Part shown: piece by piece, positions 1-64,000 of the stretch | Numbering within the stretch: position 1 is the stretch's first letter | Layout of the letters: every line of letters starts with the position of its first letter | NCBI GenBank assembly: GCA_951406725.2 | Contig: OX597818.1 | Coordinates: 122,202,001-122,266,000, forward strand | Length of the DNA: 64,000 nucleotides | DNA from: Octopus vulgaris | Lineage: Eukaryota | Direction of reading: 5' to 3' | Translations under genes and position numbers: made by a program | The notes under the pieces: generated by a model | The model's database searches: none | The model's input: only the letters and a program-made list of their open reading frames with translations | Told to the model about the DNA's origin: nothing

Positions 1-138
1 TATAAGTTCAGTAAAAATTTAGATTCAGTTGAATATGGTACTTAAGTTAAAGGCACCAGAATTTGGTATGGTGTTATCCATATAAATCAAAATGGGGTGA
101 TTATAATCAAGATAAGCAACAAGAATATCCAAGGTGAG

Positions 139-226
139 TGCAGTACAATCGTTTCATGCGACTTCATTTAATTAAACAATGCAAGTATTACATCAGTTTT
201 AAAATATAGAGCAATCTTCAGCTGCA
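139..226 (-). ncRNA. Type I hammerhead ribozyme motif, long stem II
   Basis: Minus strand reads TGCAG-CTGAAGA-TTGC...GCAT-GAAAC-GATT-GTA-CTGCA. Stem I is TGCAG/CTGCA and the cleavage triplet is GUA. Confidence 0.7.
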
Positions 227-363
227 TATGGAATTTTTTAGTTAAATTGAAAAGATTCATATTCATAATTATTCCATTTATCAACATTTACCCTCTTTGT
301 GATGTTGATAAATGGAATAAGTATAAATATGAATCTTTTCAATTTAACTAAAAAAATTCCATA

Positions 364-451
364 TGCAGCTGAAGATTGCTCTATATTTTAAAACTGATGT
401 AATACTTGTATTGTTTAATTAAATGAAGTCGCATGAAACGATTGTACTGCA
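364..451 (+). ncRNA. Type I hammerhead ribozyme motif, long stem II
   Basis: TGCAG(364-368) CTGAAGA(369-375) ... GAAAC(435-439) GATT GTA(444-446) CTGCA(447-451). Confidence 0.7.
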
Positions 452-483
452 CTACCTTTGAATATCCTTGTTGCTTATTTTGA

Positions 484-543
<60 letters not shown>

Positions 544-739
544 CTTCTGAGCGATTGCAGTCCCAATAAGCATATATGTATACAATAAATTTTCCTACAC
601 CATTAGATCATTTTAGCCCTTATTTCTAGCAATGTAGGTGTTCTGATGCTCTTAGTCTCATTCAGTGACATTTCTATTTTTCCTTCATGGTAACGCATTG
701 CGCATAGATGTTTATATTATATATATTTATATATATATG

Positions 740-1908
740 CAGGGGTTGGACAAAATAATGGAAACACTTAGCATCATAGCATCATAATTTTGAAATATCT
801 ATAAAGATTGTTTATTTTTATGTTTTCTTATTAATTATTTAAAATTCATTTAAATGACGGATCTATCGAACTTTCAAAGAAGTCAAATTGTTGGTGCTCG
901 ATGGCAGGCGCTAGCGTAACAAAAAACAGCAGAAATGTTTGGTAATTCAAAGTACTGTCTCCAAAGTAATGACAGCCTTTAAGAAAGAGGGGAAACCTCC
1001 TCGTCGAAACAAAACTCCGGAAGAAAACCAAAACTTTCGGGTAGGGACCGTCGGACTCTTACGCGAATTGTTAGAAAGGATCACAAATGTACAGCTTCCC
1101 AAAATTACTGCAGAGCTTAATGACCATCTCGAGAACCTAGTTTCCACAAAAACTGTTTGCCGGGAGCTGCAGAGATTTCACGGGAGAGCTGGATTTCACG
1201 GGAGAGCTGCAATCAGGAAGCCACTACTTTAAAAAAAAAAACGTTGCAAAACGTTTAGAGTGGAGTAAAAACCTACAGAATTGGTCCCTAGAGCAGTGAA
1301 AGAAAGCTGTTTTCTCGGACGACTCATCCATTACCTTATTTCCGACCACCGGTCGAGCATACGTGTGGAGACAGCTAAAAGAAGCATTTGACCCACACTG
1401 CCTTCTTCAAACTGTTAAACATGGAGGAGGATCTGTGATGATCTGGTTGAGGTTGCTATTTCCTGGAAATCCGCCGGCCCAATGGTTTCCCTTCATGGCA
1501 GAATTAATAGTCAAGACTATTTAAGCATCTTATTTGATCAAATTCATCCTATGTTTGCGGAACTGTTTCCTGGGGTAAACGCAATCTTTCAGGATAATAT
1601 TGCACCAATTGGACCAGCTAAAGTTGTTATTGAATGGCATGAGGAATATTCTAGTGGAGTTGAACATCTTATCTGGCCACCACAGTTCCCAGATCTCAAT
1701 ATTATTGAACATTTATGGTGCATTTTAGAAAAACAAGTAAGGAGTCGATATCCTCCACCATCATCACTACAGGAATTGGAGACCGTTTTAGCTGAAGAAT
1801 GGACAAAAATTTCTTTGGAAACAATTCAAACTTTGTACGAGTCCACACCTCGTAGAATTCAAGTTGTAATTTGAACTTTAAGGTTTCCATTATCTTGTCC
1901 AACCCCTG
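740..1908 (+). mobile_element. Full-length decayed Tc1-like DNA transposon (probable DD36E)
   Basis: TIRs CAGGGGTTGGACAAAATAATGGAAAC / GTTTCCATTATCTTGTCCAACCCCTG followed by TA. Internal transposase fragments present. Confidence 0.93.
855..1874 (+). pseudogene. Frameshifted Tc1 transposase
   Basis: Translated motifs GFHGRAAIRKPLL, VFSDDS, TVKHGGGSVMIW, FQDNIAP and WPPQFPDLNIIEHLW, interrupted by stops and frameshifts. Confidence 0.9.
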
Positions 1909-1974
1909 TATACATATATATATATGTGTGTGTGTGTGTGTGCATTGAGCCCGCCGGTATTTCGCGTGTCTGCA

Positions 1975-2165
1975 TTTAGCGGTATTTCGTCTGCCATTAC
2001 TCTCTGAGTTCAAACTCTGCCGAGGTCGACTTTGCCTTTCATCATTTCGGGGGCGATTAAATAACTACTAGTTATGCACTGGGGCCGATGCAATCGAATT
2101 AAACCCCTTGTGTGTCCTTGTTTGCCCCCTCTATGTTTAGCTTCCTGTGGGCAATAAAGAAATAA
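1975..2165 (+). mobile_element. SINE-M (tRNA head, Meta-like core, Tx1-like tail), 5'-truncated
   Basis: B box GAGTTCAAA, core GTCGACTTTGCCTTTCATC, tail ...TGTGGGCAATAAAGAAATA. Confidence 0.85.
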
Positions 2166-2280
2166 ATATATGTATGTATGTATGTATATTTACATATACA
2201 TACATACATACATACATGCATTCATATATATATATATATATACATACATACATATATATGTATATGTATATATATATAAA

Positions 2281-2462
2281 TAACAAACGAAAAAGGGTGT
2301 CTTATTAACAAATAGAACCGAAAGGCAAAATTAATAGAGGTCACGAAAGTAACAACGCTCTTTGTCAGTCATTAAAACAATGCTTTTGCGGCTTTTGAGT
2401 TGTTTTAACTAATTTTTAACAAACGCTGTGCTAGTCAGTACCCTTAGTCACTTTTGTGACCT
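2281..2462. mobile_element. Repeat fragment with internal inversion; same family as 62143-62550
   Basis: 2281-2357 is the reverse complement of the 62471-62548 motif. 2360-2462 (GCTAGTCAGTACCC) is a direct copy. Confidence 0.6.
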
Positions 2463-2511
2463 GTCTCCATCTCTCTCTCTCTTTCTCTCTCTCGCTCTCT
2501 CTCTTTGTATA

Positions 2512-2613
<102 letters not shown>

Positions 2614-3268
2614 TATATATATATATGTATATGCATGTATATGCATATATATGTATGTATACGCAAATGTGTAGGTGTCGATATATGCATGCACATGTGA
2701 GTAGTTGTGGTTATTATATGTGTGTATGTATGTTAATACTTATGTGAATAGCTGGTGGTAATAAGATTTAGATTATAATCCCTAGGAAATGTTACATTGA
2801 AAAATAATGATAATAACGAAGCAACATAAAAGGATAGGGAAGAGAGTGGGAAAGAGAGACAGAAAGAAGAAAGGAAGGTTTTAGTGAGAGAGAGAGAGAG
2901 AAAGAAAGAGAGAGAGCATAAAAAATAGAAACTAAGAGAATTAGAATAATGCGATGAAGGTTTGAAAACAGAAATAAAATCATTATTTTTAATATTGTTG
3001 TCATTGTTCTCCCCCTCCTCCTCATCATCATCATCACAAAATGATTAATTTGGAGTAAAAAATGGGGCTAATTGCAAAGGATTATTTGATAGATGCTGAT
3101 AGCACTTGACTGTTAAATGCTGGATTATAGTGGGAAGTTATGTATGCAAATGCGTGTGTGTGTTTGTAGGCGTGCGTGTACATATATATATATGAATAAT
3201 TGTGCATATATATTTACACATACAATATACATACATGCATATAAACACACGCACACACACAGACACAG

Positions 3269-3312
<44 letters not shown>

Positions 3313-3389
3313 ATGCATACTCTCTCTCTTTCTCTGACGCACACACACACTCATATTTTGTGGTGTGTGTAGAAGTACGTGATTAAATA

Positions 3390-4100
3390 CCTGCAGTGCA
3401 CTTCTAAATATCCACTATCGATGTTTTCCGATAACTCATTACTTTCGTTACCATAGCGACCCAAAAATCGTTTAGACAATTTTGCAATTCCGTGAGTTGT
3501 TTCGGGACACATCTTGCACAAACATCTTTACTAACGACATATATGTTGCGTAAGATTTCATTGAACTCTCACTGAATACATTTGCTTATTATTTACCACA
3601 TCACCATTAGTTCCGGTTTGGCCAACTGAAGCTTTTCACGGACTTGATCAGTGGTGTCAACATCACAGGACGTGATCTGGCCTTCGACTCAAATGTTGAA
3701 GCATGATGAACGTGCAACTATTTCTGCAAACTGTCAATCCGTTCGGAGACAGTCCATGGTGGCAACATCCTGTTCACATGAAGAAGCAAAGTCACACTAT
3801 CCAACATATCTTCCTGGACATAAAAAGATGTAATTTAAGGAATATTTGGTTGTTCTTTCCCAGATTGAGCGACGGCTTTTGTGTGTGTTGTGTGCATCTC
3901 TTTTTTGATATTTGCTATACATTATTAGCCCAAAGTCAACACACACGGAAGCAGGTCTGTGGTGAACGTTATCTTAATTGTTACCATATTCTGTGCCGGA
4001 AACCTTGGAATATATAGATTTGATTGATGTGTGAAGTGCTGGCTGTTTGTATCATTTTATCTAAGACATAGCCCATTAAATCTTTGGGTCACCAGATATA
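3390..4100 (-). mobile_element. Decayed mariner-like transposon fragment (duplicate at ~9258-9968)
   Basis: Minus translation VCARCVPKQLTE (WVPxxL motif) followed by FLGRYGNE. TIR-like end near 4100. Confidence 0.65.
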
Positions 4101-4654
4101 CATTCTCTTATTCACTATATCTAAAATCTAATGTCATTCTCTCGAAGACTGTAGACATAAAGCTGAGACATATTTTCGTTACATCACATTCAATATGTTG
4201 ATAAACACACACACACACACACATACACACACATCTAAATTGTGCTGACAGACTTACACAATCAGAAACAAACACGCACGTACGCATCCATAAATACACA
4301 TTTATCAAACCTGCATAGACATACGAAATCTTTTATACTTCAGAGATTTGTAACAAGATCTTTATTTAAGATTGCAGTTACACCAGGGCATCGCTTTGAA
4401 CGGTTTTATTCGAACAAATTGATCCAGGTCTCGGTTTTGTTTTTAAAGTGTGATAGTTACTATATCGGTCTCATATGGCGAACCGCTAGTTTAATGAGGC
4501 ATAGACAAACCAATACAGGTTGTGAAACGGTTGTAGGGGAAAGCACTCACACCCACATATACACACACAAACACATACACATATGCATGCACGCAAGCAC
4601 ATACAAACAAGCGCACGCGCACACACACACACACACATGCACACATACGCATAT

Positions 4655-4785
4655 AGACGGCAGGCTTTTCTGCTCACAAGATCCGGGGCTATAATAGAAG
4701 ACACATCACCAAAGTGCCTCGTAGTGGGACTGAACCCGGAACCATGTGGTTGGGAAGCAAACTTCTCACCTCACATCCACATCTT
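4655..4785 (-). mobile_element. SINE-A 5' part (duplicate at ~10523-10653)
   Basis: Matches the CCCAACCACATGGTTCCGGGTTCAGTCCCACT head seen in other copies. Confidence 0.75.
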
Positions 4786-5797
4786 TCTTGATTTATAGAG
4801 CTGGATGCTGTTGAAGATGCTTACGTTTACGAAGACGAAATCGACTGAGACAACATTGCTAACAACAATAATAATGACAACCACAACGATGCAGATCACA
4901 ATGGTTACAGCAATGATGTCTCCATTGTCGAAAGGGATTGCATGCACGGTAAGGATGACAGAAATGGTAATAACAACAGTAATGACAGCAAACATGATAA
5001 TAACAAAGACGACAACACAAAAGGAAAAAATAGAGAACGTAACACGTGCATGCTGACAACGTTAATAAGTGCAAGAGTAATTTTGTTCCTTTTATTATCT
5101 GAGTACGTATTTCAATTAGACAGGGCAACAACAGTCGACATTATAATGATTCACATACCACTGAGGTCTATTGTAATGGCGGAGTTCATTAAGTTATTTC
5201 GCTTTCATTCATCTGTTTTCACTCGATCTTACTCGCTTCCTCTACCTCCATACATCCTTTTAATCATTCCTCCGCGCTGACAATATTACTCTGGCCACCG
5301 TTTCTGAAATTGCTGCTCATGTGTGTGTTTTATCTGTGGCATAAATAACTACGTCACTTTTTTTTTCGTTTATTTGTTTCGTTATTTATGTATTTATTTC
5401 CTGTATTTATTCATTATCTGCTTCGTTTGCATATTTTATTGTTTGTGCATATCTAACAGATCAACAACTGCATTCAGTATCACATTACAAACCGAGTTGG
5501 ATATAAAACATTTGAAGTGCGCTTTCGTCTTTGTCTTCCAGAAGTCATAAAATCGATAACGACGTTACATGCACACGTTCCGCAACACAAACACACATAC
5601 ACGTATGTATTTTTATGTATACGTGTGTATGTATGTATGTATGTATGTATGTATGTATGTATGTATGCATGTATGTATGCATGTATGTACGTATGTATAA
5701 TGTAATATGTGTATATATTCATACAATTGTATATATATATATATAATACAATGTAATATTATATATGTATATATGTATATGTATATCTATCTATTTA

Positions 5798-5831
<34 letters not shown>

Positions 5832-5897
5832 AATTTTTTTCAGAATGAGATAAAAAAATCAAGGCTGTGAAGATTTTAGAACGTTTATAAATAGAAG

Positions 5898-5936
<39 letters not shown>

Positions 5937-6486
5937 GTATAATGTGCATATACATATATGTAAATACCTATGTTCATCAGCTGTTTCATTAACATAAGCA
6001 TCATTAATTTCGTAATTAAACTATATAATTTAAATTAAATTAATTTTAAAAAGAATTTCACCTATATCATTGGGTAAATCATATATATACATATATATGC
6101 ATATATACATATACATATATATATACACACACACATATATATATATACACACACACACACACACTTTAATGACTCTTTATTGACTCATCAAATGCAAACA
6201 TTTCGAATATCGCCAAAAACAAATTGTCTAAAAGGCGTTTTTCTCGTTGATATTATCCCCAAATTTCATAATCTATAAGCTAGTTTCTATTAGTCACGGC
6301 ATCTACACGCTGAAGAGAGTTTCTTTATTTTTATACATTCCTATCAGTTACAATCAATATTACTCACACAAATGAGTTAGCTTGTACGTCGTCCGAGATC
6401 CTGTTAGAAATAAAGGTCCTTTTTCCCCTAAATGACCAAATACCGTTTTAAGCACAAAATATTACGTAAGATAATGTTCGCCATTT

Positions 6487-6614
6487 ATTTCATTTATTCT
6501 GGGAAGGTCTGCGATAACAAAGTTCACAATACCCCATTCCACCTTATGACGTCATAAAGTGGAATGGGGTGTTGTGACCTTTGTTATCGCAGACCTTCCC
6601 AGGACAAATGAAAT
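6487..6614. repeat. 128-bp loopless palindrome, MITE-like (duplicate at 12369-12496)
   Basis: Symmetric about TATGAC|GTCATA (6550/6551) with few mismatches. Confidence 0.9.
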
Positions 6615-6796
6615 TTATGCCGCCAACATTACGTCGATTGCAGGAAATACATATTTTTTAGTAGAAAAATTCAGAAAACTACAGTCATTCTGGGATGGTG
6701 AGAAGGAATGACTAAAGTGATTAGTGCAGTCTCTGGGGTTCGTACAGTATGAATGTTGAGGAACGAAAAGAGAGATGAGTGAGTCAGTAGAATTCT

Positions 6797-7024
6797 TATT
6801 TCTTTATTGCCCACAAGGGGCTAAACATAGAGGGGACAAGCATGAACAGACAAAGGGATTAAGTCGATTACATCGACCCCAGTGCGTAACTGGTACTTAA
6901 TTTATCGACCCCGAAAGGATGAAAGGTAAAGTCGACCAAGGCGGAATTTGAACTCAGAACGTAACGGTAGACGAAATACCGCAAAGCATTTCGCCCGGCG
7001 TGCTAACGATTCTGCCAGCTCACG
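6797..7024 (-). mobile_element. SINE-M, near full length (duplicate at 12679-12906)
   Basis: A box TGGCAGAATCG, B box GAGTTCAAATTCC, Meta-like core and Tx1-like tail. Confidence 0.9.
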
Positions 7025-8729
7025 TTTAATAGGTGATACTATTTCAGTCAGCCACGAAGAATATACCAAAATAGGAAATGTTCACGGCTGGAACGACTTT
7101 CATAATTTGTTCGACCAGAAAGTGACCTGAGCATTAAATGACAATAATAATAGCAATAACGTCATTTGGTTAGACTTAGAGCAGAATCACTGAATCTTTT
7201 CGAAATTTATGTGTTTCCTGTTCGAGTTGATCCACACTAGTTTAAACATCATGAAGCTCACTGGTCTCCATGAACGGCGAAAGTCATGGGCGCTGTCCCT
7301 TCTTCAGATTCATCAAGGAATAAAAATCCACATCTAAATAATTTGGGAAATTCTATATATTTCGAATATTAAGTCGAAAATGTTTTAATGGTATTGTTTC
7401 TAAGCTTTATTTCTCTGTTATAGAAGGACAGTGGATTAAATAGCAGGGAGAAACACTTTATTAATAAAACTTGCTAAAAGCAACCGATGGGATTAATAAA
7501 AACATATACAAAAAAAAAGGAAGTTCTGGTTATGTTTAGCTCTGATGGAAATAATTAAGTCTGTGTAATCTTTATGTGCAGAGTTGATGCGCATAAATGA
7601 TGTAGCACAGGGTAAATGCTTGCAAGGCTGGTAATTTGCTGCCATTAGTGCACTTAAAATGATGCATCCACTTTAAAAAAAATAAAATAACACAAATACA
7701 AAAGAAAACAAATTTATGTATGCGTAATCGCTCCTCTCTTTCTCTTTCACTCAATACACATATTTATATAAACGGAAGCACCAAACATATATGCACATGT
7801 GTAATATTATACATATCTAAATCATATATATGCATATATATATGTATACATACATACATAAATATATATATATATATATATATATGCATACATACATGAA
7901 TACTCATGTGCATACGAATGCACATGCGTGTGTTTAAAAATATACTCGTAATTTTATAATTTTAACATATTCACACACATTTACGCACATTTATATCATA
8001 CACTTGACAGGCTTTAAACCTTTGCAAGCATTAAGCAGTTACACGCATAAATACAAACATATAGACAAGTATGCACAAAATCACAAACGCAAATTACATA
8101 TACACTGAATTTCAAAATCTCGCTAACACCAACGTAAATATGGTGTCATTCTTGATGCCAATAATTAAAACTAACTGTTCGAAATTATGTCACAAAATTA
8201 ATTAAAATTATTTTTAATGTTGTAAATATTATTAATTTACAAGTTCCGCTACTTAGAGAATATTAATTAAATCTATTAAAACCATCACGCTTTGATACAC
8301 CAATTTTCGTACGTTAATTATCACCGATTATGTCTTATTTCTGACTTTAAAAGGGCGAAGAGAATATACTGTTTAGCATAATATTTTCAAACAGAGTGGG
8401 CCGAATGGTTCAACATTTTATTTCCATATAATCAGTTTTTTGTTGTGGCTGTTTATAGTTACATAGCCTCGTCGGCATACGGCACAACAATTATTAATCT
8501 TTTAACAAACGAAAAATTCACCTAACACTTAATGGTTTTGCCACACATCTGGAAAGTGCACTTACCATTGACACATTCTAAACAGCTTTTTGGTTAGATC
8601 TTTCCTAACTCAACTTTCCCTGCTGCCTTCCTCTCCAAACTGGAATGGGAAAAAAATCATTAACGAAGGCAGATCGCTGCTGCTTACCGCACAGTATGTC
8701 CTGCTGCAAACGCTATGACTCCATCGAAA

Positions 8730-8829
8730 NNNNNNNNNNNNNNNNNNNNNNNNNNNNNNNNNNNNNNNNNNNNNNNNNNNNNNNNNNNNNNNNNNNNNNN
8801 NNNNNNNNNNNNNNNNNNNNNNNNNNNNN
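8730..8829. other. Assembly gap (100 N)
   Basis: Exactly 100 Ns. Confidence 1.
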
Positions 8830-9136
8830 TTGAAAACAGAAATAAAATCATTATTTTTAATATTGTTGTCATTGTTCTCCCCCTCCTCCTCATCATCATC
8901 ATCACAAAATGATTAATTTGGAGTAAAAAATGGGGCTAATTGCAAAGGATTATTTGATAGATGCTGATAGCACTTGACTGTTAAATGCTGGATTATAGTG
9001 GGAAGTTATGTATGCAAATGCGTGTGTGTGTTTGTAGGCGTGCGTGTACATATATATATATGAATAATTGTGCATATATATTTACACATACAATATACAT
9101 ACATGCATATAAACACACGCACACACACAGACACAG

Positions 9137-9180
<44 letters not shown>

Positions 9181-11666
9181 ATGCATACTCTCTCTCTTTC
9201 TCTGACGCACACACACACTCATATTTTGTGGTGTGTGTAGAAGTACGTGATTAAATACCTGCAGTGCACTTCTAAATATCCACTATCGATGTTTTCCGAT
9301 AACTCATTACTTTCGTTACCATAGCGACCCAAAAATCGTTTAGACAATTTTGCAATTCCGTGAGTTGTTTCGGGACACATCTTGCACAAACATCTTTACT
9401 AACGACATATATGTTGCGTAAGATTTCATTGAACTCTCACTGAATACATTTGCTTATTATTTACCACATCACCATTAGTTCCGGTTTGGCCAACTGAAGC
9501 TTTTCACGGACTTGATCAGTGGTGTCAACATCACAGGACGTGATCTGGCCTTCGACTCAAATGTTGAAGCATGATGAACGTGCAACTATTTCTGCAAACT
9601 GTCAATCCGTTCGGAGACAGTCCATGGTGGCAACATCCTGTTCACATGAAGAAGCAAAGTCACACTATCCAACATATCTTCCTGGACATAAAAAGATGTA
9701 ATTTAAGGAATATTTGGTTGTTCTTTCCCAGATTGAGCGACGGCTTTTGTGTGTGTTGTGTGCATCTCTTTTTTGATATTTGCTATACATTATTAGCCCA
9801 AAGTCAACACACACGGAAGCAGGTCTGTGGTGAACGTTATCTTAATTGTTACCATATTCTGTGCCGGAAACCTTGGAATATATAGATTTGATTGATGTGT
9901 GAAGTGCTGGCTGTTTGTATCATTTTATCTAAGACATAGCCCATTAAATCTTTGGGTCACCAGATATACATTCTCTTATTCACTATATCTAAAATCTAAT
10001 GTCATTCTCTCGAAGACTGTAGACATAAAGCTGAGACATATTTTCGTTACATCACATTCAATATGTTGATAAACACACACACACACACACATACACACAC
10101 ATCTAAATTGTGCTGACAGACTTACACAATCAGAAACAAACACGCACGTACGCATCCATAAATACACATTTATCAAACCTGCATAGACATACGAAATCTT
10201 TTATACTTCAGAGATTTGTAACAAGATCTTTATTTAAGATTGCAGTTACACCAGGGCATCGCTTTGAACGGTTTTATTCGAACAAATTGATCCAGGTCTC
10301 GGTTTTGTTTTTAAAGTGTGATAGTTACTATATCGGTCTCATATGGCGAACCGCTAGTTTAATGAGGCATAGACAAACCAATACAGGTTGTGAAACGGTT
10401 GTAGGGGAAAGCACTCACACCCACATATACACACACAAACACATACACATATGCATGCACGCAAGCACATACAAACAAGCGCACGCGCACACACACACAC
10501 ACACATGCACACATACGCATATAGACGGCAGGCTTTTCTGGTCACAAGATCCGGGGCTATAATAGAAGACACATCACCAAAGTGCCTCGTAGTGGGACTG
10601 AACCCGGAACCATGTGGTTGGGAAGCAAACTTCTCACCTCACATCCACATCTTTCTTGATTTATAGAGCTGGATGCTGTTGAAGATGCTTACGTTTACGA
10701 AGACGAAATCGACTGAGACAACATTGCTAACAACAATAATAATGACAACCACAACGATGCAGATCACAATGGTTACAGCAATGATGTCTCCATTGTCGAA
10801 AGGGATTGCATGCACGGTAAGGATGACAGAAATGGTAATAACAACAGTAATGACAGCAAACATGATAATAACAAAGACGACAACACAAAAGGAAAAAATA
10901 GAGAACGTAACACGTGCATGCTGACAACGTTAATAAGTGCAAGAGTAATTTTGTTCCTTTTATTATCTGAGTACGTATTTCAATTAGACAGGGCAACAAC
11001 AGTCGACATTATAATGATTCACATACCACTGAGGTCTATTGTAATGGCGGAGTTCATTAAGTTATTTCTGCTTTCATTCATCTGTTTTCACTCGATCTTA
11101 CTCGCTTCCTCTACCTCCATACATCCTTTTAATCATTCCTCCGCGCTGACAATATTACTCTGGCCACCGTTTCTGAAATTGCTGCTCATGTGTGTGTTTT
11201 ATCTGTGGCATAAATAACTACGTCACTTTTTTTTTCGTTTATTTGTTTCGTTATTTATGTATTTATTTCCTGTATTTATTCATTATCTGCTTCGTTTGCA
11301 TATTTTATTGTTTGTGCATATCTAACAGATCAACAACTGCATTCAGTATCACATTACAAACCGAGTTGGATATAAAACATTTGAAGTGCGCTTTCGTCTT
11401 TGTCTTCCAGAAGTCATAAAATCGATAACGACGTTACATGCACACGTTCCGCAACACAAACACACATACACGTATGTATTTTTATGTATACGTGTGTATG
11501 TATGTATGTATGTATGTATGTATGTATGTATGTATGCATGTATGTATGCATGTATGTACGTATGTATAATGTAATATGTGTATATATTCATACAATTGTA
11601 TATATATATATATAATACAATGTAATATTATATATGTATATATGTATATGTATATCTATCTATTTA

Positions 11667-11717
<51 letters not shown>

Positions 11718-11779
11718 TTTTTTCAGAATGAGATAAAAAAACAAGGCTGTGAAGATTTTAGAACGTTTATAAATAGAAG

Positions 11780-11818
<39 letters not shown>

Positions 11819-14611
11819 GTATAATGTGCATATACATATATGTAAATACCTATGTTCATCAGCTGTTTCATTAACATAAGCATCATTAATTTCGTAATTA
11901 AACTATATAATTTAAATTAAATTAATTTTAAAAAGAATTTCACCTATATCATTGGGTAAATCATATATATACATATATATGCATATATACATATACATAT
12001 ATATATACACACACACATATATATATATACACACACACACACACACTTTAATGACTCTTTATTGACTCATCAAATGCAAACATTTCGAATATCGCCAAAA
12101 ACAAATTGTCTAAAAGGCGTTTTTCTCGTTGATATTATCCCCAAATTTCATAATCTATAAGCTAGTTTCTATTAGTCACGGCATCTACACGCTGAAGAGA
12201 GTTTCTTTATTTTTATACATTCCTATCAGTTACAATCAATATTACTCACACAAATGAGTTAGCTTGTACGTCGTCCGAGATCCTGTTAGAAATAAAGGTC
12301 CTTTTTCCCCTAAATGACCAAATACCGTTTTAAGCACAAAATATTACGTAAGATAATGTTCGCCATTTATTTCATTTATTCTGGGAAGGTCTGCGATAAC
12401 AAAGTTCACAATACCCCATTCCACCTTATGACGTCATAAAGTGGAATGGGGTGTTGTGACCTTTGTTATCGCAGACCTTCCCAGGACAAATGAAATTTAT
12501 GCCGCCAACATTACGTCGATTGCAGGAAATACATATTTTTTAGTAGAAAAATTCAGAAAACTACAGTCATTCTGGGATGGTGAGAAGGAATGACTAAAGT
12601 GATTAGTGCAGTCTCTGGGGTTCGTACAGTATGAATGTTGAGGAACGAAAAGAGAGATGAGTGAGTCAGTAGAATTCTTATTTCTTTATTGCCCACAAGG
12701 GGCTAAACATAGAGGGGACAAGCATGAACAGACAAAGGGATTAAGTCGATTACATCGACCCCAGTGCGTAACTGGTACTTAATTTATCGACCCCGAAAGG
12801 ATGAAAGGTAAAGTCGACCAAGGCGGAATTTGAACTCAGAACGTAACGGTAGACGAAATACCGCAAAGCATTTCGCCCGGCGTGCTAACGATTCTGCCAG
12901 CTCACGTTTAATAGGTGATACTATTTCAGTCAGCCACGAAGAATATACCAAAATAGGAAATGTTCACGGCTGGAACGACTTTCATAATTTGTTCGACCAG
13001 AAAGTGACCTGAGCATTAAATGACAATAATAATAGCAATAACGTCATTTGGTTAGACTTAGAGCAGAATCACTGAATCTTTTCGAAATTTATGTGTTTCC
13101 TGTTCGAGTTGATCCACACTAGTTTAAACATCATGAAGCTCACTGGTCTCCATGAACGGCGAAAGTCATGGGCGCTGTCCCTTCTTCAGATTCATCAAGG
13201 AATAAAAATCCACATCTAAATAATTTGGGAAATTCTATATATTTCGAATATTAAGTCGAAAATGTTTTAATGGTATTGTTTCTAAGCTTTATTTCTCTGT
13301 TATAGAAGGACAGTGGATTAAATAGCAGGGAGAAACACTTTATTAATAAAACTTGCTAAAAGCAACCGATGGGATTAATAAAAACATATACAAAAAAAAA
13401 GGAAGTTCTGGTTATGTTTAGCTCTGATGGAAATAATTAAGTCTGTGTAATCTTTATGTGCAGAGTTGATGCGCATAAATGATGTAGCACAGGGTAAATG
13501 CTTGCAAGGCTGGTAATTTGCTGCCATTAGTGCACTTAAAATGATGCATCCACTTTAAAAAAAATAAAATAACACAAATACAAAAGAAAACAAATTTATG
13601 TATGCGTAATCGCTCCTCTCTTTCTCTTTCACTCAATACACATATTTATATAAACGGAAGCACCAAACATATATGCACATGTGTAATATTATACATATCT
13701 AAATCATATATATGCATATATATATGTATACATACATACATAAATATATATATATATATATATATATGCATACATACATGAATACTCATGTGCATACGAA
13801 TGCACATGCGTGTGTTTAAAAATATACTCGTAATTTTATAATTTTAACATATTCACACACATTTACGCACATTTATATCATACACTTGACAGGCTTTAAA
13901 CCTTTGCAAGCATTAAGCAGTTACACGCATAAATACAAACATATAGACAAGTATGCACAAAATCACAAACGCAAATTACATATACACTGAATTTCAAAAT
14001 CTCGCTAACACCAACGTAAATATGGTGTCATTCTTGATGCCAATAATTAAAACTAACTGTTCGAAATTATGTCACAAAATTAATTAAAATTATTTTTAAT
14101 GTTGTAAATATTATTAATTTACAAGTTCCGCTACTTAGAGAATATTAATTAAATCTATTAAAACCATCACGCTTTGATACACCAATTTTCGTACGTTAAT
14201 TATCACCGATTATGTCTTATTTCTGACTTTAAAAGGGCGAAGAGAATATACTGTTTAGCATAATATTTTCAAACAGAGTGGGCCGAATGGTTCAACATTT
14301 TATTTCCATATAATCAGTTTTTTGTTGTGGCTGTTTATAGTTACATAGCCTCGTCGGCATACGGCACAACAATTATTAATCTTTTAACAAACGAAAAATT
14401 CACCTAACACTTAATGGTTTTGCCACACATCTGGAAAGTGCACTTACCATTGACACATTCTAAACAGCTTTTTGGTTAGATCTTTCCTAACTCAACTTTC
14501 CCTGCTGCCTTCCTCTCCAAACTGGAATGGGAAAAAAATCATTAACGAAGGCAGATCGCTGCTGCTTACCGCACAGTATGTCCTGCTGCAAACGCTATGA
14601 CTCCATCGAAA
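8830..14611 (+). repeat. 5.8-kb segment, copy 2
   Basis: Matches 2962-8729 and starts exactly after the gap. Confidence 0.97.
14448..14521 (-). other. Candidate 74-nt exon (noncoding or 5'UTR) ending ATG|GTAAGT
   Basis: Acceptor TTTTTTTCCCATTCCAG, donor GTAAGTG. Stops occur in all three frames before the terminal ATGs. Confidence 0.35.
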
Positions 14612-15070
14612 GTTGAGGACGTAAGAAGCCAAGCCTACTCCCACTAGAACTGACATTCCTTTGTAGTAATTTCCTTGACTCCGACAATTATGTAGCAGGC
14701 GGCCAGATTTGTTTTCAAATCTTGATGAAATGCAATATCCCCTCTTTGTGCTGGGTTTCCCTGTATCAGTTGGCACCAAACACCAAATAACCCAAGCCAA
14801 TGACAGAAGCTCTTCGCTTTTATCCCAAGCGTGCACTCACGAAGATAGAGTTTGATTTTCTACAACATTAAAATTTTTTGCCATGATCTTCAATTAACTT
14901 TCTGCAACAACTTCTATACCTCCTAATCCTTTGCCCTTCTCTTTCAAAAGAAACAAATAATTGCGTGACATCTTAGTCAGAGGCCTCCTTTATTCACGTA
15001 ATGTTCAGCCTAGCAACTGTTAAATGTTATGTGTGTTAGATAATAATGTAATATACATAACGACATAACG

Positions 15071-15076
15071 TATCTG

Positions 15077-15154
<78 letters not shown>

Positions 15155-15171
15155 AATCTATCAATCTATCA

Positions 15172-15261
<90 letters not shown>
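15071..15261. repeat. (TATC)n microsatellite
   Basis: Direct reading; the array resumes at 15931-16040 after the LINE insertion. Confidence 0.95.
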
Positions 15262-15263
<2 letters not shown>

Positions 15264-15930
15264 GTCTGCCGAGTCTATCGTTAATATCGTCACGCCTCCT
15301 TCCTTCAAACGGGAAGGAAGAGCTATTTTTATCATACTTGTGGCTATGGCGAAAGAATGTATCTGGTGGACGCGCCTGAAAGGATTAGAGACAAACACTT
15401 TCCTCTCTGGTCAATCTCTCATCAACTTCTTCAAGTATCACTTGAAGAGGAAAGTGAGAGTAGAGAGGCAAGTTTTGTCTAGTGAATGTTTTTAAAAAAA
15501 GATGGGTGAATGTAGCAAGGATGGCACGTATGAATGACGAAGCCACCTTGACTATGATTCTATGAACCATAAAAATTAATACAGAGAGTTGCTTATTTGC
15601 AAAAAAAAAAAGAAAAAGAAATATAACATGTGACCTCATTGACCGAGGTTACCGTGGTCTTTTCCGTAGGCTTTTCTTTCCACGGGTAAACCTCACCTGT
15701 CCTCCCCTTTACACTACATATTGACATTTCTGTGATAACGATCCCTATTATTCATTTTTTTCTCCCCCCCCCCTTTTTTAACCCCTCCCCTTTTTTTTTG
15801 TCCTTTTTCTTTCCTTTAACGATCCCTTTTGATCGAAAACAACCACTCTCCTTTTTTTACCCCCAAAAGAAAAGCTCTACCTTGTAATTTGTTCTATCTG
15901 TGTGCAGCCCTGTGTGGCTAATAAAGAAAC
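15262..15930 (+). mobile_element. 5'-truncated Tx1/L1-clade non-LTR retrotransposon (ORF2 C-terminus + 3'UTR)
   Basis: Translation [41 protein letters not shown]...[25 protein letters not shown] resembles Tx1 ORF2 C-termini (AKxxIWxxR; F..RW). Ends AATAAAGAAA. Confidence 0.75.
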
Positions 15931-15960
15931 ATATCTGTCTGTCTGTCTATCTACCTATCA

Positions 15961-16024
<64 letters not shown>

Positions 16025-17114
16025 GTCTGTCTGTCTGTCTAACTATCTTCAACAATGTTCTCATAAATAACTTTAAAGCTAAATTTCATATCAATGAAAA
16101 CTTTCTTGCATCTACACTGTTTAAATGTAAACAATGAATCCCGTCAAGCATAACTGTCGGCTATAAGAGATAATGGCAAAGGAGAAGGTATTTGGATATA
16201 GTTCCATCGTAATAAAAGAAAACGATTGTATTAAAGACACACGAAGAAAAAGAACTCTTAGTAACATCAGGAATTACAATCTCAAACCTGCAATATTTCA
16301 ATGGAAAACTTCATGCAAAGAACGAATGTCCATCATTTTAAGCTAAGGCTCGAAACAAATGTCAACGAAATGGAAAAAGAATACGATTTCCAAGTATATT
16401 TAGGAGATGTCAGAGTAATTCATTTCCGATTCTGGTTAGAATACACAGAGCGCAGAAGAAATAGTGGATGAAGTTGGTGACAGCAAAAATATTAAGTATA
16501 ATGAAGATGAACCGGTATCCAAAATGTGCAAACTCTGCTACATGTGAATCGCTTGATAACAATATTTTGTACGTTGGTAAATTTACTTCACAAGAGAAAC
16601 TGCTGTTCAACAAACATCTCAATGATTTCAGAGAGCATATTATCTGAAATTAGTAGCAAAAAGGTAAAAAAAAAAACTGAAACCTGTTTTACTCTTCAAA
16701 CTAATTTATTCCAAAATTAACGCTACTGTTAATCCAGTTCTTAATTTTGATGACCCAGCGCCAGTCGATCAAATCCGTCCTCAATTAGGATTTTTAGGAG
16801 TAGCTCAACTAATTTACTGTGGCAAGTTATCTCCTCTATCACATGTAACTTAGGTAAGTGGCACTAACAATTTACAATATTCTGGTTTTAGTTTTTACAT
16901 ACCACGGTGTCAAATAATTTTATAAAATATATATCAATATATTTTATGTGGTGATATACCTGCAATATTATATGCAATTTTGTTACTGTTTATCACATTC
17001 AGTATAGATACATATTTTCAATTTGTATATACAGAAAATATTACCCATACAATCAGTTAACTCACTCAATTGATTCAAAGTATACTTCAGCTAGCGTTAC
17101 CTCCGTATCCTTAA

Positions 17115-17229
<115 letters not shown>

Positions 17230-17649
17230 TATACACATACACACGCACATACGTATACATATATATGCATATGTCATTCTGAAAATTGGTATTCATTATA
17301 CTTTCTCCTTGCCGCTTTGACCTTTGTTTCCTCTCTCCAATAACATTTGCTACTTCTCTTGCGACCACTGTAACCTGTCCTTCCTCGTCTCCTTTAATCC
17401 ATATTTTATCACCTTTAAACACCGTATGATGCCGGTGTTCTATCTGAAACGTGAACCTTCTTTCTTTCCCATTTTATAACGTTTTCCACTGTTTCAACTG
17501 TTCGAAATACATTTTGACTGTGGAAAAACTAACTAGTTTTCTCAGATTTTACCGTTTTGCAATCCGATGAATATAATACTAACCTATTAATTTAAAGTCA
17601 TTATCCTTTACCGAGAGACAACTGCAATTTCTGACTGTGCTATACTTTC

Positions 17650-17860
17650 TATCGGTTTCGTAATAATACTATAATTGCCTTTCGACTTGGTTCTGTGTTT
17701 TTAACAAAATATTTATGAACGTCTGACATTCAGTACAGAGAATGCGTGGCATTTATGGTATGCCGGAAGAATTAATAAAGGTTTCTCGGAATTCCTCGTC
17801 TGATTCTTCGCTTCGTACTCTCATTAATATGGATTAGTTCTCAAAATAATTTTTCCTGTA
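17650..17860 (+). mobile_element. Possible very old LINE RT fragment
   Basis: Translation GIYGMPEELIKV resembles the RTE YGIPxKLI motif; weak. Confidence 0.3.
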
Positions 17861-18657
17861 AGATTACGTATGTTTTACATAGAATTTAATAAAATATGCA
17901 ACATATACAGTTCAGTGAATTATATATTTAATGCCACAACCAGAGCAGTTCTCATTATCAAATACCTGATTCTATACAGTAGCGAAATGCATCTACTGCA
18001 GCTGCCTAATGCTTCGGTATAAGCTTCATTGCATATTCCATTATAAGCTCCAAGTAAATACCTTAAGTAATTTGAATAGATTTTAACGTCAAATAACGAG
18101 TTCAATAAAACTATACTTTTACGTTAAATGTTTATTGCGAATTTTCTACACTTTTTCACTGAAATATTTTGAGGGACAAACATAAATGATTTAGAGACAT
18201 TTGACTAAAACCTTTTTATTCTTGATCTATCCCCCAGTTTACAATAACCTTCAGTCCAAAAACACATTTGCAGCAACCCAAATTGAACATCACCCAATGT
18301 AACTTTGCAAAATTATTCCTGCCCTTCCACCTACGAGAGTCCAGAAAACATGTGTACACTGATTTTTTTATCTGACTCGACGTGGGTGTCTCCTTCAAAC
18401 AATAACCATTCAATTGTAAAATGAAAATGGTAATTAGAAAAGTTATCAAAGTAATTTGCCTAGACTAAGTGTTAACCGAAAATAAATTTTTTTCAACATG
18501 AACTCATTACCTTTGGTTCAGCACTCCATTAATTGTTTGTAATAACATTTTAATTACTTCAAAAACTTTTATTGATCATAATTTATTCTATGCCTGGTAA
18601 TTTGCATAATTATGATTAACGCACACACACACATATATATGCGTGTGTGTAAATATG

Positions 18658-18688
<31 letters not shown>

Positions 18689-18689
18689 C

Positions 18690-18944
<255 letters not shown>

Positions 18945-19101
18945 CATACATATATACACGTATATGTATGTGGGTGTTAGCATGCCTATGCGTGTGTGCA
19001 TCTGTGTATGTGCGTGTGTGTGCATACACTTAATCGCTATCGCGCAGTCATATGGACTTGTTTAATGATAAGTTAAAGTTATTTTTTAATAATAAGTAAG
19101 A

Positions 19102-19151
<50 letters not shown>

Positions 19152-19159
19152 TAGATACG

Positions 19160-19211
<52 letters not shown>

Positions 19212-19448
19212 CAGATAGATAGATAGATAGATAGATAGATGTTACTGTGTGATTCTACATGCGAATATACATGTATATCTGTATACACAGACACATGTAT
19301 ATACCCAGTGTTTTAGATTTTATACTATTAAAGTGTTTCATATATTAGCTCCCGCTATGGGTTTTTCTACTTTCTTAAATAAATAGCAGTTTTATATATT
19401 ATGTGATCGACCAATACATAAACACTTGTGTAATGACTATAGTATGTA

Positions 19449-19496
<48 letters not shown>

Positions 19497-19955
19497 TGAA
19501 AAATCAGACTGAGTGTTCCACGTTTATATAGGATTATGTTGATAATACGCTATGCTGTTGTACCTATGGCTAACGTCTTTATTCAGTTCGCTGATAAATC
19601 AGTGCATTCAGTGTGTTACATTCTCTCCAGTATTATCAGAAAAGGAAAAGAAAACAGAAGAAAGAAACACAGACGAACAACTATAAATCTGTGTTATTAA
19701 TAATGTTCAACTACATCTTCATTGTATATATCATAGGAAAAAGCGGTTTTCTTGTGGTCGATGTTAATTAACTTCCGTTCATTTAGAAAACTGACTTTTC
19801 TAATGAACGGAAATGAAAGTATGAATTAATGTGAATAAATGTATGAGTTAATATATAAATAAATAAACAAGGTAAATGTAAAATTAAATACATGTAGGCA
19901 TGTTTAATATTTTCAGCTAGCAGAAGAAAATAAGGATATGATGATATTTTCTCAC

Positions 19956-19994
19956 CGACCAAATGCACCAGAGATGACGTTGGAAGAAGCTTAC
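19956..19994 (-). other. Recursive-splice-like site (AG|GTAAG) with 39-nt candidate exon
   Basis: Minus strand: TTCATTTCATCTCTTTTCAG|GTAAGCTT...TTGGTCG|GTGAGA. Confidence 0.5.
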
Positions 19995-20056
19995 CTGAAA
20001 AGAGATGAAATGAATAATAATATTAATGACAATAGGGACATAAGTAACAAAAAATA

Positions 20057-20091
<35 letters not shown>

Positions 20092-20095
20092 TAAC

Positions 20096-20166
<71 letters not shown>

Positions 20167-20185
20167 TAATAATAATAACAACAAC

Positions 20186-20316
20186 AAGGAAATACGGAAG
20201 TTGTGATCAATGAGGAGAGTAGACGTGATACCAATAGTAATTGGCGCTCTTGGAGTTTTCGGCACTAAACTACCTACATTACTCCAAACAATTGGTACAA
20301 ATGTGAAGACAGAACG
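20186..20316 (+). mobile_element. Dong/R4-clade LINE fragment (restriction-like endonuclease C-terminus)
   Basis: Translation KEIRKL*SMRRVDVIPIVIGALG; directly follows an (AAT)n/(AAC)n tract. Confidence 0.75.
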
Positions 20317-20506
20317 TTGAGCAAGGGTCTTCTACTATAGTCTCAGGCTGACTAATGCCTTGTGAGTGGATTTGGTAGACGGAAACTGAAGTAAGCTCGC
20401 CGAATATATATATATATATATATATTTCCTGAGCGCCATACTAATACAATTGTTTGTTTGTCTTCCACCTGCCTTCGTCTTTTGTCTATTTTCATAAAGC
20501 TTCCCG

Positions 20507-20539
<33 letters not shown>

Positions 20540-20567
20540 TACATATAGAACAAACACAGACACACAT

Positions 20568-20619
<52 letters not shown>

Positions 20620-20828
20620 GTGTGTGTGTGTCTGTGTTTGTTCCCCACCTCCAACATGGCTTGACAACCGATGCTGGTGTGTTTACGTCCCCGTAACTTA
20701 GCGGTTCGGGAGAAAAGACCGATAGAATAAGTACTAGGCTTAAGTCCTGGGTCGCGTTGCTCAACTAAAGGCGGTGCTCCAGCATGGCCGCAGTCAAATG
20801 ACTGAAACAAGTAAAAGAGTAAAAGAGA
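20317..20828 (+). mobile_element. SINE-A, 5'-truncated, with internal microsatellite and a nested insert at ~20425-20508
   Basis: CTTCTACTATAG...GGAAACTGAA-(TA/TG)n-...CCAGCATGGCCGCAGTCAAATGACTGAAACAAGTAAAAGAG. Confidence 0.88.
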
Positions 20829-20844
20829 ATATATATATATGATT

Positions 20845-21020
20845 TTGATTTTGATTTTTCCAGTTTCAGCTAATGAGCTGTGGCCATGCTGGGGCACCGC
20901 CATTTTATATATTTGATGGGCTTCTTTCTGTTTCCGTCTAACAGATCAACTCACAAAGCTTTAGTTGATCTGAGGCTACGGTACAAGGCACTTGCCCATG
21001 GGTTTAATCCATGACAGCCA
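20845..21020 (-). mobile_element. SINE-A-related deleted copy
   Basis: Tail GGCGGTGCCCCAGCATGGCCACAG plus body on the minus strand. Confidence 0.65.
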
Positions 21021-21708
21021 CGACATCGTCGGCATCGACTTCGTCATCACCATTGACTCATCATCATCTCATCATGATTTTCATGATCGTCGTTATTGTC
21101 TTCAGTATCATCATCAATCGTCGTCGTCGCCATTGTCATCATCACCGTCATCGTCTTCCTCCACTTCCTCAACGTCGTCATCATCGTCATTATCATCATC
21201 ATCAACAACAACATCCTACTCCTCCCCCTCCTCATTATCATCATCATCGTTTTGTCGTCGACATCCCCTTCCTCTGACTCTTCATCACAATCATGATCAT
21301 CATTATCATCTTCAAGAGAGGAAACAGAATCTAGGGAATACAATACGACATTAAGCAATCTATGCTACTTTCGCAACATGTCACAAATGATATATCTGTA
21401 TCTCTGGAATAAATGGAACTTACAAGAATGTATTGGGTTAAGTATGTATTTCCTAATAATTGAAATTCAGTTTCATTTAATTAGGCTGCCCTGCACAAAG
21501 ATACAATAACAAAATGGCGGCATTGATGCCAATCGATCGATAGGCTATTCACTGAACCGATTCAACTTTTATACTTATATTCAATGACATTAAGACTGCA
21601 TTGTGTTAAACATACCTATAGATATATGCCCTCATATACATTCGTAAACATTCACATATGTGTGGGCCTCTATGCCTGAGTGTGTATATATGTGTGTCTG
21701 CGTATATG

Positions 21709-21752
<44 letters not shown>

Positions 21753-21937
21753 TGTATATATATATGTGTGTGTACGTATGAATATATACATACATATATA
21801 TACAGAGATATATTTACGCATATCTCAGTATGTTTTATTATATACCTACATATATACGTATACATAGATATACACACATACACACACAAATACATACATA
21901 TCTATATATACGTGGATATAAATATGTGTATGTATAC

Positions 21938-22010
<73 letters not shown>

Positions 22011-22467
22011 TATACTTATACACGCACACACACTATTTTTCTGTCTAGATGATTTTACAATCTCAGTCGAGCTCTACTGTGTATCTATGTTACTATCAAT
22101 CTCTTCGTCGTCGTTTCTTTCTCTCTCTCCCCGTCTATCTATTATTCTTTCTGCCTCTCTATGCATACTTATATCTAATCATATACAGATACACATGCTC
22201 ACAAACGCACACATATATCTACCTACCTGTCTCTATGCATACGCACATACATACATATAATTCATGCATGCATACATACATACATACATATACATACATT
22301 CATACATACATTCCTGCATGCATACATACAAAAATACCTTGTTGTTGATATTGAAATTCTAACGAAGGAACCTTCGATCTAGGTTACAAACCGGTTCTTT
22401 CTCCATTGGCAAGAAATCTTGAAATAAACTGAATAATGACATAGATACATATACTCCATATATATAT

Positions 22468-22633
22468 ACGACGAGCTTCTTTCAGTTTCCATCTACCAAA
22501 TCCACTCACAAAGCTTTGGTCGGCCCGAGGCTTTAGCAGAAGACAACTCGCCAAGGTGCTTGGCAGTGGGACTTAACCCGTAACCATGTGGTTGGTAAGC
22601 TAGTCACTTACAACACAGCCACTCCTCCGCCTA
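22468..22633 (-). mobile_element. SINE-A 5' half
   Basis: Head GGCGGAGGAGTGGCTGTGTTGTAAG through GAAAGAAGCTCGTCG. Confidence 0.85.
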
Positions 22634-22657
22634 TATGCATATATATACATACATAAA

Positions 22658-22709
<52 letters not shown>

Positions 22710-23332
22710 TATACATATACATACATACGTACATACATACATACGTACATACATACATACCTTACTGTCTCTCCCTCTCTCTCTGTCTAATTCTTTCTTT
22801 TCTCTACAACCATTCCCTTTTTTTCTCTCCCTTTCTCTTACTCCTCCTCCTCCCTCCCGTCGCGGTCACGTGATGAGATGGCTACCACTGTCTTTCTTCT
22901 CCTGGCTTCCTTCAAGTAGAGACGGTAAAATCTGTTGCTCCCTGCCGTTCTCAAAATAGCGTTCGTAAATTTTTTTTTATGTCGTTTGGCTTAACAGCCC
23001 TTCTTGTTTGTGTTACTGTTATTCTCCGTGTCCTGTCTTTTGCTGTTTATATTTTGTACTGTCGTTACTGGCCTGTTTTTGTTACAATTTTTACCCTTCC
23101 GCCAAAAAATCTCAAATTTTATTTAATTTGATTTTCGCGGGAAGGAAAGTTTTATTGAAGTCATGTATCGCCTTGACCTTCGAAATGTGGAGTAGATGAA
23201 ACTAAGGCGACTGAAGAAGGGGAATTTTCCTTAGTTTGTATGTCCTGTACCCATTTATGCATGTATATATACATGTAGAGGTAGGTACGTACATATATGT
23301 ATGTATATATGCATATGTTTTACTTATTAATT

Positions 23333-23385
<53 letters not shown>

Positions 23386-23910
23386 AATACTTAGACATGT
23401 AGATCTGCTTGTACCTCCTTGCTCCTCTTGATTGATGAAAAATCTATCTAACAAACGTATACCTATCGAAATATTACCGAGTGAAGCCATCTGCAAAACA
23501 GAGTAGTTAGATTAGGAGATATAAATGTAAATTATAAAATCTCTTCTACATGATTTCAAATACATCATTCCTCTTTGTTTAGCTTCTGTTTCTTTTCTAG
23601 TATGTCTTATTCGCACACTCGCTGTATTTTTAACTTATGTATTTCTTGATTTATATATATAGATACATATATACATACATACATGCATAGATTCATGCAT
23701 ACATACATGCATAGATTCATGCATACATACATGCATACATACAATCATACTTACATACATACACACAATTTCCTATTATACATTTGCACACAATAAATGG
23801 CAGCTGTATTGTATATAGAACTAGAGCTATATAAGAATCTTTACAATATAACATGTGTATTCTTAATTGAAATTCAATAAATATGTATGTATGTCCCTGC
23901 AGAGATATAT

Positions 23911-23963
<53 letters not shown>

Positions 23964-24868
23964 CATATATATATATACATATATATATATATACATATAT
24001 ATATATACATATATGTCTATGTGTGTGTGTAAGCATAAATGGAAGTAACATTTTATCATATTTTATCCTATTTTGAACGAATGAGTAGGTGTGTATATAT
24101 ATATATATATATGCATACACACAAATGTGAGTGGAGGTTTTTGTATCTTGCTATGTGTTTGTATATACATAGATGCATATACATACGTGTGTATGCTCGT
24201 GAGCCTCCGCGCGCACGCGTAGGTGAGTGTATATGTTAGTGCATTCAGGATATGATTGTAATAGATGTAAACAAGGCCATGTTTGCAATGTATGAAAATA
24301 TATCCTCAAGAGTATATGTTTGCATGTATGTGCAATGTACGCATGTATATATGACGTATGCAAACACACACACACACACACACACAAACACGTACACATA
24401 TTCACACACTTACACACATACACACTTATTTATGTATTTGTACATATTTATATGTATGTATATAAACTTGATATGAACAAAATGTATGTGGAAATAATGC
24501 CTAGGATATTGACAGGGAGCGAAAAGAAATATTGAAAGAAGACTGAAGAAATATGAGAGATGAAACTAAAAACATACATAGAGAATACGGGATCTTTGAA
24601 AGGTAGATGGATGTAAAGAAGTTGATTGGGTTGGAGAATAATAGAATGAAAGAATGGAGGAATGGGAATATGGGAGAATGGGATCATGAGGGAAATGTGG
24701 AATGGAAAGATGCGCGAATAAGGGCGGGTCGGGGAAAATAGGGGATAGAGAGCATAAAAGAGTGGATAGGATGAAAAGAAAGGGTAAATTTGAACTGAAT
24801 AATATAGAAAATATAATCAGAACATGACAATATATAAAGGTGTATGTAAGCATAAATATATATGAATT

Positions 24869-24950
<82 letters not shown>

Positions 24951-24977
24951 TATGTGTGTGTGTGTGTGTGTTTATAT

Positions 24978-25016
<39 letters not shown>

Positions 25017-25018
<2 letters not shown>

Positions 25019-40060: not shown

Positions 40061-40519
40061 GGTATTTGAACTCAGGCTATGGAAAGCCGTAATTAAAACA
40101 TACAAGTAATTAGGAACAACGCTTTAGTGACTATGCCTGTACACCGCCATATTAGTAATGAGTTCTAAGATAGCGTAAGAGCCTCTCATTATGGAGACGG
40201 TGGTATAATGACCTGTTTCGATCCCAAGTACCGTAATGGTTAATATATTTATCGCTCTTGAAAGGATGAAAAGCAGAAAATTGACCACGACGATACCAGA
40301 GAACAAAATACCAGAATGAATACCGGAAGTCGTTCAGCCAACTCATCGTCTCAAGTTCATCATGATAACAGGAAAACAGTTATCCGCGAATGACTAGAAT
40401 ACAGCACGAAGGTAGATTCATTTTTCATCCGCCCACTACAACGAAAAGAGCCTCGAAGATATGAAAGCGAGTTAGGTAACAGAACGGAAAAGAATTTGAT
40501 CATAAAATTGTGACTAATG

Positions 40520-40564
<45 letters not shown>

Positions 40565-40596
40565 TATATCTATCTATCTATGTATATATATACATA

Positions 40597-40644
<48 letters not shown>

Positions 40645-41493
40645 TTTATGAAAAATGGTTTATGGGAATACTTTATGAAAAATGGTTTATGGGAATACTT
40701 TAGGTTTCTCTTCCATAAAGGGTTTAACCAAATATATATCATATATATTATACTATACTGTATGTATGTGTGACTACCCGCGCGAATACACACATGAACC
40801 CATCTCCATCGTGTACACCTTTCAATTGAACACAGGAGCCCTTATAACAAATAACCGGAAATATATCATTATTATTATTATTATTATTATTATTGCTGAT
40901 GTGTTTGATCTCGCTTTTGTTTTTGTTTTTACAGTTTTTGTTGTCGACATCATCGTTGTGGTCGACATCATGATCATGATGATGGTCATCATCATCATCA
41001 TCATCATCATTTCCATCACCATCATCGCTGTCATCGCCAACACCATTTCAGAAAATGTCGTAGACTTTATTAAATTGCCTATTTGCCTGTAAATTGTCAG
41101 CAGTACAAGAAGATTTATACTAGAAGCAATTTCATGAAATGGATATCACACATCACACTTCATACCAATTTACCAGACTCATGGGAATATAACGTAATTC
41201 TGCTGCTGCCCCTCCCCCCCTTCTCATCCTCCTCTGACTACTCCTACTTCGCCAAACTTTCATTTCATCAAGTACTCATGTAAGAAAATTACTACTGTCA
41301 GAAGAATACAAATATATACAAACATATAAACTAGATACACGGGCGCGCACACAGACACGTATATATACATATATATATATATGTATGTATATATAAATAT
41401 TATACATACAAATACATACATATTCATATATACATTCATACTACACGCTTATATAGATCAGTGTATGTATGTGTGTGCTTCTGTGTATTTGTG

Positions 41494-41564
<71 letters not shown>

Positions 41565-41779
41565 AAAGAAAGTCAAGGTAGAAAATGCTAAAATAATTTT
41601 ATAAAAAAACATTTCAGTAGCGGTTTCAGTCATTGAGACTTTTTAAAGTGTAAGTATGGAAAACAATTCAATTTTGGAAAAATTAAAAGAAAAGTTTTTA
41701 AAAAGAATATTTGCATAGTATTATATATATATATATACATACATGCTGCATAAATGCACAAACTCACATTTAATGCATG

Positions 41780-41813
<34 letters not shown>

Positions 41814-41815
<2 letters not shown>

Positions 41816-41977
41816 GACGAGCTTCTTTCAGTTCCCGTCTACCAAATCCACTCATAAGGCTTTAGTCGGCCCAAGGCTATAATAGAAGACACCTGCCCAA
41901 GGTGCTACGCAGTGGCACTGAGCCCGGAACCATGTGGTTGGGAAGAGAACTTCTTACCACACAGCCACTCCTGCGCC
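41814..41977 (-). mobile_element. SINE-A 5' half
   Basis: GGGCGCAGGAGTGGCTGTGTGGTAAG...GGTTCCGGGCTCAG...CCTTGGGCAGGTGTCTTCT. Confidence 0.88.
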
Positions 41978-42027
41978 CGTGTGTGTGTGTATGTGTGCGT
42001 GTGTGTGTATGTGTGCGTGTGTGTGTA

Positions 42028-42069
<42 letters not shown>

Positions 42070-42547
42070 CATACAGAGATATAAAGAAAGAGGGGGAGGG
42101 GATCTTAATAAGGCATAGACACTTCTCATTATAAAGTATTGTCTCTGAGGATACTACCTTGTTAATGTATTATTAATTTTCACATCAGTCTTTTACTTGT
42201 TTATCGCAACTAGCCAAATCGCGAACTCTAGAAGCAGAAGAAATATCTGAATTCAATATAAGACGTATTATAGTTCAGTCTGACTATGGATTTAGCCAGA
42301 ATAAGGCTGGACACAGAATTTTGAGATTCTACTTGCTACAGCTGAGAGTAATTGTACAATTTCCAAGCAAAGGAAACGAGAGGATGCAACAGCATCCCGC
42401 TCAGTTCGACATCAACACTCTGACTTGTGTTTTTGGGACTGTCAAGCGGATGGTGGTTAAAACAGATCTTTAAAGGCAACTAATGTTAGAAAGCAACTGC
42501 GATGCAGTCGCCCATGCGTACCAGTCTCTCCTCACCACTGTACCGAT

Positions 42548-42699
42548 GTTGCAACTCATTTTTACATCTGAGTGAACTGGAACAACGTGAAAATAAAGTG
42601 TCTTGCTCCTGAACACAACACACAGCCCGGTTCGGGAATCGAACTCACAACCTCACGATTGTAAACCTGACACCCTAACCACCGGGCCATGTGCCTTCA
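42548..42699 (-). mobile_element. SINE-B
   Basis: GAAGGCACATGGCCCGGTGGTTAGG...GAGTTCGATTCC. Confidence 0.8.
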
Positions 42700-42849
42700 C
42701 CTATATGTACAAGCGTATATGTGTGCGCGAATGTGTGTTTATGTGTATATATTGTATATATACATATATATACACAGATAAACATAAACACACAAACACA
42801 CGCACATATATAGTGCTACAACATATAAACGAATATTTATTCCTTAGTT

Positions 42850-43055
42850 CTTTTATTATTTTATTTGTGTCAGTCATTTGACTACGCCCATGCTAGAACA
42901 CCGCCTTAAAGGGATTTTAGTCGAAGCAATAGACACCAGGTCTTATTCTTTGTAAGCCTAGTACTTATTCTATCAGACTCTATTTGCCAAACCGCTACGT
43001 TACGAGGCATAAAGATAGATACACATAAATACATACATACGTGCATACATACGTG

Positions 43056-43114
<59 letters not shown>

Positions 43115-43275
43115 GACGGGCTTCTTTGAGTTTCTGTCTACCAAATTTACTCTCAAGGCATTGGTCGGCCCGAGGCTACAGTAGAAGACACTTGCCCAAG
43201 GTGCCAGGCACTGAGACTGAACCCAAGACCATCTGGTTGGGAAGGAAGATTCTTCCTACACAGCCACGCTTGTAC
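42850..43275 (-). mobile_element. SINE-A, both halves with central microsatellite
   Basis: Head at 43112-43275, (TA)n, then 3' half at 42850-43010. Confidence 0.8.
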
Positions 43276-43808
43276 CTATACTTCATTCATTCTTTCACAT
43301 GTTCCCTTAGAACACTTACTATGTAAGTCATATGGATAATCTAAAGCGCAATATCAAACCACGTCTAAGAAAGGATGACACTCATCTACTCGTCACAAAA
43401 GTATATTTTCATTCCTCCATACAAAGTTATAAAACGTGTCATTTGTAAACTGAAAGAAATCATCTTTGCATCTTTTAAAAATATTATATGAAAATTATAT
43501 CAATATTAACATCAAATAATATCAATAATAATTCTGTTACCACCATATTAGAATATAGAAATCCCTGTAGCTTTTAAAAAGGAAAATATCTATATCAATT
43601 AGGAATTAGTAAAATGATGATGATGATGATGATAATAATAATAGCAAATAATAATTGACATAAAAGTAATAATGATAACTGAAATAAAAAATGAAACAAA
43701 TGACTTTTCTGAATGAACTACCTCATAGAATATTTATATTTGATAATAACAGCTATGCAAAAGACTCTATATCAGGTAATATATATCTATATACATGTAT
43801 GTATATAT

Positions 43809-43862
<54 letters not shown>

Positions 43863-44248
43863 ATATATACTATACACACATATATAAATATTCATATACA
43901 CAAATATGTATATGAATATATATATATATGTATATGTATATATCTATATCTATCTATCTATCTATTTATATATATATACATATATATATATATAAATATA
44001 CATATATATATATATACATATATATATTTGTATATATATATGAATTTGTAGACAAATACACATATCCTGACAGAATCTATATTTTATATAATGTATTTAT
44101 AATATACCTTTACATATGATATTACAATATATAAATCAGATAATCCTGTAAAATAAATATCGTGTATAATTGTTAAATATGCAAGAATTGATATATATGT
44201 AAATTCTATAAACCTGAAAAATACCTAAGAATGAATATTTCAATGGGG

Positions 44249-44417
<169 letters not shown>

Positions 44418-44442
44418 GTCTGTTTGTCTGTCTATCTATCTA

Positions 44443-44477
<35 letters not shown>

Positions 44478-44577
44478 GCCTGCCTGTCTGCTTAGCTGCT
44501 CGGCTGGCTGCCTGTCTGTTTGTATATGTACATCTATACTATATTTATACGTATATATATTTGTGTGTGTATGTATA

Positions 44578-44611
<34 letters not shown>

Positions 44612-44685
44612 CATATATATCTATATACTAACTTATATATATGTACATATATATATAATTTTTATATGAATATATAGGTATGTAA

Positions 44686-44740
<55 letters not shown>

Positions 44741-44743
44741 TAC

Positions 44744-44918
44744 ACTAGCAGTAATACTCGTCGTTCACTGGGAAATTAGTTTTACTCGTTCATGGGTTCC
44801 ACATTCAAAGTGTTATTTTATATAAAATTTACTCCTCCTGTGTGTATGTGTGAGTGTGTGTGTGTATGTATGTGTGTGTGTGTGTGTGTGTATGTATGTG
44901 AGTGTGTGTGTGTGTGAG

Positions 44919-44980
<62 letters not shown>

Positions 44981-45070
44981 CATGTGTTTCTCTGAAAGTG
45001 AAATAATTATCCAACAAAGGCTATCTTTGCCGATCTCAGTTGTATAGCTCTAACATTACAATTCTCAATT
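44744..45070 (+). mobile_element. Possible non-autonomous Helitron/Helentron-like fragment
   Basis: 5' ACTAGCAGTAATACTCGTCGTTCACTGGG and internal GCCGATCTCAGTTGTATAGCTCT resemble HINE/Lep1-type motifs. Confidence 0.35.
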
Positions 45071-45119
45071 TTTTTAATAGACTTTTCACCTCAAATTAAT
45101 AAATCCACCTCAAATTCAT

Positions 45120-46170
45120 GCTATTAGAAGAATTCTTAGAAGAGCTCGGAACATACAAAGAAAAACACCGATCGTATTTCTGGATTTTCTCAAGGCATTC
45201 GAATGTGTCAATACAAAAAGTTATGTTACATATACTGTTATACTATGGTGTCCCGCACATGATTTTCAAGTCAAATCCATTACTATCAGGTATGACAAAA
45301 AAAAAACACCAGCAAGCTTTGTGTGTAGAAAATACAGTTTAAATTGTTTCCAGTAGAATCAGAGAACCTTCGGGGAGACACATTAGCTCCGTTTCTTTTT
45401 GTAATTGTAGAAGGATATAACCTTTATAAGTATTAAGAACATTGACGACAAAGGGGAGCCAATGAAGATGTGAGAAGAGCGTCTTTCTGAATTTCACTAT
45501 GCTGACGATCCTGCCTGCATAGCTTAGTATATGTGTTATGCCCAAGACTTTGTAAGCACCACTTGGAAATGTAGCAACCAATGTCAGTCTGTTTCTCAAG
45601 CAAATAAACTTGTTATACAAGACTATTAACGAAAATGAACATTTACTTCCAATTTGTTTCAATAACCGAACACACTTCAAGAGTACCTGTGATTTCAAGT
45701 AATCTGACTCTTATATTGTTGACATTAAGAAAGACTTCCTTACTCGCAAGTTCTTGGCTGGAACGCCTGCGACAACTTTAAAAAACTTTAGCAATCGAAT
45801 GTTCGAAAATCAAGAAGGTTTACCTTGTTCAGGACTTATGTAGAGTGCATCCTTTTCTGTGGAACGAGAACTTAGTCTATTAAGGGGATTAAAGATCGCC
45901 AAGCTAATCCATACAACAAGCTTCTCAAGGAAGCACGAAACATCTCACACCACGAGAATAAGACTAACAAGAATATTCATGAACATATTTCACCCTCTAT
46001 AGAACTGTTACTCAACGCAGAGTAGGCTTCACCGATCATTGCAATCGTGTCGAAAAACTGACCATATCAGATTTTGGAGATTTGGAAAATATTAACCGAA
46101 GACAACCCAACTACGTGGATGTTATTGACTGAGACACACTATATACGACTGAGATTCTATCAAAGCTAAT
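45120..46170 (+). mobile_element. Decayed RTE-clade LINE (RT to 3' region)
   Basis: Motifs FLDFLKAF, LLYYGVP, RGDTLAPFLFVIV and HYADD, with many disablements. Confidence 0.8.
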
Positions 46171-46198
46171 AAGAGAGAGAGAGAGAGCGAGAGAGAGC

Positions 46199-46230
<32 letters not shown>

Positions 46231-46643
46231 GGGAGAAAGAGAGAGAGAGAGAAAGAGAGAGATCCCTAGCGTAGCATTCTGGAATGCATTTGCGCTAGAT
46301 ATAGTTGTGAAGATTCATGGGACTTGTCGAAACGGTCGAGCCGAATATAATGAAGGTTTTAAAATATCACTCATATTGTCTGTTTCTCTTATTTTTAATA
46401 TGTCTTAATCTTAGCGTTCTTTAAAGCTGATTAGAGATTCTATGTAGGATTATTTCAGTTAACTAAAGAAAGATGGGAATTGAACGTAATGTTACAAATC
46501 GAGCTCTAAAATTTGTGGTAGCTTTTACAAGTATGGAAACAAAAATCATAATGCTGAAGATGTATGCATATTTACACACACACGAACACACACACATGCA
46601 CACACGTACTCACACACACTCACACACATACAAGCACACACGA

Positions 46644-46674
<31 letters not shown>

Positions 46675-47102
46675 TACACACTCTCACATACAATGGTAGT
46701 CTCTCATATTTCGAGGCAGAGGGTTCTGCTATTTCTTGCTGAGCAATCTGCACACACGATCTGCTTATAGTGGTCAAATGTATGTGTTGTATATTAGCTC
46801 ATTCCCCACGCCCCATCAAAACGACGTAACTTGAACAGTTGCACGGTGTACCTCTCATAGAGCAACCTGAGATGAGTTATTCTGCTCATGAACACAATGC
46901 ACCGCCCATGAATTGAAATTGAATTGCATCCACGGTCTCACGATCGCCACTGCAACGGAATCCATATTGTTTCAGACCAATGGCGTTTTGTTGCTGAGGT
47001 ATACAGTTGATATAAAATAGGTTTTCGATTGAAGGTATTCTAGTAAAGGACATCTCACGTTTTCAGATGTGGTAGACTCTGGACTTAACATTGCACAAGA
47101 TA

Positions 47103-47290
47103 TAGGCGGTTAGCTGACAGGATTGTTAACTCATCGGACAAAATTTCTTCCAGTTCAAATCTTGCGCAGTTCAAAGTTGTATATCATCTTTTGGGCGTCG
47201 ATGAAAGGAATGCTAGTCAAGTACTGGGACCGGTATAAAGAATTAATCCCTCCCCCAAAATTTCAGGCCTCGTGTCTATAGTAGAAAAAA
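47103..47290 (+). mobile_element. Old SINE-M with alternative tail
   Basis: Tail CCCCCAAAATTTCAGGCCTCGTGTCTATAGTAGAAAA. Confidence 0.65.
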
Positions 47291-48762
47291 ATATGCAATA
47301 TATAAATTTTTAAGACACTAGCATATAATTTTGAGGAAATTTTGATATTTTTCTACCATACAGAGTGACTTTTATAAGCTCCTCTCTTGACTTTCGGTAC
47401 CAGTCAGTAATACGTTGGTGTCTACTTGTTTAATCATATGACTATATCAAAACATTGGCTATGTTACAATTAATAGAGAAGACATCATAGAAGCTATGGC
47501 GATATGATTCTATCTAACCTGTTTCTTGAGTCAGATATTTTTGCAGAAAGGAAGCTTTATTTTTTAGTTCTATTGTAGAAAGCTACACTTCTATTCACTA
47601 CCGCCTTCCTCTTGTTTTCTTTTATATATTACTTGTTTTGCTTTTTTTTTTGTAATTATAGTCTGCTTTCTTTCATTTTCTTGAAATACACCATATGACT
47701 TATAACAAACTTTCATTGATCGAATACTTTCTGTTTTATTCAATAAATTTCTTATTTCTTTTCTTACTTGATTTGGTGTCTTATTTATTATTTATTAAAT
47801 GTTTAAAAACCCAATAATTAATACGAAATACGAAAATAACAATTATTTTCTCGTATAGAAATTACCATTATAATTTTTTGTTGTTTTCTTTTGCTATTAT
47901 AAATTTGCCTCAAGAATTTCCTACTAAATTAAAAAGAAAAAATACCAGAAAAAAATGACTTAAGAAATTCAAAGAGAATATATTCAAAAATTTCGAAAGG
48001 AAAAGATAATGAAAATAAAACAAAAAATAAATAAAACGAAAAATTCATAAAAACAATCAAGGCTAAACTAACTAAAGAGACTTCTTTGTTCTTAATATGA
48101 AAATAGCAAAAGAAAAAAATATTGGTTTTTGAAAATATAATTGATCGCTACAAGTTTCAAAAGCATTTTTTTTTTATTGTGATATCACACCCTCCCTACC
48201 TTACAATAACTATGGTCAATTTATGAGTTATTGTTCTATTGTTTGTCTTAAGACGGTGGGCAATCTCGACAAAGCAAGGGTGAGATATGTATATTTTATA
48301 TGCACTAAAAACTTCATCACGAAACCGTATCCTTATTAGAATGCTGTTTTTCTTTTATATAAGACAATGGATTTTGGGAATTTGTTTCATAGCATAGCAT
48401 ATTTGATTGATCAGGACTGTAGACAGAGTTCTCATGCATGCTTTATATGTGTGTGTGTATGTATACATACATACATGCATATATATATAAGCAATAATAA
48501 ATCTCTGAGCGAGGTATAAACAGTAGCTGCACGACAACGTGAAGTATATTTGCCACTTAAATGTGGTTAACCCATAAGAGTGGATGCTAATATAGCTTTT
48601 AGCCCCAGGAGAACACCTCCTCCAGCTGGTTATTGACACACTTTCTTTGCCCTATAAGTACTAGCAAAGGGAAGCCATCCTTCGGTTTTTGACTATGAAC
48701 ATGTGTGTGTGTATGTAACAAAAGACAGAGAAAGAAAATGGAATATACGAGAAACTTTATTG

Positions 48763-48856
48763 CTCATAACGGTCGTTTCGACACATCCTGTATCGATCCC
48801 TCGGGGATGGGACACTGTGCAACTGGTTGTAGTGCAGACGCATCTCGTCAGGTGAG
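48763..48856 (-). ncRNA. Type I HHR motif, branched stem II
   Basis: CTCAC-CTGACGA-GATGCGTC...GATGTGTC-GAAAC-GACC-GTT-ATGAG. Confidence 0.7.
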
Positions 48857-48977
48857 GTTAGGCAGTGAACATGTTTGATCGGTTTACGACTATGAACATG
48901 CCCGATACTTGAACATAAATATATGTGAGTTTTTGTGTATATAGTCGTAAAGCGATCAAACATGTTCACTGCCTAAC

Positions 48978-49066
48978 CTCACCTGACGAGATGCGTCTGC
49001 ACTACAACCAGTTGCACAGTATCCCATCCTCGAGGGATCGATACAGGATGTGTCGAAACGACCGTT
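48978..49066 (+). ncRNA. HHR motif lacking the 3' strand of stem I
   Basis: CTGACGA 48983-48989, GAAAC 49055-49059, GTT 49064-49066, then (AT)n. Confidence 0.6.
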
Positions 49067-49162
49067 ATATATATATATATACACAAAAACTCACATATAT
49101 TTATGTTCAAGTATCGGGCATGTTCATAGTCGTAAACCGATCAAACATGTTCACTGCCTGAC

Positions 49163-49256
49163 ATCACCTGACGACATGCGTCTGCACTACAACCAGTTGC
49201 ACAGTATCCCATCCTCGAGGGATCGATACAGGATGTGTCGAAACGACCGTTGTGAG
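49163..49256 (+). ncRNA. Type I HHR motif, branched stem II
   Basis: TCAC-CTGACGA...GAAAC-GACC-GTT-GTGAG. The first stem II base is C, giving a mismatch. Confidence 0.65.
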
Positions 49257-49302
49257 CAATAAAGTTTCTCGTATATTCCATTTTCTGTTTCTGTCTTTTG
49301 TT

Positions 49303-49336
<34 letters not shown>

Positions 49337-49337
49337 T

Positions 49338-49635
49338 GAAGGCACATGGCTTAGTGGTTAGGGTATTGCACTCACGATTGCGAGATCGTGGGTTCGATTC
49401 CCAGACCGGGCGTTGTGTTGTGTTCATGTTCAAAGCACTTCACTTCCCGCTGCTCTGCAATCATTTCCTCATCGGACATGTGGCACATAGTGCACCTGTA
49501 CAGGTAATGCCGATTTGATGAAGTGAGAGAGCTTATGCAAGCACAAACATTTCCTCACAATAAACAAATCATCTGTGTGGTTATTCGGCTAGAAATTGCC
49601 GAACCCGCATACATCGTCTAACGACGGGAGAGTCC
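49338..49635 (+). mobile_element. SINE-B (long form)
   Basis: A box TGGCTTAGTGG, B box GGTTCGATTCC. Confidence 0.82.
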
Positions 49636-49656
49636 GTGATTGTGATGATGGTGATA

Positions 49657-49709
<53 letters not shown>

Positions 49710-49976
49710 ATGTATTTATGTATGTATGTATGTATGTATGTATGTATGTATGTATTACACACTCAGTACTACTTTTGCTCAAGAATAATGAATTTGTACT
49801 CTGCAAAATAATTATTGAGGAACCCTTTATATAAATGTTTTTTTTTTATTCCAACACAACGTAAGAACCTCATTATATGTTTCCCGTCCTACTGCGTATC
49901 TCCTTGATCAAGTGTTTTCTGCTATGGTCTCGAACCGGCTAAAGTTTTCTGATTGGAAACTGAAAGAAACCCGTCC

Positions 49977-50021
<45 letters not shown>

Positions 50022-51078
50022 CTGTGTGTGTGTGTGTGTGTATGTGTGTGTATGTGTGTGTGTGTGTTCTTTTATTCCTTTACTTGTTTCAGTCATTTCA
50101 CTGCGGCCATGCTGGAGCATAATCTTTAGTCGAACAAATCGACCACAGGACTTGTAAGTTTAGTACTTATTCTATCGGTCTCTTTTGTACATTCTTTAAA
50201 TGGTTTTCAGAAATGTGTTTTGCCCTTATACTAGACATTACGTAAGTGTTGTGGTGAGATGCAGGCTGTCGTCAGAAGACACCAGAACTCCACAAGGTTA
50301 CAAAGTATTGAAAATATTGAAAACGTCGATCGAGTTTAACTTATACTATTGGCTACAGAACAGATAATGAAGAAATAAGAAAGAAAGGGTTGCTATAAGA
50401 ACATCAAGGAATCTGCAATTTAACGTGGCTCTCCTCTGTTAACAGAATACGTAAAATAACCTAAGTTTTAGTTGAAGCTAATTTATACGATTAACTTAGA
50501 TTATAATCCGAATTGAGAATTGCAAAACACTGATAAAGATCTGAATTTTGCAATTCTAAATTCGTTTCAAAACTAATTAACCACTTGATTGATTCATTAA
50601 ATAATTGGTTACTTAACTGACTAGTTGGAAATAGGATAAAATAATTTTCTTGTAATATATTAGTTATTCAATCAGGCTGCGTTTCTTTTGCGTCTGAAAT
50701 GCCCGAATTCGGATGCATATATGAAGCTACTAGATCATGAGTCGTATATTGTTGGTTTTGTGTAACATCCAGGTTATTCATAATCAAGCATATCACCTGT
50801 AAATATTTTTCTTCTTGAGCACTTGAACTTTATTTCTCGATCTACCTTATCCAAAGTGTCCATTTATTGAGCGTTGGCTGTTAATTCCTACCTGTGACCC
50901 TGTACAGACTCAATCGTTGTTTCCTAACTAATTGACACAAGTGCTCCGTCTTGTCTTAAAATCAAACAGTCGTATATTCGTTGATTGAACTGGCATTTGG
51001 CAGATGATATAGTAGCTCGTATTATCACCCCTTGTCACCTCTTCCTTAACTTTCTTTCGTCCATTCACTCTCACTATC

Positions 51079-51121
<43 letters not shown>

Positions 51122-52131
51122 TTGTCTCTTTCTGACGGTCGTTTCTCACCACTCCAACTTCTCTCTTAGGATCTCCTCTCTCAGTGCTCCTTCCCTTTGA
51201 CCCCTTCTCTTTACCTTCTCTTTACTTTCGTGCCCGTTTGTTTCTACTCATTGTGTTTGCATCTCCCTCCTACCTCTTTCTCTATTTCAGTTCATTTATT
51301 TCATCTTGATTATTTCTTTGACCCTTGACAATAATTCCGTGTTTTTGCTATTTTCTATTTCACAGTCATTTTCACTTTCTCTGTCATTTTCTTTCCTTAT
51401 ATCTCACTTATTTCTCTCTTAGATTCACTTTCTTCACATTTTCTGTCTCTTACTCCATAATACTCACACCTCTCTATACTTCTGCTCTCATTTTCCCCTA
51501 CCATTTCCCTGTTTCCTTTATCTCCCACGACATCCTCTTTCTTCTTGCTCTTCCGTAGTAGTTAATGTACAAACCTCACCTATTGACCTTCTACGAATTC
51601 TCACACACATTGGCCTCAATCAATCTTAATCAGTCTTGGTAAACTAATCTATTTTCACTGACTCCTCATTTCGCTATCCTCTAGTTGTCTTTCTCTATTT
51701 CTTAGCCTCTTTGTGTTCCGCAGCCATACCATATTGCCTAGATAAATTAAATGAAAGGACAGCAGAGAGAGCGTTTGTCAATAAATTGCTAAATAGTTGA
51801 ATACATTAACACAGGAGTTGTACTTGTTTGGCAAGTGATTTCATCCGAGACCGTGCGTTGCTAAATTAATAGACATTTCAATAAATTATCAGCCACAATA
51901 TCATACAACCGCATATCTATCCGGCCAGCCAATAAGAAATAAATAAGCTTCTCTATGGTAGAATAACTTGCTTGAAATAACAGCCAGAATTTTTTCTAAT
52001 CCACGTCTTTTATTTTGATGAAAAAAAAAAAAAAATGGGTGGAGCTGTGTGCTAAGAAACACGCTTCCCAACCACGTGGGTTTCGGAGACTCGTACCGAA
52101 AGTTCAGTCGAGGTACATAATTATTTAGTTT

Positions 52132-52530
52132 TCTTTTCTACTCTAGGCGCAAGGCCCGAAATTTTGGGGGAGAGGGCCAGTCGATTAGATCGACCCCTGT
52201 ACGCAACTGGTATTTAATTTATCGAACCCGAAATGATGAAAGGTAAAGTCGACCTCTGCAGAATTTGAACTCAAAACGTAAAGACAGACGAAATACCTAT
52301 TTCTTTACTACCCACAAGGGGCTAAACACAGAGGGGACAAACAAGGAAAGACAAACGGATTAAGTCAATTAGATCGACCCCAGTGCGTAACTGGTACTTA
52401 ATTTATCGACCCCGAAAGGATGAAAATCAAAGTCGACCTCGGCAGAATTTGAACTCAGAACGTAACGGCAGACGAAATTACGGCTACGCATTTCGCCCGG
52501 CACGCTAACGATTCTGCCAGCTCGCCGCCT
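52132..52530 (-). mobile_element. SINE-M (Tx1-like tail) nested in SINE-M with alternative tail
   Basis: Full copy 52298-52530 is joined at GGTATTTCGTC to a body at 52132-52297 ending GGGCCTTGCGCCTAGAGTAGAAAAG. Confidence 0.9.
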
Positions 52531-52877
52531 TTATTATTTAGTTTTAATTGTTTGATACTGTCACCAAGAACACATTTTGATGCAAGGTCCCAAAGACTGC
52601 GCAATCAAGGTTAAAAAAGAAAAGGGGAAACATCAAGGCCATTGGAAGATATGATATGCGCATATACCATGGTGTTACTAAAACAGTATACCGTGCCATC
52701 TGGTGGGAAAACGTCGCTGATATAATATAGAAAATATTCGTATTGTTGAATTATGAAACAGGTTGGTGACGTCGTTGTTGTTTGTACTCCACTCGGTCCT
52801 GAGCAAACGGATGAACTAACATATATAATGAAGCCATAACAGTTCCATCATCTCAGGCATTATTTAATTCCTTAACT

Positions 52878-53030
52878 TTTACTTGTTTTAGTCATTTGAG
52901 TGCAGCCATGCTGGAGCATCACCTTACGAACTTTCAGTCAAATAAATCGACCCCGCGTGCTTTTTTAAACCTGGCACTTATTCTAACGAACTCTTTTTGC
53001 CGAACCGCTAAACTACGGGGACGTAAACAC
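52878..53030 (-). mobile_element. SINE-A 3' half
   Basis: GTTTACGTCCCCGTAGTTTAGCGGTTCGGC...CTCCAGCATGGCTGC. Confidence 0.8.
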
Positions 53031-53042
53031 ACACATGCACAC

Positions 53043-53174
<132 letters not shown>

Positions 53175-53233
53175 GTATGTCTGTCTGTCTGTCTATATCT
53201 CTGTCTATCTATCTATCTATCTATCTATCTATG

Positions 53234-53314
<81 letters not shown>

Positions 53315-54207
53315 CGATATACATACACTAGACACATGCGTGCATACAAAACGAATACATACATAAATACAAACACACATGCATGCATACACATACATAC
53401 ATACATACATACATACATACATTCATACATACATACATACATACATACATACATACATACATACATACATGCATGCATACATGCATACGCACGAACCATC
53501 TATGAATGCATATGAGTACAACAGACTTCTCAGAGCTGTCTCGATTCAAAACAAAGAAGTTTTGTCACTTTGTCAGTAACCGGCTTCAATTCAATAAAGA
53601 ACTGAAGTAAATTTCAATGGAAAACATACATTCATGCAGAGGTACAACCACAGATCACTACATGAATACATAAATGCTTACATTCGTACATATATACATA
53701 TATATATATATAGATGCATATGTGCATATATGCACACATTCATTTATTCATACATACATACGTGCATACATACATACATACATGCATACATACATGCATG
53801 CATACATACATACATACATACATACATACGTAGATACATACATACATACATGCATACATACATACATGCATACATGCATACATAATACATACATACATAC
53901 ATACATACATACATACATACATAAGGCATATATAAGCGTAACTATGGGTGTTTGTGTCGCAGGCTCTGAAGAACAATACTGACTGCAGCGGAATCAATTA
54001 TCAATTGATGTAGTGTATATCAAAACTGCTATGCATCTTATAATGACTCTGTTTTATGTATTTCACCATCTCAGTTTCCTACCTCTTACCTTTCCCCAAT
54101 CTTATCGACTGATATTAAACTATACAAATAGTAAAAGCATACACACATATCCACACACATACACACACACAAGCACGTACAGAATGATCGACACAGGCAT
54201 TCATAGG

Positions 54208-54243
<36 letters not shown>

Positions 54244-64000: not shown

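Follow-up and report, generated by a model that had tools for sequence, protein, structure and literature searches.

The window analyzed here is a stretch of 64,000 nucleotides of the Octopus vulgaris genome (assembly GCA_951406725.2, contig OX597818.1, positions 122,202,001 to 122,266,000 of the forward strand). It contains a 5'-truncated LINE of a family that we call A, lying within a tetranucleotide microsatellite, and copies of a SINE whose 3' tail is similar to the LINE end. The LINE locus comprises the following features, in window coordinates.

15071..15267: tetranucleotide microsatellite, 5' flank of the LINE and target of family A
15268..15931, + strand: 5'-truncated copy of LINE family A, young subfamily (full length ~6.2 kb, with ORF1 and ORF2)
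15268..15565, + strand: C-terminal remnant of ORF2 with one frameshift and a stop codon at 15563-15565
15566..15931, + strand: 3' UTR without poly(A)
15888..15931, + strand: tail module common with the SINE (42 nt plus 2 terminal nt; 33/42 identity)
15897..15927, + strand: predicted two-tier stem-loop, with an upper stem at 15906-15919 and a 6-nt loop (5-nt loop in the SINE)
15932..16040: tetranucleotide microsatellite, 3' flank of the LINE

A genomic search for family A yielded 2,143 first-look candidates, and the 40 that were scored, including the window copy, are 96-100% identical. A common 5' end ~6.2 kb upstream is reached in four of 20 longer stretches. Family A shows a target-sequence preference: the same tetranucleotide repeat forms the 3' flank in 29 of the 30 fetched loci (a TA repeat in the other one), many truncated 5' junctions also fall inside it, and 73 of 87 family-A ends open with one 4-base word, with 56 of the ends lying inside the repeat of that word. 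Copies of different family-A subfamilies can be observed stacked head to tail within the same microsatellite arrays (L005, L037, L038, L041, L044). Truncation at the 5' side recurs near one ORF2 position that adjoins an internal match to the target repeat (window position 15268; L006; L068).

The 1144-aa ORF2 protein (locus L042) contains the Pfam domains Exo_endo_phos (an N-terminal AP endonuclease), RVT_1, and a C-terminal zf-RVT. Its best match among solved structures is human L1 ORF2p (E 6e-55 over residues 5-856), and R2 matches at 2e-17; L1 and R2 were the only ORF proteins matched in this search. By domain layout and by its greater closeness to L1 ORF2p than to R2, the LINE belongs to the L1 group. 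ORF1 has a zf-CCHC match below the Pfam cut-off (E 0.003), and a Pfam search of the family-A ORF1 gave no match to Transposase_22; CCHC-type ORF1s without Transposase_22 in non-mammalian animals have been tied to Tx1 (PMC5203782). Homologue searches and a cluster look-up with the LINE proteins returned no protein named Tx1, the nearest named homologue being a protein of Argonauta hians (68%). The first-pass annotation had described the element as a Tx1-like LINE. Its place in the L1 group stands, and its architecture and target preference are Tx1-like; the Tx1 clade itself is a likely assignment, deduced from architecture and target behavior.

The SINE is represented in the window by the following copies and associated features.

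1977..2164, + strand: SINE copy with the 5' part missing or rearranged
6797..7021, - strand: SINE copy identical to 12679-12903, within a 5.78-kb duplicate
12679..12903, - strand: SINE copy of subfamily C, followed by word-16
30883..31031, - strand: 5'-truncated SINE inside a TA repeat
32057..32471, - strand: SINE dimer, a full unit plus a 184-nt unit starting from SINE position 49
39816-39830 and 40061-40075: 15-bp target duplication of the full-length SINE
39829..40060, + strand: full-length SINE of 232 nt, with a tRNA-like head, A- and B-box-like motifs, a body, and a Tx1-type tail from ~39997
39844-39847 and 39877-39880: word-16 and word-49, respectively, in the full-length SINE
52133..52530, - strand: composite of a full Tx1-tailed SINE (52298-52530) followed by a unit from position 49 with a different SINE tail

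The whole composite at 52133..52530 is bounded by one 13-bp duplication, read by eye. The segments 2962-8729 and 8830-14611 form a 5.78-kb direct duplicate, 99.7% identical and separated by a 100-N gap, which is likely an assembly artefact; the SINE copies at 6797 and 12679 are not independent because they lie inside it.

The SINE is short, non-coding, and of high copy number, with 5'-truncated copies and target duplications. The A- and B-box-like motifs of the head were identified by eye against the box consensus. Neither ARAGORN nor Rfam gave a match to a tRNA or a known RNA in the SINE. The main octopus SINEs are tRNA-Core and tRNA-Deu (PMC8967140). Exact 25-nt SINE tails number 95,589 genome-wide, and the copy number extrapolated from 49 copies in 800 kb is ~170,000. 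The median divergence of 6.9% (n=81) lies close, by analogy only, to the 0.065 at which a SINE/LINE wave has been described in Octopus vulgaris (PMC13282606). A duplicated target was detected in 35 of 110 elements; the duplication has a median length of 15 bp. It starts 2 nt past the conserved A-rich end in 23 of these 35 SINEs and later in six; in the remaining six it extends 1-2 nt to the left, as chance would allow. Multimers also occur outside the window: four SINE tails spaced 184 nt apart form a tetramer at G000:C1:652582-653158, and trimers are found in L031 as well.

The earlier annotation had proposed that a 50-nt LINE end at 15880-15929 matches the tails of six SINE copies with 39/47 identities and that the two share a hairpin-like motif. 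The LINE end and all six tails lie where it placed them, and the count was reproduced as five upstream identities plus 34/42 in the last 42 nt, using the SINE variant chosen there. Compared with the majority of 156 SINE tails, the last 42 nt of the window LINE are identical in 33/42 positions without gaps. Older family-A subfamilies reach 37/42 (31 tails, gathered largely by a pattern requiring a SINE-like 5' half). In 800 kb of unselected, evenly placed genomic stretches searched on both strands, all positions with at least 28/42 identities are SINE tails or tails of this LINE lineage. The SINE and the LINE have the same terminal base, the same type of target duplication, and a co-terminal shared 3' sequence. 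The LINE end is A-rich and resembles a polyadenylation signal, which might favor a chance similarity, or the window copy might be a one-off chimera carrying a SINE tail. Both readings were dropped as practically negligible, because 100,000 shuffles of the 42-nt tail gave a mean of 11 and a maximum of 25 identities, compared with the 33-37 observed; 24/32 positions remain identical without the A-rich last 10 nt; the same tail is present in all 30 of the best genomic LINE copies; and exact 25-nt LINE tails occur 8,890 times genome-wide vs. zero for the control. These data support homology between the last ~60 bases of the SINE and the 3' terminus, free of poly(A), of a LINE lineage in the L1 group, likely Tx1.

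The tail is the property of a radiation rather than of a single family. At least five related LINE families end in a poly(A)-free related module, each with its own target or flank. The terminal module is found in the ORF2-bearing families A, B, D, E, and F, being less complete in F than in B, D, and E, and the ORF2 C-terminal third of B, D, E, and F is 54-65% identical to that of A. In a FastTree reconstruction of this third, from which six rows under 150 aa were left out and which included no named clade reference, these families and the Argonauta protein form one group with support 1.0. Family B sits in CT repeats; family F, which retains only the hairpin and the A-rich end of the module, sits in ATT repeats; the 3' flanks of D and E are unique and either fixed or semi-fixed. 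LINE copies at unique sites (L065, L068, L074) start their duplications in the same register as the SINE. Some subfamilies of N (an ORF1-only family described below), E, and D have fixed non-microsatellite 3' flanks (the L381-L399 subgroup; L251, L271, L279; the L252-L277 group), which suggests site-specific insertion into other repeats. A putative "family C", with a GT-repeat flank and SINE-like last 25 nt, was rejected as a LINE, as neither ORF1 nor ORF2 lies beside its tail in the loci examined. Its tail also recurs in a tandem array of ~3.6-kb units (L259-L264, G000:C1:216.93-216.95 Mb), each unit containing this tail followed by a GT repeat; neither ORF1 nor ORF2 was detected there.

For most family representatives, the predicted fold is a short hairpin placed above a lower stem with a bulge. 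Families D and E have the SINE's hairpin with a 5-nt loop, family A has a shifted stem and a 6-nt loop, and D, E, and N match the SINE hairpin better than the window's subfamily does. The shared hairpin-like motif noted earlier fared unevenly. Over 14 real tails, 90.5% of cells are paired, compared with 38-55% in slid controls; however, the folding of individual tails does not exceed that of shuffled ones (z -0.03 to -0.59), changes on both sides are seen in only 2/9 pairs, and 8 of 500 shuffles reached the score, for a structure drawn from the same sequences. A terminal hairpin is a plausible prediction. In zebrafish L2 LINEs, loops set the specificity of tail recognition (PMC4176376). A predicted perfect 11-bp hairpin is also found in the family-A 5' UTR (L038:3381-3407; also L040, L041, L047). 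Its core is identical to the hairpin of the SINE tail, 5-nt loop included, even though the 3' hairpin of family A itself is altered, and this 5' hairpin may be a second site for ORF2p or ORF1p.

An autonomous LINE with the exact SINE tail was not found: most of the pattern matches turned out to be SINEs that are mutated or truncated at the 5' end. Among 25 of the matching loci that were read, one, L355, is not a SINE and belongs to family N, an old, low-copy family with 44 candidates. Homology to the family-A ORF1, ending within ~1 kb of the tail (pairwise E 1e-15), is present in 11 of 30 family-N loci, and no ORF2 of their own was found in those loci. Family N provides the closest match to the SINE tail, with 53 of the last 58 columns identical in L355 and 59/68 identical between the majority of nine selected N tails and the majority SINE. 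The similarity runs up to five matching bases at the very point where sister SINEs with different tails part from this sequence, which points to acquisition of the tail by template switch from family N or from its lost autonomous parent. Locus L373 was considered as this parent and rejected; it is a family-E LINE inserted in an N copy.

Sister SINEs that share the head and body but differ in the tail occur in the window (52133-52297, 59128-59260, 62700-62870) and at many random loci. The short hairpins of their tails keep the same 5-nt loop between different stems, and several are followed by ATT repeats like those of family F. A larger part of the SINE family may therefore rely on this LINE radiation.

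Given the tail homology, the SINE has probably relied for its copying on an ORF2 enzyme encoded by a sister family of the window element within this L1-group, likely Tx1, radiation. Divergence is 6.9% for the SINE, 2.3% for young A (n=31), 1.8% for B, 4.8% for E, and 10.6% for F, the family ages coming from best-hit sets that are biased young. Older A spans the age of the SINE, with nearest-neighbor identities of 77-99%; a divergence figure for it against one majority line was set aside, since that comparison lumps several subfamilies and includes truncated copies. With 8,890 exact tails, the A lineage outnumbers the other lineages counted that end in this tail, and among ORF2-bearing families its older subfamilies, which cover the SINE's age, best match the 5' half of the tail. 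It could therefore seem natural that the young subfamily of the window drives the SINE, but this is improbable: its divergence is 2.3% vs. 6.9%, its tail identity is 33/42, its loop is different, and its target word is present at none of 104 non-nested SINE ends. Because the window subfamily is younger and has another loop and another target, it is probably not the driver, and older A subfamilies, E, and the parent of N are the candidates. Still less likely is passive acquisition of the tail by a SINE that is copied by another clade. RTE, CR1, and Dong-R4 have been reported active in Octopus vulgaris (PMC13282606), and sister SINEs that share the head have other tails, in many cases with a trinucleotide repeat after them; but the terminal base and the duplication pattern are of the Tx1 type, and the 800-kb sample holds nothing else at or above the 28/42 level. 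The earlier proposal that a Tx1-clade LINE mobilizes the SINE is supported in part: for tail homology, terminal base, and duplication type, and not for the window subfamily as the partner.

The choice of target differs between SINE subfamilies. Another SINE unit follows directly after 52 of the 156 SINE tails, joined at position 49 in 45 cases and at position 16 in seven, and all seven position-16 junctions belong to subfamily C. At non-nested ends, word-49 and word-16 occur in a ratio of 27:2 in subfamily T and 2:15 in subfamily C (Fisher p=3e-8), against backgrounds of 0.3% and 0.7%. The preferred 4-base targets match what follows each subfamily's tail in tandem copies, and agreement with the nested flank fades past base 4 (bases 5-8 agree in 19, 16, 11, and 5 of 29). 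Among the 104 non-nested ends, 42 fit none of four counted words exactly and 16 start with the TA-repeat word; the target word of family A is found at none, vs. 73/87 family-A ends. As the 5' copy of the duplication also carries the word, the target had it, and it was not merely copied from the RNA. Six dimers and trimers are bounded by a single duplication and hence were likely copied as one long RNA. The SINE tail lacks a Pol III terminator-like T-run, so that the RNA would run on into the flank of the source copy. Four matching primer bases suffice for L1 (PMC3649969), and in R2Ol the start is set by four read-through bases (PMC6795142). By analogy, the subfamily-specific 4-base targets suggest pairing between the RNA and the primer. 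In such a mechanism, ~4-7 flank bases of the read-through RNA would pair with the nicked primer, and each new SINE copy would inherit the flank of its source. An inherited flank would explain the 4-base targets of the subfamilies, self-nesting at positions 49 and 16, and the fact that the microsatellite target of family A is not shared.

Another possible source of the target words is the endonuclease, if one LINE family that cuts at word-49 inside SINE heads mobilized subfamily T and another one subfamily C. Each LINE family here indeed has its own target, as is known for Tx1 (PMC4494074). We nevertheless consider this rather unlikely, as two enzymes would have to discriminate between tails only 1-2 bases apart and no LINE homing to position 49 emerged: none of 94 non-head junctions at this position in 2.0 Mb was a LINE tail, 16 matches of a pattern search looked like SINEs, and in two further searches the sampled matches had SINE-type tails in 9/9 and 2/2 cases, although a LINE identical to the SINE over its last 25 nt would escape such searches. 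RNA-primer pairing is retained as the simplest explanation of target choice, with less confidence than the copying partnership; against it stand the 42 flanks outside the counted words and the chance that a dedicated endonuclease would produce a similar pattern.

These elements can be combined into one scenario, which we put forward tentatively, as possible rather than established: an animal Tx1 radiation uses a folded poly(A)-free tail, priming at a fixed distance, and the bases past the tail as a heritable target guide, and a SINE has captured this tail via an ORF1-only derivative. In the main reading given above, a SINE with a tRNA-like head would have gained its tail when the template switched at five matching bases, the donor being the lineage now seen as ORF1-only family N or N's autonomous parent. 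The ORF2p is predicted to bind the terminal stem-loop and to nick the target; reverse transcription would then start at a fixed base just past the stem-loop and leave a 10-22-bp duplication.

Recognition of poly(A) is the textbook case for the animal L1 group. If the scenario holds, stringent tail recognition extends to an animal branch of this group, which bears on whether stringency is ancestral for L1. The SINE would be among the most abundant elements of the genome, with subfamilies that inherit their own target word and nest in their own heads, and Tx1 target specificity would be partly RNA-programmed and re-targetable. The octopus SINE expansion (at least 95,589 copies) would then, in large part, have a likely engine. 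With one tail module and many targets, these families would form a natural test system for RNA-primer pairing vs. endonuclease in Tx1 targeting.

The available texts of PMC4758252, PMC4824008, PMC8967140, and PMC5786205 give no octopus SINE-LINE pair, and the partners of bivalve SINEs are CR1-Zenon, CR1, L2, and Nimb (PMC11481361). Among the literature covered, searches for a SINE with a Tx1 tail, or for a pairing of SINE and Tx1 in octopus, brought up only SINEU; Repbase or Dfam, supplements, or Ohshima and Okada 1994 may hold such a pair. Table 1 of PMC3747384, in the available part of that paper, has L1-clade pairs only from maize/sorghum and Chlamydomonas, with no Tx1 and no animal L1-clade pair. 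These pairs, ZmSINE2/3 with LINE1-1_ZM and SINEX-3_CR with L1-1_CR, share ~45-80 nt at the 3' end (PMC3747384). As is likely in the octopus, they combine a tRNA SINE with an L1-clade LINE and a putative hairpin, and stringent-type recognition was inferred (PMC3747384). Unlike in those pairs, the host here is an animal, poly(A) is absent, and the partners are target-specific Tx1-like LINEs; the Chlamydomonas pair ends in poly(A).

The crocodilian SINEU and Tx1-Mar resemble the present case in the inferred Tx1 mobilization, tandem insertions, and repeat targeting (PMC4494074). However, SINEU elements have snRNA heads and poly(A) and are linked to Tx1 by a shared target, whereas the octopus elements have the tail, and not the target, in common; the available text reports no LINE sharing the SINEU-1 3' end (PMC4494074). 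Kibi and Koshi are Tx1 elements that insert into microsatellites, and the CT repeat of family B resembles the TC target of Kibi (PMC4494074). Family A differs from them in its tetranucleotide repeat, the likeness being one of description. Like HAL1 and Ag-Sponge, which are ORF1-only LINEs, family N has ORF1 only and keeps the LINE tail (PMC5786205). ORF1-only LINEs were held there to be unable to act as a SINE source (PMC5786205); here N is the closest match, and its lost autonomous parent could be the donor. The zebrafish ZfL2-1 and ZfL2-2 belong to another clade, and recognition was shown there experimentally, whereas here it is predicted; as is predicted for the octopus families, their tails form a two-stem stem-loop in which a conserved module carries family-specific loops (PMC4176376).

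What the first reader, a model, noticed from the sequence alone, without database searches (positions are those of the whole stretch)
48702..49310. Triple HHR array with a branched stem II; the middle copy stops at the predicted cleavage site
Seen: consensus CUCAC-CUGACGA-GAUGCGUC-[~49 nt with two hairpins, UGCA..UGCA and GUAUC..AUCC(C/U)UCGAGGGAU..GAUAC]-GAUGUGUC-GAAAC-GACC-GUU-GUGAG. One minus and two plus copies are nearly identical, so probably young. The middle copy ends at GUU(49066)+AT and runs into the start of the third. Known: Penelope pLTRs and retrozymes use tandem HHRs, often as dimers, to process their RNA. Inference: a small non-autonomous ribozyme-bearing retroelement with an extra structured domain on stem II. 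The junction may record reverse transcription of a self-cleaved RNA. GUU is a weaker triplet, and each copy has at least one defect.
Basis: partly seen in the sequence, partly recalled or inferred. Interest (0 to 1): 0.75.

Follow-up and report, generated by a model that had tools for sequence, protein, structure and literature searches.

The report
Triplicated Penelope end, long-armed hammerhead
This is the broken-off, decayed end of an old Penelope-like jumping gene, present three times side by side, likely through slips during local copying rather than through self-cutting; its predicted self-cutting RNA has an unusually long arm, as do thousands of similar motifs in this genome.

Summary
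The three hammerhead motifs are real (96-97% alike; one joint also in contigs of two studies). They are not a young non-autonomous element. They are the decayed 3' end of an old Penelope-like retrotransposon with Hydra-clade endonuclease motifs: relatives elsewhere are 77-90% identical and lie downstream of broken GIY-YIG genes. All three copies share a 12-nt deletion and a broken stem III palindrome (GACC for GATC), have no close sibling elsewhere, and are predicted to misfold. The middle copy's end is ambiguous (GUU or GUUAU). It shares alleles with the inverted copy, which also reads GUUAU, and joins a TA run by microhomology. Family 3' ends are not enriched at the cut (0 of 45; one other case found genome-wide). 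Family 5' ends do cluster there (7 loci within 6 nt, none 7-16 nt upstream), through cleavage or palindrome fold-back. The long stem II is real and covaries: 77 nt core to core in the family against 12-26 nt in published Hydra hammerheads; 4,191 long-armed motifs match genome-wide. This scan noted long-armed Hydra hammerheads before on other DNA (13 notes). Verdict: ordinary decayed locus, new variant of a known ribozyme.

The parts
48488..48683 (-). Truncated arm of a different, high-copy repeat whose outer end abuts a TA run; joined directly to the fourth piece. Possibly part of the same copying event.
   Evidence: 79-88% identity to copies in other loci, which continue differently after 48683
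48682..48703 (-). Fourth piece: 20-22 nt of the unit (unit positions about 45-66)
   Evidence: (family D14, 91%)
48702..48943 (-). Copy c1: whole 242-nt unit, inverted. Core at 48851-48845; predicted cut between 48768 and 48767; G>A just after the cut weakens stem I.
48941..49068 (+). Copy c2: unit positions about 51 to 176-178. Core at 48983. Ends at GUU (49066) or GUUAU (49068); ATA microhomology at its start, TAT at its end; shares three alleles with c1 against c3.
49067..49092 (.). TA run and degenerate CA-like run: likely the remnant of the original microsatellite target
   Evidence: sequence; the run is inside the duplicated unit
49093..49163 (-). Short inverted arm inside c3: reverse complement of the family's downstream 'tail', fused to the hammerhead arm at a shared TGAC(A/G)TCA stretch
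49161..49258 (+). Hammerhead motif of c3: core at 49168, stem II with 49-nt insert (12-nt deletion against the family), GACC loop III, GUU at 49249-49251, G10.1>C
49258..49303 (+). AATAAA and the family's usual near 3' end (about 50-60 nt after the cut), followed by a CA run
   Evidence: 21 of 45 independently found pieces end at +48 to +71
49076..49317 (+). Copy c3: whole unit; likely the original insertion
   Evidence: outgroup to c1 and c2; joint with c2 in other runs

Best explanation
The stretch is the decayed, non-coding 3' end of an old Penelope-like retrotransposon, likely of the Hydra clade, present in three near-identical copies that likely arose here by microhomology-guided template switching at a TA run. 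Shown: the family has the order reverse transcriptase, GIY-YIG endonuclease, 3' UTR, hammerhead, AATAAA, near end, optional tail and far end, and it inserts at TA or CA runs as head-to-head pairs. Inferred: one short insertion (an inverted tail arm plus a hammerhead arm; unit c3) decayed by about 12% and lost 12 nt. Much later, copying jumped onto this unit at the TA run on its left and produced the inverted copy c1 and the fourth piece; c2 was copied from the c1 lineage, leaving at ATA and returning at TAT. That puts c2's end at or 2 nt past the cut without any cleavage. Predicted for the ancestral element, untested: the ribozyme cut the element's RNA as a dimer through the 10-nt stem III palindrome, probably with help from the element's protein, and carried a conserved 77-nt stem II arm with at least one side helix. 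The three copies here are predicted to be inactive.
For: ORF link: an endonuclease remnant, shared 3' UTR pieces and the hammerhead lie in order on one strand in L269 and L318. Of 16 endonuclease-homologue loci fetched (of 40 listed), 8 have a same-strand family-like hammerhead downstream, 2 a partial piece, 2 only an opposite-strand piece and 4 none. L333 has YRDD, a CxCX5C linker and CxxC before the conserved E, the Hydra marks of PMC8557442 section 11. Layout: 25 of 29 multi-piece loci are head-to-head with 3' ends outward (101 loci examined), the typical layout in PMC8557442. Age and locality: copies are 11.5-12.6% from the family majority while 85 other pieces have a median of 15.5%; the best outside hits are 77-90%; the window's 17-nt variant occurs 7 times in the genome, 3 here and 4 in divergent relatives. 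c2 from c1: shared alleles at unit positions 85, 88 and 177; c1-c2 differ at 3 sites, c2-c3 at 4, c1-c3 at 5 over positions 51-176. No 3' enrichment at the cut: 0 of 45 pieces found by upstream sequence end between -4 and +25; 0 of 9 loci have a TA run directly after GTT; 1 clear break at the cut among 99 deviant rows, of which the 12 most deviant were fetched. Misfolding: stem II pair probability at most 0.01 in c1, c2, c3 and c2+c3 against 0.58-1.0 in 7 of 9 relatives; the hammerhead fold costs 2.6-5.5 kcal/mol over the best fold; the stem III self-duplex is -5.6 against -12.4 kcal/mol for the family palindrome. PMC11167929 reports that cleavage is not needed for insertion in vitro and that no RNA reads end at the cut in that element.
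Against: The joint is letter for letter compatible with an end exactly at GUU, and one other family copy (L347) does break exactly there. Family 5' ends cluster at the same site: 7 loci between -6 and -1 against none between -7 and -16 (about 0.001 if uniform over 16 positions, though microhomology shifts apparent ends). The A shared by c1 and c2 at position 177 may simply be the first base of the TA run, and the other two shared alleles could come from conversion between the adjacent inverted arms. DNA-level switching and reverse-transcriptase jumps leave the same microhomologies. Folding energies ignore protein help and dimers; 2 of 9 relatives (L016, L205) also score low for stem II. No tree of the reverse transcriptase was built.
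Confidence: 0.7

Rival explanations
1. c1 and c2 are the two arms of one later retro-insertion into the TA run beside c3, made in trans by an active Penelope-like protein, and the right arm was primed on an RNA whose 3' end was made by self-cleavage at GUU.
For: c1 and c2 form a head-to-head pair between TA runs, as family insertions do. c1 ends at the family's normal near end. The joint fits GUU exactly. L347 breaks at the same site. Young Penelope-like families with open frames exist in the genome.
Against: The copies were already decayed and are predicted to misfold. 0 of 45 unbiased pieces end at the cut. c1 carries flanking microsatellite on both sides and reads GUUAU. c1 itself spans the site uncut. 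It needs an RNA from the very locus next to which it inserts. PMC11167929 found priming internal to the RNA, on uncleaved template.
Confidence: 0.15
2. All arms were made in the original insertion by repeated reverse-transcriptase jumps and were later homogenised by gene conversion between the close repeats.
For: Partial tandem plus inverted truncated copy is the textbook layout (PMC8557442); inverted arms 37 nt apart can convert (established knowledge, recalled).
Against: All copies share the 12-nt deletion, the tail fusion and flanking microsatellite remnants; only 3 of 101 family loci have same-strand neighbours; identity is uniform over the whole 242 nt.
Confidence: 0.1
3. A young non-autonomous retrozyme-like family that amplifies as 185-nt tandem units through circular RNA.
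For: c2 and c3 are direct repeats 185 nt apart; retrozymes are described as derivatives of Penelope ends (bioRxiv 10.64898/2026.07.22.740005).
Against: No sibling in the genome; c2 lacks a complete motif, so the preprint's criterion of two consecutive complete units fails; the family is linked to ORFs.
Confidence: 0.04

Closest known systems
Hydra clade of Penelope-like elements, including Hydra-1_Obim (Craig et al. 2021, PMC8557442; passages, section 11, supplementary S1 sheet, S2 table and alignment rows seen)
   Same: C-terminal GIY-YIG with CxCX5C linker and CxxC before the conserved E; TA targets; type I hammerhead at the 3' end; GUU triplet common (10 of 26 rows); partial tandem and inverted truncated arms; tail at one end only.
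   Different: Published Hydra hammerheads have a loop 2 of 3-10 nt and 12-26 nt between the core halves (counted); this family has 77 nt with a side helix, and a 4-nt palindromic loop III. Its tail is about 130-140 nt, not 30-40. Its UTR spans 2.3-2.9 kb in two decayed loci (insertions included), against whole elements generally under 3 kb.
Dimeric minimal hammerheads of metazoan Penelope-like elements (Cervera and De la Pena 2014, PMC4209133; parts 1-2 of 4 read)
   Same: Type I; short stem I (4-5 bp); 7-8 bp helix II base; 1-2 bp stem III with palindromic loop; pairs on opposite strands 100-700 bp apart; mostly single truncated copies.
   Different: No long or branched stem II is described in the parts read; the window copies have lost the palindrome.
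Poseidon element PAc of the green anole (Frangieh et al. 2024, PMC11167929; parts 1-2 of 4 read)
   Same: Two alternative 3' ends that bracket a tail, AT-rich targets, hammerhead upstream of the ends.
   Different: Other clade; compact ribozyme overlapping the start codon; no genomic clustering of 5' ends at the cut is reported in the parts read.
Non-LTR retrozymes (bioRxiv 10.64898/2026.07.22.740005; parts 1-2 of 5 read, supplements closed)
   Same: Short non-coding repeats with type I hammerheads, related to Penelope ends.
   Different: No array of complete units, no dispersed siblings, ORF-linked family.
PLE-X hammerheads of spike mosses (PMC8557442, S2 table)
   Same: Precedent for an enlarged loop 2 (35 and 29 nt), flagged there as deviating.
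   Different: Half the length, endonuclease-less plant elements, no conserved side helix shown.

Membership tests
Type I hammerhead ribozyme | Core CUGANGA, GAAA and NUH in order | tested here: met
   All three copies
Type I hammerhead ribozyme | Stems I, II and III can form around the core | tested here: met
   Met for the family: stems I and II with compensatory changes across relatives. In the window each copy has a defect: c1 stem I mismatch, c2 no 3' stem I strand, c3 G10.1>C.
Type I hammerhead ribozyme | The hammerhead fold is the favoured fold of the window copies | tested here: not met
   Stem II probability at most 0.01; 2.6-5.5 kcal/mol above the best fold; prediction only
Type I hammerhead ribozyme | Self-cleavage at NUH | not testable with these tools
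   Needs an assay; no RNA holder listed
Penelope-like element 3' end | Lies downstream of a reverse transcriptase and GIY-YIG frame on the same strand | tested here: met
   Not in the window; in relatives L269, L318 and 8 of 16 fetched loci; YRDD in L333
Penelope-like element 3' end | Inverted and partial tandem truncated arms; optional tail at one end | tested here: met
   25 of 29 multi-piece loci head-to-head; two end clusters at about +60 and +200
Hydra clade | CxCX5C linker before the endonuclease | tested here: met
   Intact in L270 and L333, with a stop inside in L269, third C lost in L318
Hydra clade | No CCHH motif; CxxC before the conserved E and CxH after the conserved N | tested here: inconclusive
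   CxxC seen in L270, L269, L333; CxH seen only in a related long-armed family (L239); remnants are decayed
Hydra clade | Insertion into (TA)n | tested here: met
   Ends abut TA or CA runs in the window and in most loci listed
Hydra clade | DKT and RWK motifs in the N-terminal part; phylogenetic placement | tested here: inconclusive
   No DKT in a reverse-transcriptase context in 16 loci, which are truncated; no tree built
Hydra clade | Canonical compact hammerhead (loop 2 of 3-10 nt) | tested here: not met
   77 nt core to core in the family, 65 in the window
Non-LTR retrozyme | At least two consecutive tandem units, each with a complete hammerhead | tested here: not met
   c2 is incomplete; 3 of 101 family loci have same-strand neighbours
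Non-LTR retrozyme | Dispersed near-identical copies; circular RNA | tested here: not met
   No sibling; circular RNA not testable here

The most novel reading that the evidence does not exclude
Octopus-type Hydra elements carry hammerheads whose 50-80 nt stem II arm (with a conserved side helix in this lineage) is a docking site that lets the element's protein switch cleavage on, and the cut is written into the genome: truncated copies begin at it, and the middle copy here and L347 record reverse transcription primed on the cleaved 3' end. That would be a genomic footprint of hammerhead cleavage in a Penelope cycle, which the papers read here do not report.
Probability: 0.17. Interest if true: 0.72.

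Novelty: new variant of a known kind. Interest (0 to 1): 0.36.

Why it matters
The locus itself is ordinary decay. The family matters more. What the hammerhead does for Penelope-like elements is called unclear in PMC8557442, and PMC11167929 found it dispensable in vitro. Here thousands of copies with a long, covarying stem II escape Rfam and would fall outside the 7-17 nt spacer used for core searches in PMC8557442, so ribozyme counts in such genomes are probably too low. The cluster of 5' junctions at the cut and palindrome gives a countable test of cleavage in vivo: a census in the young, near-identical families can separate ends exactly at the cut from fold-backs at the palindrome.

Tried and rejected
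Rfam gave no hammerhead. A PNGLN-like reading just upstream of the hammerhead looked like an endonuclease end; it was dropped because the true endonuclease lies 2.3-2.9 kb upstream in this family. The sharp left 'end' at a microsatellite 600 nt before the cut first suggested an 800-nt non-autonomous element; further UTR was then found beyond it. L205 seemed to link a related hammerhead to a Neptune-like frame; rejected because L200, of the same frame family, ends at a TA run before it. The young 781-residue family found with PF01541 is unrelated to this family's UTR. I first took the endonuclease for Nematis (recalled); the motif text of PMC8557442 points to Hydra. caught a flanking DNA transposon and was discarded. 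RNAalifold found no consensus on 29 mostly decayed copies and only the distal side helix on 11. Two folds of the insert were compared: the one favoured by energy in 16 of 24 sequences has little double-sided change in its branch helices; the other has 4 of 5 such pairs in the distal helix but none in the UGCA hairpin; the exact branch topology is unsettled. The window-specific GUAUC/GAUAC helix is a by-product of the deletion and one substitution. Expression: no RNA holder listed; run X7 gave only pieces of related repeats. Two rows that seemed to start at the cut (L334, L337) were chance matches and were dropped. The last-letter filter removes most majority-like copies, so these calls give no denominator. 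Six paper searches showed no description of long or branched stem II hammerheads in octopus or Hydra elements; subscription journals are not covered, and Lunse et al. 2017 on dimeric variants is recalled, not read. Only part 2 of 59 of the PMC8557442 supplement, plus search hits, was seen.

Full report
Observation. The window is G000:C5:122202001-122266000 of a 2.8-Gb animal genome; size and repeat types suggest an octopus (my inference). Three copies of one unit are present: c1 (48702-48943, minus), c2 (about 48941-49066/68, plus) and c3 (49076-49317, plus). Each has CUGACGA, an 8-bp stem II closing a 49-nt insert, GAAAC, the loop GACC and GUU. c1 and c3 differ at 8 of 242 sites. The c2-c3 joint is held by a 215-nt contig in runs X1 and X2 of two studies, and a 92-nt piece identical to c2 occurs in run X5, labelled as another organism. 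Rfam does not detect the motif.

The family. A search with 180 nt of c3 gave 49 matches among 40 scored of 1,357 candidates; outside the window they are 77-90% identical. Alignment of 37 pieces shows that the family has a 12-nt longer insert and the palindromic loop GATC; 33 of 50 readable copies have GATC, 1 has GACC, and 42 of 50 have GUU. The window copies are 11.5-12.6% from the family majority, against a median of 15.5% for 85 other pieces, some of them duplicates or sister families. The window's own 17-nt variant occurs 7 times in the genome: 3 here and 4 in divergent relatives. So the near-identity is local and recent, and the template was an old, damaged copy.

Anatomy of the unit. From the left, c3 holds a microsatellite remnant, about 70 nt that are the reverse complement of the family's downstream tail, the hammerhead arm, AATAAA and the family's near end at a CA run. 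Family pieces end in two clusters, about +60 and +200 from the cut. Of 101 loci, 66 have one piece, 6 none, and 25 of the 29 with several pieces are head-to-head with 3' ends outward. PMC8557442 describes this layout, with a tail at one end, as typical. The unit is therefore one small, complete insertion with its flanks.

The parent element. Walking upstream led through a microsatellite tract to a decayed GIY-YIG frame. In L269 the order is endonuclease (5374-5628), shared UTR, tract, hammerhead (8493), all on one strand; L318 shows the same for a close family member. Of 16 endonuclease-homologue loci fetched out of 40 listed, 8 carry a same-strand family-like hammerhead downstream, 2 a partial piece, 2 only an opposite-strand piece and 4 none. 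L333 shows YRDD, the thumb region and a CxCX5C linker, in step with the Hydra-1_Obim rows in the supplement of PMC8557442 and with the Hydra definition. No tree was built, and DKT was not seen.

The long arm. The pattern CUGANGA, 50-80 nt, GAAAC-GATC-GTH has 4,191 genomic matches (control 1; first 100 listed). By eye they fall into about ten families. Most fold as long unbranched hairpins of 54-70 nt; the group of this locus has 74-79 nt. Several are ORF-linked with CxCX5C or related endonucleases. Stem I sequences differ between families but stay paired in most. In 24 relatives, stem II and its extension have double-sided changes at 9 of 15 pairs (73.6% of cells paired) and the distal side helix at 4 of 5 (82.5%); the whole fold beats 500 shuffles (at most 2 reach it on any measure) and all slid controls on the score. 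These controls do not remove relatedness, and the fold was drawn from these sequences. A long arm with at least one side helix is supported; its exact topology is not settled. The 26 published Hydra rows have loops of 3-10 nt.

Are the window copies active? Predicted not. Stem II pairs have probability at most 0.01 in each copy and in c2+c3, against 0.58-1.0 in 7 of 9 relatives. The hammerhead fold lies 2.6-5.5 kcal/mol above the best fold, and the stem III self-duplex falls from -12.4 to -5.6 kcal/mol. PMC4209133 explains why such motifs need the palindrome to work as dimers.

The middle copy's end. c1 reads GUU-AU-GAG, so c2 may end at GUU or GUUAU. c2 shares alleles with c1 at unit positions 85, 88 and 177, and is closer to c1 (3 differences) than either is to c3 (4 and 5). 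Both ends of c2 have 3-nt microhomology with TA runs, and a fourth piece of the unit joins c1 to a truncated unrelated repeat. Family 3' ends avoid the cut: of 49 loci found by upstream sequence, 45 gave a piece; none ends between -4 and +25, three end at -5 or -6, 21 at the near end, 6 at the far end, and 10 are broken upstream. No TA run follows GTT directly in 9 loci. Among 99 deviant rows, the 12 most deviant were fetched; one breaks exactly at the cut (L347) and one 8-16 nt later. Local template switching is the simpler reading (0.7); priming on a cleaved RNA stays possible (0.15).

A result against my reading. Family 5' ends do cluster at the site. Of 25 rows, 13 continue upstream, 1 is chance and 11 rows (7 loci after duplicates) break between -6 and -1; none breaks between -7 and -16. 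Four of the 7 are fold-back joints, which the 10-nt palindrome explains without cleavage; three join other DNA at about -2, -3 and -6. Among 30 loci found by the tail, one starts at -1 and one at -6 (one such start is expected by chance with probability about 0.2). This hints at cleavage in the ancestral element but does not prove it. PMC11167929 found cleavage unnecessary for insertion and no reads ending at the cut in its element.

Comparison and novelty. It works like a dimeric Penelope hammerhead and meets the Hydra tests that could be run, except the compact stem II. It fails the retrozyme test. Six paper searches showed no description of the long arm in these elements; passages of PMC3088659 and PMC6155905 did not either. 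This scan has noted long-armed octopus Hydra hammerheads before: 13 notes, 8 shown; none lies near this locus or matches its sequence. The locus is ordinary; the arm is a new variant of a known ribozyme; the 5' junction cluster is the part most worth following.

Noticed in passing
window 48488-48683: Truncated arm of another high-copy repeat that ends at TA runs and forms inverted pairs elsewhere (L244, L127, L062); it also sits beside family copies in L025 and L139. Possibly another Penelope-like end; not identified.
   Followed up: partly
window 49336-49420: tRNA-like short repeat (Rfam tRNA below threshold; very high contig depth), probably a SINE, inserted at the CA run after c3.
   Followed up: no
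L205:5983-6103 and the inverted arm of L214: In a sister family the tail is followed by a second hammerhead-like motif with a compact stem II and an ACUC-A-GAGU stem III, the same stem III as a published Hydra row. Two different hammerheads in series in two loci.
   Followed up: no
L191:1664-4006 and many rows: A very young Penelope-like family with a 781-residue open frame (RT, CxxxxCxxC linker, GIY-YIG) in many copies with identical scores; likely recently active.
   Followed up: partly
L210, L223, L224, L235, L237, L238: A young Hydra-type family with an identical 57-nt stem II hammerhead in many copies, a clean predicted fold (z -3.7) and a long asparagine-rich linker in its frame; the best candidate for assays.
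   Followed up: partly
L026:1506-1616: The same 12-nt deletion between two TGCAC repeats as in the window, in an otherwise divergent copy; probably recurrent.
   Followed up: no
window about 4239-5280 and 10107-11217: Near-identical open frames at two places about 5.9 kb apart point to a local segmental duplication.
   Followed up: no
window 1419-1874 (+): Fragment of a Tc1/mariner-like transposase (motif recalled), 151 codons.
   Followed up: no
window 62608-62680 (+): Another CUGAUGA...GAAA spacing with a 5-bp closing stem but no clear stem III.
   Followed up: no
L341-L344 (C21, C35 twice, C44): One family copy starting 2 nt before the cut is present four times, three on small contigs; a larger duplicated block or assembly redundancy.
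   Followed up: partly
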